Positions 1 through 64,000 of a stretch of DNA of 64,000 nucleotides are shown here, in pieces (positions within the stretch are counted from its first letter, which is position 1; every line of letters begins with the position of its first letter). Under the pieces are notes generated by a model. The model saw nothing but the letters and a program-made list of their open reading frames with translations, did no database searches and was not told where the DNA came from. Where the stretch lies: positions 64,686 to 128,685 of the forward strand of contig CAYVOV010000009.1 of the NCBI GenBank assembly GCA_964453525.1. Direction: 5' to 3'. A program made the translations under genes and the position numbers. The DNA comes from an uncultured Dehalococcoidales bacterium (lineage in GTDB: Bacteria; Chloroflexota; Dehalococcoidia; Dehalococcoidales; UBA2162).

Positions 1-1463
1 ATCCATCACTTGAAGAGGTTAAAAAACTGAGTAAGGACGGCAATCTTGTGCCCGTTTACCGGGAAATAGTTGCCGACCTTGAAACACCGGTGTCCGCCTT
101 CATGAAGATTAACCGGGGCGGCTATTCTTTTCTGCTGGAGAGCGTCGAGGGAGGAGAAAGGCTGGCACGCTACAGCTTCATCGGTACCGAGCCGTACAAA
201 ACGCTGTCGGTCAGAGGAGAAGACAATTTAGACCCGCTGCCGCTTATTGCCGGAGAGATGGACAGGTTCAAAATAGTGCCGGTCGGCGAGCTGCCCAAGT
301 TCTGCGGCGGTGCCGTGGGCTATCTCAGCTATGAAACGGTGACGCGGTTCGAAGAGCTACCATCTCCGGGAAAAGACCCACTTGATTTGCCTGAATCGGT
401 ATTCATGTTCGTTGATACGGTGCTTATTTTCGACCACGTCACTCACAAGATTAGGGTAATGAGCCACGTCCATATCGACGGAGACATCGAGAAAGCCTAC
501 CGGGAAGCGGTTGCCAGGATTGATAACATGGTGGACAGGTTGAACCGGCCGCTTGGGCTGAGGCGGCAAATGAACGGGTCGCCAGCTCCCGCCGGAAAAT
601 CGGTACCTTCCTCAAACTTCACCAGGCAGGAATATGAAGCCGCCGTTGAGAAGATAAAGCAGTATATTACTGCCGGAGAAGCCATCCAGGTAGTGCCTTC
701 CCAGCGACTCTCCCAGACTACCACGGCGCCGCCTTTTGAAATCTACCGGGCGCTGCGTACCATTAATCCGTCCCCCTATATGTTTTATCTGGATTTCAAG
801 GACTTTCAGATAATCGGGGCTTCTCCGGAGATTCTGGTAAGGGTGGAAAACGGTATGGTGACAACCCGTCCCCTGGCGGGCACAAGGCCGAGGGGCAGGA
901 CACCGGAAGAGGATATCGCTCTTGAGCAGGAACTTCGCAATGATGAAAAGGAAAGAGCCGAGCACATTATGCTCGTCGACCTGGGGCGGAACGATATCGG
1001 ACGGGTAAGTGTGCCGGGCACGGTGGAGGTCAGCGAGCTTATGGAGGTGGAGCGTTACTCTCACGTTATGCACCTGGTGACAAACGTTCAGGGGAAATTG
1101 CGGCCTGATACCAGCGCCTTTGATGCCCTGCGCGCCTGTTTCCCGGCCGGAACTGTTTCCGGAGCGCCGAAAATCCGGGCGATGGAGATAATCGCCGAGT
1201 TCGAACCGGAAAAAAGAGGACCCTATGCCGGAGCCGCCGGTTACTTCTCTTTCTCCGGTGACATGGATATGGCAATCTCAATAAGGACAATGGTAGTCAA
1301 AGACGGAATTGCTTATACGCAGTCCGGTGGCGGGGTGGTCTACGACAGCGTGCCGGAACGCGAGTATGAGGAGACACTGAACAAGGCGAGGGCATCGCTC
1401 AATGCCGTGAGCCAGGCTGAAGCGTCTCAGGTAGAGGGGGAGAACAATGCTGCTTCTCATTGA
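1..1463 (+). CDS. trpE: anthranilate synthase component I (5' end outside window)
   Basis: The product has TrpE hallmarks (LLESVEGGERLARYSFIG, and C-terminal GAPKIRAMEII...GPYAGAAGYF). The frame stays open up to nt 3 (PSLEEVKKLSKDGNL...), so the true start lies upstream of the window. Confidence 0.95.
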   Translation, partial: PSLEEVKKLSKDGNLVPVYREIVADLETPVSAFMKINRGGYSFLLESVEGGERLARYSFIGTEPYKTLSVRGEDNLDPLPLIAGEMDRFKIVPVGELPKFCGGAVGYLSYETVTRFEELPSPGKDPLDLPESVFMFVDTVLIFDHVTHKIRVMSHVHIDGDIEKAYREAVARIDNMVDRLNRPLGLRRQMNGSPAPAGKSVPSSNFTRQEYEAAVEKIKQYITAGEAIQVVPSQRLSQTTTAPPFEIYRALRTINPSPYMFYLDFKDFQIIGASPEILVRVENGMVTTRPLAGTRPRGRTPEEDIALEQELRNDEKERAEHIMLVDLGRNDIGRVSVPGTVEVSELMEVERYSHVMHLVTNVQGKLRPDTSAFDALRACFPAGTVSGAPKIRAMEIIAEFEPEKRGPYAGAAGYFSFSGDMDMAISIRTMVVKDGIAYTQSGGGVVYDSVPEREYEETLNKARASLNAVSQAEASQVEGENNAASH

Positions 1464-1473
1464 TAGTTTCAAA
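1447..1473 (+). other. duplicated remnant of the trpG start (ATG overlapping the trpE stop)
   Basis: atgctgcttctcattgatagtttc encodes MLLLIDSF. The functional trpG start at 1637 encodes MLLLIDNYDSF. The remnant ORF then runs into repeat sequence. Confidence 0.7.
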
Positions 1474-1636
1474 AGTTCAAAAGCCGGGACTATTAAGTTT
1501 TGGTTGCCGGTGTCATTGCGAGCCCCGATTTATCGGGGTGAAGCAATCACCACGTTCGAAAGAGGAGATTGCTTCGTCGTCCCGATGGTATCGGGACGAC
1601 GAAGCAATGACAGATTAAGTGAATGTGGAGTGTGCC
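1474..1636. repeat. inverted pair of 'gtcattgc...gcaatgac' hairpin units inserted between trpE and trpG
   Basis: Unit 1511-1548 is gtcattgcgagccccgatttatcggggtgaagcaatc. Unit 1565-1611 is gagattgcttcgtcgtcccgatggtatcgggacgacgaagcaatgac. Each has an internal palindrome. Confidence 0.8.
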
Positions 1637-2212
1637 ATGTTACTGCTTATTGATAATTACGATAGTTTTACTTACAATCTCTTTCAGTACCTCAGCGAAC
1701 TGGGCGAAGAGGTTGAGGTGGTGCGTAATGATAAGACCACCATTGAGGAGATTGAAAAGATGGAGCCGGAGCGGATAGTTATATCACCCGGACCCTCCAC
1801 ACCGCAGAATGCCGGTATCTCAAACGATGTAATCAAGTATTTCGGTAGCAAACTGCCGGTGCTCGGCGTCTGCCTGGGACACCAGTGCATCGGCTACAGC
1901 TACGGCGGCATTGTAGGGCAGGCTAAACGGATAATGCACGGCAAATCTTCGATGATACACCATACCGGACAGGGCATATTTACCGGACTGCCCAATCCCT
2001 TCTCCGCCATCCGCTATCACTCACTGGTGGTGAAGCGGGAGGGACTGCCGGACTGTTTTGAGATTTCCGCCTGGACTGACGATGATGAAATTATGGGGCT
2101 GAAGCACAAACAACACCCGGTGGAAGGCATCCAGTTCCACCCTGAGTCTTTCATGACCCAGGCGGGGAAAGACATTCTTAGAAATTTTCTGAAAGTGGGG
2201 CGTAAGGAGTAA
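1637..2212 (+). CDS. trpG: anthranilate synthase component II (glutamine amidotransferase)
   Basis: MLLLIDNYDSFTYNL, GVCLGHQ (nucleophile Cys) and FHPES motifs. GGAG lies 7 nt upstream of ATG 1637. The ORF track begins at an upstream GTG (1619). Confidence 0.93.
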   Translation: MLLLIDNYDSFTYNLFQYLSELGEEVEVVRNDKTTIEEIEKMEPERIVISPGPSTPQNAGISNDVIKYFGSKLPVLGVCLGHQCIGYSYGGIVGQAKRIMHGKSSMIHHTGQGIFTGLPNPFSAIRYHSLVVKREGLPDCFEISAWTDDDEIMGLKHKQHPVEGIQFHPESFMTQAGKDILRNFLKVGRKE

Positions 2213-2227
2213 TAAAAAGTTGAGTGA

Positions 2228-2402
2228 ATTTCCCCCCTTTCGTAAAGGGGGATAAAGGGGGATTTTATAAATCCCTCTCGGTCTCCCCTTCGACAGGCTC
2301 AGGGCAGGCTCTTTACGAAAGGGAGAAGTTGGTGGGGTTTCGTCCTTCGACATGCTCAGGACGAGCGGTGCTGGATTCCAGCCTGCGCGGGAATGATAAA
2401 TG
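2228..2402 (+). repeat. composite intergenic repeat 'Rep-1' (copy 1) plus two extra hairpin units
   Basis: ccccctttcgtaaagggggataaagggggattttataaatccctctcggtctccccttcgacaggctcagggcaggctctttacgaaagggaga is shared with copies at ~12062, ~16345 and ~29150. It is followed by the cgtccttcgacatgctcaggacgag and ggattccagcctgcgcgggaatga hairpins. Confidence 0.85.
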
Positions 2403-2438
2403 TAGGCTAAAATAGGGCAAAGGTGAGGAGGTAGATAT

Positions 2439-3116
2439 ATGAAATGGAGTAAATCGCTCGACATATTTGCTATATTTATGCTTTATGTCATTGTCATTAC
2501 TATTGGCATCATTATGATAGTTTACTTAGTAGTGACTCCGAATCTTGAAACAAATGATAAAGTTGGAATTACAATGGCGATAAGCACGGTGGCACTTGTC
2601 GTTGTTACAGGTGTCTATGCTTGGCACACGCATAAAATGGCTGAGGAGATGAGAGAGCAAAGGATAATAACATCACGTCCAGTAATCATTTTAAAACCTG
2701 TACATGAAAAAGATATTTGGGAGGGAAGTACTAAGGATTATTTTTCACATTTTGAAATTTCTAATGTAGGAAATAGCCCTGCAATCGAGTTGGAAAGTTC
2801 ACTTACGGCCAATAAACATGATTACTCCAGTAGTATCCGACAAACATATTTGAGGAAAGATGATGATCCCGTTAAATTTCGCCCTTATAATATTTCGAGT
2901 CTGGAACAAAATAAAACATACTACCTTATTTGCGAATATCAAAACGTATTTCCTTATGATGTTCAAAAACCGTTCTATCAAACGTGTTTACCTTTTAAAA
3001 TGAGGGAATCCGGCGAAAAAGGAAAAATATACATTGTAGCTGGCGAATTAGAATTTACAGAAGTATCAGAAGAAGAACGTATTGATGCGTTCGGAAGTAG
3101 GAGTAAACCAAAATGA
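2439..3116 (+). CDS. hypothetical membrane protein (2 N-terminal TM helices; paralogue of 22700..23428)
   Basis: GGAGG lies 7 nt upstream of the ATG. There are two hydrophobic helices, then EQRIITSRPVIIL and FEISNVGNSPA motifs that are shared with ORF 22700. The gene is AT-rich (~33% G+C by hand count of one 60-nt line) inside the trp operon. Confidence 0.7.
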   Translation: MKWSKSLDIFAIFMLYVIVITIGIIMIVYLVVTPNLETNDKVGITMAISTVALVVVTGVYAWHTHKMAEEMREQRIITSRPVIILKPVHEKDIWEGSTKDYFSHFEISNVGNSPAIELESSLTANKHDYSSSIRQTYLRKDDDPVKFRPYNISSLEQNKTYYLICEYQNVFPYDVQKPFYQTCLPFKMRESGEKGKIYIVAGELEFTEVSEEERIDAFGSRSKPK

Positions 3117-3205
3117 TTAAAGAAGCAATTCAGACCATTATTGGTAACAGGCCGGCTACCAGCTGCTCCGTTCGCCCTTCGACAGGCTCAGGGCGAATGA
3201 TGTAA
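3113..3205 (+). other. duplicated remnant of the trpD RBS/start (30-codon ORF running into a repeat)
   Basis: atgattaaagaagcaatt (3113-3130) matches the real trpD start atgattagagaagcaatt (3819-3836) at 17/18 nt. MIKEAIQTII compares with MIREAISMLV. The ATG overlaps the stop of ORF 2439..3116 (ATGA). Confidence 0.75.
3168..3199 (+). repeat. 'Rep-2' hairpin (gttcgYcc-ttcgacaRgctca-ggRcgaac family)
   Basis: ccgttcgcccttcgacaggctcagggcgaatg lies 12 nt upstream of the GIY-YIG start. The same unit recurs at 3484, 3553 and 3749. Confidence 0.85.
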
Positions 3206-3210
3206 AGCAA

Positions 3211-3543
3211 ATGAGTTTTTGGGTTTATATTTTACTATGTGCAGATAACTCCTACTACACCGGACATACTGACAATCTTGAGGAGCGCATCGCTAAACAT
3301 CAGACCGGTGAAATTACCGGCTATACATCCAGCAGACGTCCGGTTAAATTACTTTTTACACAGGAGTTCTCCACCAGGGAGGAAGCTCTGGCCCGTGAGC
3401 GGCAGGTTAAAGGATGGCGTCGTAGCAAGAAGGAGGCAATGATACGGGGAGATTGGGATGAGGTGTCTCGCCTGGCTCATGAGGGTTCGTCCTTCGACAA
3501 GCTCAGGACGAACGGGTATCGACCAAAGATGAGTGAATGGTAA
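3211..3543 (+). CDS. GIY-YIG nuclease family protein (URI-domain, COG2827-like)
   Basis: FWVYILLCADNSYYTGHTDNLEERIAKHQTG...REEALARERQVKGWRRSKKEAMI is the canonical small GIY-YIG pattern. The last ~20 codons (SSFDKLRTNG...MSEW) are read from repeat sequence. Confidence 0.85.
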   Translation: MSFWVYILLCADNSYYTGHTDNLEERIAKHQTGEITGYTSSRRPVKLLFTQEFSTREEALARERQVKGWRRSKKEAMIRGDWDEVSRLAHEGSSFDKLRTNGYRPKMSEW

Positions 3544-3790
3544 ACCATGGGGGCCCGCCCTTCGACAAGCTCAGGGCGAACGGAAAACGGGCTCATCAAG
3601 AATGGAAAAGAGGCTCAGCATGAACGCATTTAAATCAAAGAAGAGTGAATAATAATCTCAGGACGAACGCATCTGAATCGAAGAGGAGTGAATGATAATC
3701 TCAGGACGAACGCATTTAAACCAGAGAGGAGTGAATAATAAACTTGTGGGCGTTCATCCTTCGACAAGCTCAGGACGAACGGATAATAAA
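3484..3790 (+). repeat. cluster of Rep-2 hairpins plus ~44-bp tandem units
   Basis: Hairpins at 3484-3515, 3553-3583 and 3749-3782. Tandem units ctcaggRcgaacgcatYtRaaYcRaagaRgagtgaatRataa at ~3502, 3613, 3657 and 3700. Confidence 0.85.
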
Positions 3791-3818
3791 GTATTAAATT
3801 AATGAACGGAGAAGAAAA

Positions 3819-4835
3819 ATGATTAGAGAAGCAATTTCAATGCTGGTTGAAGGGAAGTCACTATCCACAGATCAGGCAGCACAGGTGATGAATGAAATTA
3901 TGGAGGGTGAAGTGACCCCCGCACAGTTCGGCGCCTTTGTCACCGCTCTCCGGCTCAAGGGAGAGACGGTAGAGGAAATCGCCGGGCTGGTGAAAGTGAT
4001 GCGTGCCAAGGCTATCCCGGTACTCATCAAAGAGCCGGTGATTGACGTGGTCGGTACCGGAGGTGACGGCAAGAATACCTTCAATATCTCCACGGCTGCC
4101 GCCTTTGTTGTTGCCGGCGCCGGACTGAAGGTAGCCAAGCATGGCAACCGTGCTGCCTCGAGCCAGAGTGGCGCCGCCGACGTGCTGGAAGCGCTGGGAG
4201 TTAAATTCGACCTCAATGCCGAGCAGGTGCAGAAGTCGGTTGAGGAGGTAGGAATCGGTTTTATGTTCGCCCCGGCGTTTCACCCGGCGATGAAGTATGC
4301 CGGACCTCCCCGGCGGGAGATAGGTATCCGCACCGTGTTTAATATCATCGGGCCCCTGACCAATCCGGCCGGCGCCAGAACATACCTTCTGGGAGTCGCC
4401 GAGACTTCACTGGTTGAGAAACTGGCGCTGGTGCTGCAGAGCCTTGACTGCGAACACGCTCTGGTAGTCCACGGCGAGGACGGACTTGATGAAATCACGC
4501 TAACGGGGAAAAGCCAGGTCTGCGAGCTTAAAGACGGCAAAATTCATACCTATACAATCGACCCCGGAGACTTTGGTCTGGTAAAAGCCAGCCTGGATGC
4601 CCTGAAAGGCGGCACTGCCGAGGAAAACGCCACTCTGTTACGGGATATTCTCAGTGGGAAGAAAGGACCCCAGCGGGATATTGTTATTCTGAACGCCGCG
4701 GCAGCACTTGTGGCAGGAAATAAGGCTGAATCGGTTGAAGAGGGGATAAAGATGGCAATGGATGCGGTTGATAAAGGGCAGGCACTAGACAAGCTGAAAT
4801 GGCTTGTCGAATTCAGCCAGAGTTTTGCGGTATAA
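3819..4835 (+). CDS. trpD: anthranilate phosphoribosyltransferase
   Basis: VVGTGGDGKNTFNISTAAAFV and KHGNRAASSQSGAADVLEALG motifs. Sits in operon position after trpG. Confidence 0.95.
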   Translation: MIREAISMLVEGKSLSTDQAAQVMNEIMEGEVTPAQFGAFVTALRLKGETVEEIAGLVKVMRAKAIPVLIKEPVIDVVGTGGDGKNTFNISTAAAFVVAGAGLKVAKHGNRAASSQSGAADVLEALGVKFDLNAEQVQKSVEEVGIGFMFAPAFHPAMKYAGPPRREIGIRTVFNIIGPLTNPAGARTYLLGVAETSLVEKLALVLQSLDCEHALVVHGEDGLDEITLTGKSQVCELKDGKIHTYTIDPGDFGLVKASLDALKGGTAEENATLLRDILSGKKGPQRDIVILNAAAALVAGNKAESVEEGIKMAMDAVDKGQALDKLKWLVEFSQSFAV

Positions 4836-4871
4836 CGGAGGTAATATTATAACAGGAGTTTCACAGTTAAT

Positions 4872-4988
4872 GTCATTCTGAGTGAAACGAAGAATCTCGG
4901 GGTGGGGAAGATAATATACTTAAAACCCCACCATGCCGAGACCCTTCGCGGAGTTTGCACTGAGCAGAGCGAATGTGCTCTGGGTGAC
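4872..4988. repeat. inverted pair of 'gtcattc...gaatgac/gggtgac' family hairpin units between trpD and trpC
   Basis: gtcattctgagtgaaacgaagaatctcggggtgggga (4872-4908) and ccccaccatgccgagacccttcgcgg...ctctgggtgac (4926-4988). Confidence 0.75.
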
Positions 4989-5012
4989 ATGACTCTACCA
5001 AGAGAGTAAAAA

Positions 5013-5789
5013 ATGATTCTTGATGAGATAGTCGAATATAACCGGACGGAGCTTGGGAATGTGAAGAGCAGTGTTCCGCTGGAAGAGCTGCGGAAGGCTA
5101 CTCTCGGGCAGCCTGAACCGCTTGACTTCGCCACAGCGCTACGTGGCGATGGTATCCGGCTGATTGCCGAGGTCAAGAAAGCCTCGCCTTCCCGGGGAGT
5201 AATCCGCGCCGATTTTAGTCCCGTGGAGATTGCCCGCACCTATGCCGCTAACGGTGCCTCCGCCATATCGGTATTAACAGAGGAAAAGTACTTTCAGGGC
5301 AGTCTTGATTATCTCAGGGATATCAGGGACGCTCTGGGAGATAATAAAATACCCCTGCTGAGGAAGGACTTTATCTTCGACTCCTACCAGGTTTACCAGG
5401 CAAGAGCTTACGGCGCTGATGCTTTACTGCTTATCGTGGCTATCCTGAGTCCTGAGAAACTGGACGAGCTGCTTTCGTTGAGTCACCGGCTCGGCATGAA
5501 GTGTCCTGTTGAAGTCCACAATGAGGCTGAGCTTGAAACTGCCCTGAAATCCGGGGCTGGTATAATCGGTATAAATAATCGGGACCTGACCACTTTTAAA
5601 GTGGATATTTCCACCACCCGGCGTTTAAGGCGCCTTATTCCCGGAGATAAAATAGTGGTCAGTGAAAGCGGTATAAAGACCCGTGACGATATTAAGAAGA
5701 TGAAAGATTGGGGTGTGGACGCCGTGCTGATTGGCGAAGCCCTGATGGCCTCAACCGATATTGCGTCTAAGATTAAGGAGTTGCTGTGA
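5013..5789 (+). CDS. trpC: indole-3-glycerol phosphate synthase
   Basis: IAEVKKASPSRG, LLRKDFI and IGINNRDL motifs; operon context. Confidence 0.95.
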   Translation: MILDEIVEYNRTELGNVKSSVPLEELRKATLGQPEPLDFATALRGDGIRLIAEVKKASPSRGVIRADFSPVEIARTYAANGASAISVLTEEKYFQGSLDYLRDIRDALGDNKIPLLRKDFIFDSYQVYQARAYGADALLLIVAILSPEKLDELLSLSHRLGMKCPVEVHNEAELETALKSGAGIIGINNRDLTTFKVDISTTRRLRRLIPGDKIVVSESGIKTRDDIKKMKDWGVDAVLIGEALMASTDIASKIKELL

Positions 5790-6430
5790 CGAAGGTAAAA
5801 ATATGCGGGCTGTCCGAGGTCGAGCACGCGCTGGCTGCCGCCGAAGCGGGCGCCGATTTCCTGGGAGTGATGTTCGCTCCCAGCCGCCGCCAGGTTACGC
5901 CGGAGAGGGCGGCGGAGATAGCCGGGGCGGTCCATAGCCTGGAAAACCCGCCGGAGGTGGTCGGTGTTTTCGTTGACCTGCCGGCTAAGGAGGTCAACGA
6001 AATCGCAGCTAAGTGCGGACTTGACCGGGTGCAGCTCAGCGATGGTGAGGACTGGTCATACTGCCTTGAAATTGAGAGACCGGTTACAAAAGTAGTCCAT
6101 ATAGTGGAAGGAAAGAAAGCTTCAGAAGTTATTGCAGAGATAGAAGAGGGTTATAAAGTGGTCTCAAAGAAGGACGTTATCTGTCAGCTGGATACACAGG
6201 TTGGAGATGTATACGGCGGGACGGGACAGACTTTTAACTGGGAGCTGGCAGGGGAAGCAGCCAGTAAATTCCAGATTATGGTTGCCGGAGGACTGACCCC
6301 TGAAAACGTCGGTCGGCTCATCACCGAGGTCAATCCCTGGGGAGTGGATGTCTCCTCGGGCGTTGAAACAGATGGCAAAAAGGATATTAAGAAGATTATA
6401 GAGTTTATCAATAGAGCGAAGGGGGGTTAA
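5786..6430 (+). CDS. trpF: phosphoribosylanthranilate isomerase
   Basis: VKICGL...GADFLGVMF...GVDVSSGVE. 4-nt overlap with trpC. Confidence 0.92.
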   Translation: MTKVKICGLSEVEHALAAAEAGADFLGVMFAPSRRQVTPERAAEIAGAVHSLENPPEVVGVFVDLPAKEVNEIAAKCGLDRVQLSDGEDWSYCLEIERPVTKVVHIVEGKKASEVIAEIEEGYKVVSKKDVICQLDTQVGDVYGGTGQTFNWELAGEAASKFQIMVAGGLTPENVGRLITEVNPWGVDVSSGVETDGKKDIKKIIEFINRAKGG

Positions 6431-7618
6431 TTGATACAGGGTAAAAGAGGATATTTCGGGAACTACGGGGGACAATTCGTCCCGGAGACACTGATGCCGG
6501 TGCTCGACGAGCTGGCGGAAGCTTACAGGCAGGCGAATGCCGATGCCGCTTTCTGGGCTGAGTTCGATGCGCTGTCCCGCGACTATTCCGGCAGGCCGAC
6601 TCCGCTTTATCTGGCGGAAACGCTGACCAGGCATTGCGGCAGCGTAAAAATCTACCTGAAACGGGAAGACCTGGCTCACACCGGAGCCCATAAGATTAAC
6701 AATGCCCTGGGTCAGGGCTTGATGGCTCAGAAAATGTGCAAACGGAGGATTATTGCCGAGACGGGGGCAGGCCAGCATGGAGTGGCTGTGGCGGCAGTTT
6801 GCGCCAAGCTGGGTCTGGATTGCATCGTTTATATGGGAGAGGAAGATGTCAGGCGGCAGTCGCTTAACGTTTTCCGGATGAAACTGATGGGTGCCGAGGT
6901 AAGACCGGTTGCCGGGGGCAGCCGGACACTCAAGGATGCCATCAATGAGGCGATAAGGGACTGGGTGACGAACGCCAGGGATACGTATTACCTTCTCGGT
7001 TCGGTCGTCGGTCCTTACCCGTATCCAATGATGGTGCGCGACTTTCAGTCGGTAATCGGCAAGGAGACAAGGCAGCAGATACTGGACAGGGAAGGACGCC
7101 TGCCTGACTACATAGTTGCCTGTGTCGGCGGCGGCAGCAATGCCATCGGCATTTTCTATCCTTTTATTGATGATAAGGAAGTGAAGCTAATCGGCGTGGA
7201 GGCTGCCGGAAGGGGAATTGAAAGCGGGGAACATGCCGCTTCGCTGGCGGAGGGAAGAGTGGGAGTCCTCCACGGGGCAAAGTCATACGTTCTCCAGGAC
7301 AGTGACGGACAAATCAGGGAGACGCACAGTGTCTCCGCCGGACTCGATTATCCCGGGGTGGGACCCGAGCACAGCTACCTGAAAGACACCGGACGAGCAA
7401 CCTATGTTGCCGTGGATGACAAAGAAGCCCTCGAAGGTTTCCAGCTTCTTTGCCGGACGGAAGGTATTCCACCGGCCCTTGAATCGGCTCACGCCATAGC
7501 CTATACCGCCGCTATGGCGCCGTCTCTCGATAAAGAACAGATTATCGTCATCAACCTTTCCGGAAGGGGAGATAAAGATATGGGTATTGTCGCCGATGAA
7601 CTGGGGGTGAAGCTGTGA
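6431..7618 (+). CDS. trpB: tryptophan synthase beta chain
   Basis: [22 protein letters not shown] (PLP lysine) and GGGSNAIG motifs. TTG start immediately after the trpF stop. Confidence 0.96.
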
Positions 7619-8403
7619 GCCGTATTGACACTGTCTTTAAAAAGTCGGGGCACACGGCTCTTATTGCCTACGTTACCGTCGGCTACCCCAGCCTTGCGGC
7701 TACGCTGAAGGCTGTCCCGCTACTTGCAGCCGGCGGCTGCGATATTATCGAGCTTGGTATCCCCTTCTCCGACCCCCTGGCTGACGGAGTTACGATACAG
7801 GCATCCAGTTTCCACGCCCTCCAGAATGGCGTCACGCCTAAAAGTTGCCTGGAGATAGCCGGAGAGTTGAGCAACAAAGTGGACGTACCACTTGTCTTCA
7901 TGACCTATTATAATCCTGTTTTCAGCTATGGTCTTGAGAAGTTCTGCAGCGACTGCGCCCGGTCCGGCATTGACGGCTTGATAATCCCTGACCTGATTCC
8001 GGAGGAAGGTACGGATATGGAATCCTGCACCGGAAAGCAGGGACTTGACCTCATCTACCTGCTGCCGCCGACAAGTACCGAAGCTCGCCTGCGGCTGGTA
8101 GCCGAGAAGTCGAGCGGATTCATCTACCTTGTCTCGGTAACCGGTATCACCGGTGCCAGGGACAGGCTGCCCGCAGACCTCGAAGCATTCGTCAGCAGGG
8201 TCAGGGAGCAGACCGGTAAGCCGCTTTGTGTAGGTTTCGGTATATCCACTCCGGAACAGGCAGGTGAGGTTGCCCGGATTGCCGACGGTGTTATAGTTGG
8301 CAGCCGGATAGTCCAGTATATGGAATGCGATGAATCACTTGCCGAGATGGAGAAATTTGTCAGAGAACTAAGGCATGCTCTCGACAGGACCGATAAGAAT
8401 TAG
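7615..8403 (+). CDS. trpA: tryptophan synthase alpha chain
   Basis: [23 protein letters not shown] and [10 protein letters not shown] motifs. 4-nt overlap with trpB. Confidence 0.95.
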
Positions 8404-8474
8404 GCATTACACACTTGCAGGAGCCCGGTACTGAATTAATCAGGTAAGCCGGGTAGTTTATCTGGAAAACAGGA

Positions 8475-8508
8475 GGCTGGATACACTTGAATGTATCCAG
8501 CCTTTATA
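8475..8508. terminator. intrinsic (bidirectional) terminator hairpin between the convergent trpA and the 8534 ORF
   Basis: ggctggataca-cttgaa-tgtatccagcc forms a perfect 11-bp stem, followed by tttata. Confidence 0.7.
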
Positions 8509-8533
8509 GAATACCGATGTTATGAATTCCGGC

Positions 8534-8674
8534 TTAACCCTTCCCGATCCTGAACATCTTAGTCCCGCATGATGGGCAGGTTCCCTGGGTTGCTGGTTTG
8601 CCATTCTTCATCGTTATGGCTTTCGGGTCTTTCATTTCTTTTTTAGCGCGACATTTTACACAATATGCTTCCAT
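8534..8674 (-). CDS. small zinc-ribbon protein (DUF5679-like)
   Basis: MEAYCVKCRAKKEMKDPKAITMKNGKPATQGTCPSCGTKMFRIG has a CxxC...CxxC ribbon. The start is taken at the internal Met rather than the track start (8734). Confidence 0.6.
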   Translation of the reverse strand: MEAYCVKCRAKKEMKDPKAITMKNGKPATQGTCPSCGTKMFRIGKG

Positions 8675-8862
8675 TCGACTGGCCCTCCTTATTATTTGGT
8701 TAGAAAGCATAAACTTTTTTCGGCTGAATGTCAAGTGAAAATGAAGCTGAAAACAAGGAAATTATTAAAAAATTAATATTAATTTCATAATTAACCAGTA
8801 TCGGCAGTGATAAAGGCAATTTCATTGATTGGCTGAAACCAGTATGATATAGTTTATGTACT

Positions 8863-10086
8863 ATGGAAACAGCCGAAATTGAATTCATTTCCGGTGGTAC
8901 AGTTACAACTCCTGAAGGCTTTTTTGCCGGAGCTGTACATGCCGGAATTAAGAAAAGTCCAGAAGATGATAAACTGGACCTCGGTATTCTCTATTCTGAG
9001 GCACCCTGTACGACCGCCGGGATATTCACCAGCAGCAGGATTCAGTCGGCACCGATAATACTCTGCCGAGAGAGAATAAAGAAGGGTAGAGCGGTGGCGG
9101 TAATAGCAAACAGCGGCTGCGCCAATGCCTATACCGGCGAGCAGGGGCTTGCCGATGCTGCCGAGATGGCCGCTCTCGCCGCCAATGGTATCGGAGCAGC
9201 GCCGGAGGAGGTCCTCGTCGCCAGTACCGGCGTTACAGGTCAACTGCTGCCGATGGATGTGATAAGAGCCGGGATTGAAAAGATAGCACTCTCCCAGGAA
9301 GGCGGCCACCAGCTTGCCCGGGCGATAATGACTACCGATACCGTTCCCAAGGAGGCGGCGGTGGCTGTTAAATCCGGTGACGGCGAGTTCACAATCGGCG
9401 GAATAGCCAAGGGTTCAGGAATGATTCATCCTGATATGGCGACGATGTTTTGCTTTCTGACGACCGATGCTGCCGTTGAGCTTGAATTCTTGAGGTCGGT
9501 ACTGAAAAAAACAGCGGACATTTCTTTTAATATGATTTCCATTGATGGCGATACCAGCCCGAGTGATACGGTTTTGCTCATGGCTAACGGCCTGGCGGGG
9601 AATGAGAGCATAAAAGAAGGCAGCCCTCTGGCGGATACATTCCAGCAGGCACTCGAAAAGGTCTGTATATACCTGGCAAAAGCCCTTGCTCGTGATGGTG
9701 AAGGAGCGACAAGACTCATCCAGGTAACAGTTAACGGGGCCGGTAGCGATGCAGACGCTAAAAAGGCGGCGAAATCAGTGATAGGTTCGACCCTTGTCAA
9801 GACGGCCGTATATGGGGGCGACCCGAACTGGGGACGGATTATTATGGCACTGGGGCACAGTGGAGTTGGCATGGAGTTAGAGGATATCGACCTCTCAATC
9901 GGAGACGTAAACGTTTTAAAGGGCGGCAAACCTCTTTCTTTCAAAGAAGAGGATGTTATCCGTGTTTTCAAACAGGAGGAAGTACCGATAAGGGTGAACC
10001 TGAACGGGGGCGCGGCCTCGGCTACCGCCTGGGGTTGCGACCTCTCCCAGGATTACGTGGTGATAAACAGTCAGTATATGACCTGA
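8863..10086 (+). CDS. argJ: bifunctional ornithine acetyltransferase / N-acetylglutamate synthase
   Basis: NSGCANA, IMTTDT and ATMFCFLTTDA (autoprocessing Thr region) motifs. Confidence 0.93.
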   Translation: METAEIEFISGGTVTTPEGFFAGAVHAGIKKSPEDDKLDLGILYSEAPCTTAGIFTSSRIQSAPIILCRERIKKGRAVAVIANSGCANAYTGEQGLADAAEMAALAANGIGAAPEEVLVASTGVTGQLLPMDVIRAGIEKIALSQEGGHQLARAIMTTDTVPKEAAVAVKSGDGEFTIGGIAKGSGMIHPDMATMFCFLTTDAAVELEFLRSVLKKTADISFNMISIDGDTSPSDTVLLMANGLAGNESIKEGSPLADTFQQALEKVCIYLAKALARDGEGATRLIQVTVNGAGSDADAKKAAKSVIGSTLVKTAVYGGDPNWGRIIMALGHSGVGMELEDIDLSIGDVNVLKGGKPLSFKEEDVIRVFKQEEVPIRVNLNGGAASATAWGCDLSQDYVVINSQYMT

Positions 10087-10142
10087 TTATTGAAAAAAAC
10101 ATTACAAAATGCCGGCAAATATAATATAACAGGAGTAAAAAA

Positions 10143-11243
10143 ATGGCACTTATTGATTTTGGCGGGACAAAAGAAGAGGTAGTTATGCGGAGCGAATTCC
10201 CGATGGAAAAAGCCCGCGAGGTTCTCAAGGACGAGACCATCGCTATCATCGGATACGGAGTACAGGGACCGGGGCAATCGCTCAACCTGAAAGACAATGG
10301 TTTCAGGGTGATAATCGGGCAGTCGAAGGATTTCCAGGAAGACTGGGACCGTGCCGTAGCCGACGGCTGGAAGGCCGGAGAAGACCTTTTTGAGATTGAG
10401 GAGGCGGTAAAACGCGGGACAGTCATCGAATTTCTTATTGCCGATGGAGCACATAAGGCGGTCTGGCCGTCAATCAAGGCGAACTTAAATCCCGGTGATG
10501 CCCTGTATTTCTCACACGGCTTTTCTATTGTCTATAAGGACCAGACCGAGGTTATACCCCCAGACAATATAGATGTGATTATGGTCGCTCCTAAAGGCTC
10601 GGGGACGTCTTTACGTCGTAATTTCCTTTCGGGTGAAGGAATTAATGCCAGTTTTGCTGTTGCTCAGGACTACACCGGCAGGGCAAGGGAGAGGTGCATA
10701 GCTTTGGGTATCGGTATTGGCTCAGGTTATCTTTTCCCTACCACGTTCGAAAAAGAAGTCTACAGTGACCTTGTCGGAGAGCGCGGTGTGCTGTTAGGAG
10801 CGCTGGCGGGAATAATGGAAGCCCAGTATGATGTTCTTCGGGAACACGGGCACAGCCCCAGCGAGGCTTTTAATGAGACGGTAGAGGAGTTAACGGAGAG
10901 TTTGATAAAACTCGTAGCGGAGAACGGGATGGACTGGATGTATGCTAACTGTTCCGCCACCGCACAGAGAGGTGCTCTTGACTGGAAGCCTAGATTCAAA
11001 GAAGCAGTAATGCCAGTGTTCAAGGAACTATATAAGAAGGTTGCTAACGGCGATGAGACCCGTCGCGTGATAGAAAGTACCGGCAGGCCTGATTACAAAG
11101 AACTGCTTGGCAAGGAACTGAAAGAGATGGGTAACTCAGAAATGTGGCATGCCGGTAAAGCAACCCGTGAGTTAAGGCCTAAGGAAGCAGCGAAGGAAAT
11201 CTCGGAATCAACCAAAGGAGTTGCCGGCAGGCAATATAGCTAG
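10143..11243 (+). CDS. ilvC: ketol-acid reductoisomerase family protein (divergent IlvC-like)
   Basis: IAIIGYGVQGPGQSLNLKDNG Rossmann motif, IDVIMVAPKGSG, TTFEKEVYSDLVGERGVL. The gene is embedded between argJ and argB. Confidence 0.7.
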   Translation: MALIDFGGTKEEVVMRSEFPMEKAREVLKDETIAIIGYGVQGPGQSLNLKDNGFRVIIGQSKDFQEDWDRAVADGWKAGEDLFEIEEAVKRGTVIEFLIADGAHKAVWPSIKANLNPGDALYFSHGFSIVYKDQTEVIPPDNIDVIMVAPKGSGTSLRRNFLSGEGINASFAVAQDYTGRARERCIALGIGIGSGYLFPTTFEKEVYSDLVGERGVLLGALAGIMEAQYDVLREHGHSPSEAFNETVEELTESLIKLVAENGMDWMYANCSATAQRGALDWKPRFKEAVMPVFKELYKKVANGDETRRVIESTGRPDYKELLGKELKEMGNSEMWHAGKATRELRPKEAAKEISESTKGVAGRQYS

Positions 11244-11255
11244 CCGTTTTACAGG

Positions 11256-12053
11256 TTGAAAGAATTGGAAAAAGTAATCGTTGTCAAGATTGGCGGAGCG
11301 ACACTCGGCAGTCATGATACCGCTATCGAAGACATAGTCGAGCTTCAGAAGCAGGGTAAGCCGGTGCTGGTCGTACATGGCGGTGGTAAGCTTATAACCG
11401 AGTGGCTAAAAAAGCAGGGTGTAGAGACAAGCTTCGTCAGAGGCGAGCGGGTAACTGACGGACCGACCCTTGAGGTTGCAACGGCGGTGCTTGCCGGACT
11501 GGTGAATAAGGATATCGTTAGTGCTATTAATGCTCTGGGTGGCAAGGCAGTCGGTATAAGCGGCGTTGACGGGGCTGTTATCCAGGGTAAGATTGCCGAA
11601 AAGGAGAAGGGCTATGTTGGCACCGTGACCAAGGTAGATACGAGCCTGCTGGAGGCTCTACTTGAGGCGGGCTTTACTCCGGTGGTCTCCCCGATTGGGC
11701 TTAATTCCGGTGACAGACCGGCTGATGAACCGCCGACGCTCAACTATAATGCCGATGTCATCGCCGGTGAAATAGCTGCTGCCATAAATGCTGAAAGGCT
11801 GGTCTTTCTGACAGATGTGGAGGGCGTCAGTGATGAATCAGGTAAACTTATTTCTTTAATGACTCCTGAAGAAGCCAATGCTTTGCTAGATTCGGGTGTT
11901 GCCTCTGGTGGAATGATTCCCAAGATTAAAGCCTGCCTTACAGCTTCATCAGTTACCCCATCGACGTGTATTATAGATGGTAGAAAATCCCACGCCCTCT
12001 TGAGCGAGATAGGGGGAAAAAGTAAGGGAACGGTTATACAACAGGGGAGTTAA
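11256..12053 (+). CDS. argB: acetylglutamate kinase
   Basis: VVKIGGA, VLVVHGGG and NYNADVIAGEIA motifs. TTG start. Confidence 0.92.
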   Translation: MKELEKVIVVKIGGATLGSHDTAIEDIVELQKQGKPVLVVHGGGKLITEWLKKQGVETSFVRGERVTDGPTLEVATAVLAGLVNKDIVSAINALGGKAVGISGVDGAVIQGKIAEKEKGYVGTVTKVDTSLLEALLEAGFTPVVSPIGLNSGDRPADEPPTLNYNADVIAGEIAAAINAERLVFLTDVEGVSDESGKLISLMTPEEANALLDSGVASGGMIPKIKACLTASSVTPSTCIIDGRKSHALLSEIGGKSKGTVIQQGS

Positions 12054-12061
12054 AGGGGGGT

Positions 12062-12208
12062 GAAGCCCCTAATCCAAGACTGATATCCCCCTTTAGAAAA
12101 GGGGGATTAAGGGGGATTTTATAAATCCCTATCGGTCTCCCCTTCGACAGGCTCAGGGTAAGCTCTTTACGAAAGGGAGAGGTTAAAAAAAGAAATTCTA
12201 AGGAATGA
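12062..12208 (+). repeat. Rep-1 composite repeat (copy 2)
   Basis: gaagcccctaatccaagactgatatccccctttagaaaagggggattaagggggattttataaatccctatcggtctccccttcgacaggctcagggtaagctctttacgaaagggagaggttaaaaa. Confidence 0.9.
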
Positions 12209-12263
12209 TATAAAGGGGATAGGGCTTAACAATAAAATACCTCAATAATCAGGAGATAAAAAA

Positions 12264-13445
12264 ATGACTGACTGGCAGGAGATGGACAGCAAATACTATA
12301 TGCAGACAATAGTACGCCACCCGGTAACACTGGTACGGGGAGAGGGCGTTCGTGTCTGGGATGACAAGGGCAAGGAGTATCTTGACTTTGTCGGCGGGCT
12401 GGCGGTCAACTGCCTCGGGCACTGCCACCCGGTAGTTACTGAAGCTCTATCCGAGCAGGCGCGTACCCTGATGCAGACTTCGCTCTGGTATTACACCGTT
12501 CCCATGCTTAAACTCGCCGAACTGCTGGTCAATAATAGCTGCATGGACAGGGTTTTTATCTGCAACAGCGGACTTGAAGCCAATGAAGGTGCCACTAAAC
12601 TCGCCCGCCGCTACGGTGCTCTGAACCTGAATGGGGCTTACGAGGTGATTACAACAAATAACTCCTTTCACGGCCGCTCTCTTGCCCTGACGGCGGCAAG
12701 CGGGCAGGTGAAGATGCACACCCCGTTCGAGCCGCTGCCGGCAGGCTTCATAAACGTGGAAAATGATGATATCGGGGCGATAAAATCTGCAACTACGGAA
12801 AAGACCTGTGCCATTATGCTGGAGCCGATACAGGCGGAAGGCGGGGTTAATGTTGCTGCCGACGATTACCTGAAAAAGGTAAGAGACTGGTGTAATAGTA
12901 AGGGTATTTTGCTCATTCTTGATGAAGTCCAGACCGGAATAGGCCGCCTGGGGACGCTATTCGGTTACCAGCTTTACGGTGTGGAACCGGATATCATGAC
13001 CCTTGCCAAGGGTCTGGGTGGCGGCATACCTATCGGGGCACTGCTGGCAAAGGAGAAGGCGGCGGTCTTCACCCTCGGTGACCATAATGCCACCTTCGGC
13101 GGTAATCCGGTTACAAGTGCAACCGCCTACGCCACGCTGAAGTATGTCCTGGACAATGATGTGGCAGGTAACGCCCGCAGAGTCGGAGAATATTTTATCG
13201 ATAAGCTGAAAAGCCTGAAAGGGAAGTACTCTTTCATCACCGATGTACGGGGGCGGGGGCTGCTGCTGGCCGTCGAGTTTGATAAGGAGATAGCCCAAGA
13301 CGTGGTAGCAGGTTGTATAGAGAACGGGCTGCTTATTAACAGGCTGAAACCCACCGCCATCCGCTTCATACCACCACTGGTCGTCACTGAAAGTGAAGTT
13401 GATGAAGGGCTGGCGATACTGGATAAGGTACTGGCGGGAATATAA
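12264..13445 (+). CDS. argD: acetylornithine aminotransferase
   Basis: Class-III aminotransferase motifs: SGLEANEGA, LILDEVQTGIGRLG, TLAKGLGGG (PLP Lys). Confidence 0.92.
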   Translation: MTDWQEMDSKYYMQTIVRHPVTLVRGEGVRVWDDKGKEYLDFVGGLAVNCLGHCHPVVTEALSEQARTLMQTSLWYYTVPMLKLAELLVNNSCMDRVFICNSGLEANEGATKLARRYGALNLNGAYEVITTNNSFHGRSLALTAASGQVKMHTPFEPLPAGFINVENDDIGAIKSATTEKTCAIMLEPIQAEGGVNVAADDYLKKVRDWCNSKGILLILDEVQTGIGRLGTLFGYQLYGVEPDIMTLAKGLGGGIPIGALLAKEKAAVFTLGDHNATFGGNPVTSATAYATLKYVLDNDVAGNARRVGEYFIDKLKSLKGKYSFITDVRGRGLLLAVEFDKEIAQDVVAGCIENGLLINRLKPTAIRFIPPLVVTESEVDEGLAILDKVLAGI

Positions 13446-13638
13446 TCCGGCAAAATGAGGAGTACAAGTAGAGAGTAACTACACTCAAGTAAATACTGAT
13501 ATCAAAGCACTAAATTCTAGACAATATCAAAATACTAAATCCAAAACTTTTGTGATTTGGATTTGTTTAGAGTTTATAAGTTAGGATTTAGGATTTTAAA
13601 AAAGGTGATAGGGTAGATATAAAAACAGGAGACTCAGA

Positions 13639-14889
13639 ATGGCAGAAAAAGTGGTTCTGGCTTACAGCGGAGGGCTTGATACCTCGGTAGCGATAAAATG
13701 GCTTAAAGAAAAATATGACATGGATGTCATTGCCGTTAATATAGATGTTGGCAATGAGAAAGATTTTAGCGCCGTCCGCCAGAAGGCACTCGATATTGGC
13801 GCTATCAAAGCCAGGATAATTGATGCCAAGGAGCTGTTCATAAAATATTTCGTTTTCCCGGCGTTGCAGGCGAATGCTGTCTATGAAGGGCAGTACCCCC
13901 TGGCAACGGCACTAACCCGGCCGCTGATGGCTAAACTGCTGGTTGATGTGGCGGTGGAAGAGGGAGCAACGGCCATAGCCCACGGCTGCACCGGCAAAGG
14001 GAATGACCAGGTGAGGTTCGATATAAGCATTAATGCCCTGGCGCCGGACATGAAAATTATCGCCCCGGCAAGAGAATGGGGTATGACCCGGGAAGAGACC
14101 ATTGCCTATGCTAAGGAGCATAATATCCCGATTCCTGTTACCGTCTCCAGCCCGTACTCGATTGACGAATGCCTCTGGGGAAAAGCTATAGAGTGCGGCG
14201 ACCTCGAAGACCCGTGGGCAGAACCGCCGGAAGACGCCTTCACCTGGACGACTTCACCTGATAAGGCTCCCGACCAGCCTCAGTACATTGAGATTGGTTT
14301 TGACAAGGGAATCCCGGTATCCATAGATGGAGAGGAAATGGATGGAGTTAGTCTTGTCCGGCAGATGAACGAAATAGCCGGCAAGCATGGCATCGGCAGA
14401 ATCGACCATATCGAAGACCGGGTGGTCGGAATAAAGTCGCGTGAGGTATACGAGGCACCAGCAGCTGTGGTACTGCTGCAGGCGCATCAGGCGCTTGAAG
14501 CGATAACAATGTCAAAGGACCAGCTTGATTTCAAACAAAAGGTAGCCCAGGAGTATGCCGACCTTATCTACGGGGGACTCTGGTTCAGCGGGCTGAACAG
14601 AGACCTGTCTGCCTATATTATCAGCTCGCAGCGCTACGTGACCGGAACGGTAAGGCTGAAGCTGTATAAGGGCCACTCCACGATTGTAGGGCGGAAATCA
14701 CCGAAGTCGCTCTACAACCTCAGCCTGGCAACTTACGATGTGGGTGATAAATTCGACCAGAGCGCCTCGGTCGGCTTCATTCACCTCTGGGGACTGCCGC
14801 TGAAGAACCAGGCTCAGGTGCAGCTACTTGGTGATAACGAAGGCCCGCTGAGCATTATGGGACCAAAAGAGGAAGAGGAAGAAGAATGA
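13639..14889 (+). CDS. argG: argininosuccinate synthase
   Basis: VVLAYSGGLDTS and AHGCTGKGNDQVRF motifs. Confidence 0.96.
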   Translation: MAEKVVLAYSGGLDTSVAIKWLKEKYDMDVIAVNIDVGNEKDFSAVRQKALDIGAIKARIIDAKELFIKYFVFPALQANAVYEGQYPLATALTRPLMAKLLVDVAVEEGATAIAHGCTGKGNDQVRFDISINALAPDMKIIAPAREWGMTREETIAYAKEHNIPIPVTVSSPYSIDECLWGKAIECGDLEDPWAEPPEDAFTWTTSPDKAPDQPQYIEIGFDKGIPVSIDGEEMDGVSLVRQMNEIAGKHGIGRIDHIEDRVVGIKSREVYEAPAAVVLLQAHQALEAITMSKDQLDFKQKVAQEYADLIYGGLWFSGLNRDLSAYIISSQRYVTGTVRLKLYKGHSTIVGRKSPKSLYNLSLATYDVGDKFDQSASVGFIHLWGLPLKNQAQVQLLGDNEGPLSIMGPKEEEEEE

Positions 14890-16253
14890 GCAATATACGC
14901 GGTCGGTTTCAAAAAGACGCCGATAATGCAGCAGCGCAATATACCACATCGATTTCCTGTGACTGGCGACTCTACTCCTACGATATTGCCGGTAGCATCG
15001 CTCATGCCCGGATGCTGGCCAAACAGGACATAATTACCAACCAGGAAGCGGAGGCAATTGTTAAAGGGCTGGAAACTATCGGTAGGGAAATAGAAGAAGG
15101 CACCTTCAAATTCAAACCGGAGCTTGAAGACATCCATATGAATATAGAAGCCGGACTGATTGAGAAAGTCGGCGAGGTGGGGGGCAAGCTCCATACTGCC
15201 CGCTCCAGAAACGACCAGATTGCCCTGGATATGCGTTTATTTACAAGAGACGCAATTAATGACACGCTATCCGCTCTGAAGAAATTCCAGCAGGCTTTAA
15301 TAAATCTGGCTGAGGCAAACCGGGATGTGATTATGCCCGGATATACTCATTTACAGAGAGCGCAGCCGGTCTTATTCGCCCATCACCTGCTTGCCTATTT
15401 TGAGATGCTGCAGCGAGATGCTGAGCGGTTCAGTGACTGCTTGAAGCGGGCGGATGTTATGCCCCTCGGCAGCGGGGCTGTTGCCGGTGTTGCCTATAAT
15501 ATCGACCGTGAGTTCCTGGCTAAAGAGCTTGGTTTCAGTCGGGTAAGCGGTAACAGCATGGATGCTGTCTCGGACCGGGACTACATCATCGAGTATGAAG
15601 CTGCAGCAAGTATCTGCATGATGCACCTCTCCCGCCTGGCCGAGGAGATTATTCTCTGGTGCTCAGCCGAGTTCGATTTTATTGAGCTTGATGATGCCTA
15701 TGCCACCGGCAGCAGCATTATGCCGCAGAAGAAAAATCCGGACATCGCCGAGCTTGTCCGGGGCAAGACGGGACATGTTTACGGCAGCCTGGTGGCTTCA
15801 CTGACTATGATGAAGGCTCTGCCGCTTTCCTATAACCGGGATTTGCAGGAGGATAAGGAGGAATTCTTCGACTGCGTGGATACGTTGCTCTCAAGTTTGG
15901 AGGTATTTACCGGGATGGTTGCCACCCTGCGGATTAAAGCCGAAAACACCGGTCAGGCAGCCGGAGAGGGATATATACTGGCTACCGACCTTGCCGACTA
16001 CCTTGTGAAGAAGGGAGAAGCCTTCCGGAACGCCCATGATATAGTTGCCAGGCTGGTAAGCTATGCCGAGGAAAAAGGTAGTTCCTTTGATAAGATTACC
16101 CTGGACGAATATAAAGAATTCTCATCCATGTTTGAAGATGATGTTTTCTCGGTTACCGTGAAGTCGTCTCTTGAAGCAAGGGATAACATCGGTGGTACCG
16201 CTCCGAAGCAGGTAGCGGAGGCGCTGAAACGCGCCAGGAAAATGATAGGTTAG
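14886..16253 (+). CDS. argH: argininosuccinate lyase
   Basis: LHTARSRNDQ, GYTHLQRAQP and GSSIMPQKKNPD (fumarate-lyase signature) motifs. 4-nt overlap with argG. Confidence 0.96.
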   Translation: MSNIRGRFQKDADNAAAQYTTSISCDWRLYSYDIAGSIAHARMLAKQDIITNQEAEAIVKGLETIGREIEEGTFKFKPELEDIHMNIEAGLIEKVGEVGGKLHTARSRNDQIALDMRLFTRDAINDTLSALKKFQQALINLAEANRDVIMPGYTHLQRAQPVLFAHHLLAYFEMLQRDAERFSDCLKRADVMPLGSGAVAGVAYNIDREFLAKELGFSRVSGNSMDAVSDRDYIIEYEAAASICMMHLSRLAEEIILWCSAEFDFIELDDAYATGSSIMPQKKNPDIAELVRGKTGHVYGSLVASLTMMKALPLSYNRDLQEDKEEFFDCVDTLLSSLEVFTGMVATLRIKAENTGQAAGEGYILATDLADYLVKKGEAFRNAHDIVARLVSYAEEKGSSFDKITLDEYKEFSSMFEDDVFSVTVKSSLEARDNIGGTAPKQVAEALKRARKMIG

Positions 16254-16344
16254 TTTATAAAATCCATCCTCTGCCCCTTCCTTTTCAAAAGTAAGGGGGG
16301 CAAGATAAGATATTAAAGCTTCAGGTATATTAATAAAAAGAGGT

Positions 16345-16505
16345 GTGAAGAGGGACAAAGCCCCTTCTCCAAGACCAATATCCCCCTTTTTAAAAGGGGG
16401 ATTAAGGGAGATTTAATCATAAATCCCTCTCAATCTCCCCTTCGACAGGCTCAGGGCAAGCTCTTTACGAAAGGGAGAGGTTAAAAAGGAATTTTGGAGA
16501 ATGAC
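16345..16505 (+). repeat. Rep-1 composite repeat (copy 3)
   Basis: gaagagggacaaagccccttctccaagaccaatatccccctttttaaaagggggattaagggagatttaatcataaatccctctcaatctccccttcgacaggctcagggcaagctctttacgaaagggagaggttaaaaaggaatttt. Confidence 0.9.
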
Positions 16506-16569
16506 ATTTGATGTGAAGTTCTTAATTAAGGGGGTGAGGTTGACAAAAAACCTTCGGAGGGGGTAGCTG

Positions 16570-17244
16570 ATGCCTGAAAGTAGACCTAAAATAAAAATAG
16601 CGCCATCCATTCTATCGGCGGACTTCGCCCGCCTTGGGGAGCAGGTTGCCGAGGTCACAGAAGCCGGTGCCGACTATATCCATGTTGATATAATGGACGG
16701 GCATTTCGTGCCAAATATAACAATAGGGCCGGCAGTGGTAGCGGCTATCCGTCCTCATACCAGCATACCGCTGGATGTGCACCTGATGATTGAAGAGCCG
16801 CAGCAGTACATAAAACAGTTCGTTGATGCCGGGTCTGACATTATCACCGTTCATGCGGAAGCCTGCCCTCACCTCCACGGCACGGTACAGGCGATTAAGA
16901 AATCCGGTGTTAAGGCAGGTGTCTCAATTAATCCCGGCACTCCGCTGGAGGAACTGAGCGAAATTCTGACTTACCTTGACCTTGTACTGGTGATGTCGGT
17001 CAATCCGGGCTTTGGAGGACAGGCTTTTATCGAGGAATCGCTGGACAAGATAGCGCGGTTAAGGGCCGAGCTTGATAAAAGAGGGTTGTCTGCCGAGCTT
17101 GAGGTTGACGGCGGTATTAATACTGAAGTAGCGCCACGAGTGGTCAAGGCTGGTGCCAGGGTGCTGGTGGCCGGAGCAGCGGTTTTCAATGCGGGAAAGT
17201 CTGTCAAAGAAGCGATACAGCAGATAAGAGATAGCCTGGGTTAG
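16570..17244 (+). CDS. rpe: ribulose-phosphate 3-epimerase
   Basis: [27 protein letters not shown] and [11 protein letters not shown] motifs. Confidence 0.95.
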
Positions 17245-17299
17245 AAGCAGTATAATGCACAGGCCTGTGAGGGATTAAACACACTGGTATAATTATAGA

Positions 17300-17503
17300 C
17301 TAACTCGCAGCGGCCGGCTGTATTTTGACTTCTTTATGGTGAGTGCGTAGACACCTGGTACAGAGGTTGAGTCGCTTCTTTTTCCCGTCTACAATAAGGG
17401 TAACCGGATGAATATTGGGTACCCAGCGCCGGTTGGTGCGGCGTTTTGAGTGGCTTACATTATGCCCGAACTGGGGTGTTTTACCGCAGAAATCACACTT
17501 CAA
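17300..17503 (-). CDS. rpmB: 50S ribosomal protein L28
   Basis: CDFCGKTPQFGHNVSHSKRRTNRRWVPN. Confidence 0.93.
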   Translation of the reverse strand: MKCDFCGKTPQFGHNVSHSKRRTNRRWVPNIHPVTLIVDGKKKRLNLCTRCLRTHHKEVKIQPAAAS

Positions 17504-17635
17504 TTGTTCTTCCCCTTGACCGTTAAATCATATTTAAAGTAATATTCTTTTAACATACTATCATAGTGAGGGAAGCCTGACAAGGGTGTGGGGGTAACAC
17601 TTGAAGACCTGGAGCAGGCGATAACTCTATCTTAG

Positions 17636-19297
17636 ATGGAGGAAACTGACAGGGAAGGTAACGGAATGAAACAGGTTGAGTCTGTTACTGGAAGAGAATT
17701 AAGAGAAATGCTGGTTACGGCTGCCGGCTGGCTTGAAAAAAGTGCATCTGACGTGGATGCATTGAATGTTTTTCCGGTACCTGACGGAGATACCGGGACG
17801 AATATGCTGCTTACAATGCGTTCCAGTGTTGAGGAAGCCCTTGAGGACGGTAACAATAGTATCTCACAGGTATCACAGGCAGTAGCCAGAGGAGCGCTCA
17901 TGGGAGCCAGGGGCAACAGCGGCGTGATTCTTTCACAAATCTGGCGGGGTCTGGCGCAGGGCCTGCAGGACAAAGAGGTCTGTAACGGCGGTGACCTAGC
18001 TGAGGCATTGAAGCAGGCTGCGGATGTCGCCTATAAAGGTATCAGTAATCCGGTAGAAGGGACCATCCTTACCGTGATAAGAGAAGCCTCGGAGGCCGGG
18101 CTTACTCAGGCAGCCAGTGAGGAGAATGATGTAATAACGGTAATGGAAGCAGTGGTGAATGCCGCCAGTGAATCGGTTGCCAATACTCCGACACTACTTC
18201 CCGTACTGAGAGAAGCCGGAGTAGTTGATGCCGGCGGGCAGGGCCTTTACACGATTCTTGAAGGCGCTCTACGCTATCTCAGGGGCGAGACAGAGCAGAT
18301 GCAGTTCCGCAAGCCTCAGATGATAGCCAGTAATATCCCCCAGCCGGTAAGACTGCCGCAGATGGTGGCCGAAGAAGAAGCCTACGGATATTGCACCGAG
18401 TTTCTGCTTAAGGGGGAAGAACTCAAACCGGACAAGATAAGAACGCGACTAAAGAAAGAAGGCGAATCACTGATTGTGGTCGGCGATGATACTACAGCCA
18501 GGATTCATATCCATACCATGGACCCGGGTAAGGTGATACGCTATGCAACTTCTCTTGGCACCATGCACCAGGTAAGCATCCGGAACATGGACGAGCAGCA
18601 CCAGGACTTTCTGGAGATGCAGAGAGAGAGAGCTCCGGCGGTTGATATCGCCACGGTTGCCGTCGTCTCCGGAGACGGGCTTTCCGAAGTGTTTACCAGT
18701 CTGGGAACAACGGCAATTGTACCGGGCGGGCAGACAATGAATCCAAGCACCAAGGATATACTCCAAGCGGTAAAAACCGTAGCCTCTGATAAGGTAATAA
18801 TCTTGCCCAATAATAAAAATATCGTGCTTACTGCCGAACAGGTACAGGAGTTAACGGATAAAACAGTCGAGGTCGTACCGACGCAGACTATACCGCAGGG
18901 TGTGGCGGCACTCCTCGCCTTTGATTATGAGGCTGATTTTGAAACAAATGCTCAGCTTATGAAAGAAGTATGCTCAACAGTAAAAACCATCGAAATTACC
19001 CGGGCTATACGCTCGGCTCAGCTGGATGGTTTAAGTATTAAAAAGAGACAGACGATTGGCCTGCTGGATGGTGATTTACTGGCAGCAGGGAAAAATTCGA
19101 TTGATATTGTTACCAAGATGCTGGCAAAACTTGATTTAAAGTACAGTGAAATAATCACAGTTTACTATGGGGCGGATGCCAATCAGGAAGAAGCGGAGCA
19201 GGTGAGCGCCAGTATCCGCGAACAGTATCCTCAGCTTCAGGTTGAGGTTGTTCGAGGTGGTCAGCCCTATTATAGCTACATTATCTCTATTGAGTAG
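17636..19297 (+). CDS. DAK2 domain-containing protein (YloV family)
   Basis: VFPVPDGDTGTNM and GARGNSGVILSQ DhaL-type motifs, plus a long C-terminal domain. The DegV gene follows. Confidence 0.88.
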   Translation: MEETDREGNGMKQVESVTGRELREMLVTAAGWLEKSASDVDALNVFPVPDGDTGTNMLLTMRSSVEEALEDGNNSISQVSQAVARGALMGARGNSGVILSQIWRGLAQGLQDKEVCNGGDLAEALKQAADVAYKGISNPVEGTILTVIREASEAGLTQAASEENDVITVMEAVVNAASESVANTPTLLPVLREAGVVDAGGQGLYTILEGALRYLRGETEQMQFRKPQMIASNIPQPVRLPQMVAEEEAYGYCTEFLLKGEELKPDKIRTRLKKEGESLIVVGDDTTARIHIHTMDPGKVIRYATSLGTMHQVSIRNMDEQHQDFLEMQRERAPAVDIATVAVVSGDGLSEVFTSLGTTAIVPGGQTMNPSTKDILQAVKTVASDKVIILPNNKNIVLTAEQVQELTDKTVEVVPTQTIPQGVAALLAFDYEADFETNAQLMKEVCSTVKTIEITRAIRSAQLDGLSIKKRQTIGLLDGDLLAAGKNSIDIVTKMLAKLDLKYSEIITVYYGADANQEEAEQVSASIREQYPQLQVEVVRGGQPYYSYIISIE

Positions 19298-19315
19298 TAC
19301 GGAGGGTTTCTACAT

Positions 19316-20161
19316 ATGGCAGTCAAAATTGTTACCGATAGTCTGTCCGATATAACCAGTGACCTTGCCGGAGAGCTGGGGGTCATCGTAGTGCCGCTAA
19401 CCGTGCTTTTCGGTCATGAATCCTACCTGGACCGGGTTACCATTACAACAGACCAGTTTTACGATAGATTGATTAATGATACAATCTGGCCCACTACAAC
19501 ACAGCCTACTCCGGCTGCGTTCGCCGAAGTCTATAATGAACTGGCTAAAGAAACCGATGAGATTCTCGTGGTCACCCTTTCCAGCAAGCTCAGCGGTACT
19601 TATGAGTCGGCAATGAATGCCAGGAATCTGATTGAGGGAAAGTGCCGTATCGAGGTAATCGACTCGAAAACTGTTGCCGGAGGGCTGGGACTGATAATCA
19701 TCTCTGCTGCCAATGCGGCAAAAGAGGGGGCAAGCCTGGACCAGCTTATCGAGTCCGTTCATAGTGCAATGAACCGTTCCCATTTCATCGTCTATTTCGA
19801 TACTCTAACCTATCTGGCCAAGGGAGGGCGTATCGGCAAGGCGAAGGAACTGTTGGGCTCGGTGCTGTCGGTAAAGCAGATACTTGCTATAAAAGACGGT
19901 GAACTGGTTCCTTTAACAAGGAAGCGGTCTTTGTCGGCGGGCATGGACTATTTGTACAGTTTCGTAGCCGGTTTCTCGAATATCGAGGGGCTGGGTGTGG
20001 AACACACCACTACTCCGGAAGCGGCAGATAATCTGGCTAAACGTCTGGGCAGTGTTTTCCCTGAGGATAAAATTTTCAGGTCAACAGTCAGCCCGGTGCT
20101 GGGAGTCCATGGCGGTCCTGGTGCAGTAGCGGTTACCGTCCTTGAGGCGGAGAAGAAATAA
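19316..20161 (+). CDS. DegV family fatty-acid-binding protein
   Basis: VKIVTDSLSDI, SSKLSGTYESA and LAKGGRIGKA motifs. Confidence 0.9.
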   Translation: MAVKIVTDSLSDITSDLAGELGVIVVPLTVLFGHESYLDRVTITTDQFYDRLINDTIWPTTTQPTPAAFAEVYNELAKETDEILVVTLSSKLSGTYESAMNARNLIEGKCRIEVIDSKTVAGGLGLIIISAANAAKEGASLDQLIESVHSAMNRSHFIVYFDTLTYLAKGGRIGKAKELLGSVLSVKQILAIKDGELVPLTRKRSLSAGMDYLYSFVAGFSNIEGLGVEHTTTPEAADNLAKRLGSVFPEDKIFRSTVSPVLGVHGGPGAVAVTVLEAEKK

Positions 20162-20236
20162 CAGACAATAAATCAGGATTGGGCTTCTTTTAGCCGTGCC
20201 GGCAGCTATAGCCTTAAGGAGTACGGAGGCGGAACT

Positions 20237-22696
20237 ATGTCGCTGAATACTGAGCCTCTGCGCAAAATCATCGAGCTTGAGTGCAATAAAGGCTATGCGG
20301 ATTCGACGGTAATTGGTGGTCTGGATAAATTTCTCCATAACTGGGCCGGTCAGGCCGCAGAGTCTATTACCTCCCCAAAGCTCCTACGCCGTTTTAACAG
20401 ACTTCATCTTGATAAATCAGACTACTCCTCGCTATCCAGGGAGCAGCGTAAAGAGTGGATAGACAACCTACTCAAATTCCTTGCCGAAGTCGAGGATAGT
20501 GAAAAAGAAACAGTTGAAGTCAGTCAACCCCCAGAAGTCAGTAAACTACCACCGAAACTGAGACCAAAACGGGTGACATCTACCATATCAATCGATTCAC
20601 CGATTACCGTTGTCAAAGGTATCAGTTCAGCGATGGCAACACGGTTCGGTAAACTCGGCGTCAGAACCGTCCGTGATTTACTTTATTTCTTCCCTCACCG
20701 CCACCTCGACTACAGCCGGAGGAAATATATCTCACAGCTTACCGAGGGCACTGAAGAGACTATCGTGGCTAACGTCTGGCAGGCACAGGAGACGAGGCTC
20801 GGCGGAAGGCGGAGGAGTACCGAGGCTATCGTCGGCGATGAAACCGGTAATGTCAGGGTGGTATGGTTTAACAATCCGTATGTAGCAAAAGCATTGACCA
20901 CGAATAAGAGGGTTGTTATCAGCGGCAGGGTCGGCTTGTTCAGGGGACAGCATGTTTTTCAGTCTCCTGAGTGGGAGCTTGTCGAAGACAAAGAACTGAT
21001 TCATGTCGGTCGCCTGGTTCCTCTCTATTCCCTCACCCAGGGGTTACGCCCCCGCCAGGTAAGGAAGCTAATGAAGAATGTCATTGACACGTGGGCATGG
21101 CAGGTCGAGGAGTTTCTTCCGCTGGAGTTGAGGGAAAGACAGAAGCTGCTTGAGTTGCCCCAGGCAATCAGCCAGGCGCACTTCCCCGATGATGACGGTA
21201 TGAAAACACGGGCAAGGGTACGCCTAGCTTTTGATGAGCTTTTTCTCCTTCAACTGGGCGTGCTGAGCAAGAAGCGCGACTGGCAGGAAAGCCAGCCGGG
21301 CAGTGCCATAGCCATCGAGAAAGAGGTACTGGACACTTTTTTGAAATCTCTGCCCTTTGAGCTTACCGGAGCCCAGCAAAGAGCACTTGATGAGCTACTT
21401 ACCGACCTCGAGAGACGGCAGGCGATGTCCCGTTTACTCCAGGGTGACGTTGGCAGTGGCAAGACGGTGGTAGCCACCGCCGCATTGCTTATGGCGGCAG
21501 CCAATGGCTGCCAGGGAGCACTGATGGCACCGACTGAAATTCTTGCCACCCAGCATTTTTCTACAATCTGCCAGCTTCTTTCGGGAACAGCAGACCCGGA
21601 AGATGAAGATGACTATCTAAAAAGCTATTCAGGCCTTTTATCCCGCCCCCTTACCGTGGCTCTGCTGATAGGCGCCATTACCCAGACCAAGAAGCGCGAG
21701 ATTCAGCAGCGAGTACAGGACGGGAGCATAGATATCGTCATTGGCACTCACGCCCTTATTCAGAAGGAGGTGGAGTTCCATAAGCTGGGGCTGGTGGTGA
21801 TAGATGAACAGCACCGCTTCGGCGTTGAGCAGCGCTCCGCCCTGCGTCAGAAAGGCTATAACCCTCACCTTTCGGTAATGACGGCAACGCCGATTCCCCG
21901 GACACTTGCCCTGACCCTTTACGGCGACCTCGACCTCTCGGTGATTGACGAGCTTCCCCCGGGAAGGCTGGCGGTGAAGACGAAATGGCTCAAGCCGTCA
22001 CAGAGGAAAAGCGCCTATGACTTCATAAAAAAACAGGTGAGTGAGGGAAGGCAGGCATTCATTATCTGCCCGTTAATCGAGGAATCGGAGGCCGTGCAGG
22101 CGAGGGCGGCTGTCGCCGAGTACGAGCGCCTGGCAAATGAAGTCTTTCCCGAACTGAAGCTGGGGCTGCTCCACGGACGTATATCATCGGCGGAAAAGGA
22201 AGAGGTGATGCAGCGCTTCTACTCCGGCGAGCTTCATATCCTGGTGGCAACGCCGGTGGTTGAGGTGGGCATCGATGTACCGAATGCCACGGTAATGCTT
22301 GTCGAGAGCGCCGACAGATTCGGCCTGTCTCAACTGCACCAGTTCCGGGGCAGGGTGGGCAGAGGGCAGGAACAGAGCTACTGCATGCTGCTGGCGGAGA
22401 ACCCTTCGCAGGTGGCGAGGCAGCGCCTGGATATAATAGAAAGCACGCAGGACGGCTTCAAGCTTGCCGAGGAGGATTTAAAGCTGCGCGGACCCGGGGA
22501 ATTCTTCGGCACCCGCCAGAGCGGCCTGCCCGACCTCCGGATGGCGAAAATCTCCGATGTCCATCTACTTGAAATAGCCCGCAACGAAGCAATGAAACTC
22601 TTCGAAAAAGATAAAAACCTCAAAAACCCCGAACACACACTCCTCGTCAAAGAACTCGCCCGCGTCTGGACAGAACAGGCCGGTGAGTGGAGTTAG
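20237..22696 (+). CDS. recG: ATP-dependent DNA helicase RecG
   Basis: LTGAQQRAL, GDVGSGKT (Walker A), VIDEQHRFGV (DEQH), TATPIPRTL, LHQFRGRVGRG. Confidence 0.96.
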   Translation: MSLNTEPLRKIIELECNKGYADSTVIGGLDKFLHNWAGQAAESITSPKLLRRFNRLHLDKSDYSSLSREQRKEWIDNLLKFLAEVEDSEKETVEVSQPPEVSKLPPKLRPKRVTSTISIDSPITVVKGISSAMATRFGKLGVRTVRDLLYFFPHRHLDYSRRKYISQLTEGTEETIVANVWQAQETRLGGRRRSTEAIVGDETGNVRVVWFNNPYVAKALTTNKRVVISGRVGLFRGQHVFQSPEWELVEDKELIHVGRLVPLYSLTQGLRPRQVRKLMKNVIDTWAWQVEEFLPLELRERQKLLELPQAISQAHFPDDDGMKTRARVRLAFDELFLLQLGVLSKKRDWQESQPGSAIAIEKEVLDTFLKSLPFELTGAQQRALDELLTDLERRQAMSRLLQGDVGSGKTVVATAALLMAAANGCQGALMAPTEILATQHFSTICQLLSGTADPEDEDDYLKSYSGLLSRPLTVALLIGAITQTKKREIQQRVQDGSIDIVIGTHALIQKEVEFHKLGLVVIDEQHRFGVEQRSALRQKGYNPHLSVMTATPIPRTLALTLYGDLDLSVIDELPPGRLAVKTKWLKPSQRKSAYDFIKKQVSEGRQAFIICPLIEESEAVQARAAVAEYERLANEVFPELKLGLLHGRISSAEKEEVMQRFYSGELHILVATPVVEVGIDVPNATVMLVESADRFGLSQLHQFRGRVGRGQEQSYCMLLAENPSQVARQRLDIIESTQDGFKLAEEDLKLRGPGEFFGTRQSGLPDLRMAKISDVHLLEIARNEAMKLFEKDKNLKNPEHTLLVKELARVWTEQAGEWS

Positions 22697-22699
22697 GGT

Positions 22700-23428
22700 G
22701 TGAAAATGATTAATAATACTATCAAGATTGGATTGAAAGTAATAATTGTTCTGTGTTTACTAACGCTTCCAATCGTATTTATATCGCTGTGGAATGTACC
22801 TTTGGCTCAAAGTATATTCCCGTTCCTAGAAATTTCAACAGAATTCCCCTCAAAAATAATCGCTGGTTACACTGCGGTATTAGCTTGGGCTACAATATTA
22901 CTCGGATATTTTGCTTTTTCCACGATACAAAATAATAAAGAGCAAAGGTTAGACAGTTTTCGTCCTTTACTTGTACCAGCTGGTGGCTCACTTGGTATTG
23001 GATATATAAAACACTCAGAATCAGGATATGAGAGTCTCTCAGGTGAAAACATGCTTCATGTGCACAATATCGGTGTGGGACCTGCCGAAAATATAGCCAT
23101 ACGACTGGAACTACGGTCTGATAAAGGAGCACATAATGTTCAATTGGATGAGATGTTAACTTTCGTTGAGCCGCTTGCATCAGGTCATAAGGGAATAGTT
23201 CGTCAATGGAAGACCATTGAACAGGAGGTTGAAATCTACGATGACCATTGGCTAGTTATTAGCTATGATGACTTGTTCCACCGTCATTTTGAGACGGAGG
23301 CTCGATACATAAAGGAAAGTTGTAGTTGGGTAAGTATGAGAACCATACAAGTAAGAAAACTTCGTCCGCGCGGAAGGGATATAGATTACTACTCAGGTCT
23401 TTCTGGCGATAGCGAAGAACAGAATTAA
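22700..23428 (+). CDS. hypothetical membrane protein (2 N-terminal TM helices; paralogue of 2439..3116)
   Basis: Starts 3 nt after the recG stop. Two hydrophobic helices are followed by EQRLDSFRPLLV and LHVHNIGVGPA motifs, matching ORF 2439. AT-rich relative to its flanks. Confidence 0.7.
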   Translation: MKMINNTIKIGLKVIIVLCLLTLPIVFISLWNVPLAQSIFPFLEISTEFPSKIIAGYTAVLAWATILLGYFAFSTIQNNKEQRLDSFRPLLVPAGGSLGIGYIKHSESGYESLSGENMLHVHNIGVGPAENIAIRLELRSDKGAHNVQLDEMLTFVEPLASGHKGIVRQWKTIEQEVEIYDDHWLVISYDDLFHRHFETEARYIKESCSWVSMRTIQVRKLRPRGRDIDYYSGLSGDSEEQN

Positions 23429-23486
23429 GTTATGATTAGGTAGCAGTACAGGTTTTTCCCTGTTAAGGATAAGCCAAGGAGTATCT

Positions 23487-23507
23487 AAGAGGGGCTTCGC
23501 CCCTCTT
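23487..23507 (+). terminator. GC-rich UUCG-loop hairpin ('Rep-3' core), terminator-like
   Basis: aagaggggc-ttcg-cccctctt followed by cctagtttcttcc, 59 nt after the stop of ORF 22700. Confidence 0.4.
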
Positions 23508-23517
23508 CCTAGTTTCT

Positions 23518-23688
23518 TCCCCCTCTCCTTTGATAAAGGAGAGGGGGATACAGGGGGTGAGGTTTCATTAATTTTATTGCCTGCTCCACCCTGAGATTCT
23601 TCGCCCACCAGAGGTGGGCTCCAGAATGACACCATGTGATTTGTCATGCTGGAGGGAGCGCAGCGACCGAAGCATCTCAGGGAGGGGG
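23518..23688. repeat. Rep-3 second hairpin plus an inverted pair of 'ccaccctgagattcttcg...ccagaatgac' units
   Basis: cccctctcctttgataaaggagagggg; unit 23584-23630; inverted variant gtcatgctggagggagcgcagcgaccgaagcatctcagggaggg at 23643-23686. Confidence 0.85.
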
Positions 23689-23723
23689 TTAGAGAACAGC
23701 GGTCACGTGGTATAATCACTTTC

Positions 23724-24032
23724 GTGAAACAATATTATGTTTACATTATGTCTAATAAATCCGGCACTTTGTATACCGGGATAACTAATGATTTGGAGCA
23801 GCGTGTCTGCCAACACAAGAGCCAGCAAATCGAAGGTTTTACTAAAAAATACAGAGTTACCCACCTTCTATATTTTGAGTCCACTGATGACGTTACTACG
23901 GCAATTATGAGAGAAAAACAAATAAAAGGAATGCTAAGAAGTAAGAAAATCGAACTGATAAAAACAATCAATCCGCAGTTGAAAGATTTAAGTGGGGACT
24001 GGTTGGATAAGAATGGCACCTCCCCACCCTAA
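23724..24032 (+). CDS. GIY-YIG nuclease family protein (URI-domain, COG2827-like)
   Basis: KQYYVYIMSNKSGTLYTGITNDLEQRVCQHK...REKQIKGMLRSKKIELI. GTG 23724 is chosen so that the first beta-strand (YYVYI) is included; the start is uncertain (track ORF starts at 23646, ATG at 23748). TGgTATAAT lies at 23708-23716. The stop codon lies inside the downstream repeat. Confidence 0.8.
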   Translation: MKQYYVYIMSNKSGTLYTGITNDLEQRVCQHKSQQIEGFTKKYRVTHLLYFESTDDVTTAIMREKQIKGMLRSKKIELIKTINPQLKDLSGDWLDKNGTSPP

Positions 24033-24205
24033 GATTCTTCGCCCACCAGAGGTGAGCTCCAGAATGACAGTTGAGTTTGCGATTACCGCATCACCCGCCG
24101 AAGGCGGACTCCTCACAACGACAAAGGAAGTGCTCCTTGCAATGACAGAAGAAACACTTCTGTGCAATGACAGAGGAAATGCTACATACCATGACACATT
24201 GATTA
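24021..24205 (+). repeat. direct copy of the 45-nt unit plus a run of short '...gcaatgac' hairpin units
   Basis: tccccaccctaagattcttcgcccaccagaggtgagctccagaatgac (24021-24068) differs from 23584-23630 at about 2-3 positions. It is followed by cccgccgaaggcgg, aaggaagtgctccttgcaatgac and agaagaaacacttctgtgcaatgac. Confidence 0.85.
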
Positions 24206-24451
24206 CCCCCTCCGGTCAGCTTTGTGTTATAATTTTTGGGTTGACACCTCAGATAACTCAGACCGGAGGATACTGACACGGAAATACTTGAAATACGGAA
24301 TAGATTAGCCGGGCTTTTAAACGGGGCGGCGGCTGAAGCCCAGAAGGCAGGCTCGCTGCCCTCGGTAGCTTTACCGGAGGTAACCATTGAGCGTCCCCAG
24401 AATCCGGAGCACGGAGACTATGCCTCAAGCTTTGCTCTAAGACTGGCGAGA

Positions 24452-25948
24452 GTGGCCGGAAAGAAGCCAATGGATATTGCCGATGACCTGATAAGCCTGA
24501 TTGCTCCCGGTCCGGAGATTGAGAGTATTGTTACCGCTGAGCCGGGATTCATTAATTTCACTCTGAGCGGCGAATGGCTTGCCAGCCAGGTTGAAACAAT
24601 CCTGAAAACCGCTGATAGCTACGGTAATATCGACCTCGGTAAAGGCAGCCGGGTGCAGGTAGAGTTCGTCAGCATCAATCCAACCGGACCTCTGCACGTC
24701 GGGCACGGACGTGGCGCCGTTCTCGGCAGCACACTGGCAGATGTGCTGGCTGCGGCCGGGTATAACGTGGAGAAGGAGTATTACTTTAACGATGCCGGCA
24801 ACCAGATGGACGCCTTTTACCGCTCACTGTACGCCCGTTATGTGCAGGCTATGGGCAAAGATGTGGAAATGCCTGATGATGGCTACCACGGCAATTACAT
24901 GGTCGATATGGCAAAAGAGCTTGTAACCACTGAAGGAGACCGCTTTCTCAAGCTTGGCGAGGCTGAGGCTATTGTCGAACTTGGCAAACTGGGGCTGGAG
25001 AAGGTTATTAGCGGAATTAAGGATGAGCTCCACCTTCTCGGAGTTACCTTCGATAGCTGGTTTACCGAGCGCAGCCTGTACGAGAACGGCCAGTATGACC
25101 GGGTTATGGAGTTGTTGCGTCAGGGAGGTTTTATCGCCGATAAGGAAGGTGCCACCTGGTTTGTTTCAACTGCCCTCGGTGAGGATAAAGATAATGTGGT
25201 GGTGAGGGGGGACGGCTCACCCACTTACTTTGCCACCGATATCGCCTATCATTATAACAAGTTTATCGAGCGTAAATTCGACCGGATAATTGACATCTGG
25301 GGCGCTGACCACCAGGGTCATGTTCCCCGTCTCAAGGCAGCCGTTGGCGCTCTCGGCATTGACCCCGAACAACTTGAGATTATTATTCACCAGATGGTAA
25401 CCCTGCGGCGCGGCGGCGAGATAGTCCGAATTTCCAAGCGCAGCGGAGATATGATTACCCTGAGTGAGCTTATAGAAGAGGTAGGAAAAGATGCCTGCCG
25501 TTTCTTCTTTTTAGCCCGCTCGGCTAACAGCCAGATGGACTTCGACCTCGAGCTGGCTAAAAAAGAATCGCAGGACAATCCCGTCTACTATGTCCAGTAC
25601 GCTCACGCCCGTATCGCCAGTATCCTCCGCCTGGCTGAAGAGAGAGGGATTGATTACAGTGACGGGGACGTTTCACTGATAAAGACCGAGCCGGAGCTAA
25701 CCCTGATACGCAAGCTGTTACTCCTACCGGAACTCATCGAGCTTGCAGCCCGGAATCTGGAGCCTCACCACCTCACCTATTACGCTCAGGACCTGGCTAC
25801 AGTATTCCACAGCTTCTACAAGCAGTGCCGGGTGGTATCGGATGATGCTGCCCTTACCAAAGCTCGATTGAAGCTTGTCGAGGCAGCAAAGATAGTCCTG
25901 GCAAGAACCCTTCACCTGATGGGAATGACTGCTCCGGAGAGGATGTAG
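24452..25948 (+). CDS. argS: arginine--tRNA ligase (conserved N-terminus continues upstream to ~24260 without a canonical start)
   Basis: [15 protein letters not shown] (HIGH) and the C-terminal anticodon-binding region. The in-frame upstream translation [14 protein letters not shown]...[20 protein letters not shown] is typical ArgRS N-terminus. The GTG at 24452 is only the first canonical start codon. Confidence 0.9.
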
Positions 25949-25953
25949 GAATA

Positions 25954-26499
25954 CTATCCCAAATCTCTGGCATCGAGTCTTTCCTTTTTATACATTTCAG
26001 CCCATTCCTCGTAGATTTTATGGCTGTTCTCTATCCACCATACCTGCTCGTCGGAGATTTTTCCTTTAATCTCGGCGGGGACGCCGACGACGAAAGACCT
26101 CTCCGGTATTATCATCTTTTCCCTGACCACGCAGCCGGCGGCAATTATCGAGTAGTCGCCAATCTCAACATCGTGAAGGATTGAGGCCATAATACTTATC
26201 ATTACATTGTTGCCTATTTTTTTACCGTTGGAAATGGCGCCGTGTCCAAAGACCACATTATCGCCGATAGTGACATCACCAATCCAGGGGATGGTGGGTG
26301 TCCCTGAATGAATAACGCAATTATCTTCAATAGCGGTATTCTTACCAATTGTTATTTTGCCCATATCGCCCCTGATTACCGCCCCGGGCCAGATACTTGA
26401 ATTTTCACCAATCTCCACGTCACCGATTACATATGCCGTTTCACTGATGAAGGCGGAATCGGCTATTTTCGGTGTCTTGCCGTTAAAGCTCCTTATCAT
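25954..26499 (-). CDS. gamma-carbonic-anhydrase-like hexapeptide-repeat protein
   Basis: MIRSFNGKTPKIADSAFISETAYVIGDVEIGENSSIWPGAVIRGD, with left-handed beta-helix repeats. Confidence 0.85.
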   Translation of the reverse strand: MIRSFNGKTPKIADSAFISETAYVIGDVEIGENSSIWPGAVIRGDMGKITIGKNTAIEDNCVIHSGTPTIPWIGDVTIGDNVVFGHGAISNGKKIGNNVMISIMASILHDVEIGDYSIIAAGCVVREKMIIPERSFVVGVPAEIKGKISDEQVWWIENSHKIYEEWAEMYKKERLDARDLG

Positions 26500-26620
26500 T
26501 ACTTTTACTTTCCCTCCTGATAGACCAATAATATCAGTTAGCTTCAAAAGCGGTCAAACCTGCCTTGTTGTTATGTTACTGTTATGTTACACTTTTCAAG
26601 TGAGGAGATTTTTGTAAAAG

Positions 26621-27604
26621 ATGAAAAAACGTGTTTTTTCAGGTATACAGCCGACAGGTAATATACACATCGGCAATTATCTGGGGGCTACGAAGCACTG
26701 GGCAGACAAGCAAGATAATTACGATAATATTTTCTGTATTGTCGATTTACATGCTATCACCATACCCCAGGACCCGAAGGTATTGAAAGCTAAAATACGC
26801 GAGGTAACCGGCCTGCTGTTAGCCGCCGGCATAGACACTGAGCGTTCTACGGTCTTTATACAGTCGCACATCAGCGCTCATGCTGAGCTAGCCTGGATTA
26901 TCAACTGCTTCACCCCTGTAGGATGGATGCAGCGGATGACTCAGTTCAAAGAGAAATCGCAGAGCCAGAAAGAAAATGTGAGTGTCGGCCTTTTCGATTA
27001 CCCCGCTTTGATGGCGGCTGATATTTTACTTTACGATACAGACGGCGTGCCGGTGGGCGAAGACCAGAAACAGCACGTGGAGTTAACCAGGGATATCGCG
27101 CAGCGTTTTAACTCTATTTACGGTGAGACTTTTGTATTGCCCGAGCCGTTAATCCCCGATATCGGAGCCCGCATTATGGGACTGGACGACCCGACGAAGA
27201 AAATGAGCAAGAGTGATTCAGCCTCGGGTCATGCCATCAATCTGCTGGATGCGCCGGATACTATCGGGAGTAAGATTTCACGCGCTACAACAGACTCACT
27301 CCGGGAAATTCGATTTGATGAGGGTAGGCCGGGAGTATGCAATCTGCTGGTTATTTATGAGCTTTTCACCGGCGATAGCAGGCAGGACATCGAGTCCCAC
27401 TTCGAAGGTAAGGGCTATGCCGACCTTAAGAAGGAGCTTACCGAGGTGGTGATAGAAGGACTTGCCCCGCTGCAGAAACGATACGCCGAACTTACTGCCG
27501 ACCATACCTACATTGATTCTCTGCTTACTGAAGGGGCAGATAAAGCCCGTCCGATGGCGGAAAAAACTCTGGCGCGTGTAAAAGAAAGAACAGGGCTGGG
27601 TTAG
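26621..27604 (+). CDS. trpS: tryptophan--tRNA ligase
   Basis: [16 protein letters not shown] (HIGH-type) and KMSKS motifs. Confidence 0.96.
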
Positions 27605-27650
27605 CCTGAGCTCCATTTCTCTTAACACTAGACCGGTGAGGTAAAACAGG

Positions 27651-28364
27651 TTGGAAGTGATACCGGCTATAGACCTCAGAGGTGGCAACTGCGTCAATCT
27701 GTACCAGGGCGATTACAGTAATGAGACCGTCTTCTCCGATGACCCGGTACAGATGGCTCTTCACTGGCAGTCGCTTGGAGCGCCCCGACTGCACATTGTC
27801 GACCTCGATGGCGCCGTTGCCGGTAAGCCGGGTAACCTTGACATCATAAACACACTTGCAGGAGCAATGATGATACCTACCCAGCTTGGCGGTGGCATCC
27901 GTTACATGGAGACGATAGAACAGTTTCTCAAGGCTGGTATTGAACGGGTTATCCTGGGCACGGCGGCCGTAGAAAACAGGGAGCTGGTCAGGGAAGCCTG
28001 CCGCAGGTACCGGGACTCCATTATGGTTGGGGTAGATACCAGGGATGGGATGATTACCGTGCGGGGATGGCAGGAAGAAACAAAGTTAAAAGGTATTGAC
28101 TTCGCCAGGAGGATGGCAGACCTGGGGGTAAAAAGATTTCTCTGCACCGACGTGGTTCGTACCGGAACCCTCACCGAGCCTAACTTCACCGCTATCTCCG
28201 AGCTTATTACCGAACTTAAGTTGCCGGTTATCGCTGCCGGTGGCGTCTCCTCGGTAGAGCACCTCAGAATGCTGAAAAAACTCGGCGCCGAGGGTGCTAT
28301 TATCGGTAAAGCCCTCTATACCGGAGACATCGACCTCAAAAAAGCGCTGGAGGCTGTTAGCTGA
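27651..28364 (+). CDS. hisA: ProFAR isomerase (HisA)
   Basis: VIPAIDLRGGNCV, LHIVDLDGA and GGGIR motifs. TTG start. Confidence 0.92.
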   Translation: MEVIPAIDLRGGNCVNLYQGDYSNETVFSDDPVQMALHWQSLGAPRLHIVDLDGAVAGKPGNLDIINTLAGAMMIPTQLGGGIRYMETIEQFLKAGIERVILGTAAVENRELVREACRRYRDSIMVGVDTRDGMITVRGWQEETKLKGIDFARRMADLGVKRFLCTDVVRTGTLTEPNFTAISELITELKLPVIAAGGVSSVEHLRMLKKLGAEGAIIGKALYTGDIDLKKALEAVS

Positions 28365-28546
28365 GGAAAACATCCGGCAGATAAGCTTTGCGCTCTAAAA
28401 AATATCCTGACATGGATGACGAGTATCAGCCAATGCTGAATACTTTCCCGGCAATGTTCAAGGATGCGGGTCTCAGTGTGGAATTGGAAGGAGTACAGGT
28501 GTACAGGAGAGATACTGACACTCCAGCGTGGCAGTGTATCTTCCGG

Positions 28547-29077
28547 TTAGATTTCCCTTCCGCGTTCCTTTGTAAAGTAGAGGACGAGGTCGTCATCAAC
28601 AGTTACTTCCTGCCCCGGTTTGACATGCTGTCCTTTGCAGAATAGTCCGAGTCCGTCCGGAACGTAGCCGCGCAGGATATACATACGCTGGGCGGCACCG
28701 TAGTCGGCATACAGTCCCACGCCGATACCTGCAATCGGCAACCGCTCAAATATCCGTTTCTCGGCCTCATCCACCAGAGCAGTGGCAATTCCGCGGCGCC
28801 GGAAATCAGGCAGGACTCTCAGGTCGTTTATCTCCGGTATACCTTTCTCAGCGAACGGCGGATAGTCCGACTGCCACTTGATAGTTACGTAACCGGTAAA
28901 ATCACCATCAGCGTAGGCGGCAAGAACGGTTCGTCCTCCTCTGTCCTGCTCAGCCAGAAAACGTTCCAAAAAGGATGCCGGAACATCCCAGACAGTATTG
29001 TCAAACGCCGCAGTGACACCGGGGATATCCTGAGCTTCGAGTAGCTTTATGTTAATATTCATGTACTTTTCATTCAT
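28547..29077 (-). CDS. GNAT family N-acetyltransferase
   Basis: DLRVLPDFRRRGIATALVDEAE is the acetyl-CoA binding motif (R/QxxGxA). Confidence 0.85.
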   Translation of the reverse strand: MNEKYMNINIKLLEAQDIPGVTAAFDNTVWDVPASFLERFLAEQDRGGRTVLAAYADGDFTGYVTIKWQSDYPPFAEKGIPEINDLRVLPDFRRRGIATALVDEAEKRIFERLPIAGIGVGLYADYGAAQRMYILRGYVPDGLGLFCKGQHVKPGQEVTVDDDLVLYFTKERGREI

Positions 29078-29149
29078 TGTCCGGTGTTGATACTTGCGCT
29101 TTATAATAACATCTTATAACATAACATCAGGCGTGTATCTATTACAATA

Positions 29150-29300
29150 AGGAGAGTGAAGAAGGGCGAAACTCCTCCACCAAGACCAATCTCCCCTTTT
29201 TTTAAAGGGGGATTTATAAAAAATCCCTCTCAGTCTCCTTCAGGATGAATCCCTTTACGAAAGGGAGAGGTACAAAAGGAATTTTATGGGCTGATAAACA
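29150..29300 (+). repeat. Rep-1 composite repeat (copy 4, degenerate)
   Basis: gaagaagggcgaaactcctccaccaagaccaatctcccctttttttaaagggggatttataaaaaatccctctcagtctccttcaggatgaatccctttacgaaagggagaggtacaaaaggaatttt. Confidence 0.85.
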
Positions 29301-29346
29301 TTGAGTTTCAAGATGGGTAAAGCCTTCTATAAAGAGGAACGAAAAG

Positions 29347-29667
29347 ATGGATGACATAATATTCGACGAAAAAGGGCTTGTCCCGGCGGTTATTCAGGAT
29401 ATTGATACCGGCGAGGTTTTAATGCTTGGCTTTATGAATAAAGAAGCGCTTGATAAAACACTGTCCGGTGAAGATGTATGGTTTTACAGTCGCAGTCGCC
29501 AGGAACTCTGGCACAAAGGTGAGACATCGGGAAATTACATCAAGGTGCGTGAGGTATGGAAAAACTGCGAGGATAATACCATCCTTGTGAAGGCCAAACC
29601 CACCGGCCCGGTATGCCACACCGGAAATAAGACCTGCTACTTCCGGCGGATAGACAGCAAAGAGTAG
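29347..29667 (+). CDS. hisI: phosphoribosyl-AMP cyclohydrolase
   Basis: LVPAVIQD...FYSRSRQELWHKGETSGN...DCD-type region...CHTG. Confidence 0.93.
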   Translation: MDDIIFDEKGLVPAVIQDIDTGEVLMLGFMNKEALDKTLSGEDVWFYSRSRQELWHKGETSGNYIKVREVWKNCEDNTILVKAKPTGPVCHTGNKTCYFRRIDSKE

Positions 29668-29678
29668 CTGATTAAATA

Positions 29679-30605
29679 TCAGTCGGAGCGTCCAATTATT
29701 TCTTCCGTCTGCTCTGCTTCCTCCGTGCCCTCAATGTCCATTACCCCTTTCAGAGCTGAAAGAGCAACATCCAGCTGGCTGTCATCGGGTTCTCTCGTCG
29801 TCAAAGATTGCAGCCATAGTCCGGGGGCGGAAGTAATCCTGACCAGTATATTGTCAGCATGCCGCCCGCTGAAATAAATGATTTCATAACCGATGGCGGC
29901 GATTACAGGGATAAGGACAATCCGTGAAAGTACCATCAACCATGCCGCGTGCAGACCGACCAGGGAAAAAACAATAATCGATATGATTACCACAACGAAT
30001 ATGAAGCTGGTGCCGCAGCGGACATGCGCCGTACTGTGTCTTTTGATTTTCTCTAGTTCCAGTGGCACATCCGCTTCATAGGCGTTTACCGTCTTATGTT
30101 CGGCACCGTGGTAGGAAAAAACTCGCCTTATATCCGGTACAAACGACATTGCAAAAAGGTAAATAATGAAAATAGCCACGCGGATAAGACCGTCCACCAG
30201 GTTGAATAGCAGGGATGACTCGATATTGAGAAGCCTGGTAAGAAACAGGGGCACCAGGAAGAACAGGACGACGGAGAAGGCGAGAGAAAAAAATACTACC
30301 AGCCAGGCAAGTTTCCCTGAAATCTCTTCCTCTTCTTCTTCAAGAGATATGTTTGCCGAGTAAAGCAGTGTCTTTATGCCGAGAACCAGGTTCTCAATCA
30401 TGAAAATAATACCCCGTAAAAAAGGTGCTTTTCTCACCCAGCCGGTATAAATGGTGGGTAGTGACTGTGTCTCAACCGTTATTTCACCACTGGGGCGGCG
30501 TACTGCAATGGCCATGGTGTCTCGTCCTCTCATCATTACACCTTCTATTACTGCCTGTCCGCCGTAGTAAAACTTTTTACTCAAGATTGACTCCCCCGAC
30601 AACAA
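29679..30605 (-). CDS. DUF1385 domain-containing membrane protein
   Basis: YGGQAVIEGVMMRG and YHGAEHKT motifs; multi-TM; adjacent to rpmE as in many genomes. Confidence 0.85.
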   Translation of the reverse strand: MLSGESILSKKFYYGGQAVIEGVMMRGRDTMAIAVRRPSGEITVETQSLPTIYTGWVRKAPFLRGIIFMIENLVLGIKTLLYSANISLEEEEEEISGKLAWLVVFFSLAFSVVLFFLVPLFLTRLLNIESSLLFNLVDGLIRVAIFIIYLFAMSFVPDIRRVFSYHGAEHKTVNAYEADVPLELEKIKRHSTAHVRCGTSFIFVVVIISIIVFSLVGLHAAWLMVLSRIVLIPVIAAIGYEIIYFSGRHADNILVRITSAPGLWLQSLTTREPDDSQLDVALSALKGVMDIEGTEEAEQTEEIIGRSD

Positions 30606-30665
30606 AACGGAGCGGCGTTGCCAAACCGCTCCTGCCTATTTATTTATGTTCTTCTGTGGTCCGCC

Positions 30666-30872
30666 TTAGTTTTCCAGCTTGTAGCGCCGCTTGAACCTCT
30701 CCACCCGTCCCGTTGTGTCCATCATCTTACGCTCGCCAGTGAAGAATGGATGGCACTGACTGCAGACCTCAACCTTCATTTCTTTCTTTGTGGCGCCGAC
30801 AGTAAAACTGTTCCCGCAGGCGCAAATTACTTTTGCATCTTTATAATATGTGGGATGAATTTTTTCCTTCAT
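30666..30872 (-). CDS. rpmE: 50S ribosomal protein L31
   Basis: [10 protein letters not shown]...[10 protein letters not shown]. Confidence 0.95.
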
Positions 30873-30878
30873 AATTGT

Positions 30879-31133
30879 TCAGCCAGTGTAGACGCTGACC
30901 TTTCTCCTGTTATTACCCGCCGGCTCAAATTTAACGATGCCATCAATCAGGGCATAGAGGGTGTAGTCCCTGCCAACACCCACATTATTTCCGGGATGAA
31001 TTCGCGTACCCCGCTGCCGGACAAGTATTGTCCCGGCATTTACATTCTCCCCGGCATACCTCTTAACGCCGAGCCGTTTCGACTGGCTGTCCCGGCCATT
31101 TTTTGTACGACCGCCACCCTTCTTATGTGCCAC
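30879..31133 (-). CDS. rpmA: 50S ribosomal protein L27
   Basis: [24 protein letters not shown]...GNNVG.G.D.TL.A. Confidence 0.96.
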
Positions 31134-31506
31134 TTTCCTTCACCTCTTTTTTACGTGACCTTGCCTTCTTTGCCGGCCCTTTCTGCACAGCCTCCGGTCC
31201 GATTATTTTGTCAATTGATAATCTTGTATAAAGCTGGCGGTGTCCCGTCTTCTTCCTGTAACGCACCTTGGGTTTATACTTGAAAACGATAACTTTTTTA
31301 CCTTTTCCGTTTCCCTGCGAGGTAGCGAGTACCTTTGCCCCTTCGATGGTTGGATTACCCACGGTCATGTTATCGTCATCGGCAATGAGTAATACTTTAT
31401 CGAACTCGAAGGTATTACCCTCAATTACATCAAGACGTTCTACATCAATAACCTGGCCGGAAGTTACCTTATACTGCTTGCCGCCGGTTTCAATAATTGC
31501 GTAAAT
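31123..31506 (-). CDS. rplU: 50S ribosomal protein L21 (apparent ATT start)
   Basis: The track ORF (31123..31368) lacks the conserved N-terminus. The in-frame upstream sequence encodes (I)[24 protein letters not shown], and GGAGGG lies 6 nt before ATT at 31506-31504. No ATG/GTG/TTG occurs between the upstream stop and residue 47. Confidence 0.85.
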
Positions 31507-31602
31507 TTTATTCCCTCCAAAAGAAATATTCTATCAGTTGCTACGGCTGAGTGTCAAGCGTGTGTGACATTGGTTCTATTTGCATTTGGCTGTTTTTCTT
31601 TA

Positions 31603-31729
31603 CCTCACCCCTTGCCCCTCTCCGGCCCGAACCATTGAAAATTGTTGAAAAGCATTTAAGGCCGGAGAGGGGAGAAATATAGAGAGGGATAAAGGGGGTG
31701 ACAAATTTATACCAAACAAAACCGAACAG
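31603..31729 (+). repeat. 'Rep-4' composite repeat (short copy)
   Basis: cctcaccccttgcccctctccggcc...ggccggagagggg...agggggtgacaaatttataccaaacaaaaccgaacag. A longer copy lies at 45646-45856. Confidence 0.8.
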
Positions 31730-31830
31730 TATAGTAGATGTTTGAGGAATCCTTGGAGTACAAAAGGATTTTTATATATGGTCAAAGGTATCATTTATTA
31801 TAAGTGAGAGAGTGAGTTGTTGATTTTTTA

Positions 31831-31860
31831 TTGACATTGTTACATAAGTGTGCATAAAAT
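31831..31860 (+). promoter_or_regulatory. sigma70-like promoter candidate for the tubulin-like gene
   Basis: TTGACA-N18-TAAAAT, 28 nt upstream of ATG 31888. Confidence 0.4.
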
Positions 31861-31887
31861 GACGTAAAGTTATTGCCGAGGTGAAAA

Positions 31888-33063
31888 ATGAAATTAGTAG
31901 TTATAGGTCTGGGGCAGTGCGGAGGCAGGATTGCCGATGAATTTGCCCGACTGAATAAAAAAGCCATGAGCCAGCGTGGTATCGAGATAGTAACGGGCTG
32001 CTTTGCCGTTAATACCGATGCTGCTGACTTGAGCGGACTGACAAGTGTCAGACGTGATTACCAGCACAGAATCATCATCGGCGGTCGGAAGACTGGCGGT
32101 CACGGCGTTGGTAAAATCAACGAACTGGGCGCTGAGATTGCCAGAGATGACGCTGATAAAGTAATCGATGCTATCAGAACGACGAAGCGGTTCTATGAGA
32201 CAGACGCTTTCCTGCTGATAGCCAGTTCCGGCGGCGGTACCGGCTCCGGTTCGCTACCGGTGATGACACAGCACGTTAAGGAGCGCTACTCCGATAAACC
32301 GGTCTACGCTGCCATCGTTCTTCCTTTTGAACACGAGGAAACAACAGAAGAAAGAACGGTATATAACACCGCCACCTGTCTCAAGTCCACCTACTCGGTG
32401 GCTGACGCGGTATTCCTGATTGATAATCAGAGGTATATCAGGAAGGACTCCTCACTAAGTAACAATCTTCAGAAAATAAACGCCCTTATTGCCGAGCCGT
32501 TCTATGGAATCCTCTGTGCCGGTGAAGAGAAGAAACCGAAGTACATTGGGGCCAAGCTTCTCGATGCCGGCGATATCATGCAGACGGTAGTTGGCTGGAC
32601 GGTACTTGGTTACGGCTCTTCACAGTTGCCATTACTCAGGCTGCCGGGTGAGCGAACCCGCGATTTCAGGAAAAAAGGAAGCGAGACACAGAAAGGTATC
32701 ATGGCGATGGATGCGGCAATAAGTGAATTATCACTTTACTGTAATCCTGAGGACGCCAGGAGGGCCTTATATCTGATATCAGCTCCGTCACGGGAAATGA
32801 ATGTTGACCTGGTTAAAGAACTTGGCGATTACCTGAGAAGCATCGCCCCGAACGCCATTATCAGGAACGGTGACTATCCCAGGCAGAGAGGGGTGCTTGA
32901 TGTCAGCGTAATCCTGTCTGAGCTCAGTGATGTCGAGAAAATCAGGGGCTACTATACAAGGTCGACCACCCTTATCCCGGCAATGAAGAGGCGGCAGGAA
33001 GAAACCGTGGTCAAGCTCAAAGAAATCGAAGACACCTCAAAGGATGTCCCTTCGTTGCTGTAA
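31888..33063 (+). CDS. tubulin/FtsZ-superfamily GTPase (CetZ/tubulin-like, not canonical FtsZ)
   Basis: N-terminal VVIGLGQCGGRIADEF (T1 loop, tubulin-like QCG), SSGGGTGSGS (T4 signature), VFLIDNQRY (tubulin/CetZ-like DNxx). 391 aa. Confidence 0.85.
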   Translation: MKLVVIGLGQCGGRIADEFARLNKKAMSQRGIEIVTGCFAVNTDAADLSGLTSVRRDYQHRIIIGGRKTGGHGVGKINELGAEIARDDADKVIDAIRTTKRFYETDAFLLIASSGGGTGSGSLPVMTQHVKERYSDKPVYAAIVLPFEHEETTEERTVYNTATCLKSTYSVADAVFLIDNQRYIRKDSSLSNNLQKINALIAEPFYGILCAGEEKKPKYIGAKLLDAGDIMQTVVGWTVLGYGSSQLPLLRLPGERTRDFRKKGSETQKGIMAMDAAISELSLYCNPEDARRALYLISAPSREMNVDLVKELGDYLRSIAPNAIIRNGDYPRQRGVLDVSVILSELSDVEKIRGYYTRSTTLIPAMKRRQEETVVKLKEIEDTSKDVPSLL

Positions 33064-33084
33064 CTCGTATCATATTAAGCTGCT

Positions 33085-33125
33085 AGCCGGCTTTGCATAA
33101 GTATGCAAAGCCGGCTTTTTCTTTT
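33085..33125 (+). terminator. intrinsic terminator
   Basis: agccggctttgcat-aagt-atgcaaagccggct forms a perfect 14-bp stem, followed by ttttcttttc. Confidence 0.85.
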
Positions 33126-33349
33126 CTGAATAAATGAAATGATATCTCTGATATTTATCCTTTGTTCCTGAATAATGATTATTTATTACATATCCTTACC
33201 CCCTTAGGTTCACCAGTTAACAAGTAACGCGAGCAGCAGAGTTTGAGAGGGTTATATAATGGATGATAAACAGGTAAGATTGAGATGAAAAACGCTAAAA
33301 TTCTCTTTGGCAACAGGCATTTAATGGGGTATAATGGTGGCGAAAGAAA

Positions 33350-35029
33350 ATGACATCTCAGGTCTTTTATAGAAAATGGCGTTCCCAGACTTTGGCTGAA
33401 ATAGTGGGGCAGGAAGCTGTTACGCGGACACTCCATAACGCTCTTACCAGTGGAAGGATATCGCACGCCTATCTTTTCTGCGGTCCCCGGGGAACGGGAA
33501 AGACAAGCACCGCCCGCATCCTGGCTAAAGCGGTAAACTGCCTTACAAATGGTAACGGTGAACCCTGTAATAGCTGCGAGATGTGCCAGGCGATAACCGA
33601 GGTAAGAGCCCTTGACGTTATTGAAATTGACGCCGCCAGCAATACCGGGGTGGAAGATATAAGAAGCCTGCGCGAGAAGGTAAACTATGCTCCCAACCAG
33701 GCGCGCTACAAGGTCTATATAATTGACGAAGTCCATATGCTGAGTAACAGCGCCTCCAATGCTCTACTCAAGACTCTTGAAGAGCCGCCCCAGCATGTTA
33801 TTTTTATCCTGGCTACTACCGAAGCTCATAAAATACTGCCCACGATAATGTCTCGGTGCCAGCGTTTCGATTTCCGGCGTATACCTCTGGCAGACGTGAT
33901 TTCAAGATTGACCTATATCTGCCAGCAGGAAGGCATCAGAATAGAGCCTGAAGCCCTGCAGCTAATTGCCAGGAGTGCCACCGGCAGCCTGCGGGATGCG
34001 GAAAACATACTGGAAAGGTTGACTACATACTATGGCTCTGAAATCGGGCTTCAGCAGGTACAGGCTAATCTGGGTATTACCGGAGACTGGCGGGCCAGGG
34101 AGCTGGTTAAGCAGATAATCAGCAAGGATGTTTCCGCCGGAATCACAACAATAAACAGTGTCAACAGCGATGGCCTGGACTTGAAGCAGTTTAACCGGGA
34201 GCTCGTGGAATACCTCAGAAGCCTGCTGTTGATAAAGACTGGCTCTGAGGATGCTGTCGACCTCTCTGCCGATGATATCGCCGAACTGAAAAGTCTTGCC
34301 TCCGGCGCAACACTTGAGCAGATACTGCAGGCGACCAGGCTCTTCGGGCAGCTGGAACTCGGTTTTGACAACTATCCCACTCTGCCGCTGGAGATGGCGC
34401 TGGTCGACTGCGCCCTCGGCGTGGATAGTGAAAAAAGTCCTGCCGCTGGCAGGGAATACGAAAAGCCTCGTTTTCAGAAAGACACTGTGTCGCCTCCGGC
34501 ACAATCCCCATCAAAACAACCCGCAGAGAAACAGCCCGAAGCAGAATCCAGTCCGGAGGTTATACCTGCGCCGGAACCGGTAACTTCTGTGTCCGAACCT
34601 GAAGTAGCAGAGCCTGAACCGGCAATATCCGAAGAAGAACTGGCAGCGGCGGTACCGAAACCTAAGCCGGTAACGAATTCGGTCGGTGCAACGCCTCTGG
34701 AAGCCAATGGTACTATCGAACAGCTTAGAATGAACTGGAAAAAGGTAATCGAGCTGGCGCCGAAGGATACACAAAAGACGACGGCTATGGCAATTCTGCG
34801 TAGTGCTGGTGTTACGCCGGTGACAATTGAAAATGAGACTGTTTCACTGGCTTTCAGATACCCGCTTATTAAGGAACAGATTGAAAAGGCGGAAAACCAG
34901 AAGGTAGCGGAGAGAATAATCAGCAATTTCTTGGGTTATCCCTGCCGGGTTAAATGCGTTCTTGAAGATAATCACCTGCTGAAAGAAGCGTTAAAGATAG
35001 GCAAACATATTGATACGGAGGAGAAATGA
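33350..35029 (+). CDS. dnaX: DNA polymerase III subunit gamma/tau
   Basis: GPRGTGKTS (Walker A), CNSCEMC zinc module, IIDEVHMLS, SRCQRF. Confidence 0.95.
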   Translation: MTSQVFYRKWRSQTLAEIVGQEAVTRTLHNALTSGRISHAYLFCGPRGTGKTSTARILAKAVNCLTNGNGEPCNSCEMCQAITEVRALDVIEIDAASNTGVEDIRSLREKVNYAPNQARYKVYIIDEVHMLSNSASNALLKTLEEPPQHVIFILATTEAHKILPTIMSRCQRFDFRRIPLADVISRLTYICQQEGIRIEPEALQLIARSATGSLRDAENILERLTTYYGSEIGLQQVQANLGITGDWRARELVKQIISKDVSAGITTINSVNSDGLDLKQFNRELVEYLRSLLLIKTGSEDAVDLSADDIAELKSLASGATLEQILQATRLFGQLELGFDNYPTLPLEMALVDCALGVDSEKSPAAGREYEKPRFQKDTVSPPAQSPSKQPAEKQPEAESSPEVIPAPEPVTSVSEPEVAEPEPAISEEELAAAVPKPKPVTNSVGATPLEANGTIEQLRMNWKKVIELAPKDTQKTTAMAILRSAGVTPVTIENETVSLAFRYPLIKEQIEKAENQKVAERIISNFLGYPCRVKCVLEDNHLLKEALKIGKHIDTEEK

Positions 35030-35331
35030 ATTTTGACATGCTGAAGCAGGCCCAGCAGCTTAAATCGAAGCTTGACAAAGCTCAAAAAGAACTGGGCAAA
35101 ACGGTTATTGAAGCTGAATCGGGCAAAGGGGCGGTTAAAGTTACAGTAAACGGCCAGCAGAAAATACTCTCCATAAAAATATCTCCGGAAGTTATGGATC
35201 CTGATAAGCCGGAGGAGCTTGAGAAGCTGATAATGAAGGCGATAACCGAAGCCAATGATAAATCCCAGAAGCTGGCTGCCAGAGAATTGAAAGGACTGAC
35301 CGGCGGTTTAAAGATACCCGGACTCACCTGA
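35026..35331 (+). CDS. ybaB: YbaB/EbfC nucleoid-associated protein
   Basis: [19 protein letters not shown]...[11 protein letters not shown]. dnaX-ybaB-recR synteny. Confidence 0.9.
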
Positions 35332-35360
35332 GGCAGGGGATAGTCCCTGGAGAAACAATA

Positions 35361-35972
35361 TTGAATGAAAACGTTTCACCAAATGCCGAACCGATAAACA
35401 GGCTTGTTCAGGAGCTCAATAAACTGCCGGGAATTGGACCGAAGAGCGCCCAGCGCCTTGCCTTCTACCTGCTTCGTGCTCCTGAAGAGTATGCTGGCCT
35501 ACTGGCGGAGGCTATAATTTCTGTAAAGCGGCAGATTAGCCTCTGCTCAATTTGCTACAACGTTACCGACTCCGACCCCTGCCGGATTTGCCGCAACGAT
35601 GAGCGCGACCGGACAAAGGTCTGCATTGTCGAGCAGCCACAGGATATTCTTGCCCTTGAACACACCCGGTTTTACAAAGGACTCTATCACGTGCTTCACG
35701 GGGCTATCTCGCCCACTGAAGGTGTGGGGACTGATGATATCAGGATAAAGGAGCTGCTGGAACGACTCAAGGACAGTCAGGTGGAAGAAGTGATACTGGC
35801 TACCAACACGAACCTCGAGGGAGAGCAGACCGCCATGTACCTGAACCGCCTGATTTCACCACTGGGCATCAAGGTTACCCGTCTTGCTCGCGGACTCCCC
35901 TTCGGTACGGAGCTTGAATACGCCGATGACGTTACCCTCACCCGCGCTCTCGAAGGCAGGTCGGAGTTTTAA
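35361..35972 (+). CDS. recR: recombination protein RecR
   Basis: [15 protein letters not shown]4 zinc finger (CSICYN...CRIC), Toprim. TTG start. Confidence 0.95.
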
Positions 35973-36134
35973 CCTTCCCAGATATTTTAAAAGGGAAATG
36001 TGAGTATTAATCCACTTTCTAGTAGAATAATTTAACCTAGTGGAATATCCAAAGGCAGGTTGAACTCGAATAGTTGTACAAGGATATGCATGGGTGAATC
36101 CCTGGGCAAGCAAGTTCCGGCACAGCGGGAAGTC

Positions 36135-36370
36135 TAAGAGGGGCTCCGCCCCCTCTTCTATGGCTATTTCTTCCTTCCCCTTGAGAAGGGGCCTTGCCTC
36201 AAAAGTCATTCTGGAGTCCGCCTCTGGCGGACGAAGAATCTCAGGGTGGGGAGTCAAGGTAATCCCCTCCTCCCTGAGACCCTTCGCTACGCTCCAGGGT
36301 GACAGGAACACACGACTTTTAGGGCAAGACTTTGGGAAGGGGAAGGGGGATACAGGGGGATAGGGTTCTA
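36135..36370. repeat. nested repeats: Rep-3 hairpins interrupted by 'gtcattctggag...agaatctcagggtgg' units
   Basis: taagaggggctccgccccctctt (36135-36157); gtcattctggagtccgcctctggcggacgaagaatctcagggtgggga (36205-36252); ccctgagacccttcgctacgctccagggtgac; ggggaagggggatacagggggatagggtt. Confidence 0.8.
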
Positions 36371-36388
36371 TAAATTAGGGGAGGCGAA

Positions 36389-37183
36389 GTGAAAATGAAA
36401 ATAATCGACCTTAATCCGGAGAATGAAAAGCTGTTTTTTGTCTGTCTTGAAGACTGGTCTGACGAGGCAAAAGAAGCCGGCGACCACCGGGAGAACTGGT
36501 ACAACAAAATGAAAGACAAGGGGCTGCGGGCTAAACTTGCCCTGGATGACAACGAGCAGGTCGGAGGAATGATACAGTACGTTCCCATAGAATACTCATT
36601 TGTAAACGGCGAAGACCTTTACTTTATAAACTGCATCTGGGTCCATGGATACAAAGAGGGGAGAGGGAATTTCCAGAAAAAGGGGATGGGAACAGCCTTA
36701 CTCCAGGCTGCCGAGGAAGATGCCAGAGAGCTGGGCGCAAAGGGGATAGCTGCCTGGGGAATACCGCTGCCGTTCTGGATGAAAGCGTCCTGGTTTAAAA
36801 AGCACGGCTATGAAAAAGTGGACAGCAAAGGATTTCTTGAAGAAGTCCTTCTCTGGAAACCCTTCACTGAGGATGCGAAACCTCCCGAATTAATCAGACA
36901 GAAGAAAAAACTGGAGCGCATTCCTGGCAAGGTGGCGATAACGGCCTTTCTCAGTGGCTGGTGCATGGCCCAGAACCTGGCTTTTGAAAGGACAAAGAGG
37001 GCCACCGCCAAGTATGGCAGTGACGTCGAATTTACAGAAATAGATACCTTCAACAGGGATAACCTGCGGGAGTGGGGAATTTCCGATGCCATTTTCATAG
37101 ACGGCAAGCAGTTGCGTACCGGGCCTCCACCCACCTATGAGAAGATAAGAAGAATCATTGCCGGAAGAGTGAAGAAACTGTAG
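36389..37183 (+). CDS. GNAT N-acetyltransferase with C-terminal thioredoxin/YoaP-like domain
   Basis: INCIWVHGYKEGRGNFQKKGMGTALL is the GNAT core. The C-terminal part is ITAFLSGWCMAQNL...FIDGKQL. Confidence 0.65.
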   Translation: MKMKIIDLNPENEKLFFVCLEDWSDEAKEAGDHRENWYNKMKDKGLRAKLALDDNEQVGGMIQYVPIEYSFVNGEDLYFINCIWVHGYKEGRGNFQKKGMGTALLQAAEEDARELGAKGIAAWGIPLPFWMKASWFKKHGYEKVDSKGFLEEVLLWKPFTEDAKPPELIRQKKKLERIPGKVAITAFLSGWCMAQNLAFERTKRATAKYGSDVEFTEIDTFNRDNLREWGISDAIFIDGKQLRTGPPPTYEKIRRIIAGRVKKL

Positions 37184-37207
37184 AATACCGGGTTTTACCG
37201 TAATACG

Positions 37208-37690
37208 GTGGTTGGGAAAGCGCGAGGTGCGGATGCCATGCCGAAAAAGAAGATAGAGGAAAGGGTTACTGGTCCGGATGGTCTGCGGCAGTGTCCCGGA
37301 TGTGGAAGATTTTTCGCCAGACAGAATCAGAGCCACTCCTGCACGGTGTATTCGGCTGATGACCATTTCAGGGGCAGACCTGAATATCTCAGGCAGACTT
37401 TTGATTATCTTTTACCCAGACTGAAGCTCTTCGGGCCGGTAAGGACTGATGCGGTGAAGTCTGCCATCAATATCAGCGGACATTATCATTTTATTATGCT
37501 GTACGTGCTTAAAAATGCCCTGAATATTGAGTTTGCCCGGGATAGAAAAATAGACAATGAACGCATTTTCAGGACGGAGAAACTTTCTGAATCTAGATAC
37601 ACTTACTATGTAAAAGTTTCCGGAAAAGCTGGTATAGATGACCAGCTGCTGGGCTGGCTGGAGGAATCTTACAACTTAACAGCTTCCTGA
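37208..37690 (+). CDS. hypothetical protein (N-terminal CxxC...HxC ribbon; DUF5655-like C-terminus)
   Basis: The ORF has CPGCGRFF...HSC. The likely true start is ATG 37238 (MPKKK). The family assignment is from memory only. Confidence 0.5.
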   Translation: MVGKARGADAMPKKKIEERVTGPDGLRQCPGCGRFFARQNQSHSCTVYSADDHFRGRPEYLRQTFDYLLPRLKLFGPVRTDAVKSAINISGHYHFIMLYVLKNALNIEFARDRKIDNERIFRTEKLSESRYTYYVKVSGKAGIDDQLLGWLEESYNLTAS

Positions 37691-37704
37691 AGTAGTTTAA
37701 AACC

Positions 37705-38397
37705 ATGAAAAGAATTACCGGAATAAAGGCTATTTCTTTTGACGGTGACGGCACTTTGTGGGACTTCGAAAAGGTTATGCGTCACTCGCTGGGTAAAGTG
37801 CTGGCAGAGCTGGAAAGATTGGTCCCGGATACAGCCAGAAAGCTCGATATGGAGAGAATGATAGAAATCAGAAACAAAGTCGCCGCTGAACTAAAGGGAA
37901 AGGTTGCCAATCTCGAGGCTGTTCGTCTTGAAGCTTTTAAACGGACTCTTGAAGATACCGCCAGGCCTGATGATACTCTGGCGGCACACCTTAATCAGCT
38001 ATATCTGAAACACCGTTTTGAGGATATCGAGCTTTATGAGGATGTCCTGCCTGTACTGCAAAAACTGCGGGAGAAATGTACGCTGGGACTGCTTTCCAAT
38101 GGCAACTCTTATCCGGAGCGCTGCGGCCTGGAAGGAATATTTGAGTTCGTCGTTTTTTCACAAGACTATGAGGTCGAGAAACCGGACCCATACCTGTTCC
38201 GGGTAGCAATTGAAAAGGCCGGTTGTTCGGAAGAACAGATGCTCCACGTCGGCGACTCCCTGCAGGATGATGTTATTGGTGCAAACAATGCCGGAATTCG
38301 TTCTGTCTGGCTCAACCGGGTGAGAGCCGGGAATACCTCCGGGATTCGGACGGACTATGAAATACAGTCGCTGGCGGAGTTGTTGGACATACTGTGA
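37705..38397 (+). CDS. HAD-IA family hydrolase
   Basis: ISFDGDGTLWD (DxDxT), LLSNG and VGDSLQDDVIGANNAG motifs. Confidence 0.88.
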   Translation: MKRITGIKAISFDGDGTLWDFEKVMRHSLGKVLAELERLVPDTARKLDMERMIEIRNKVAAELKGKVANLEAVRLEAFKRTLEDTARPDDTLAAHLNQLYLKHRFEDIELYEDVLPVLQKLREKCTLGLLSNGNSYPERCGLEGIFEFVVFSQDYEVEKPDPYLFRVAIEKAGCSEEQMLHVGDSLQDDVIGANNAGIRSVWLNRVRAGNTSGIRTDYEIQSLAELLDIL

Positions 38398-38488
38398 CGG
38401 GCAACAAATTTTACTCAAATCGCCACAGCATAATAATCAAATCGAAATAAACAATAATTAAAGGACAAAGACGGGGAAGTGATTTAAA

Positions 38489-39295
38489 GTGACATACAGT
38501 TTGTTCAAGAAAATGTTTAAAGGTGTTTCGCTTGGTACTGAAGACATCTACCTGCTGGAGTCTTTTCAAATTGATTACTTTCCGGGCTGGGTGCCGGAGC
38601 GTGAATTTGCCGCCGTCCTCTGGGCGTATCCTCCCATAAAAACCTTTCTTGAGAAGAAACATCCCCCGATTGCCGACTTCATCGAGCATGTCATGGCGGG
38701 GCACGGTCCGGTGAATAGTCAGCAGGAGCTGGCGGAGTGCAGCGATAAGCTTGTCTGGACTATTGCCGACCTGCTTGTCTACAACAAGTGCCCCGAAGTA
38801 TACGATACACTTGATTTTCACGGCTGGGATTTCAGGGAGGTTACCGACATTACACCCCTGGATAACAGGGTTGTTATCGACGGAGGCGCCGGTACGGGAA
38901 GAGTATCGCTTGAAGCTGCAAGGATGGCGAAACAGGTCTATGCCGTAGAACCGGTGACGCGGTTGAGGAGATTTATCCGGGAGAAGGCTTTAAAAGCCGG
39001 TCTGAGTAATATATTTGTCATGGATGGTTTCCTGCACGCTATCCCGCTGCCCGATGGGTTCGCCAATGTTCTTATCACGTCTCATGCTCTTGGCTGGCAG
39101 CTTGAAGATGAATTGAAGGAATTCGAGCGTGTAACCAAACAGGGCGGCTTCATTATCCACTGCCCGGGCACGGCCGATACGGCAGATGGAGAATACCAGC
39201 ATTCCCGTTTGACTTCATCCGACTGGCAGTATGAGTATTCAAGGTATGAGGAGACGGACGGCTGGAAAAGGAAGTACTGGAAACAGTTAAAGTAG
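38489..39295 (+). CDS. class I SAM-dependent methyltransferase
   Basis: VIDGGAGTGRVSLEAA (motif I). Confidence 0.8.
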   Translation: MTYSLFKKMFKGVSLGTEDIYLLESFQIDYFPGWVPEREFAAVLWAYPPIKTFLEKKHPPIADFIEHVMAGHGPVNSQQELAECSDKLVWTIADLLVYNKCPEVYDTLDFHGWDFREVTDITPLDNRVVIDGGAGTGRVSLEAARMAKQVYAVEPVTRLRRFIREKALKAGLSNIFVMDGFLHAIPLPDGFANVLITSHALGWQLEDELKEFERVTKQGGFIIHCPGTADTADGEYQHSRLTSSDWQYEYSRYEETDGWKRKYWKQLK

Positions 39296-39343
39296 TGCAT
39301 ATTTCGCAGAATACCGGAAACACTCATTTTAAGGAAAATTAAT

Positions 39344-40111
39344 ATGCCCGCGCCAAGGAACTATCAGACCGAAGCAATCATTATTAAAAAGACAAAGCTG
39401 GGAGAAGCGGACAGCATTCTCACTTTTTATACTCCCCATATGGGTAAAATCCAGGGCTTTGCTAAAAGCCTGCGGAAACCGAAAAGCAAGCTGGCAGGTC
39501 ATCTGGAACTGCTTACCCACAGTCTTGTCTCGCTGGCACGGGGGAGGAATATAGATACCATAACCGGCAGCCAGACCATCAGCAGCTTTCTGCTGCTGAA
39601 AAGCGACCTCGACCTCACCTCGCACGCTCTATACGCAGTCGAGCTCGTCAACCAGTTCACCGCCGAGCACGTTGAAAACTATAGTCTGTTTGAACTGCTG
39701 TTGAGGACGCTTGAGTACCTGAGCCAGTCGAATGATAAAGAACTCACCCTGCGCTATTTCGAACTGCACCTCCTTGACAGCGTCGGTTACCGTCCCCATC
39801 TTCAGCAATGCCTGCACTGCCGGGCAGCCCTGGAACCGGTCCAGAACTATTTCAGCCCTCCCGCCGGCGGTGTCCTCTGTCCCGATTGCGGCCGGAGCCA
39901 GCTTCTGACCTATTCCCTCCCGGTTAATGCTCTGAAGGTGCTGCGTCTGCTGCAGAGCAGCGACTATGATATTGTGGACAGGCTTAAGGTAAATCAGGAA
40001 CTATCCCGTGACCTGGAGGTGGTACTGAGGAACTATATACGTTATCTCCTGGAAAAGGAGGTAAAATCAGCCGCCTGGCTTGACGCATTAAGGGGGGAGA
40101 CCGGCAAGTAA
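39344..40111 (+). CDS. recO: DNA repair protein RecO
   Basis: N-terminal OB fold (TEAIIIKKTKLGEADSILTFYT) and a CxxC...CxxC zinc motif (CLHC...CPDC). Confidence 0.9.
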   Translation: MPAPRNYQTEAIIIKKTKLGEADSILTFYTPHMGKIQGFAKSLRKPKSKLAGHLELLTHSLVSLARGRNIDTITGSQTISSFLLLKSDLDLTSHALYAVELVNQFTAEHVENYSLFELLLRTLEYLSQSNDKELTLRYFELHLLDSVGYRPHLQQCLHCRAALEPVQNYFSPPAGGVLCPDCGRSQLLTYSLPVNALKVLRLLQSSDYDIVDRLKVNQELSRDLEVVLRNYIRYLLEKEVKSAAWLDALRGETGK

Positions 40112-40390
40112 TTCGTCCGGTCTTTTCGGGAACTCACCCATTTTAACGCTATATTGCTTATGGTGATAGCTTGTTGTTCGGGTGAGAAGGGAGAGATTTC
40201 TAGAGAGGAGGGCGAAGCTCCCTCTTTAGCTTCTTTGAGTGTGGTGGGCGGGAATAGATAATAGATAAAGGAAAAAAGAGAGCACTTCATTCAACCGGAG
40301 CCGAACATTACCCGACCAAAATAATCTTGACTACGCCTGTAAAGTGGCTTACGATAAGTTATCCGTTTTAGTAAGGAAGAGGAGTAGAAG

Positions 40391-40639
40391 ATGAGAAACA
40401 CAAGTTTAATGAATGGAGGCTTGATTGGATTCGGTCTGGGATTCATCGCCTCCAGCCTGACGCTGCAACGGCTTGTCAGTGATTACATTCCCAGCTATGC
40501 TGAGGTATGGTATTTAAAAGGAATAGCCATAATCGGGGGAATCGGCCTGGTTGTAGGGATTGTATTTGAAGTTTATGAAAGAATTAAGATGAGAAGAGAG
40601 AGTGAAGTAGAGGAAGAAGAGCCCGCAGAAGAAGCCTAG
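40391..40639 (+). CDS. hypothetical small membrane protein with acidic tail
   Basis: Two predicted TM helices and a C-terminal EVEEEEPAEEA tail. GGAG lies upstream. Confidence 0.5.
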   Translation: MRNTSLMNGGLIGFGLGFIASSLTLQRLVSDYIPSYAEVWYLKGIAIIGGIGLVVGIVFEVYERIKMRRESEVEEEEPAEEA

Positions 40640-40666
40640 CCAAATACTTATATAGCAGGTCTGAAT

Positions 40667-42160
40667 ATGCCATCGAGATTGGAAAATATTAACAGGCAGC
40701 GAAAACAGAAACTTGAGCGACTCCGCAAACGGGGAATAGAGCCCTATCCGAACCGTTACCAGCAAACCCATACTACCGAAGAGGCAATACTACAGCTTGA
40801 GGAGATGGAGACTGAAGGAACGGAGCAGTCCCGCCAGGAGTCGAAACTGGTCAGCGTTGCCGGACGGATTACGGCAATGAGGAAGATGGGCAAAAGCTCT
40901 TTCCTCGATGTGCGCGATAGCTCCGGCAAGATACAACTGCTGTTCAGGAACGGTGAGTTTAATGAAGCCGACCAGGAACTGTTCAAAGACCTTGATATCG
41001 GCGATATCATCGGAGTTAAAGGCGCTCTGCTGCGTACCAGGACCGGCGAGCCTACTATTGCCGTCGGTGAGTTCACCCTGCTGGCAAAATCGCTTCAACC
41101 GTTGCCGGAAAAGTGGCATGGCCTGAGCGATATCGATACTCGCTACCGGCAGCGATATATCGACCTTATCGCCAATAATGAAATAAAGGAAATTTTCATG
41201 GTGCGGAGCCGGATAATATCCGCAATGCGCCAGTTCCTTGACCAGCGCGGATTTATCGAGGTGGAGACTCCAGTGCTGCAGCCTTCCGCCGGAGGAGCCC
41301 TGGCGGCACCTTTCATTACCCACCATAACACGCTGGACCAGGACTTTTACATGCGTATCGCCCTGGAGCTTCACCATAAACGCCTTATCGTCGGCGGTAT
41401 GGATAAAGTCTATGAGATTGGTCACGTTTTCCGCAACGAAGGAATTTCCACCACTCATAACCCGGAGTACACCCTCCTTGAAAGCTATCAGGCTTATGCC
41501 GATTATACGGACGTCATGGAGATGACAGAAGAGATGATATATGAGGTCAGCCGGCAGATACTGGGTACTGCCAGGATTCACTATGGTGATGATATCATCG
41601 ACCTGACACCGCCGTGGAGACGCATTACCCTGCGTGATGCGGTGAAAGAATACGGTGGTATCGATTTTGTCTCCCATCCCACCGCCAGCGGTCTGCGGGA
41701 AAAAATGCGGTCACTCAATATTGAGGCTGAACCGGATAAAAACTGGGCCAAACTTGTTGACGAATTACTCAAGACCTGCGTCAGACCGAATCTGATTCAG
41801 CCCACCATTGTCTGTGATTACCCGGTCTCAATGTCTCCCCTGGCCAAGAACAAGCCCGGTGAGGAAAGAGTTGTGGAACGCTTTCAATGCTACGCCGGTG
41901 GACTGGAGCTCGGTAATGCCTATTCAGAATTAAATGACCCTATTCTCCAGAGAGAGCGCTTCGAAGAGCAGTTGAAGGAGCGTCAGACAGATGACGAGGA
42001 AAGGTGGACGATAGATGATGACTACCTGACGGCGCTTGAGTACGGAATGCCTCCCACCGGCGGACTCGGAATAGGCGTCGACCGCCTGGTTATGTTGCTC
42101 ACCAACCAGCAGTCAATCCGCGAAGTAATCCTCTTTCCCCAGCTAAGGGAAAAGGAATAA
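40667..42160 (+). CDS. lysS: lysine--tRNA ligase (class II)
   Basis: OB anticodon-binding domain plus class II motifs (FRNEG, GLGIGVDRLVM). Confidence 0.96.
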   Translation: MPSRLENINRQRKQKLERLRKRGIEPYPNRYQQTHTTEEAILQLEEMETEGTEQSRQESKLVSVAGRITAMRKMGKSSFLDVRDSSGKIQLLFRNGEFNEADQELFKDLDIGDIIGVKGALLRTRTGEPTIAVGEFTLLAKSLQPLPEKWHGLSDIDTRYRQRYIDLIANNEIKEIFMVRSRIISAMRQFLDQRGFIEVETPVLQPSAGGALAAPFITHHNTLDQDFYMRIALELHHKRLIVGGMDKVYEIGHVFRNEGISTTHNPEYTLLESYQAYADYTDVMEMTEEMIYEVSRQILGTARIHYGDDIIDLTPPWRRITLRDAVKEYGGIDFVSHPTASGLREKMRSLNIEAEPDKNWAKLVDELLKTCVRPNLIQPTIVCDYPVSMSPLAKNKPGEERVVERFQCYAGGLELGNAYSELNDPILQRERFEEQLKERQTDDEERWTIDDDYLTALEYGMPPTGGLGIGVDRLVMLLTNQQSIREVILFPQLREKE

Positions 42161-42182
42161 GTATTTAACTGGTACGTCTTAA

Positions 42183-42863
42183 ATGGAAATTTGTGTCTAC
42201 TGCGGAAAGCCTATTACTGAACTACCTTACCTTGACGGTGTGCCTTTACATGGCGCATGTATAGATGCGTGGATGGTTCAAGAAGAAGTGGATGGGATTA
42301 TTACATGGGCGCAGCTAGTAAATGAAGAGACAAAACAGATAGAAAAAGAGGAAAGGTTTACTAGAGACTTACTTGTGGGTAGTTTTTTTAAGAACCTTGC
42401 TGCGACCATTCTGTATAATGCGGGATATGAAGTTTATCCATTTGGATACGAGAGCTTTCTAGCGGGATTGAAAAGGCCACTTTACAACGTAGAATTGCGT
42501 CAAAGTAATGTAGCGGAACGAATTCGCTCCGCGCCTGACATGGTTGTACTTGATAGAGACCAGCATTCTTTGTTTTTAGTCGAAGTGAAATTTAGAGGTA
42601 GACTTTGGGATGATCGGGAGGCAGACATCTATATAAATTTATATAAAAAATATTGGAATGAATCAGTTATTTTTCTTATTTGTCCGAGAGGAAAAATATT
42701 TTATGCGCAATTTGTAAAGGAATTAAACCGGGTAGATAATAAATTTCCTGTTTCTGAAGACTTCTTACCTTTGGAGGAAGTCTTTACACGCATTTCATGG
42801 GAACATCCAGTTTCAAAAGGATTTTATTCAGGATTGGTAAAAGCTGTTTCAAAGAACCTATGA
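42183..42863 (+). CDS. hypothetical protein with N-terminal Cys/His cluster and PD-(D/E)xK nuclease-like core
   Basis: CVYCG...H..C. FFKNLAATILYNAGYEVY resembles the helix-1 pattern of restriction-endonuclease-fold proteins. APDMVVLD...LFLVEVKFR gives D...E-x-K. AT-rich (~32% G+C in a hand-counted line). Confidence 0.6.
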   Translation: MEICVYCGKPITELPYLDGVPLHGACIDAWMVQEEVDGIITWAQLVNEETKQIEKEERFTRDLLVGSFFKNLAATILYNAGYEVYPFGYESFLAGLKRPLYNVELRQSNVAERIRSAPDMVVLDRDQHSLFLVEVKFRGRLWDDREADIYINLYKKYWNESVIFLICPRGKIFYAQFVKELNRVDNKFPVSEDFLPLEEVFTRISWEHPVSKGFYSGLVKAVSKNL

Positions 42864-42901
42864 TTCTGTTTAAAATAATTACTTGAGATGTAGAGGGCGT
42901 T

Positions 42902-42982
42902 AAGAGGGACTTCGTCCCTCTTTAAAATCCTTCCCCTTCCCCTTTCTAAGGGGAAGGGGATTAAGGGGATGGGGTTAAAAAC
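42902..42982 (+). repeat. Rep-3 composite (UUCG-type hairpin + ccccttcccctttctaaggggaagggg hairpin)
   Basis: aagagggacttcgtccctctt followed by ccttccccttcccctttctaaggggaaggggattaaggggatggggtt. Confidence 0.8.
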
Positions 42983-42997
42983 CTAAAGTCAAAGAAA

Positions 42998-43552
42998 ATG
43001 GAAATCATAGACCTTCTTCCTGAAAATGCAATGGCTATCCACCAGACAGCGGTAATACTCGTGGATAGTTTTAAAGAGCACTGGCCTGATGCCTGGCCTG
43101 ACATCGAGTCTGCCAAAAGAGAGGTATGGCTGTCTTTTGCAGAAGGCAGAATCAGCCGGGTGGCGGTGGATGAGAGCGGTGCCGTTCTGGGGTGGATTGG
43201 TGGTATCAGCGAGTACCGGGGGAATGTCTGGGAGCTACATCCTCTGGTGGTGAGAGCGGATTGCAGAAGACAGGGAATCGGGCGCGCCCTGGTAGCTGAC
43301 CTGGAAGAGAGAGTCCGGGAGCGCGGCGGTCATACCATCAGAGTCGGCAGTGATGACCAGGACAATATGACGTCAATCGGTGGCATTGACCTCTATCCGG
43401 ATGTCCTGGGACATCTGGCGGGGATAGAAAATATCAATGGACACCCCTATGAGTTTTACGAGAAGCTCAGTTTTGTAATCGTGGGAGTGATACCCGATGC
43501 CAACGGGCCGGGGAAACCGGATATATTACTGGCGAAGCGGGTCAGTGTATAA
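42998..43552 (+). CDS. GNAT family N-acetyltransferase
   Basis: LVVRADCRRQGIGRALV is the acetyl-CoA motif. Confidence 0.85.
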   Translation: MEIIDLLPENAMAIHQTAVILVDSFKEHWPDAWPDIESAKREVWLSFAEGRISRVAVDESGAVLGWIGGISEYRGNVWELHPLVVRADCRRQGIGRALVADLEERVRERGGHTIRVGSDDQDNMTSIGGIDLYPDVLGHLAGIENINGHPYEFYEKLSFVIVGVIPDANGPGKPDILLAKRVSV

Positions 43553-43584
43553 TATAGCAATAGATAAAGTCCGGAGGGGAAACC

Positions 43585-44832
43585 ATGCTTGACATAAGAT
43601 TTATCCGTGAAAATACTGACCTGGTGCGGGAGGCAGTGAAGAACCGTCAGGATACCGCCCCGCTCGATGAGATACTGGAGCTTGATGGGAGTCGCCGCCA
43701 GAAAATAGTTGAGCTTGAAGAACTGCGTCACGAAAGGAAAGAAGCCGCAAAAGAGAGAAAAAAGGACAGAGAGTCGGCTGAAGAAGGGCGCGACCTGCGT
43801 AACATGATAAGGAGCCTTGAGGAAGAGGTCAGGGCTCTTGATAACCAGCTTACCGACCTTCTCCAGCAGGTACCCAATATCCCCCACTCTTCGGTGCCCG
43901 TCGGCAAAGATGAAAATAATAATGTAGTCGTACGCTCCTGGGGCAAGCCTCCGAAGTTCAATTTTAAGCCGGCACCGCACTGGGAGCTTGGTGAGAAGCT
44001 GGGGATAATCGATTTCGACCGCGGTGTAAAAATATCCGGCAGCCGTTTCTACGTGCTCAAAGGACTGGGAGCGCGCTTGCAGCGGGCGCTCATCGCCTTT
44101 ATGCTCGACCTCCATACCAGAGAGCATGGCTACACGGAAATCTACCCGCCATTCATGGTCAAGAGGGAGGTAATGGTCGGCTCTGGCCAGCTACCCAAGT
44201 TCATAGATAACCTTTACCATGATGAAGAGGATGACCTCTGGTTCGTGCCTACCGCCGAGGTGCCGGTAACAAATCTCCATCGTGATGAAATTCTGCCGCC
44301 GGGAATTTTACCGTTTTATTACATAGCCTATACGCCGTGTTTCCGCCGGGAAAAAATGTCGGCCGGTAAAGACACTCGCGGTATCAAGCGCGGCCACCAG
44401 TTCGATAAGGTGGAGATGTATAAATTCACCGAGCCGGAGAACTCCTATGAGGAGCTTCAGGAAATGGTGAAGGACGCCGAGCAGGTCTGCCAGAAGCTCG
44501 AAATTCCTTACCGTGTTGTAGATATCTGCACCGGTGACTTGGGTATTACCTCGGCGAAATCATATGATATCGATATGTGGGCGCCGGGCTGCGAGGAGTG
44601 GCTTGAGGTAAGCTCTTGCTCCAACTGCACCGATTTCCAGGCACGCCGGGCTAATATCCGCTACCGCCCCAGGCCCGATACCAGGCCGCAGTATGTCCAC
44701 ACCCTCAACGGCTCCGGACTCGCCCTGCCCAGGGTGATGATTGCCATCATGGAGAACTACCAGCAGGCCGATGGCACAATCCGCGTCCCCGAAGTCCTCC
44801 AGGACTTCGTCGGAGCGAAGGTGATTGGGTAG
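43585..44832 (+). CDS. serS: serine--tRNA ligase
   Basis: MLDIRFIREN, coiled-coil arm, class II motifs (FRRE, GSGLALPR). Confidence 0.96.
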   Translation: MLDIRFIRENTDLVREAVKNRQDTAPLDEILELDGSRRQKIVELEELRHERKEAAKERKKDRESAEEGRDLRNMIRSLEEEVRALDNQLTDLLQQVPNIPHSSVPVGKDENNNVVVRSWGKPPKFNFKPAPHWELGEKLGIIDFDRGVKISGSRFYVLKGLGARLQRALIAFMLDLHTREHGYTEIYPPFMVKREVMVGSGQLPKFIDNLYHDEEDDLWFVPTAEVPVTNLHRDEILPPGILPFYYIAYTPCFRREKMSAGKDTRGIKRGHQFDKVEMYKFTEPENSYEELQEMVKDAEQVCQKLEIPYRVVDICTGDLGITSAKSYDIDMWAPGCEEWLEVSSCSNCTDFQARRANIRYRPRPDTRPQYVHTLNGSGLALPRVMIAIMENYQQADGTIRVPEVLQDFVGAKVIG

Positions 44833-44897
44833 AGAATAATTACGAACCATTTGTTAAACTATTGGCTACCTAAACATTAATGCAAATAATCGGGGAG

Positions 44898-44930
44898 TTT
44901 AAGAGGGGCGCAAGTCCCTCTTAATTTTCA
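44898..44930 (+). terminator. terminator-like hairpin (Rep-3 core) after serS
   Basis: tttaagaggg-gcgcaagt-ccctcttaattttca. Confidence 0.45.
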
Positions 44931-44959
44931 TTAAGGTTTCATCCGATTCTTCTCAATCT

Positions 44960-45180
44960 TAATTGGAGACCCTTCGACAAGCTCAGGGTGAGCGGGAGTG
45001 AATGCCGCTCATGGTGAGCAGTTAGCCTGTCCTGAGCGAAGCCGAAGGAAACTATAGCGGCAAAAGAAATATAGATATTCATTGTTGCCTGTGCAACTAT
45101 GATTAAGTAAAAGGGTTCATCCTGAAGGCTTGACCTGAAGGGTGGTGGGTGGGAATAGATAATAATTGGGGGTGGGGTTG
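44960..45180. repeat. mixed hairpin repeats (Rep-2 unit and others)
   Basis: gagacccttcgacaagctcagggtgagcgg (44966-44995); ctgtcctgagcgaagccgaagg; ggtggtgggtgggaatagataata (also found near 40240). Confidence 0.7.
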
Positions 45181-45187
45181 GTAGACT

Positions 45188-45526
45188 TTAGTCCTTCCTT
45201 ACCGGCACCGGTACGGGTTCTGGTTTCTTCAACACTTCTTTAATAAGGTTTTTACCCACCCGGACAAGCCATTTCCAGTGAAGGACCACGTGCAGGACAA
45301 CCATCGCTACCAGGACTATCGCTACCCAGTCGTGAATATCAGTCCAGGTGTGCTTGGTGAGTCCCCAGTAAGTAAGCTGGCCGATACCGCCATAAAAGCG
45401 CCCGGTACCGTTTCCCCCTTCCGGGAAGCCCAGCCAGAGGACGAAGCCGGTTATTGCTTCAACCAGTCCGAGCAAACCCATTATAATAGCCAGAATCCAG
45501 TACTTTGCCGCTTTTGTCATTTTCAA
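45188..45526 (-). CDS. DUF4405-like membrane protein
   Basis: Three or four TM helices with conserved His residues (HTWTDIHDW...LHVVLHWKW). Confidence 0.6.
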   Translation of the reverse strand: MKMTKAAKYWILAIIMGLLGLVEAITGFVLWLGFPEGGNGTGRFYGGIGQLTYWGLTKHTWTDIHDWVAIVLVAMVVLHVVLHWKWLVRVGKNLIKEVLKKPEPVPVPVRKD

Positions 45527-45645
45527 ATCTCCTTTGAGAATAAGTAATGTGGTTCAGTTCCTATTATTTATAACGTGAATTATCGCAAAAAGTTGCCGGT
45601 ATATTGTATTTTCTAGTACTGTTTGTGTGTGGTTGATATTTTTTG

Positions 45646-45856
45646 CCTCACCCCTTGCCCCTCTCCAGCCAGAACCACTGAAATGAAAGAAATGTTCAAT
45701 TTGGCTGGAGAGGGGTGTAAAAGAGAGAGGGGGCGGAGCCCCCTCTCAATAATCTCTCACCCCCTCTCAAACGGGCGAATAATCACTTATAAATCAGGGG
45801 GCTGTTTGAGAGGGGGACCAAGGGGGTGAGCACTTTATTCAACCAAAACCAAACAG
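45646..45856 (+). repeat. Rep-4 composite repeat (long copy)
   Basis: cctcaccccttgcccctctccagcc...ggctggagagggg...gggggcggagccccc...gggggtgagcactttattcaaccaaaaccaaacag. Confidence 0.8.
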
Positions 45857-45874
45857 AACTAATAAATTCCTTAC

Positions 45875-45903
45875 TTGACACAGGGCGTAAATGTGAATAC
45901 TAT
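45875..45903 (+). promoter_or_regulatory. sigma70-like promoter candidate for the FAD/Fe-S cluster
   Basis: TTGACA-N17-TACTAT. This leaves a ~120-nt leader before ATG 46030. Confidence 0.4.
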
Positions 45904-46029
45904 CCTGTAAAAAAGAAATCGGGATGGGCCCGGGAAGCACCGTCCATTAAGAAAACTCCGGGCTGATAGTACGGTTGAGTTCTCCCGGATAGAGCTGTTA
46001 AATCTGTTTAAAGTGAAAGGGGGGCAGGA

Positions 46030-47496
46030 ATGATTGAGAAAGGGAAACTTGTGAAAATTGTCGGGGCAGACAACGTGAGCTATGACCGGGCGGCGCTGGA
46101 TGAATACTCCAGGGATATGAGTTTCGTTAACAAGGTAAGGCCGGTGTGCGTGGTGAAACCGGCAAATGCCGGAGAGGTGCAAAAGATAGTCAACCTTGCC
46201 AATGAGACTTTAACCCCGCTGGTACCGGTGAGTTCGGGGCCACCGCATTTCAGGGGTGATACCGTTCCCGGTACCGGTGGAGCAGTAATAGTGGATTTAA
46301 GCCGGATGAAAAAGATTATCAATGTTGACCGGGCGCGTCGGGTCGCCATGGTCGAGCCGGGCGTAACCTTCGGTGAACTCATACCGGCGGTGAAAAAGGT
46401 AAATCTCAGGCTCAACATGCCATTGCTACCGCGGAGGTCGAAGACCGTCATCGGCAGCATGCTGGAGAGGGAGCCTGTAATAATGCCCAGGTATCAATGG
46501 GATATATCAGACCCGCTGGCCTGTGTCGAGGTAATCTTCGGAGGTGGTGATGAGTTCAGGACCGGGCAGGCGGCCGGACCGGGTACTGTAGAAGAACAGT
46601 GGGCAGTCGGGGGCATGCAAAAAGCACCGTATGGGCCCGGTACGGCTTCCTGGCACAGGCTTATCCAGGGAGCACAGGGGACAATGGGCATCGTGACCTG
46701 GGCTTCGATGAGGTGTGAAATACTCCCCAGACTTGAAGAGCCTTTTGTGGTTGGCTCCTCCAACCTCGGTTCGCTGCTGGAACTGACTTCCTGGCTGATA
46801 AGACTGAGAATGGTCAACGAATGCTTTATACTCAATAACACCAACCTGGCGGCTATCTTTACCAGAAAAGGGCCCCGGGACTACCAGAGCCTCAGGGATA
46901 CTCTACCTGCCTGGACTCTTTTCTATACCGTAGCCGGCTACGAGTACTTCCCGGAGGAAAGGATTGGCTCTCATATTAAAGGCATCACTGATATAACCCA
47001 GAGATTGGGGGTGGAAGCGGTAAAGGCTGCTGGCGGAGTTTCAGCGAATGAAATATTGAAAACGGTCCAGCAGCCTTCCGCCGAGCCTTACTGGAAGCTG
47101 CGCTATAAAGGTGCCTGCCAGGATATATTCTTTTTGACCATCAATGATAAGCTCGAAGGTCAAATCGGGGTTATGAATGACCTGGCTGAAAAAGCCGGCT
47201 ATCCCACTTCGGACCTGGGTGTTTACCTTCAGCCGATAGTACAGGGCACCAGCTGTCACTGCGAGTTCAATCTTTTTTATGAGCCCGGAAATCCGGGTGA
47301 GCTAAACCGAGTCAGGGAGTTATCCACTTCATCTGTTAAGAGCTTAATAGCTAAGGACGCATTCTTCTCCAGGCCTTACGGGGAAAGTGCCGGGGTGATT
47401 GTTAATAGAGATGCAGCTACTGTGGCTGTTTTAAACAAGCTTAAGAAGATATTTGACCCGAATAATGTCATGAATCCGGGAAAAGTGTGCTTTTAA
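46030..47496 (+). CDS. FAD-binding (FAD_binding_4 / GlcD-family) oxidoreductase
   Basis: N-terminal PCMH-type FAD domain (VVKPANAGEVQKIV...PVSSGPPHFRG) and C-terminal FDPNNVMNPGK. Confidence 0.85.
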   Translation: MIEKGKLVKIVGADNVSYDRAALDEYSRDMSFVNKVRPVCVVKPANAGEVQKIVNLANETLTPLVPVSSGPPHFRGDTVPGTGGAVIVDLSRMKKIINVDRARRVAMVEPGVTFGELIPAVKKVNLRLNMPLLPRRSKTVIGSMLEREPVIMPRYQWDISDPLACVEVIFGGGDEFRTGQAAGPGTVEEQWAVGGMQKAPYGPGTASWHRLIQGAQGTMGIVTWASMRCEILPRLEEPFVVGSSNLGSLLELTSWLIRLRMVNECFILNNTNLAAIFTRKGPRDYQSLRDTLPAWTLFYTVAGYEYFPEERIGSHIKGITDITQRLGVEAVKAAGGVSANEILKTVQQPSAEPYWKLRYKGACQDIFFLTINDKLEGQIGVMNDLAEKAGYPTSDLGVYLQPIVQGTSCHCEFNLFYEPGNPGELNRVRELSTSSVKSLIAKDAFFSRPYGESAGVIVNRDAATVAVLNKLKKIFDPNNVMNPGKVCF

Positions 47497-47548
47497 CCCA
47501 TATGAAAAATGGATATCGGTCACTGAATAATATCAGGAAGGAGCAAAG

Positions 47549-48814
47549 ATGGGACTGGAACAATATAAGGGTGATATGGAGATGTGCTGCCGGTGTTCGT
47601 GCTGCAAATTTATACCCATGCAAAAGGTGCAGGGCGAGCAGTATGCAAATGTGTGTCCCAGCATTGCCAGATACAATTACCATGCCTACTCAGGCGGAGG
47701 AAGACTGAATATCGGAGCGGCGATGTTGAAGAACGGGTTCAAATACACGGATAAGCTCCTTGATATAGTCTACAACTGCCAGATGTGCGGCGCCTGCGGT
47801 GTCTCGTGTAATTATGCCATGGATATGGAAGTCATGGAGCCCATCACCGAATTCAGACTCAAGTGCGTCGAGGACGGTAAAACCAATCCTGCTCCCGACA
47901 AGGTAATCGCCGGTCTCCGTAAGCAGGACACGATGGTACCCGCCAGGGGCAAACGCGGCGACTGGGCAACAGGCCTGGACCTGAAGGACGCCACCAGGGA
48001 GAAAGTGGACGTGCTCTATCACGTCGGCTGTCTGACCAGCTACGACAAGGACATGCAGAAGCTGGCCAAAGCCACCGTGAAAATATTGCAGAAGGCGGGC
48101 GTAAACTTCGGCATCGCCGGTAATGCCGAGACATGCTGCGGCGGCCGGGCTTACCAGATGGGCTATAAAGAAGACTTCCTCAACCAGGCTAAAAAGAACA
48201 TGGATATGATTAAGAAAGCCGGTATCAAGACAGTCGTGACAGGCTGCGCCGACGGGTATCAGGCATTTAAGGTGCTCTACGACAAGTACAACCTGAAGGG
48301 CGACCTCGAAGTGCTGCATATCTCGGAATACATCAGCAAACTGATAAAGGACGGCGGACTGAAGCCACGGAGGAAAGTCAATATCGCTGTCACCTATCAT
48401 GACCCGTGCCGTCTCGGCCGGCTGGGAGAGCCGTGGATACACTGGGAAGGGAAAAAGGTGCCGGGGGACAGGTTCGTCTTTGACCCGCCGAAGATATACC
48501 GGCGCGGTACACACGGTGTCTACGAACCGCCCCGGGACGTTCTCAGGAGCATTCCCGGCATAAAACTCACCGAAATGACTAGGATTAAGGAATATTCCTG
48601 GTGCTGCGGAGCCGGTGGCGGCGTCAATGAATCGAATCCAGGGTTTGCTAGATGGACTGCCCGGGAGAGAATCGAAGAAGCCGCGTCTACCGGTGCCGGG
48701 GCTATTGTTACCGCCTGTCCCTGGTGTGAAAAAACCTTTAATGAAGCAATCAGGGAAAGCGGCAGCAGCCTGAAGGTGTACGATATAGTTGAAATCGTAG
48801 AAAAGGCAATATAG
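47549..48814 (+). CDS. (Fe-S)-binding protein with CCG domains (GlcF/HdrD-like)
   Basis: CxxCxxC clusters (CCRCSCC, CQMCGACGVSC) and two CCG motifs (ETCCGG, SWCCGAGGG). Confidence 0.85.
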   Translation: MGLEQYKGDMEMCCRCSCCKFIPMQKVQGEQYANVCPSIARYNYHAYSGGGRLNIGAAMLKNGFKYTDKLLDIVYNCQMCGACGVSCNYAMDMEVMEPITEFRLKCVEDGKTNPAPDKVIAGLRKQDTMVPARGKRGDWATGLDLKDATREKVDVLYHVGCLTSYDKDMQKLAKATVKILQKAGVNFGIAGNAETCCGGRAYQMGYKEDFLNQAKKNMDMIKKAGIKTVVTGCADGYQAFKVLYDKYNLKGDLEVLHISEYISKLIKDGGLKPRRKVNIAVTYHDPCRLGRLGEPWIHWEGKKVPGDRFVFDPPKIYRRGTHGVYEPPRDVLRSIPGIKLTEMTRIKEYSWCCGAGGGVNESNPGFARWTARERIEEAASTGAGAIVTACPWCEKTFNEAIRESGSSLKVYDIVEIVEKAI

Positions 48815-48842
48815 GAAATGAAGAGTTTAGCAATAGTCCGGT

Positions 48843-49039
48843 GTCATTCTGCCCTTTGTCAAGTATGTAGTAAACTACAGCGGGAACCCGGAATTTCTAC
48901 ACTGTCATTCCCGCACCGTAAAAAGCACGGGGTAAACTCCAAGCGGGAATCAAGTACTACCACGCCGTCATTCCAGCGGAAGCTGGAATCCAGCGGGGGA
49001 AAACGGGGTCTGGATTCTCGGGTCAAGCCCGAGAATGAC
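48843..49039. repeat. array of 'gtcattcc...ggaatc / attctc...gagaatgac' hairpin units
   Basis: gtcattcccgcaccgtaaaaagcacggggtaaactccaagcgggaatc; gtcattccagcggaagctggaatc; tggattctcgggtcaagcccgagaatgac. Confidence 0.85.
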
Positions 49040-49074
49040 ATCAAGCAGCAATCTCGAAAGGGGGATAATGAATC

Positions 49075-50538
49075 ATGACTTTAAGCAAAGAAGTATATAA
49101 AGAGTTCGAAGATGTGGTGGGAGAGGAGAATATCTGTGATGACCCGGCAATAATGCCAGCCTATCATTCGGCTGAGCTCGAAGCCGTAATTCTTCCGGGG
49201 AACACGGCGGAAGTTCAGACTGTAGTAAAGCTATGTAACAAACACAAGTTACGATTCAGACCGGTATGCACGGGCTGGACGGGGCTGTTCCCCAAGGGAA
49301 TCGTCTATCTGGACCTCCGAAGGATGAATCACATAATTGAAATCAACGAGAAAAACATGTACGCCGTGGTTGAGCCGTACGTGATTTCAGCGCAGTTGCA
49401 GGCTGAGTTGATGAAAAGGGGATTGAATTTCTGCATTAAAGGGGCCGGGACTAACTGCACGGCGCTTCTCAGGGGTCACGGGCACATGGACCAGACAACA
49501 AGCGGCGATGACAGAAACCATCTGGCTATAGAATGGGTAACTCCTGAAGGGGATATCGTCAGGACAGGTTCGCTGGGGTCTTCGGATGAGTGGTACTGTG
49601 GTGACGGGCCGGGTCCTTCGGTAAGGAGCATAATTTCCAGTGCCGTGCCGCCGGGGGTAACGCCGGGCGTTTTTACCAAGGCTGCAATGAAGCTCTATCA
49701 CTGGCCGGGGCCCGCAAGATTCCCGGTAGAAGGAGTATCACCGTATTACTCCCTGAGCGAGATACCGCCGAATTTAATGGTGCGATATTTCAGCTTCCCG
49801 TCGGTAGAGAAAATGTGGGAGGCAGAGCTGAAGATAGGCGAGAGTGAAATAGCCTACGAGCTGATGGGTTTTAATGCGTCAATGGTAGCGGCGAATATAA
49901 CAACGAGCAATGAAGAGGAGGAGGAAACCTTCAATCGACTGAACAAGGCAGTGCAGGGACCCGGCTTCATGGTGATAATAGCCGGCAACTCACCGGAAGA
50001 CTTTGAATATAAGAAAAAAGTATTATGGCAGATTATCAGTGAAACTGACGGGGAGTCTTTAAAAGAGGCAGAAGACCCCGGGATTGAAGGTATTCTGCTG
50101 TGTCAGTGTATAAGAATCTCTGCCTCAATCAGGGAGACATTCCGTAACGGAGGAGCTTTTAATTCGATTCCTATCATGGGCCAGAGAGACCTGATGATAA
50201 AGTGGGCGATTGGAGCCGGTAAAGCCAAGGAGCCTTTGATAGAAAAGGGGCTGATAATGGATGACGGCGGAGCCTTTTTCGGTTGGGGAGTGGAACAGGG
50301 GCATCTTGGCAAGACGGAAATATTCTGCAAATACGACCCTCTCAATCCTGAAGCGAAGAAAGCCGTAGAAGGGTGGCAGAAAGAGCAGAGTACCAGGGCT
50401 TTTAATGAACGCTACTTCGCCATGGGACCGATTAATGAGATAGGACCAAGCATATCCAATTACCATTTGTGGTGGAGGGAGCTTATAAAAGCGCTTGACC
50501 CGAATGGTGTATCACCGGAGGGAGGGGCACTTGTCTAG
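49075..50538 (+). CDS. FAD-binding oxidoreductase (second, divergent)
   Basis: PCMH-type FAD domain (VILPGNTAEVQTVVKLCNKH...) and C-terminal LDPNGV. Confidence 0.8.
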   Translation: MTLSKEVYKEFEDVVGEENICDDPAIMPAYHSAELEAVILPGNTAEVQTVVKLCNKHKLRFRPVCTGWTGLFPKGIVYLDLRRMNHIIEINEKNMYAVVEPYVISAQLQAELMKRGLNFCIKGAGTNCTALLRGHGHMDQTTSGDDRNHLAIEWVTPEGDIVRTGSLGSSDEWYCGDGPGPSVRSIISSAVPPGVTPGVFTKAAMKLYHWPGPARFPVEGVSPYYSLSEIPPNLMVRYFSFPSVEKMWEAELKIGESEIAYELMGFNASMVAANITTSNEEEEETFNRLNKAVQGPGFMVIIAGNSPEDFEYKKKVLWQIISETDGESLKEAEDPGIEGILLCQCIRISASIRETFRNGGAFNSIPIMGQRDLMIKWAIGAGKAKEPLIEKGLIMDDGGAFFGWGVEQGHLGKTEIFCKYDPLNPEAKKAVEGWQKEQSTRAFNERYFAMGPINEIGPSISNYHLWWRELIKALDPNGVSPEGGALV

Positions 50539-50662
50539 TTTTCATTAATGGGGAGATATATAGCCGTACCCACAGACTTGAGATTTGGTGTCCGGACTGG
50601 CGTAAATACGGGCTTTGCCGCTATAATACTTTTGTTTCGAGGAAAGAAAAGGAAGGTGAGAA

Positions 50663-51214
50663 ATGGCTGAGACCTATGATGTTTCAATCAAGTTAATTGG
50701 CAACCGGAATCCCTGCCATATCGGGCACAAGGTTGGTGACGAGTGGCTCTGGACGGGGAAAACACCGGCCGGTATGTGCTTCGCGGCGTTTAATTCCATT
50801 TACCCGTTTGCCCGGGTGATCAAGTACGGCGGCAGTTTCCCCTGGCAGGATGACCCGGACGTAGTTACAGCGTCATGCCCGGACAGTGAGGTTGTTAATG
50901 TATTCGAGATAAAGCGGATACCGGCAAAGGGAGAAAAGTCCGAGAACTACGATATCGAAATTAAACTGGTCGGCAAAGGTACCGAGAATCCGTGCGGTAA
51001 CGGGCACAAGATAGGAGATGAGTGGCTCCTGCAGAACAAGACACCGGAGAACCTGTGCCCCTCCGCCTACAGAAGCATTTTCAATTCGGCGCTGGTGCTG
51101 GAGTTCGGCGGTACTTTTCCCTGGCAGAGTGACCCGGATGTGACGACTGTATCATGCCCCGACCCAAATGTGGCTAACCGGTTCGAGATAAGACGAATAC
51201 CCAGAGAAAAGTAA
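50663..51214 (+). CDS. tandem-duplicated TIGR04076-like protein
   Basis: Two ~90-aa halves each carry PCxxGHKxGDEWL...GGxFPWQxDPDVxTxSCPDxxVxNxFEIxRIP. Confidence 0.7.
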   Translation: MAETYDVSIKLIGNRNPCHIGHKVGDEWLWTGKTPAGMCFAAFNSIYPFARVIKYGGSFPWQDDPDVVTASCPDSEVVNVFEIKRIPAKGEKSENYDIEIKLVGKGTENPCGNGHKIGDEWLLQNKTPENLCPSAYRSIFNSALVLEFGGTFPWQSDPDVTTVSCPDPNVANRFEIRRIPREK

Positions 51215-51226
51215 TTCTGTATGCCC

Positions 51227-51311
51227 GGAGGGGTGTCCGAGAGGCCTAAGGAGGCGGTCTTGAAAACCGCTGTCCCGCAAGGGACCGTGGGTTCGAATCC
51301 CACCCCCTCCG
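51227..51311 (+). tRNA. tRNA-Ser (anticodon UGA)
   Basis: Acceptor GGAGGGG/CCCCTCC with discriminator G. Anticodon arm GCGGT-CTTGAAA-ACCGC. Long variable arm tgtcccgcaagggaccg. T arm GTGGG-TTCGAAT-CCCAC. CCA is not encoded. Confidence 0.93.
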
Positions 51312-51418
51312 CCGTTTATGAAGCTAAAATGCCCTTGATCATAATATTAAGACCAGGGGCTTTATTGTTTTTGCTAACCAATTGCTAACGGGGATATCAT
51401 TGTAGAATATATGTTATA

Positions 51419-51448
51419 TTGGACAAATTTTGACTAAGATAATATAAT
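51419..51448 (+). promoter_or_regulatory. sigma70-like promoter candidate for the STAND gene
   Basis: TTGGAC-N18-TATAAT, ~95 nt upstream of ATG 51542. Confidence 0.35.
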
Positions 51449-51541
51449 CTGGTTTACAGAAATCGGTTACATAATAATGAAAGATGAAGATTGGACGATT
51501 GAGAAACCTATCTTCAACAGAATAACCCGGGAAGGGGAAAT

Positions 51542-54500
51542 ATGCTAAGGCTGCATTTATGTCAAATCTGGTATAACCCAGCATATTATGATGATGGTTT
51601 TGACCTTTTGGAAGAGCCAACAATTAATTTAGAGACACAGAATTCTTTGGGAAATTTAAGGGCTTTAGAACAAGTGAGATCATTGCTTGCTGAACAACGC
51701 AGTCAATATATTCAATATATTAAGGAGAAGATTCGAAATATTATTAGGTGGTGTGGAACAAGAGAGGCTGAAATAATTGTTTTTCCTGAGTACTCAGTAC
51801 CACTCGAAATACTCCAAGAAGTCAGAGAACTCGCAATGGGTGAAGGTATAAATATAGTAGCTGGTACTCATAGAGTGAGATTTACTCAATCAACTCAAGA
51901 TATTTATACTGAAATTGGAATCGATACAAGCAATTTCCCTAATGGTTCAGCATTGGCAGTAGTGATATGTTCATCTGGAGAAGTGCTTGTTTCTACTAAG
52001 AAATCGAAGTCCAAATGGGAACCAAATCTGAACGTTGATTCCGAAATTGATAACACCCATGAAATTGAATTTAAAGATTCTAAGCTGAAAGTATGTGTTG
52101 CACCATGTATTGATTCATTAAATCTCGATACTATTAGTATGTTTTGGAAAGCTGAAATAGGTGTTCCAGATTTAATAGTCTGTCCGTCTTTGTCGCCATA
52201 TACAGAAATGTTCGATAATGCAGGAGGCATATTTTCAAGCCAAGAAAAAGTATTCGCGTTGGTGAATTCTGCAGAATATGGAGGTACGGGATATAACATA
52301 CCAGAACAATGGTTGCCATATCTTTCTGGAAATTCACCTCTCCATCAAAAATTACCATCATCAGTGGAAGCTGTTTTTGAACTCGATGTGGATATAAATT
52401 CATTCTTCTTGAAGAAAGGAACTGTAATTTCAAAGCCTCCTTGTAGTCATCCAGTGATATTCCCATTTGCATATGAGAAAAACAATCAATGGCTAGAAAA
52501 CTATGGAAAAATAAAAGAGGAAGTAATTCAGTTAGTTAGTGAAAATGACTATGATGATGCTATCGACTGGATAGATAGCGCATTATCTGAACAGACTATT
52601 CCATTTCCGGATATTATTGTGGAGAAGCTAAAGGATATAAGGCACCGACGTATTCCTCTTTATTCTGGCGATATGGATGCATTGAAGGATTCTTTTGAAT
52701 TGGTGACAATTAATGATAGTACCGAGGATTCTCAGGAGTTTTATTCTAATAGAGTGGAGCGTGCTTTAGAGACACTTATTAGAGTGTTTAAAGAATCTGA
52801 TAAATCACCTTCTAAACAGTTAGTTGATACAATGAGTGCTCTGAAAGAAATCCAACTAAGATTAGGTGTGGAGAGAGCTCCTGTAAGCTCATACGGTACT
52901 CCTGAAGAGCTAGAACAGAGGCTTACTTCACTTGCATATTCGGCATCAGAATCGACAGTAGCATCATTTCAAAATAGAGGTCCGAGGTTGGATCAGCTAA
53001 GAGAAATTATTTCTCAAGGATCAGAAAGAGTTATTGTATTAACTGGTATGCCTGGTATAGGTAAAACAGACTTAGTTAAAAATTTCTTTATAAAAGTGTT
53101 CACAGATTGGCAACCTATATGGATTAATGTAGCAGAAGGTAGCACATTATCGCGTATTGTTGCTCAAATAGGTTATTCTCTTGGGGTAAAAATGGATGCG
53201 GATTCTCTTGGTAGTTCTACAGATAAAGTGTTTAGATCAAATCTTCAAAAAATATTTAGAATTCTGTTTGGTAATCAACGGATAGCATTAGTCATTGATG
53301 ACTTAAGAGATGTGAGAAGTAGTAGTCGTGACTATAAGCATCTACAAGCTTTTATAGAAGAAGCAGTTCAGGTAAAACAATATACTGGGAGTCGGATTTT
53401 TCTGATTAGTAGTATTGCAGCTCCTCCTCTTTGGATGCAACAAGCTGGTATATCTAGGATTCATATTCGAGGGCTTGAAGAAATGTATGTTAAAAGGGTG
53501 TTGGAATATCAGCTGAGATTGGCCGGTATGATATCAGACGAAACGGTGCCTGATATTCCTCAAGCTTTGCTTGACGTAATAGCAGGGCATCCTCTAACAG
53601 CAAAGATAGCAGCGATAGCAAGCGAGTCACGTGGACTTCAGTCATTGACTGAGGAAGTAGCAATGTCTGAACTAACTACAACATTAGTTAATGCTTTGCT
53701 GCCTCAAATAAGTTTGTCCTCTGAAGAATCAAAGGTTGTTAATTTAATTTCACTACTTCGACTGCCTATAGAGGTCGATCTAATAAAAGAAATAATAGAT
53801 GCAAAGAATTTATACACATTAGCTCAACGGGCAGTAATTGACTTGGATGGAAATTATTTTACGGTTCATCCTTTGATTAGAAAGTATTTCTATGATCAGA
53901 TTGTGCCTGATGATTTAAAAAATTTGCACAAGCAGGCGGCTTCTTATTATAAAAAAATAGTGCAATGGGACCGTCTGAGCAACCCAAGTAACCTTGATGC
54001 TGCTTTTGAATTGGTACATCATTTGGCTCTTGCTGGAGATTTTAGAGAATTATATGACCTGCGGAATCTAATTTATGAGGAAATATATCCGGCAGCGAAA
54101 ATTTTATACGATCAAAAACAGTATGATAATGCTCTTTCAATTTTTATTAAGTTAACAGAAATTAGACCTCATGATTTTAGAGTATGGGCTTATGTAGGGC
54201 GGTGTTATGCCCGTAAAGGTCAATGGAATGATTGTGATGAATCGTTTGAGAGGGCGATAGAATACGCAGAATTATCGAAAGAACCAACTTGGTGGTTATA
54301 CAGAGACTGGGCTCATATTCATGCGAGGTATGGACATCGTGAACGGGCTCAAAATTTATTAACGAACGCTAAAAATACAGGTGGAAGCAGCGATCCGTCA
54401 TGTCTAGCATGTCAAGCAGTCATATACTGGAGAAACAATGATAAAGAGAGAGCAGAACAAACTTTCGAAGCTGTATTGAAAATTAATGACAAGCATGCAT

Positions 54501-54649
54501 ATACACTTTTTATGTATAGTCAGTTTCTAGATGAAAAAGGTGATAAAGATTATGCAAATAGACTAAGATCTCGTTTGGAGGATATAGAGAGTGAGATGAT
54601 GCAGCCTGAACCATACGATATTGATGTTGAGATTTATGAGGATGAGTGA
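51542..54649 (+). CDS. CN-hydrolase (nitrilase-fold) - NB-ARC STAND ATPase - TPR fusion protein
   Basis: aa 1-300: IIVFPEYS (E83), KKSKSKWE, VAPCIDS (C189), in the order and context of the Glu-Lys-Cys triad. aa ~495-720: GMPGIGKT (K508), LVIDDL (D586/D587), RIFLISS, GHPLTAKI, VHPLIRKYF. aa ~780-1010: TPR-like repeats. Confidence 0.85.
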   Translation: MLRLHLCQIWYNPAYYDDGFDLLEEPTINLETQNSLGNLRALEQVRSLLAEQRSQYIQYIKEKIRNIIRWCGTREAEIIVFPEYSVPLEILQEVRELAMGEGINIVAGTHRVRFTQSTQDIYTEIGIDTSNFPNGSALAVVICSSGEVLVSTKKSKSKWEPNLNVDSEIDNTHEIEFKDSKLKVCVAPCIDSLNLDTISMFWKAEIGVPDLIVCPSLSPYTEMFDNAGGIFSSQEKVFALVNSAEYGGTGYNIPEQWLPYLSGNSPLHQKLPSSVEAVFELDVDINSFFLKKGTVISKPPCSHPVIFPFAYEKNNQWLENYGKIKEEVIQLVSENDYDDAIDWIDSALSEQTIPFPDIIVEKLKDIRHRRIPLYSGDMDALKDSFELVTINDSTEDSQEFYSNRVERALETLIRVFKESDKSPSKQLVDTMSALKEIQLRLGVERAPVSSYGTPEELEQRLTSLAYSASESTVASFQNRGPRLDQLREIISQGSERVIVLTGMPGIGKTDLVKNFFIKVFTDWQPIWINVAEGSTLSRIVAQIGYSLGVKMDADSLGSSTDKVFRSNLQKIFRILFGNQRIALVIDDLRDVRSSSRDYKHLQAFIEEAVQVKQYTGSRIFLISSIAAPPLWMQQAGISRIHIRGLEEMYVKRVLEYQLRLAGMISDETVPDIPQALLDVIAGHPLTAKIAAIASESRGLQSLTEEVAMSELTTTLVNALLPQISLSSEESKVVNLISLLRLPIEVDLIKEIIDAKNLYTLAQRAVIDLDGNYFTVHPLIRKYFYDQIVPDDLKNLHKQAASYYKKIVQWDRLSNPSNLDAAFELVHHLALAGDFRELYDLRNLIYEEIYPAAKILYDQKQYDNALSIFIKLTEIRPHDFRVWAYVGRCYARKGQWNDCDESFERAIEYAELSKEPTWWLYRDWAHIHARYGHRERAQNLLTNAKNTGGSSDPSCLACQAVIYWRNNDKERAEQTFEAVLKINDKHAYTLFMYSQFLDEKGDKDYANRLRSRLEDIESEMMQPEPYDIDVEIYEDE

Positions 54650-54650
54650 G

Positions 54651-54839
54651 TTAATCTACAGTTTTAGTTTTTTCAAATATGAATTCATCAAAACGAATAG
54701 CTGCGGCTTCTTGTAATCCTAGAGCAACATGTGAATAGGTATCTAAAGTTATAGCGATAGTCGAATGTCCTAATCTTTTCTGGACAATTTTCGGGTGAAT
54801 ACCTTGTTTCAACATTAGAGAAGCATGAGTGTGACGTGC
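54651..54839 (-). pseudogene. tyrosine recombinase/integrase, C-terminal fragment only
   Basis: The reverse-strand translation is ARHTHASLMLKQGIHPKIVQKRLGHSTIAITLDTYSHVALGLQEAAAIRFDEFIFEKTKTVD*. This is box II (RHTxAS...LGHS...Y.H). An in-frame TAG lies two codons upstream (54845-54843) and the frame has no start codon. Confidence 0.85.
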
Positions 54840-54893
54840 ACACTATAATTAATAAATTATACTATTTATAAAGTAAATAATTAATATTATTAA

Positions 54894-56498
54894 CTATTTA
54901 TTCTCTATATAGACCTTATCGAGCATGGCGATGCCGAGGGGATTGAGTTTGTAGCCTTTGATGTGCGGTTTGACCAGGTAGTAGTTCTGTCCGAACCAGA
55001 GAGGGATACAGGCGGCATCGTCAACCAGGATTTGTTCCGCCTGCCGGTACATTTCCAGGCTTTTATCGCTGTCCATCTCCACGCCGGCTCTTTCAAGCAG
55101 GTCATTTACCTCAGAATTTCTGTAACCGCCGTAGTTGTATCTGGCTTCACCATGAAAGAGCACTTCGAGGAAATCCTGCGGGTGTGGGTAATCGGCGATC
55201 CAGCCCATATCATACATCTCATTCTTTTCATCCTTCATGTGATAGAGAAACCTTCCCGGCTCAATCTGTCTTACTTTTACCTGCACTCCCAGGTTCTGTT
55301 GCCACTGGTAGATGACGGCTTCAAGGTCGCCTGATATCATGCCACCCCAGCCGGCGGTGGTCAATGTGATCGGGGGTAGATTGGAGACATCACTGTAAGC
55401 TGAATTCCTGATTAGCTCCTTTGCTTTCTCCACGTCATAACCTGGTCCGGACAGCGCATTATTGAAACCGGGAATGCCGGGCGGCAAAATTCCTTCCGCC
55501 TTCTGCACCGTGTCCCTGAACCGCAGCGAGACGATTTTGTCTATATCCAGAGCCATTATGAAGGCGCGGCGGATACCGGCGTCGTCAAAGGGTGGTTTCT
55601 CGGTATTGAAACCGATGTAATAGAAGCTCAGTTCGGGAGACGTGACAAGCTCGGTATAAAAGTCGCCTGCCGTATCGGTAGCTTTATCTATGTAATCAAC
55701 GGAAACTCCGGCGACGTCAATCTGGCCGGTCTCATACAGGTTTATCGGCACCCCTGCCCAGAGGTGGAAGACGGCAGAACCAATCTTCGCTTTTTCTCCG
55801 TAGTAGTCCTCATTTCTCTTCAGGACGAGTTTACTGGTTTCATCCCACTGCTTTAATTCGAACGGACCGGTGCCGTTTGGATTATGCCACCAGTCGGTCC
55901 CGGTTTTCACATTGTTTTCATCCACAACGTATGCCGTGGGGTAGGTGAGCTTGGAGAGGAAGAAGGACTTCGGAGCGTCAATCGTGACCTCGAGGGCGTA
56001 GTCGTCAACCACCCTGACACCGCTGATTTCTTTACTTTGACCTGCCAGTACTTCACTGACTCCGATAATATCTCCCAGATAGGTACCGGCGGTCTGCGAA
56101 CCCGTAGCCGGGTCGCAGGCACGCTCCCAGGAATACTTGAAGTCCCCGGCGGTAACTCCTCTGCCACCGTGAAAAGTGACATCTTCCCTGAGGTAGAAGG
56201 TATAGGTCCTGCCTCCATTGCTTACTTTCCAGTCGCGGGCGATATCCGGGGCGGGTTCAAGGTTCTCATCAAGGGAGACAAGCCCGCTGAAGACCTGCGT
56301 TATATACTGGTGGGAAGTGGCATCGCCTGAAACAGCCGGGTCAAGGGTATGCGGGTCAATGCCATACAGGTTGAGGACTCCCCCTTCCGTGACCGGGCCG
56401 GAGTCCTCGAATATCCGGCAACCGACCGGCATGCACAAAAAGAGGCTGCACAGCAAAAGTACTGCAATTATTATGTAAAGGTTTCTCTTCACCTTCAC
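54894..56498 (-). CDS. ABC transporter substrate-binding lipoprotein (peptide/nickel family 5)
   Basis: Signal peptide with lipobox (LCMPVGC). SBP_bac_5-type length and motifs (TYTFYLREDVTFHGG, NPNGTGPF). Confidence 0.88.
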   Translation of the reverse strand: MKVKRNLYIIIAVLLLCSLFLCMPVGCRIFEDSGPVTEGGVLNLYGIDPHTLDPAVSGDATSHQYITQVFSGLVSLDENLEPAPDIARDWKVSNGGRTYTFYLREDVTFHGGRGVTAGDFKYSWERACDPATGSQTAGTYLGDIIGVSEVLAGQSKEISGVRVVDDYALEVTIDAPKSFFLSKLTYPTAYVVDENNVKTGTDWWHNPNGTGPFELKQWDETSKLVLKRNEDYYGEKAKIGSAVFHLWAGVPINLYETGQIDVAGVSVDYIDKATDTAGDFYTELVTSPELSFYYIGFNTEKPPFDDAGIRRAFIMALDIDKIVSLRFRDTVQKAEGILPPGIPGFNNALSGPGYDVEKAKELIRNSAYSDVSNLPPITLTTAGWGGMISGDLEAVIYQWQQNLGVQVKVRQIEPGRFLYHMKDEKNEMYDMGWIADYPHPQDFLEVLFHGEARYNYGGYRNSEVNDLLERAGVEMDSDKSLEMYRQAEQILVDDAACIPLWFGQNYYLVKPHIKGYKLNPLGIAMLDKVYIENK

Positions 56499-56639
56499 GC
56501 TCTGCTGATAACCGTATAGACATACTATAACACAAACCAGGTTCGACTCTCTATGTGGATGGGCTATTCATCCCAATACATGAATCAGGAAGTCGAATTG
56601 ACAAGATATCACATGTTACCTTAAGCTAAATATGGAAAG

Positions 56640-57149
56640 ATGCTAATAGGCTTGATTTCAGATACCCATATTCCCGACCATGCGAAGCGACTCCCCGATG
56701 AACTGAAAGGAGCTTTTCGCGGCGTGGACTTGATACTTCACGGTGGAGATATCTATTCCGTTTCCGTACTGAATGAACTGGAAACGATAGCTCCGGTGCT
56801 GGCAGCTCAGGGCGACGACGATACCAGTTTTGCCGCCAGTGACAATCGTGTGAAACTAAAGCATATTATCAGCATTGACGGTGTTACAATCTGGCTGATG
56901 CATGAGAAACCCAGGTCCATGCCACGCGTCTCCAAAGAAATCCCCTGGCTGGATGACCCCCCCGATGCCATCGTCTTTGGTCATACCCATGAGGCTACTG
57001 TGGAAAATCACCAGGGTATTCTTCACGTTAATCCGGGCAGCCCGACCTTTCCTCATTATAACCTCAGGCTCGGCACGGTAGGCTTGATGACAGTCGAGTC
57101 TGGTAAAGTCGAAGTTAAAATCGTTCAACTCAAATCGAGACCTGCCTGA
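56640..57149 (+). CDS. metallophosphoesterase (YfcE-like)
   Basis: ISDTHIP, HGGDI and GHTH motifs. Confidence 0.88.
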   Translation: MLIGLISDTHIPDHAKRLPDELKGAFRGVDLILHGGDIYSVSVLNELETIAPVLAAQGDDDTSFAASDNRVKLKHIISIDGVTIWLMHEKPRSMPRVSKEIPWLDDPPDAIVFGHTHEATVENHQGILHVNPGSPTFPHYNLRLGTVGLMTVESGKVEVKIVQLKSRPA

Positions 57150-57190
57150 GAAGGCAGACATCTTCTGTCTGAAGTGATGCACTCTATCTT

Positions 57191-58609
57191 CTAGCTGGAG
57201 CTAATGCTTTTCCGAAGGTTATAGTAATCAAGGGCTTTTCTCAGGGCAAAGGCGCCGCGCTCAAGGCTAGTGAAGGCCGGAACTCCGCCGTTCTGTAGCT
57301 TCTGGATAATATCACCGGTTTGCTGTACTGAGTCGGGAGCGAAAGACGCGGGAACAATGGCAATTACCGGCTTGACGTTTTTCTTCCTGATGCTAATCAG
57401 TAAGTCAAGCCGGTTTTCAAGCGGTCCTGCCGGACCAATGCGAGTGTTGAGCAGCAGTACCAGGTTATCCGTGTTCGTGTCACGCTCAAGTATATCCATG
57501 ATGTGGTTTATCTCTCTGAGATTGGTATTGCCGGTGTCTATGGGATTGAGATAGCCGCCTCCGATTATGGCGTAGAAGGTAGCCAGCTCATCGTAGGATT
57601 CTTTACTGAGCAAGGGCACCTTCAGTCCAACCTCGGAGAAAACATCGGCGATGGCTACCGACTGCCCACCGGAACCTCCGGTTATGGCTACTCTATTCCC
57701 GCTGACCGGCTGGAGATAGAGGAGACCCTTCATCGCATCGATTAGTTCTTCCATCCGGGATACTTTAATCGCCCCGCACTGTTTCACCGCCGCATCCCAT
57801 ATCGCCTGGGAGACAGCCAGAGAGCCGGTGTGGGAGGCAATCGCTCGCTCTCCTTCCTCGGTCCGCCCGCCTTTCCATATTACCACCGGCTTCCGGGCAG
57901 ATACTTCTTTTAAAACCTTGAGGAATCGCTGGCCGTCTTTTACACCCTCCAAGTACATGCCGATAACTTTAATATCTTTGTCCTGCCCGAAATACTCGAG
58001 ATAATCGGGTGAATCAAGCACTATTCCGTTGCCGAAGCTGACTGATTTATTTATCTCCATTCCCTGGAGATATGCCTCACTATTGAAACCAACGGCGTGG
58101 GTGCCGCTCTGCGAGATGAGGCCCACCGAACCGGCAGGAGCGATATGCTGCTTTCCATTACCCTGCCCGATACCGATGCTTGGATTGAAGATTCCCATGC
58201 AGTTGGGACCAATGAGGTGGAAGTTAGCCGTCGATGCTTTCTCAGTGATAATACGTTCAAGCTCCCTCCCCTCTTCGGTGTCGGTTTCGGAAAAGCCGGC
58301 GGTAAAGAAATGAGCGGCAGCCACGTCTTTGCGAATGCAGTCATCAAGAATCGCCGGAGCGATTGCTCTCGGCACAGCCACAATTACCAGGTCCACGGGT
58401 TCCGGGATGTCAAGCAGGCTCTTATAGTTTTTTATCCCCAGGGCTTCTATGCCTTCGATATCCTGAGGGTCTATCTGTACGGAATAAAGTTTTCCCTTGA
58501 AGTCACTGTGGGAACGGAGCCACATAAAGTTGCTCTGTCTCTTATCGCCGATAACCACCAGGCACTCCGGATTAAAAGCTCTGTCCAGTTTCTTAAAATC
58601 TACATTCAA
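57191..58609 (-). CDS. CoA-binding / ADP-forming acyl-CoA synthetase alpha-like protein
   Basis: CoA-binding Rossmann fold (VVIGDK...) plus succinyl-CoA-ligase-like flavodoxin domain (GLISQSGT, HTGSLA phospho-His region). Confidence 0.8.
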   Translation of the reverse strand: MNVDFKKLDRAFNPECLVVIGDKRQSNFMWLRSHSDFKGKLYSVQIDPQDIEGIEALGIKNYKSLLDIPEPVDLVIVAVPRAIAPAILDDCIRKDVAAAHFFTAGFSETDTEEGRELERIITEKASTANFHLIGPNCMGIFNPSIGIGQGNGKQHIAPAGSVGLISQSGTHAVGFNSEAYLQGMEINKSVSFGNGIVLDSPDYLEYFGQDKDIKVIGMYLEGVKDGQRFLKVLKEVSARKPVVIWKGGRTEEGERAIASHTGSLAVSQAIWDAAVKQCGAIKVSRMEELIDAMKGLLYLQPVSGNRVAITGGSGGQSVAIADVFSEVGLKVPLLSKESYDELATFYAIIGGGYLNPIDTGNTNLREINHIMDILERDTNTDNLVLLLNTRIGPAGPLENRLDLLISIRKKNVKPVIAIVPASFAPDSVQQTGDIIQKLQNGGVPAFTSLERGAFALRKALDYYNLRKSISSS

Positions 58610-58639
58610 TTTATTTCTGCCTTTCGATAACTGGACTGT

Positions 58640-59452
58640 TCATCCCGGCATTTCTGCCGAAATGTCCCGGAGCCTTTTCATCGCTTCCTCGGTTCCTATT
58701 TTGCCTTGCTTTAATTCTTCGTTCGTAATCTCCACTATTTCAAGAAATTTCTCAAGGTTTTTATACTGGTCTTGGGTAATGGGTAATGAGAGCAATGGCT
58801 CAACAACTTCACGGTAAAGCTCAAGTTCGATTCTTTCAGAAGTGTCTAAATCCGCACCCTGAGTTTTTTCCAAGGTTGCTAAATCAGCCTCCAGAGTTTT
58901 TTTAGCTTCTTCTATACTTTGCCTTATCTTTTCCCCGGTTTCTTCAGCCTCGGCAGCTTTCCTTGTTTCTTCGGCTTCGGCAGCTTTCCTGGCTTTCTCG
59001 GCTTCGGCAGCTTTCCTGGCTTCTTCGGCCTCACGTCTGGCTCTCTCTTTAGCTTCCTTTTCAGCCTGTTTCTTTGCCTGCTTTTCAGCTTCGGCAGCTT
59101 TCCTGGCTTCTTCAGCTTCTTCGGCTCCAACAGCGTCAGTTGCTTCTTCAGCCTTACCAGTTTCCTCGGCCTGGGCGGTTGACCCTGCTTCATCTGACGC
59201 CTCTTTGGTCTTTTCCCAGGCTGCTATATCAGCCGCCAGAGCTTTCTTAGCCTCTTCTATCTCCCTGGCGGCTTTTTCAATGGCATCAATCCTGGCCTGC
59301 CTTTCGGCTTCAGCAGCCTTCTTGCTTTCAGCAGCCTTCCTGCTTTCAACAACCCTCCGGCGTCCCCGTAAGCCACGCCCCCGCAACGGGTAATTACACC
59401 ACTGGCAGTTATCACCGCTGGTTATCTGTCCGCAATTAGGACATCTCGGCAT
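58640..59452 (-). CDS. zinc-ribbon protein with long Ala/Glu/Lys-rich repeat region
   Basis: MPRCPNCGQITSGDNCQWCNYPL is followed by reiterated EEARKAAEAE(K/E) units. The matching nucleotide tandem repeats lie at ~58960-59120. Confidence 0.65.
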   Translation of the reverse strand: MPRCPNCGQITSGDNCQWCNYPLRGRGLRGRRRVVESRKAAESKKAAEAERQARIDAIEKAAREIEEAKKALAADIAAWEKTKEASDEAGSTAQAEETGKAEEATDAVGAEEAEEARKAAEAEKQAKKQAEKEAKERARREAEEARKAAEAEKARKAAEAEETRKAAEAEETGEKIRQSIEEAKKTLEADLATLEKTQGADLDTSERIELELYREVVEPLLSLPITQDQYKNLEKFLEIVEITNEELKQGKIGTEEAMKRLRDISAEMPG

Positions 59453-59531
59453 TTTTGTAAGATTCCTTTTCCGTATTTATCCCGTTTTATTTAATGTCAG
59501 GTATGGCGATAGCCAGGAACCTGCGTGTATC

Positions 59532-60230
59532 TTATAAAATTCCTTCTCGTTTCAGGCTGACGTATTCCGTATTAGCGATAATAATGTGGTCAAGAACATC
59601 TATGCCTATAACCTCTCCGGCCCTGGTCAACCTTTCAGTTAACTTAATGTCGTCCTCCGATGGCGTCGGGTCACCCGAGGGGTGATTGTGAACAAAAATA
59701 ACTGAAGCGGCGCTGGCGGAAATCGCTTCTTTAAATACCTCTCGGGGGTGAACTATGCTCGTATCCAGGCTGCCAACCGATATCTCTGCTATGTTTATCA
59801 GCTGACTCCTTGTATCAAGCAAAAGCACCTGAAAATGCTCCTTCTTCTTATCCTTTAATCTGCCTTTGACCAAGCTTACCACTTCTTCCGGGGTTTTGAC
59901 CAGTGGCTTCTTTCCCTGTTCAGGAGAACCCTCCAGCCGGTTAGCCAGCTCAAAGGCGGCCTTTATCTGTGATGCCTTGGCAGGTCCGATACCTTTTATA
60001 CCGGCTAACTCCTCAAGAGACGCATTAGCCAGTCCTTTTATATTGCCGAACCGGCTCAGCAGCCTCTGGGCGGTAACGGTTACCGATTCGCCAGCAATAC
60101 CTCGCCCCAGAATCAGGGCTAAAATCTCCTGTGCTGACAGGGCTTCGACGCCGAACTTATGCAGCCTCTCTCTGGGCCTCTCGGAGACGGGCAAATCGTG
60201 AATTGTAAATGACTTCTTCACTGGTCCCAC
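59532..60230 (-). CDS. radC: RadC-family JAB/MPN domain protein
   Basis: HhH region (LELILG-type: ILALILGRG) and VHNHPSGDPTPSxxD JAMM motif. Confidence 0.92.
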   Translation of the reverse strand: MGPVKKSFTIHDLPVSERPRERLHKFGVEALSAQEILALILGRGIAGESVTVTAQRLLSRFGNIKGLANASLEELAGIKGIGPAKASQIKAAFELANRLEGSPEQGKKPLVKTPEEVVSLVKGRLKDKKKEHFQVLLLDTRSQLINIAEISVGSLDTSIVHPREVFKEAISASAASVIFVHNHPSGDPTPSEDDIKLTERLTRAGEVIGIDVLDHIIIANTEYVSLKREGIL

Positions 60231-61456
60231 CTCCAGGTCGGACTCCCGACGGCCGGCTGCCGGGCTACAGAAAGTCCACTGTCAAGCCAGGTAGATGCCG
60301 GTACTGCGGCTGTCATCTTTACTCCGGTTTCCAGGTAGCTACCGTTCACATAGTCCTGCCATAATGTATCTAATCCTTCAGTATTGAAACCGTAGACTTT
60401 TTCCAGGGCTCCGTCATAGCTGCTGCCTTTGCTGAAATTGGTCAGCAGTTCAAGCATTTTATCCTGTCCGTAAACGGTAATCAGGAATTCGACAAGACTG
60501 TAACTCTGGGCGTAGGAAAGGTACGCCACTTCGGTGTCTGTAGAGAAGGGGCTTGAAAGGCTGCGTACTGAGATTAGTCCGTTATCGGCTGCTGCGTTCT
60601 TGAGGCGAGCGGCAAGTCCGCTGCTGAGTTCTCCTTCGTTATACATAGCCAGGCCTTCATTCAACCAGGTGGGTAAGCCGGTATAGGGATTAACGGTCAT
60701 CTGCTGAACGACGAGGTGGGTCAATTCATGAGTCATCGCGCTTTTACCCCATGAAAGATTATTCGGCTCGATGCCTAAAACTACGGTGTTGTACTGAGTG
60801 AAAGCGACTCCACCTGTCCACTCCTGGGGGAAAATCATTGCGCCCTGTAAGTCCTGGCTGTTCGCGTAAATATAGATTTCGGCCGGCTCTATTAAATAGG
60901 CACCGGTGTCGTTTTCAAGTCGGGTAAGTGCCTGCTGAGCAGCGGACATCAGCTCGGCGGCAAAAGCTTGCTCCCCTTCGTACCAGTATATAGTTAACTT
61001 ACCTTCGCTCAGACTTCTCCAGGAATAGCGGTTATCTTCGAAGCGGAATGGTGTCGGACTGCTTTCGAATCTGTCGCCATCGGTATTTTCTACTGTCCAC
61101 CAGTATTGAATATCGGTACCGGGAGGGAGTCCGCCGGTTTTCCGCATATCCCAGGTCCACTCAGTATCTACGGAAGTATCAGGCGCGAACTCTATATAGG
61201 CTTCACTGGTTACCGGGGCGAAGCTCTGCCGGTCTGTGGTATAGTGCAGGCGGATATCGGTAATTGTGGCATCGCTTTCGGCGGATATCGCAAACTGGAG
61301 CGTCAGAGGGAACTCCGCCTTGACCGAATAGACACAGCTGATATCTTCCTCCGAGTACTGTTTTTCCCGGGCGAGGACCTCTCCATCGCCTGCCAGCGGA
61401 AACAGGCTGAGAATGAATACCACCAGGAGGCCGATATAACAGATTCTTTTTGACAT
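60218..61456 (-). CDS. secreted peptidase MA-family metalloprotease
   Basis: Signal peptide, MTHELTHLV (HExxH) and WLNEGLAMY (third ligand Glu). Confidence 0.8.
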   Translation of the reverse strand: MSKRICYIGLLVVFILSLFPLAGDGEVLAREKQYSEEDISCVYSVKAEFPLTLQFAISAESDATITDIRLHYTTDRQSFAPVTSEAYIEFAPDTSVDTEWTWDMRKTGGLPPGTDIQYWWTVENTDGDRFESSPTPFRFEDNRYSWRSLSEGKLTIYWYEGEQAFAAELMSAAQQALTRLENDTGAYLIEPAEIYIYANSQDLQGAMIFPQEWTGGVAFTQYNTVVLGIEPNNLSWGKSAMTHELTHLVVQQMTVNPYTGLPTWLNEGLAMYNEGELSSGLAARLKNAAADNGLISVRSLSSPFSTDTEVAYLSYAQSYSLVEFLITVYGQDKMLELLTNFSKGSSYDGALEKVYGFNTEGLDTLWQDYVNGSYLETGVKMTAAVPASTWLDSGLSVARQPAVGSPTWRWDQ

Positions 61457-61569
61457 ATCAGTTAAAGTTTAATATTTTAAAAACGAGTTATCAAGTATAA
61501 GGGTGAATACGGGCACGTCGCGGAAGCTTTTAACAGGTTCACCACGGACAGATAGACTCGATATGACTG

Positions 61570-62154
61570 ATGGAGGACAATCCGCTGACCGATTCCAGGA
61601 TTATTGAAATTCGCGGGGCGGGAGCAGTTCTGTTCGAGCGCAGCAGGCGGGCAAAACGGATAAATATCTCGGTTAAACCGTCCGCCGGAGTTCGCGTTGC
61701 CGTTCCGGTGGGGACTTCTTTCAGAAAAGCGGAGGAATTTGTTCATACCAGAATGGACTGGATTCAGAAGCATCTCCTCAGGATAAGGCGGTACGAAAAA
61801 GAAGGCAGGATTATTTCAGATACTTCACCTGATATAGACAGGTCTGAAGCCAGACGAAAGTTAACCGGAAGGCTGGAATATCTGGCAGAGAAATACGGAT
61901 TTACCTATAACAGAGTCTTTATCCGAAATCAGAAGACGAGGTGGGGCAGTTGCTCACACAAAAATAATATCAGCCTGAACATAAGGATTTTAAGCTTACC
62001 TGAGGAACTCGGAGACTATGTGATTCTCCATGAGCTTACCCATACCCGGGTAAAGAACCACAGTAACGTTTTCTGGGCTGAACTTGATAAGTACGTGATG
62101 AATAGTAAGGCTATGGCATCGAGACTCAGGAAATACGGGCTGGGGCTATCTTGA
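61570..62154 (+). CDS. YgjP/DUF45-like (M48-related) metallopeptidase
   Basis: WGSCS...ISLN and ILHELTHTRVKNHS (HExxH). Confidence 0.8.
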   Translation: MEDNPLTDSRIIEIRGAGAVLFERSRRAKRINISVKPSAGVRVAVPVGTSFRKAEEFVHTRMDWIQKHLLRIRRYEKEGRIISDTSPDIDRSEARRKLTGRLEYLAEKYGFTYNRVFIRNQKTRWGSCSHKNNISLNIRILSLPEELGDYVILHELTHTRVKNHSNVFWAELDKYVMNSKAMASRLRKYGLGLS

Positions 62155-62192
62155 ATAGACATTTACGTGGCGGCGGGAGAGAAAGCTCATCG

Positions 62193-62528
62193 TCATGCGG
62201 TCAGGTACACGAAGAGATTCCAGAAGACAACGCCGGTATAGAATAGAAGAAAAACAACTGTAGCCGAATATATTATCCGGGGCATGGAATTGTATTTAAT
62301 CCAGAGAAATAATGTGACTAAAAAGGCGCCGGATATCTTGATTGCCAAAAACACGTTCTGTTTTACCCAGGCCTGAAGGAAAGGATTCACCTCTATTGCA
62401 TGCCCGTTTGTCACCAGGAACTCGGTAATCAAGCCATCGGCAACTATGAGACAGAAAAGGGTATAAAGCATAAACCGCATGGTGCGGCTTTCTACAATAA
62501 GGCGTTTGGGAATTCTTAAAACGTCCAT
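62193..62528 (-). CDS. DUF5658-like membrane protein
   Basis: Four TM helices; ADGLITEFLVTNGHAIEVNPF motif. Confidence 0.6.
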   Translation of the reverse strand: MDVLRIPKRLIVESRTMRFMLYTLFCLIVADGLITEFLVTNGHAIEVNPFLQAWVKQNVFLAIKISGAFLVTLFLWIKYNSMPRIIYSATVVFLLFYTGVVFWNLFVYLTA

Positions 62529-62626
62529 TTGCAGAATAAATGAAAACGTGTGCTTACTAACAATTTTCCATTTTATAGAAGGATTTATACGGAGTCAAGA
62601 GAAACCGCTGGCAAAATGGGTCGATT

Positions 62627-63728
62627 TTATTCTTCATTGCCGATGATTGACCTGAGATAAGCCTTGATAAAACCATCGAGGTCACCATCCAAGACTGCTT
62701 CCGGATTGCCTGTCTGATAGCTGGTTCTATGGTCTTTCACCATTTTATAAGGATGCAGGACGTAGCTTCTAATCTGGTTGCCCCAGCCGGCGGCAATTCG
62801 CTCTCCCTTGAGTCTGGACCTTTCCTCGGCCCTTCTGGCTAATTCCATATTCAACAGGCGAGATTGAAGAATTTTCATGGCAATATCTTTATTCTGGTAC
62901 TGAGAGCGTTCACTCTGGCAGGTAACGGCGAGCTTCGTTGGCAGATGAGTAATCCGGACAGCGCTGCTCGTTTTCTGCATGTGCTGCCCACCCGGTCCGC
63001 TTGACCTGAAAGTCTCGATTTTCAGTTCATCCGGCTCAATTTTTATATCGGTATCCTCGGCCGCCTCCGGCAATACCTCTATCAGGGCAAACGAAGTATG
63101 CCTGGCGTGGTCAGCGTCGAACGGAGAAAGACGTACCAGTCTGTGGACGCCGTGCTCTGATTTTAAGTAGCCGAATGCGTAATCACCGCTGACGCTGATA
63201 GTGGCACTCTTTATTCCGGCTTCGTCACCGGGAGAAGTATCCAGCACCTCTGCCTGGTAGCCGCGGCGCTCTGCCCAGCGCAGGTACATCCTGAGCAGTA
63301 TTTCAGCCCAGTCCTGAGATTCGGTGCCTCCGGCACCGGCGTGTATGGCAAGGATGGCATTTCTGGCATCGTACTCGCCGGAGAAAGCTGTCTCCAACTC
63401 CATATCATCAAGGACAGAAGCCACGGTGTCTATTTCCGACTCAAACTCTTCTCGAAAATCAGTGTCCTCTTCCGCCAATGAACTCAAAGCGGCAATGTCG
63501 GCAACTTTTTTCTCAAGAGCCCGCCACTTCTCAACCACCTTTTTGTGCTCGGCAAGCTGGCGCATAACGCTCTGGGCTTCTGACTGGTTAAGCCAGAAAT
63601 CGGGCTGCGCCGATTGTTTTTCCAGTCTGGCTATTTCCTTTTCTCTGGCAGCAATATCAAAGATGCACCAGTGCCATAGAAATTCTTTCCTGGAGGTCTT
63701 TCAGCTTATCTCTTGATTCCTGTACCAA
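62627..63728 (-). CDS. prfB: peptide chain release factor 2 (programmed +1 frameshift at 63659)
   Basis: TTG start at 63728 after AAGGAGGA. Frame 0 encodes MVQESRDKLKDLQERISMALVHL and ends at CTT TGA T (63662-63656). The +1 frame continues DIAAREKEIARLEKQSAQPDFW... into ORF 62627..63565, which carries SPF and GGQ (SGPGGQHMQKT). Confidence 0.93.
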
Positions 63729-63777
63729 TTATCCTCCTTAGAAACTAGGTTACAGGGACTGGTGAATGTATCTGTCC

Positions 63778-64000
63778 TTAATTATATTCCTTTTTCGTCA
63801 GGGTGTCTTCTTTTTGCTTGAGACTTCTCCCCGCCGTCTGGTGAGCAAAACGGGTTGGCTCGGGAAGACGGTAGCCACGGCAGCATTCGAGCACCCAGTA
63901 AATGGCAGTTTCCAGGTCAATCCGGTGACCTATGGACACGTACACCGGTTTCACTCGATGCTTTGTCCTCAGAACCACACCTATAGTCTCACCATCATCC
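63778..64000 (-). CDS. nfi: endonuclease V (5' part outside window)
   Basis: [17 protein letters not shown]...[11 protein letters not shown] is the Nfi C-terminus. The frame is open to the window edge. Confidence 0.85.

Follow-up and report, generated by a model that had tools for sequence, protein, structure and literature searches.

A GIY-YIG nuclease gene flanked by hairpin repeats, a probable ssn locus, in an uncultured Dehalococcoidales-like Chloroflexota

The window analyzed in this study, a 64-kb stretch of DNA from an uncultured Dehalococcoidales-like Chloroflexota, carried between recG and argS a small gene (23724–24032, + strand) encoding a 102-aa single-domain GIY-YIG nuclease, hereafter called ssn-like, with a GTG start codon and a TAA stop codon (24030–24032) inside a hairpin repeat. 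An earlier note on this DNA had recognized both the GIY-YIG nature of the open reading frame and the position of its stop codon inside the right-hand repeat, in agreement with our results: residues 1–73 matched PF01541 (E = 1e-15), the sole Pfam family matched. From GTG 23724 the protein begins with MKQYYVYIM..., and given that homologues begin with MKEYYVYIM, we consider this codon the true start; the ATG at 23748, which corresponds to a recorded 94-aa copy (P0001), was rejected because the homologue N-termini point to the GTG. We found 4600 homologues with lengths of 94–105 aa, and the relatives retrieved with the protein included Rickettsiales loci. The length of the protein agreed with the size described for Ssn proteins (∼94–100 aa, without an extra DNA-binding domain). 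A search of NCBIfam yielded no useful family. Residues Y7, Y17, G19, R27, H31, and E64 were invariant in the alignment of the protein with its homologues (A1), and three of them, Y7, Y17, and E64, correspond to SsnA Y6, Y17, and E64, so that the catalytic residues are retained. The motif pattern GTLYxGxTxxL...GFTxxY...REKQIK in the window protein resembles that of cd10448 proteins.

A TGgTATAAT box resembling an extended -10 element (23708–23716, + strand), already pointed out in the earlier note, lies 7 nt ahead of the GTG start. Though a sigma-70 scan detected no -35/-10 pair at this box, it was conserved in relatives: the locus L082, whose Ssn protein is 72.5% identical, has TGaTATAAT followed by 7 nt and GTG, and L084 has TGcTATAAT, then 10 nt, then the ATG of the ssn relative. 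Transcription of the gene probably starts from this TGnTATAAT box, which directly follows the upstream hairpin, and the transcript is possibly leaderless.

Hairpins with a GTC before and a C after the palindrome flank the gene on both sides (23596–23630, - strand; 23643–23675, + strand; 24034–24068, - strand). The near-identical direct repeats reported to bracket the gene are present at 23586–23631 and 24024–24069, spanning 46 nt with 2 mismatches (96% identity; family D12). Their 34-nt core occurred exactly twice when up to 3 mismatches were allowed, with 0.00 copies expected from 100 shuffles, and a chance repeat was thus rejected. The left copy (23586–23631), an SRM-like hairpin with its GTCAT-bearing strand on the minus strand (TGTCATTCTGGAG-CCCACCTCTGGTGGG-CGAAGAATCTCAGGGTGG), is predicted to form a nested hairpin (-9.5 kcal/mol, z = -1.95); individual hairpin folds were only modestly better than shuffles. 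Next to it lies the inverted copy of the motif that the note had described, an SRM-like hairpin on the plus strand (23641–23686, TGTCATGCTGGAG...GAAGCATCTCAGGGAGGGGG; from 23643 to 23686, GTCATGCTGGAG...GAAGCATCTCAGGGAGGGGG), which forms the upstream terminal hairpin of a hairpin-gene-hairpin unit. This copy has diverged: its outer 5-bp stem ATGCT/AGCAT is intact and its inner hairpin decayed, and its predicted DNA fold was no better than shuffles (z = +0.5). The P0044 locus has a hairpin at the same position and in the same orientation. The left direct repeat is an extra copy abutting this inverted layout.

The right direct-repeat copy (24023–24069, - strand), which reads ...CCCCACCCTAAGATTCTTCG-CCCACCAGAGGTGAG-CTCCAGAATGACA on the plus strand, is the downstream terminal hairpin and overlaps the stop codon. 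Its outer parts and its placement over the stop codon were conserved in L082, and this conservation is mirrored in the 'SPP' C-termini of many homologues. By reading the sequence, four degenerate hairpin remnants were recognized in a run immediately downstream (24070–24200, - strand), each ending with (A)ATGACA or ACGACA on the plus strand; L082 has one counterpart (...GTAATGACAG). The hairpins flanking the gene were not called in a terminator scan and are not followed by a T-run. A search of the whole window against Rfam at the gathering threshold retrieved only a tRNA, and a permissive search of 23400–24300 returned only chance miRNA and snoRNA matches far below threshold.

At least 11 well-formed hairpin copies were found at six intergenic sites in the 64 kb, all with the frame GTC-[AT...AT]-C, in a window that is also rich in other, unrelated palindromic repeat families. 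The assemblies of a relative break inside the hairpin. Gene-less copies of the repeat had been listed at 1511–1611, 4872–4988, 36205–36302, and 48843–49039. These indeed belong to the same hairpin superfamily, but 36205–36249 alone is closely similar (91%); what the remaining ones have in common is the GTC-AT...AT-C frame, their stems and loops being different. The site at 36198–36304 is an inverted hairpin pair (I1 and I2), GTCATTCTGGAG...GAAGAATCTCAGGGTGGGGAG and CCCTGAGACCCTTCG...CCAGGGTGACA separated by 18 nt, which is 86–91% complementary to the repeats flanking the ssn-like gene and looks like the gene-bearing unit minus its gene. A further inverted pair at 1511–1611 represents a subtype with an ATTGC/GCAAT stem, and the pair at 4871–4988 (I3) combines a minimal form, GTCATTCTGAGTGAAACGAAGAATCTC, with a degenerate inverted partner ending with GGGTGACA. 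The cluster of four hairpins at 48843–49040 includes 48966–48994 (CGTCATTCCAGCGGAAGCTGGAATCCAG), which equals the Neisseria NTS consensus except for a compensated stem pair, and 49010–49040; folds in the cluster reached z = -3.3 and -5.7.

A second GIY-YIG gene (3211–3543, + strand; PF01541, E = 2.5e-20) encodes a 110-aa UPF0213-like protein that is 34% identical to the ssn-like protein, each of the two genes being present once within the window. This gene has a different hairpin family (D3): one copy lies upstream (3165–3203, - strand, TTCGCCCT-TCGACAGGCTC-AGGGCGAA; 8-bp stem, z = -2.2), one overlaps the 3' end (3480–3518, - strand; 9-bp stem, z = -2.7), and more copies were found at 2333–2371, 3548–3586, 3747–3785, and 44960–44998. 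The 3' end of the gene reads through its own hairpin, encoding ...SSFDKLRTNG. The second-family repeat is widespread, and spurious open reading frames render it as 'PFDKLRANG', 'PSTSSGRT', or 'LRQAQGER'. Compared with the UPF0213 proteins BH0048 (PDB 1ZG2) and EF2693 (PDB 1YWL), of the group of Escherichia coli YhbQ, both window proteins have the same small GIY-YIG fold and length, but the ssn-like protein is much more distant (E = 5.7e-6 and 2.3e-4, respectively; 29.7 bits) than the 3211–3543 protein (E = 8e-16 and 1.5e-12; 61.6 bits against BH0048). Clade HMMs gave the same order, with 74.6 and 59.7 bits for the 3211–3543 clade versus 33.7 and 23.7 bits for the ssn-like clade. UPF0213 is represented in the PDB by only two entries, both from structural genomics. 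We know of no hairpin-repeat partner described for UPF0213 proteins, yet most loci of the 3211–3543 clade have one: a CCGTTCGyCCTGAGC...GTCGAAGGrCGAACGG hairpin lies at each end of the gene, the two copies being inverted. When the genes preceding the two GIY-YIG genes of the window were compared as possible paralogues, their similarity was borderline (E = 0.027).

The association of nuclease gene and hairpins was recurrent across the family. Hairpins of the form T-GTC-[AT...AT]-C occurred within 300 nt of the gene at 79 of 80 relatives' loci, from many phyla, compared with 10–20 loci in shuffles, and in these hairpins the T before GTC was found in 90% and the C after the palindrome in 93%. Orientation was biased as well: within 200 nt upstream of ssn relatives, 78 hairpins were TGTCAT-oriented versus 30 in the opposite direction, and within 200 nt downstream, 75 were ATGACA-oriented versus 35. 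The commoner layout in the family is thus inverted, with a TGTCAT... hairpin upstream and an ...ATGACA hairpin downstream, and a bracket of direct repeats is just one of several arrangements; 41% of 81 genes had direct repeats (score ≥25) on either side, versus 1% of cross-locus and 0% of shifted-window controls. Canonical NTS cores, GTCATTCCCGCG...GCGGGAATC, flank four relatives' loci. The pairing was also clade-specific, a point that the earlier note had suggested testing. GTCAT-type hairpins, present at nearly all loci of the ssn-like clade, were found at 15 of 81 loci in the clade of the 3211–3543 gene, which is chance level, and CCTTCGACAAGCTCAGG-type hairpins were found at 6 of 80 ssn-like loci versus 62 of 81 upstream and 64 of 81 downstream in the other clade. 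These results support a specific, recurrent pair of nuclease gene and hairpin repeats. The note had allowed that unpaired genes or lost catalytic residues would speak against its idea; we found the pairing to be recurrent and clade-specific and the catalytic residues intact.

The note's author did not know of a described REP-associated GIY-YIG system, but such a system, Ssn/SRM, was named by Chenal et al. (2025; Nat Commun 16:2388; PMC11893778), who investigated SsnA of Neisseria meningitidis and its NTS/SRM hairpins. Four Ssn homologues bound the hairpin only as ssDNA and cut a few nucleotides upstream of it, mutation of SsnA Y6, Y17, or E64 abolished cleavage, and cutting at the hairpin depended critically on the GTC, and binding on the C (PMC11893778). 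SRM hairpins occur in many dispersed copies, nearly always between genes (PMC11893778). The sole demonstrated role, in Neisseria, is the restriction of transforming ssDNA that carries hairpins, which limits recombination (PMC11893778). The analogy to IS200/IS605 and REP elements and a mobile-element hypothesis were raised in the same paper (PMC11893778). Our literature search found no later work beyond it, and searches on GIY-YIG with REP or MITE, on COG2827/UPF0213/YhbQ, and on the literal repeat sequences returned nothing relevant.

The window locus resembles this system in its single-domain GIY-YIG protein of ∼94–102 aa, whose catalytic Tyr, Tyr, and Glu are shared, in the hairpin repeats that flank the gene with more copies dispersed in intergenic DNA, in a palindrome that starts with AT and has GTC on its 5' and C on its 3' side, and in the NTS-like copy at 48966–48994. 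It differs in its Dehalococcoidales-like host and in the hairpins flanking the gene: their outer stem (ATTCT/AGAAT) is short, their interior reads CTGGAG...CGAAG, and they contain a second, nested hairpin as well as a CTCAGGGTGGGG extension. To our knowledge, natural transformation is not known in Dehalococcoidales-like Chloroflexota. Comparing the locus with SsnA by its published description, we consider it likely that 23586–24069 represents an ssn locus with cognate SRM hairpins. The GIY-YIG/hairpin unit is therefore probably a further example of a system published in 2025 and not an unknown kind of element.

The published SRM pattern, HGTCWYN(0-2)YYVSBRHN(0-5)WNVSBRGN(0-2)RNCYNB, is an operational search tool derived from 29 genomes (PMC11893778). 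It did not match the copies flanking the ssn-like gene; in the window it matched only 49010–49040, the sole hairpin copy that it recovers, and a site inside recG that is likely a chance match. Among the relatives it matched 5 of 79 loci, with 8 matches versus 3–6 in shuffles, which is about chance level. Given that the pattern misses the flanking copies, the hairpins of the ssn-like gene are a subtype outside the published operational definition, and given how the pattern was derived, this mismatch marks them as another kind of hairpin and does not place the locus outside the family. Because the pattern misses most of a large, phylum-spanning clade, pattern-based censuses would undercount Ssn-type systems.

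The same gene order, RecG-x-ssn-ArgS, was found in a relative (L082), with identities of 76.6% for RecG, 72.5% for Ssn, and 74.4% for ArgS, and with an unrelated gene in the slot upstream of ssn. In this lineage, the ssn-like gene has long been resident between recG and argS and was inherited vertically, and the locus has not recently moved, which speaks against the cassette-like unit suggested in the earlier note. The two loci have the promoter box and the 3' hairpin in common, while loops and upstream arrangement differ, and the 3' hairpin of L082 has a hairpin of the other family nested in its loop. By this comparison, the hairpins around the fixed gene are replaced more quickly than the gene itself.

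Such turnover, together with the nested hairpin of L082, fits a reading of the hairpin-gene-hairpin unit as a minimal IS-like autonomous element, active now or until recently, in which the nuclease would mobilize both itself and MITE-like gene-less pairs. Mobilization would proceed through cut-and-paste of ssDNA or through homologous repair that the nuclease triggers and for which the flanking repeats serve as homology arms. Consistent with this explanation, inverted terminal hairpins surround the gene in both clades, gene-less units of 50–160 nt are bounded by TGTCAT...ATGACA, and at several loci, among them L044, L015, and L061, the flanking units are 97–99% identical over 100–120 nt; close relatives also occur in unrelated gene contexts, and proteins from different phyla are 60–66% identical, versus 34% for the paralogue in the same window. 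However, the locus is syntenic, its divergence matching that of RecG and ArgS, each gene is single-copy in the 64 kb, no target-site duplications were visible at the hairpin ends read (four gene-less sites), and the eight contigs carrying the same protein (P0044) were all identical, with no presence/absence polymorphism. No transposition is demonstrated in the literature. GIY-YIG enzymes are hydrolytic, and we know of no strand-transfer chemistry in them, which also counts against mobility. We consider such an element rather improbable here. The idea that the nuclease propagates its hairpins, in the manner of REP elements and RAYT proteins, stands in part: the gene and its hairpins do form a specific pair, but propagation by the enzyme is not supported.

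Two other explanations fared worse. Terminators, mRNA stabilizers, or REP-like sites lying beside a housekeeping nuclease gene with no functional link would also be intergenic and at gene ends, one of the hairpins does overlap the stop codon as a terminator might, and unrelated palindromic families are common in the window. The clade-specific co-occurrence contradicts this reading, and the missing T-runs, the silent terminator scan, and the direct binding and cutting of hairpins by homologues (PMC11893778) also count against it, making it very improbable. A small promoter-proximal gene between imperfect palindromes in direct orientation, its stop codon running into the downstream site, is likewise reminiscent of an integron cassette with attC-like repeats that is moved by a distant integrase. 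Yet the repeats end with TGTCAT/ATGACA and are without the attC core sites (RYYYAAC...GTTRRRY), the hairpin frame goes with one gene family in many phyla and not with diverse cassette genes, and the syntenic locus is not part of an array, so that an integron origin is hardly credible.

An ssn locus with cognate hairpins is also comparable to other nuclease systems. REP/RAYT elements similarly have a small nuclease gene (IS200/IS605-like Y1 HUH) flanked by cognate hairpins that are dispersed genome-wide, with a conserved short motif 5' of the palindrome and an expected recognition of the folded single strand. In contrast, their enzymes use a covalent tyrosine and have a fold unrelated to the hydrolytic GIY-YIG, and their 5' motif is GTAG or GGAG instead of GTC; no HUH/Y1 transposase was detected between the window repeats. 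I-TevI and the Seg proteins of T4-like phages share the GIY-YIG catalytic domain and the selfish-element flavor of flanking homology, but they carry a C-terminal DNA-binding domain and cut dsDNA at one long target, whereas the window protein is a bare catalytic domain paired with many short hairpins.

If it behaves like the four Ssn enzymes that were tested, the window protein would recognize its hairpin only as ssDNA, a state that arises in processes such as replication, repair, and DNA uptake. The enzyme would read the palindrome together with the GTC immediately 5' and the C immediately 3' of it, and would cut only the strand that carries them, a few nucleotides 5' of the hairpin. The gene-less copies scattered across intergenic DNA would belong to the same system. 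Our data directly cover the anatomy of the locus, the pairing of gene and hairpins across the family and by clade, the retained catalytic residues, and the synteny; the ssDNA cleavage, the promoter, and any cellular role of the window protein are inferred.

Given that both the gene-hairpin system and the transposon analogy were published in 2025, the discovery value of this locus is small. What is new is modest: a hairpin subtype missed by the SRM pattern, an old syntenic gene whose hairpins turn over, and a second clade-specific pair. Because the CTGAG...GAAG subtype of the ssn-like clade escapes the SRM pattern and the UPF0213-like clade has another hairpin, the pairing of nucleases and hairpins may extend beyond Ssn (cd10448)/SRM as defined in print and might, tentatively, be the footprint of a class of minimal mobile elements with hairpin ends. 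The 64-kb Chloroflexota stretch contains two pairs of nuclease and hairpin that differ in specificity, which provide material for the proposed ssDNA-cutting toolbox, and a fixed syntenic gene with changing hairpins offers a concrete case for the question of whether such systems have been domesticated or retain mobility. Should these units indeed move or undergo conversion, the nuclease would be what drives some of the intergenic hairpin repeats that rank among the most common unexplained ones of environmental bacteria.

The ssn-like GIY-YIG gene (23724-24032) is bracketed by near-identical direct repeats, as the earlier note had claimed: a repeat search recovered a 46-nt element (family D12) at 23586-23631 and 24024-24069 with 96% identity, and its 34-nt core occurs exactly twice in the window at up to 3 mismatches, against 0.00 copies expected from shuffles. 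The remaining parts of the cassette were also found as described there, namely a diverged inverted copy (23641-23686) and a TGgTATAAT box (23708-23716) between the direct repeats, and the stop codon of the ORF (TAA, 24030-24032) within the right repeat. The hairpin-gene-inverted hairpin unit spans 23641-24069, and the left direct repeat is an extra copy adjoining it. The ORF matched PF01541. Given that its homologues start with MKEYYVYIM, we place the start at GTG 23724, yielding 102 aa, and reject the ATG at 23748 of the recorded product (94 aa). In an alignment of 11 sequences, Y7, Y17, G19, R27, H31, and E64 were invariant, and the catalytic residues (Y7, Y17, and E64) are thus kept. In three diverged loci, the window (23708-23726), the syntenic relative L082 (3113-3137), and the relative locus L084 (about 2980-3003), an extended -10-like TGnTATAAT box stands right after the upstream hairpin and 7-10 nt 5' of the start codon; this position suggests a leaderless or near-leaderless transcript. 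A -35/-10 scan did not call the box. The locus of relative P0044 is a clean example of the hairpin-gene-inverted hairpin layout, in which TGcTATAAT follows the upstream hairpin and precedes the ATG.

The earlier note knew of no described system of this kind, but one was published in 2025, with the analogy to IS200/IS605 and REP elements already drawn by its authors (Chenal et al., 2025, Nat Commun 16:2388; PMC11893778). In that study, half of the Neisseria dRS3 repeats were longer, oriented hairpins termed NTS (CGTCATTCCCGCGMAVGCGGGAATCYRG), and ssnA encoded a 94-aa, single-domain GIY-YIG protein (CDD cd10448) whose homologues were flanked by NTS-like "Ssn-related motifs" (SRM). At least one SRM was present in 71% of homologue regions and SRMs on both sides in 42%, and of the genomes that carried over 200 SRMs, 81% encoded an ssnA homologue. 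SsnA bound the hairpin in single-stranded form only and cut just one strand, a few nucleotides upstream of the hairpin; cutting depended most on the trinucleotide 5' of the palindrome, binding depended most on the C directly 3' of it, and Y6A, Y17A, and E64A abolished cleavage. In N. meningitidis, SsnA reduced transformation by NTS-carrying DNA, and the authors likened NTS-ssnA-NTS to an insertion sequence and suggested domestication (Chenal et al., 2025). The window unit resembles Ssn/SRM in its size, in having a single domain with the catalytic residues, in the GTC and C determinants, and in hairpins that flank the gene and are dispersed between genes. Since all cis and trans features examined match the published description, we consider the unit a member of this known system. 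No NCBIfam model was found for the ssn-like protein, PDB entries for relatives were restricted to UPF0213, and no later paper on the Ssn family was found in the literature.

The association between gene and hairpin holds across 80 loci with relatives of the ssn-like gene, sampled at one genome per species from Chloroflexota, Cloacimonadota, Acidobacteriota, Deltaproteobacteria, Rickettsiales, Clostridia, Patescibacteria, and other groups. The best local alignment between the two flanks of a gene (262 nt on the upstream side, 300 nt on the downstream side) scored at least 25 in 41% of 81 genes; upstream/downstream pairs mixed across loci reached this score in 1% of cases, and windows of unchanged geometry displaced by 1.2-1.8 kb in 0%. 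The aligned repeats consisted of TGTCAT-NNN-GAG...GAAG-N'N'N'-ATC modules in direct or reverse-complement form; in many cases, they were entire 50-160-nt units delimited by TGTCAT...ATGACA. A simple search for GTC-palindrome-C, anchored on GTCA[TC] only, placed hairpins within 300 nt of 79 of the 80 genes (10-20 in shuffles), concentrated within 200 nt; C followed the palindrome in 93% of hairpins and T preceded GTC in 90%. Upstream hairpins read mostly TGTCAT (78 versus 30 in the opposite orientation) and downstream ones ATGACA (75 versus 35), which makes hairpin-gene-inverted hairpin the commonest layout in the family. Three short-read assemblies of one relative's locus (L089, L090, and L091, all contig ends) break at the identical base within the downstream hairpin, as expected if that genome carries multiple copies of this hairpin.

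The published SRM search pattern, on the other hand, matched a single true hairpin in the window (49010-49040) and none of the hairpins flanking the ssn-like gene. Among relatives, it gave 8 matches in 5 of 79 loci, about chance level (3-6 in shuffles); four of these matches were canonical NTS cores, which links the clade to the published family. The usual hairpin of this clade combines a 5-bp outer stem (ATTCT/AGAAT, ATCCT/AGGAT, ATGCT/AGCAT, ATTCC/GGAAT, or ACCCT/AGGGT) with a CTGAG...GAAG interior, and a second, nested hairpin is frequent. The subclade of the window gene adds a CTCAGGGTGGGG extension, the source of the stop codon and of the "SPP" C-termini in many homologues.

The gene-less copies reported in the earlier note are real sites, but not copies of one sequence: they belong to a hairpin superfamily with a common frame (GTC, a palindrome starting and ending in AT, and C) and variable stems and loops. 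The hairpin at 48966-48994 (CGTCATTCCAGCGGAAGCTGGAATCCAG) differs from the NTS consensus only in a compensated stem pair. DNA folds of single copies were modest (z -1.3 to -2.7); z fell to -3.3 and -5.7 in the better-folding NTS-like copies, and the upstream copy, which has decayed, did not outperform shuffles. The window also contains a roughly 100-150-nt intergenic repeat family, whose sequence is unrelated to that of the GTCAT hairpins, with palindrome ATCCCCCTTTnnAAAAGGGGGAT and conserved end CTTTACGAAAGGGAGAGGT (2233-2330, 12053-12197, 16348-16495, and 29159-29285). Further short families, comprising AAGAGGGGCnnnGCCCCTCTT terminator-like hairpins, GGGGGATACAGGGGG boxes, and a 68-nt repeat with 81% identity (23477-23574, 36126-36157 and 36330-36376, 31573-31710, 44891-44922, 45616-45838, and 42900-42941), tend to adjoin GTCAT hairpins in mosaic intergenic clusters. 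A periodic 9/27-nt repeat in eight copies (TTCGGCAGCTTTCCTGGCTTCTTCGGC..., 58931-59200) probably codes for a low-complexity repetitive protein segment.

The second GIY-YIG gene (3211-3543) matches PF01541 (E 2.5e-20), shares 34% identity with the ssn-like gene, and has a distinct flanking hairpin, TTCGyCCT-TCGACARGCTC-AGGrCGAA (family D3, core CCTTCGACAAGCTCAGG), with copies flanking it at 3165-3203 and 3480-3518, nearby at 3548-3586 and 3747-3785, and elsewhere at 2333-2371 and 44960-44998. Its clade was sampled with 80 metagenome loci and the window gene itself, 81 genes in total. Of these, 62 had the D3 core no more than 300 nt upstream, 64 had it no more than 300 nt downstream, and 52 had it at both ends, mostly inverted (66 versus 16 upstream; 73 versus 12 downstream), whereas only 6 of 80 loci of the first clade had it. 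Conversely, GTCAT-type hairpins occurred near 15 of 81 second-clade genes, at chance level, so that each GIY-YIG clade does have its specific repeat family, which answers a test proposed in the earlier note. The ORF reads through the downstream hairpin in 61 of 117 second-gene homologues versus 0 of 109 first-gene homologues. The solved UPF0213 proteins BH0048 and EF2693 scored 74.6 and 59.7 bits against the second clade, versus 33.7 and 23.7 against the first. These comparisons suggest that nuclease-hairpin pairing extends to UPF0213-like proteins, a group that PMC11893778 does not appear to cover; the second gene and its D3 hairpin may fall outside the published Ssn/SRM definition. Downstream, three tandem 43-nt units (AATCTCAGGACGAACGCATTTAAA...GAGTGAATAATA, 3608-3743) look like half-hairpin arrays of right arms only.

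Pairing is therefore real and specific, while the propagation of repeats by the enzyme, the other half of the REP/RAYT-like reading in the earlier note, is unproven. In a groundwater relative (P0020, 504-kb contig), the gene order RecG, unrelated 233-aa gene, ssn, ArgS is as in the window, with amino acid identities of 76.6% (RecG), 72.5% (Ssn), and 74.4% (ArgS). Shared order and matched divergence indicate that ssn has occupied this site since the lineages split, evolving like its neighbors. The slot between recG and ssn is variable while its neighbors are conserved, given that the gene it holds in L082 (2167-2868) is unrelated. The gene directly upstream of each GIY-YIG gene (22700-23428 and 2439-3116) encodes a membrane-anchored protein without a Pfam match, and the two are of borderline similarity (E 0.027). 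Conserved between the window and L082 were the CDS, TGnTATAAT plus 7 nt plus GTG, and the outer 3' hairpin parts across the stop codon, while hairpin loops were replaced and upstream hairpins were in different order. In contrast, the two flanking copies inside the window are 96% identical, and this pattern points to hairpin turnover or gene conversion around a fixed gene. In L082 (3437-3490), the 3' hairpin loop contains a core of the other GIY-YIG-associated hairpin family (CCCTTCGACTTCGCTCAGGG), one type nested within another.

The main rival explanation, a minimal mobile element that is still active, draws on other relatives with 73-75% identity in unrelated gene contexts and on several loci with 100-nt units 97-99% identical on both gene sides, which together make mobility or conversion plausible somewhere in the Ssn family. 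However, the strain comparison proposed in the earlier note revealed no hairpin presence/absence polymorphism in eight contigs with an identical relative, and no target-site duplications were seen at the hairpin-unit ends read; we regard ongoing activity at the window locus as improbable. The explanation we favor with good confidence is that this locus houses a resident, probably domesticated Ssn-family single-stranded DNA nuclease together with its cognate hairpins. What may be new here is a hairpin subtype outside the published SRM pattern, together with a second clade that is possibly new. The published SRM census probably undercounts such systems.

Follow-up and report, generated by a model that had tools for sequence, protein, structure and literature searches.

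A nitrilase-superfamily domain fused to a STAND NTPase and a TPR array in a tRNA-associated islet of an uncultured Dehalococcoidales bacterium: a candidate immune sensor

The gene at 51542..54649 (+) of the window, the 64,000-nucleotide stretch of an uncultured Dehalococcoidales genome analyzed here, is proposed to encode a stand-alone sensor for immunity or conflict, NLR-like (STAND) in type, in which a nitrilase-superfamily hydrolase from the class 3 DRT lineage (DRT1, UG5, and UG29) acts as the executioner. The probability of this reading is estimated at roughly 60%. The most likely role of the gene is that of a single-gene abortive-infection (anti-phage) sensor in which a DRT1-type nitrilase is reused.

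Domain architecture and catalytic residues

The open reading frame is intact, starts with ATG, and encodes a product of 1035 aa, residues 1 to ~1030 of which are colinear with full-length homologues. The product is composed of three parts: a nitrilase domain, a STAND core, and a C-terminal TPR array. The purine-rich GGAAGGGG is found directly 5' of the start codon. A promoter-like TGGACA-17-TATAAT (11/12) is located at 51420..51448 (+), ~94 nt upstream of the ATG; it is a match to consensus only, and the total of promoter-like matches in the region was not above chance in the consensus scan.

The N-terminal ~315 aa (aa 1-315; 51542..52486, +) adopt the nitrilase/CN-hydrolase fold, an alpha-beta-beta-alpha sandwich, in the AF2 model (pLDDT 90.7, pTM 0.91). 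The Foldseek search with this model against the PDB yielded 145 matches at E<=1e-3, and the top 50 belong to the nitrilase superfamily without exception, with the probability 1.0. The TM is up to 0.69 (1j31), and the rmsd to Nit2 is 3.9 Å. An independent, shallower model of the domain gave the same fold. Nit2/omega-amidase, PH0642, the Nesterenkonia amidase, formamidase AmiF, vanin-1, and beta-ureidopropionase share this fold at TM 0.6-0.69. Canonical nitrilases and the window domain have the Glu-Lys-Glu-Cys set in the same order and in the same sequence contexts, while their identity is just 10-15%. The canonical enzymes are free-standing, whereas the window domain is fused to a STAND switch and its family has invariants of its own, H110 in AG[ST]H and PEYSxP. 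Pfam PF00795 (CN_hydrolase) shows no significant match to the window protein; 8 of 31 relatives match it, with the best E of 2.2e-4. The designation of the region as a CN-hydrolase effector domain is based on the AF2 model, Foldseek, the conservation of the catalytic triad, and the matches to DRT1 and to PADLOC models described below.

The predicted catalytic set of this putative hydrolase consists of E83 (codon 51788-51790), K153 (51998-52000), E160 (52019-52021), and C189 (52106-52108), all on the + strand. E83 is included in the motif FPEYS and C189 in PCID, VSTKKSKSKWEP spans K153 to E160, and the motif CPSLSP is also present. E83, K153, and C189 are kept in all 140 relatives compared. H110 is observed in 138 of them and E160 in 126, with Asp at the latter position in 10 more, and N242 and E276 are near-invariant in the same set. 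Among 62 full-length relatives, the residues conserved at 100% are E83, H110, K153, C189, N242, and G247, as well as R479, G502, and G507 in the STAND core. This motif conservation is far above chance. C189 aligns with C1116 of DRT1 and with the Cys of the formamidase motif CICHD, and E83 aligns with the Glu of FPE in formamidase and cyanide hydratase. An hhalign comparison of the family profile with Escherichia coli YafV served solely to verify the alignment register at K153 and C189; they align with YDK and VCYD of YafV in the correct register, at a probability of only 2%. Because only an active enzyme would be expected to show catalytic residues this close to invariant, the domain is predicted to be active.

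A helical linker (aa 316-470; 52487..52951, +), delineated from the secondary structure of the first model and from per-domain identity, connects the nitrilase domain to the STAND core and is the segment with the lowest conservation (14-15% identity). The STAND NOD (NBD-HD-WHD) covers aa 471-790 (52952..53911, +). The Pfam NB-ARC model matches residues 485-590 with 31.9 bits against the cut-off of 23.5, while NACHT scores 16.3 bits for the window protein, below its cut-off of 26.7. The NOD motifs are F476-x-x-R479 (hhGRExE-like), Walker A from G502 to T509 (GMPGIGKT, including K508, codon 53063-53065, +), Walker B with D586/D587 (LVIDDL), R618, G682-H-P-L685, and H776-P-L-I-R780 (VHPLIR). Among the 62 full-length relatives, K508 is found in 61, D586 in 48, and D587 in 46; the first motif, F476-x-[DNG]-R479-x-x-E, has R in 100%, and G682 (61/62), P684 (58/62), H776 (46/62), and R780 (39/62) are conserved to varying degrees. 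Both the hhGRExE-like motif and GxP are characteristic of AP-ATPases, and the core is classified from these sequence features as an NB-ARC/AP-ATPase-type STAND. By sequence, the nearest STAND of known structure is PH0952 of Pyrococcus horikoshii (6mfv), with E 2.3e-4 over NBD-HD-WHD. The NOD motifs, among them GHPL and VHxxxR, have aligned counterparts in PH0952, and both proteins have a C-terminal TPR sensor; unlike the window protein, PH0952 is without an enzymatic effector domain and without a known immune role.

The C-terminal TPR sensor region (aa 791-1035; 53912..54646, +) ends in an acidic tail and was recognized from conservation and from Pfam matches to TPR_19, TPR_2, TPR_8, and TPR_14 at residues 850-994. 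Its identity, 23-26%, is similar to that of the NOD, and it is not hypervariable.

The preliminary description of the gene, prepared from the letters of the sequence, had proposed a nitrilase-fold N-terminus with an ordered Glu-Lys-Cys set including E83 and C189, an NB-ARC STAND core, and C-terminal TPR repeats. The structure prediction and Foldseek comparison that it had named as a check were run and agree with the proposed fold, and the residue conservation and Pfam matches above agree with the other assignments. One residue needs to be corrected: K158 is present in only 35 of the 62 full-length relatives and was rejected as the catalytic Lys, and the invariant K153 takes its place.

Relationship to DRT nitrilases and distribution of the family

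When the family profile was compared with the PDB by sequence, the best match was DRT1 (9yfd) with E 5e-8, and the next was a formamidase with E 0.068. Members of the family also match the nitrilase-containing models of PADLOC: RT_UG5-nitrilase (29/31), RTasNitrilase (28/31), RT_UG29 (19/31), and Drt1a (12/31). These DRT matches cover the nitrilase part only of the protein. The profile comparisons place the nitrilase domain closest to the nitrilase effector of defense reverse transcriptases. The nitrilase of DRT1 is a required effector, as C1116A abolishes phage defense, and DRT1 works by abortive infection; oligomeric assembly is needed for nitrilase activity, including that of DRT1, and the nitrilase domains constitute the structural core of the DRT1 filament (PMC13275509). 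The nitrilases of class 3 RTs form a clade separate from metabolic nitrilases (PMC9226505).

The window protein is not a DRT. No reverse-transcriptase domain was detected in the 1035-aa protein with Pfam, and no RT gene is present within the islet. A nitrilase-fold domain is common to the window protein and DRT1/UG1 (9yfd), RT_UG5-nitrilase, UG29, and the RT-associated nitrilase, and the use of this domain as an oligomerization-dependent toxic output of abortive infection is probably common to the window protein and class 3 DRTs. Unlike DRT1, the window protein has neither the reverse transcriptase, nor the alpha-repeat domain, nor the DNA-adduct regulation; its nitrilase domain is N-terminal, while that of DRT1 is C-terminal, and its control is assigned to a STAND NTPase and a TPR sensor.

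Two groups of bacterial NLR-like proteins resemble the window protein in organization. The Avs/AVAST proteins (Avs1-5, Avs7, and others) likewise combine an N-terminal effector, a STAND NOD, and a C-terminal TPR-like sensor in one polypeptide, and are single-gene and horizontally moving as well. Their effectors are nuclease, protease, Sir2, or TIR, whereas that of the window protein is a nitrilase, and the window sensor, ~245 aa, is much shorter than Avs sensors. Kibby et al. list "CN-hydrolase" as one of the domains that bacterial NACHT proteins carry (bioRxiv 10.1101/2022.07.19.500537, Fig. 2 legend); it is listed only, neither discussed nor tested. These bNACHT proteins share with the window protein an NLR-like organization with a carbon-nitrogen hydrolase as the presumed effector, while the NTPase of the latter is of the NB-ARC/AP-ATPase type (R479 motif, GxP, and NACHT below cut-off). 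PADLOC, named as a check in the preliminary description, contains no model for the full-length protein, and among Avs1-5 only Avs4 matches, with E 1.3e-3 across a 50-residue stretch at the P-loop. The accompanying proposal that a nitrilase lies outside the characterized effector classes was overstated, because the DRT1 nitrilase has been characterized as necessary for defense, PADLOC has nitrilase models (RT_UG5-nitrilase, RT-associated nitrilase, and CARF_nitrilase), and CN-hydrolase is catalogued on bacterial NACHT proteins.

Clustered at 50% identity, the family comprises at least 748 clusters, and ~60 of the best 150 matches align with the window protein end to end. The members are labeled in public databases as hypothetical, TPR, AAA, or WD40 proteins, and the nitrilase domain is not recognized. 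The 1035-aa protein itself is a database singleton and is also present in Logan SRR14802574. The N-terminal domain is found in various architectures: STAND+TPR, cyclase+AAA_16+MalT-TPR, 14x WD40, pentapeptide+WD40, HerA/TrwB ATPase, receiver, and IF-2B. The distribution of the family is patchy over at least six phyla, without common synteny. No family copies were found from plasmids and phages by tblastn or from viral contigs by scanning.

Loci were scanned in species representatives, among which the genome of the window is not included, with alignment A1 because alignment A2 was too divergent. No partner gene, whether antitoxin-like or effector, is conserved among neighbors across the loci examined, and a multi-gene system was rejected on this ground. 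Most homologues stand alone amid housekeeping genes. A restriction-modification gene is adjacent at only one of 10 loci, and TIR/cyclase-STAND fragments are present at one. A strong GC deficit of the gene is observed at the loci L005, L009, and L001. The typical defense-island setting claimed in the preliminary description is thus only weakly true for the family: housekeeping neighbors predominate, and a restriction-modification gene adjacent at just one of the 10 loci does not show an enrichment in defense islands.

The islet and its tRNA hotspot

The gene is located in an AT-rich islet of ~3.6 kb (51314..54893), which was delimited by its composition profile and by empty or alternative sites in relatives. 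The GC content of the gene is 36.8% against 49.9% in the flanks, and that of the islet is ~37% against ~50%. The left boundary and integration landmark is a tRNA-Ser(tga) gene at 51227..51313 (+), detected with ARAGORN and with Rfam RF00005 (54.8 bits). The only other coding remnant of the islet is a decayed tyrosine recombinase (integrase) at 54651..54815 (-), of which the C-terminal ~54 aa are left in an ORF matching positions 140-169 of 172 of Pfam Phage_integrase (E 3e-4). Its upstream frame, with RHTHAS, is interrupted by stop codons in translation.

The tRNA gene is identical in the related contigs L022 and L023, and the similarity ends at the tRNA 3' end. L023 and L035 carry no insert at this site, and in L022 the same tRNA is followed by a different AT-rich cargo, GIY-YIG and nSTAND5-like. 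Because the site is empty in a relative, the islet is an insertion, and the tRNA gene represents a variable hotspot. The GC content, the tRNA-Ser gene, and the empty site in relatives agree with the earlier statement that the AT-rich islet next to the tRNA contains no other intact gene. At the ends of the islet, neither a direct (att-type) copy of the tRNA 3' end nor terminal inverted repeats were found, and a search for dif-like sequences gave just 3-mismatch matches in AT-rich DNA, approximately at the chance level.

Proposed function and alternative explanations

The following mechanism is proposed. In the resting state, the protein would be kept as an inactive monomer by its TPR arm together with the NOD in the ADP-bound form. 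The TPR sensor would then bind its trigger, probably a protein or peptide from a phage, although the shortness of the sensor would also allow a small ligand. The binding would lift the autoinhibition, and nucleotide exchange at the Walker A and B motifs (K508 and D586/D587) would lead to oligomerization of the NOD. The N-terminal nitrilase domains would be gathered by this oligomerization and the E83-K153-E160-C189 site switched on, since nitrilase-superfamily enzymes need homo-oligomeric assembly for activity. The active enzyme would then cut a C-N bond, amide or related, of an essential cellular molecule, resulting in growth arrest or abortive infection.

It is unlikely that the protein is instead a ligand-regulated signaling or metabolic enzyme like MalT, PH0952, or STAND-cyclases, in which an endogenous signal would turn on an amidase with no killing. 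The short TPR sensor, which evolves no faster than the NOD, and the receiver and IF-2B-like fusions would also suit enzymes regulated by a metabolite or a signal; a fusion to a nucleotide cyclase, the non-immune nature of the closest solved STAND, PH0952, and the dominance of housekeeping genes in the neighborhoods point in the same direction. However, the nitrilase domain is nearer to the DRT defense nitrilases than to metabolic ones, and no conserved operon partner or synteny indicates a pathway. The gene is also patchily spread, AT-rich relative to its host, and inserted at a variable tRNA hotspot that carries another STAND gene in a relative, and the giant WD40 and pentapeptide array fusions, as in Myxococcota, are typical of conflict systems (PMC7159879).

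The mobile setting could also suggest an addiction or conflict module that serves the islet itself, or one aimed at plasmids, other mobile elements, or competing bacteria, with a non-phage trigger. The gene is the sole cargo of a tRNA-integrated islet, next to an integrase remnant and with its own promoter-like signal, and the cargo at this site differs between genomes. Such a module is nevertheless rather improbable: the gene has stayed intact while the integrase has decayed, and purifying selection acts strongly on its catalytic residues in at least 140 chromosomal relatives, which speaks for an advantage to the host, and a conserved antitoxin-like partner gene is missing from the loci examined. 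A catalytically dead nitrilase-like domain, serving as a structural scaffold for oligomerization or as an adaptor recruiting another effector, would fit the score below significance of the window protein for Pfam CN_hydrolase and the position of the nitrilase domains at the core of the DRT1 filament. It is very improbable in view of E83, K153, and C189 in all 140 relatives and the near-invariance of E160, N242, and E276; moreover, the catalytic Cys is required in DRT1, and no partner effector gene is conserved beside the family.

Under the preferred reading, an immune sensor with a nitrilase executioner, the warhead of DRT nitrilases has been put to new use on STAND switches of the NLR-like type as well as on several other sensor chassis, which joins two separately described worlds of defense and strengthens the view of this nitrilase lineage as a dedicated immune effector. 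More tentatively, the nitrilases of this STAND family and those of the class 3 DRTs may constitute one immune effector class, which would arrest or kill the infected cell through C-N hydrolysis of a vital metabolite or macromolecule that carries an amide. The candidate substrates may include NAD+, derivatives of glutamine or asparagine, pantetheine/CoA, and a protein or tRNA modification. If true, this C-N hydrolysis would be a chemistry not yet described in any immune system. The locus is a clean example of a tRNA hotspot with alternative STAND genes in related genomes, and the nitrilase domain at the head of a sizeable family goes unrecognized in public annotation. Because it is a single polypeptide, perhaps activatable by gain-of-function mutations in the STAND core, the protein could be a tractable system for revealing the substrate of DRT1, a question that PMC13275509 poses; this one-gene version controlled by an ATP switch would offer a simpler route to the substrate of DRT1-type nitrilases.

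N-terminal nitrilase-type domain and STAND core

The intact ORF at 51542-54649 (+) encodes a 1035-aa protein, in whose translation all the motifs quoted in the preliminary description were found. The Pfam family CN_hydrolase was undetected in this protein, and a PDB search with the single sequence gave only an insignificant match, to formamidase at the FPEYS motif. The first AlphaFold2 model, from a 12-sequence alignment, showed a core pLDDT of 75-94, and its 43 consecutive top matches were nitrilase-superfamily proteins. The AlphaFold2 model of residues 1-322, based on a diverse set of 31 relatives, had a pLDDT of 90.7 and a pTM of 0.91. It had 145 PDB matches at E ≤ 1e-3, and the best 50 were without exception enzymes of the nitrilase superfamily, with a TM of up to 0.69 (PH0642) and an rmsd of 3.9 Å to Nit2. 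The predicted structure settles the question of the nitrilase identity of the N-terminal domain, and the proposed CN-hydrolase fold is borne out by the structural search.

P82, E83, H110, K153, C189, N242, and G247 are invariant among 62 full-length relatives, and E160 and E276 are each conserved in 60 of them (97%). The Glu, Lys, and Cys residues are kept in all 140 retrieved relatives covering these columns, irrespective of architecture, and the ordered Glu-Lys-Cys set described earlier thus stands as E83, K153, and C189. The catalytic lysine is K153; K158, contained in a string quoted in the preliminary description, is conserved in just 35 of the 62. E160 lies at +7 from K153, matching the canonical RKxHLxxxE context. 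C189 is aligned on the catalytic C1116 of the defence reverse transcriptase (DRT) DRT1 and on the catalytic Cys of formamidase. K153 and C189 are also in register with YDK and VCYD of Escherichia coli YafV, a weakly scoring match used for register only.

The assignment of an NB-ARC-type STAND core closed by TPRs also holds: Pfam NB-ARC matches residues 485-590 with 31.9 bits (cut-off 23.5), and several TPR families match between residues 850 and 994. The closest solved STAND protein by sequence is PH0952 (6mfv), which has a TPR sensor (E 2.3e-4); the alignment spans the NBD, HD, and WHD and takes in GHPL and VHxxxR.

Family distribution and kinship with DRT nitrilases

A word-indexed search returned just 11 relatives, short or fragmented, while an exhaustive profile search revealed at least 748 clusters at E ≤ 1e-3, of which 98 reach E ≤ 1e-30. 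Of the 150 top-ranking matches, about 60 have a length of 930-1140 aa and can be aligned with the window protein from one end to the other at 22-45% identity. Rates of divergence are similar across the domains (nitrilase 28%, NBD-HD-WHD 22-25%, TPR 23-26% identity), and only the linker (residues 316-470) is loose, at 14-15%. Family genes were seen in Marinimicrobia, Nitrospirota, Acidobacteriota, Desulfobacterota, Lachnospiraceae, and Myxococcota. Their public names are "hypothetical protein", "tetratricopeptide repeat protein", "AAA family ATPase", and "WD-repeat protein"; no mention of nitrilase was found among them.

The N-terminal domain is also carried by other chassis: a nucleotide cyclase with AAA_16 and MalT-type TPRs, 14 WD40 repeats (2313 aa, Sorangium), pentapeptide plus WD40 repeats, a HerA/TrwB-type ATPase, a receiver domain, and IF-2B-like domains. 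In three relatives (P0123 and P0133, 765-782 aa; P0095, 606 aa), it is followed by a C-terminal IF-2B-like or response-regulator receiver domain, and no P-loop is present. The IF-2B-like domain belongs to the family of sugar-phosphate isomerases and eIF2B. These architectures may hint at the substrate, possibly phosphoribosyl compounds, or at alternative modes of regulation.

The best sequence match of the family profile in the PDB is DRT1 (9yfd; E 5e-8), followed by formamidase (E 0.068). Among 31 members, the PADLOC models RT_UG5-nitrilase, RT-associated nitrilase, RT_UG29, and Drt1a match 29, 28, 19, and 12, respectively, and CARF_nitrilase matches 2; the generic Pfam CN_hydrolase matches just 8. 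DRT1, UG5, and UG29 are class 3 UG/Abi reverse transcriptases with a nitrilase effector, and the class 3 nitrilases form a clade apart from metabolic nitrilases (PMC9226505). The nitrilase of DRT1 is needed for defence, as indicated by C1116A, and DRT1 works through abortive infection (PMC13275509). A UG5 system consisting of an RT-nitrilase and a TM protein has been validated (PMC9122126).

The tRNA-Ser islet and genomic neighbourhoods

The gene lies in an AT-rich islet (51314-54893), and its start is 229 nt downstream of a tRNA-Ser(tga) gene (51227-51313). Its GC content is 36.8%, against 49.9% in the rest of the window. A strong promoter-like match to the consensus, TGGACA-17-TATAAT, is located at 51420-51448, and a purine-rich putative ribosome-binding site directly precedes the ATG. 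Apart from the gene, the low-GC stretch has no coding trace but a 54-aa ORF (54651-54815, -), whose Pfam match covers the final 30 positions of Phage_integrase; RHTHAS is still legible in the upstream frame, which is broken by stops. This ORF is therefore the remnant of a decayed tyrosine recombinase. Right behind the tRNA, a terminator-like hairpin with a GCCC..GGGGC stem and a T-run (51321-51370) falls on the side of the islet, beyond the point at which similarity to the empty-site contig ends.

That contig, L023, is a related metagenome contig whose flanking proteins share 61-69% identity with their counterparts in the window. It carries the 183-aa gene, an identical tRNA-Ser, about 500 bp, SBP_bac_5, and a CoA ligase in this order, and is an empty site; the site is likewise empty in contig L035. 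At the homologous position of the metagenome contig Ga0315543_1000185 (10306-12525), other AT-rich cargo (GC 31-39% vs. about 51%) follows the same tRNA-Ser(tga). This cargo comprises a GIY-YIG gene and the gene for a 535-aa nSTAND5-like NTPase with a P-loop, whose Pfam nSTAND_NTPase5 match is weak and below the cut-off (E 2e-6). The empty sites and the different cargo indicate that the tRNA-Ser is a variable integration hotspot gathering STAND genes. In an independent Logan assembly of the region, the break falls within the tRNA. Neither an att repeat nor a terminal inverted repeat was found for the islet, and the dif-like search gave nothing convincing, only chance-level matches with 3 mismatches; of these three, two lie at the ends of the islet (51404-51419 and 54875-54890). 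No copies of the family were found in plasmids, phages, or viral contigs.

Several copies are far AT-richer than their hosts (GC 34% vs. 50% at L005, 38% vs. 57% at L009). The 72 neighbouring proteins at 10 family loci are mostly housekeeping, with no common synteny. A type IIG R-M enzyme adjoins the family gene at one of the 10 loci, and TIR and cyclase-STAND fragments occur at one locus. No neighbour conserved across the loci was found, and the family gene is thus a single-gene module. The defence-island setting proposed earlier is retained in part: the islet at a tRNA agrees with it, but for the family as a whole, with its mostly housekeeping neighbours, it holds only weakly.

In two ENA metagenome assemblies (L001:1041-4153 and L002:3256-7922), the family gene is broken into 3-6 consecutive ORFs, including N-terminal-domain, AAA_16, and TPR pieces, which are either pseudogenes or assembly frameshift errors. 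L002 combines a TIR_2 fragment, the N-terminal domain, a Guanylate_cyc ORF, AAA_16, and TPR. The L001 copy (GC 38% vs. 47% in the host) adjoins a tRNA-Arg(tct), about 200 nt downstream of the split gene. A Macro-domain gene (GCA_000753565.1, JRER01000764.1, 5065-5625) lies about 350 nt upstream of, and on the same strand as, the gene for P0013, the closest full-length homologue (45% identity). Macro domains handle ADP-ribose derivatives. This gene, absent from the other loci, could be unrelated housekeeping or a hint of NAD-related chemistry.

Several other features surround the islet. The 183-aa protein just before the tRNA (50663-51214, +) is an internal tandem duplication of a unit of about 90 aa with conserved Cys/His (YD[VI]xIKL[IV]G...NPCxxGHK[VI]GDEWL...FPWQxDPDV); Pfam gives no match for it, and the same duplication is present in relatives on many metagenome contigs. 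A Metallophos_2 phosphoesterase gene (56640-57149, +) between SBP_bac_5 and the CoA ligase is missing in L023, which is otherwise syntenic; in L005, a weak homologue (23% identity, E 9e-7) is located 2.4 kb downstream of the family gene, probably by coincidence. In a 270-aa ORF (58640-59452, -), a zinc-ribbon-like N-terminus (CPNCG...CQWC) precedes long AEAEKxARKAAEAE repeats of low complexity, and the Logan annotation records no Pfam family for this ORF. ORFs of at least 200 aa are all on the + strand upstream of the islet and all on the - strand downstream, switching at about 54.7 kb, if antisense ORFs overlapping longer + strand ORFs upstream are set aside. The cumulative GC skew peaks at 54-55 kb. 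The switch and the peak may look like a replication terminus, or may just reflect operon layout.

Proposed function and relation to known systems

In its anatomy, the protein conforms to the induced-proximity principle of NLR-like proteins: a trigger would be bound by the TPR sensor, and the STAND core would exchange nucleotide and oligomerise, drawing the N-terminal effectors together. A C-N bond in an essential molecule would then be hydrolysed in a C189-dependent manner, and growth arrest or abortive infection would follow. Induced proximity is well suited to a nitrilase, since members of this superfamily are active only as homo-oligomeric assemblies (PMC13275509). An immune role is favoured, with a probability of about 0.6. 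A non-immune role as a ligand-regulated enzyme is unlikely; it is kept alive by the TPR sensor, which is short and not hypervariable, and by the receiver and IF-2B fusions of the N-terminal domain.

The window protein has the fold and catalytic set of the nitrilase superfamily and the features of an NB-ARC-type STAND protein. It would work like the single-gene sensors Avs and bNACHT, with a DRT1-type warhead. It is not a DRT, as it has no reverse transcriptase, and belongs neither to the PADLOC Avs families nor to NACHT. In the literature searched, which did not take in Gao et al. 2022 or the supplements of the 2026 STAND survey, no nitrilase-STAND fusion was described; the single exception is a figure legend of Kibby et al. 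(bioRxiv 10.1101/2022.07.19.500537), which names "CN-hydrolase" as a domain carried by bacterial NACHT proteins but is not taken up in their discussion. With this listing and the requirement of the DRT1 nitrilase for defence, the novelty first claimed for the effector class was overstated, and the nitrilase-STAND-TPR architecture as such is unsurprising. This large, unannotated family of NB-ARC type is a case of reuse of the DRT nitrilase effector. Its value lies in bringing together the nitrilase effectors of DRTs and those of NLR-like proteins, and in giving a simple system, with a single gene, for tracking down the substrate.
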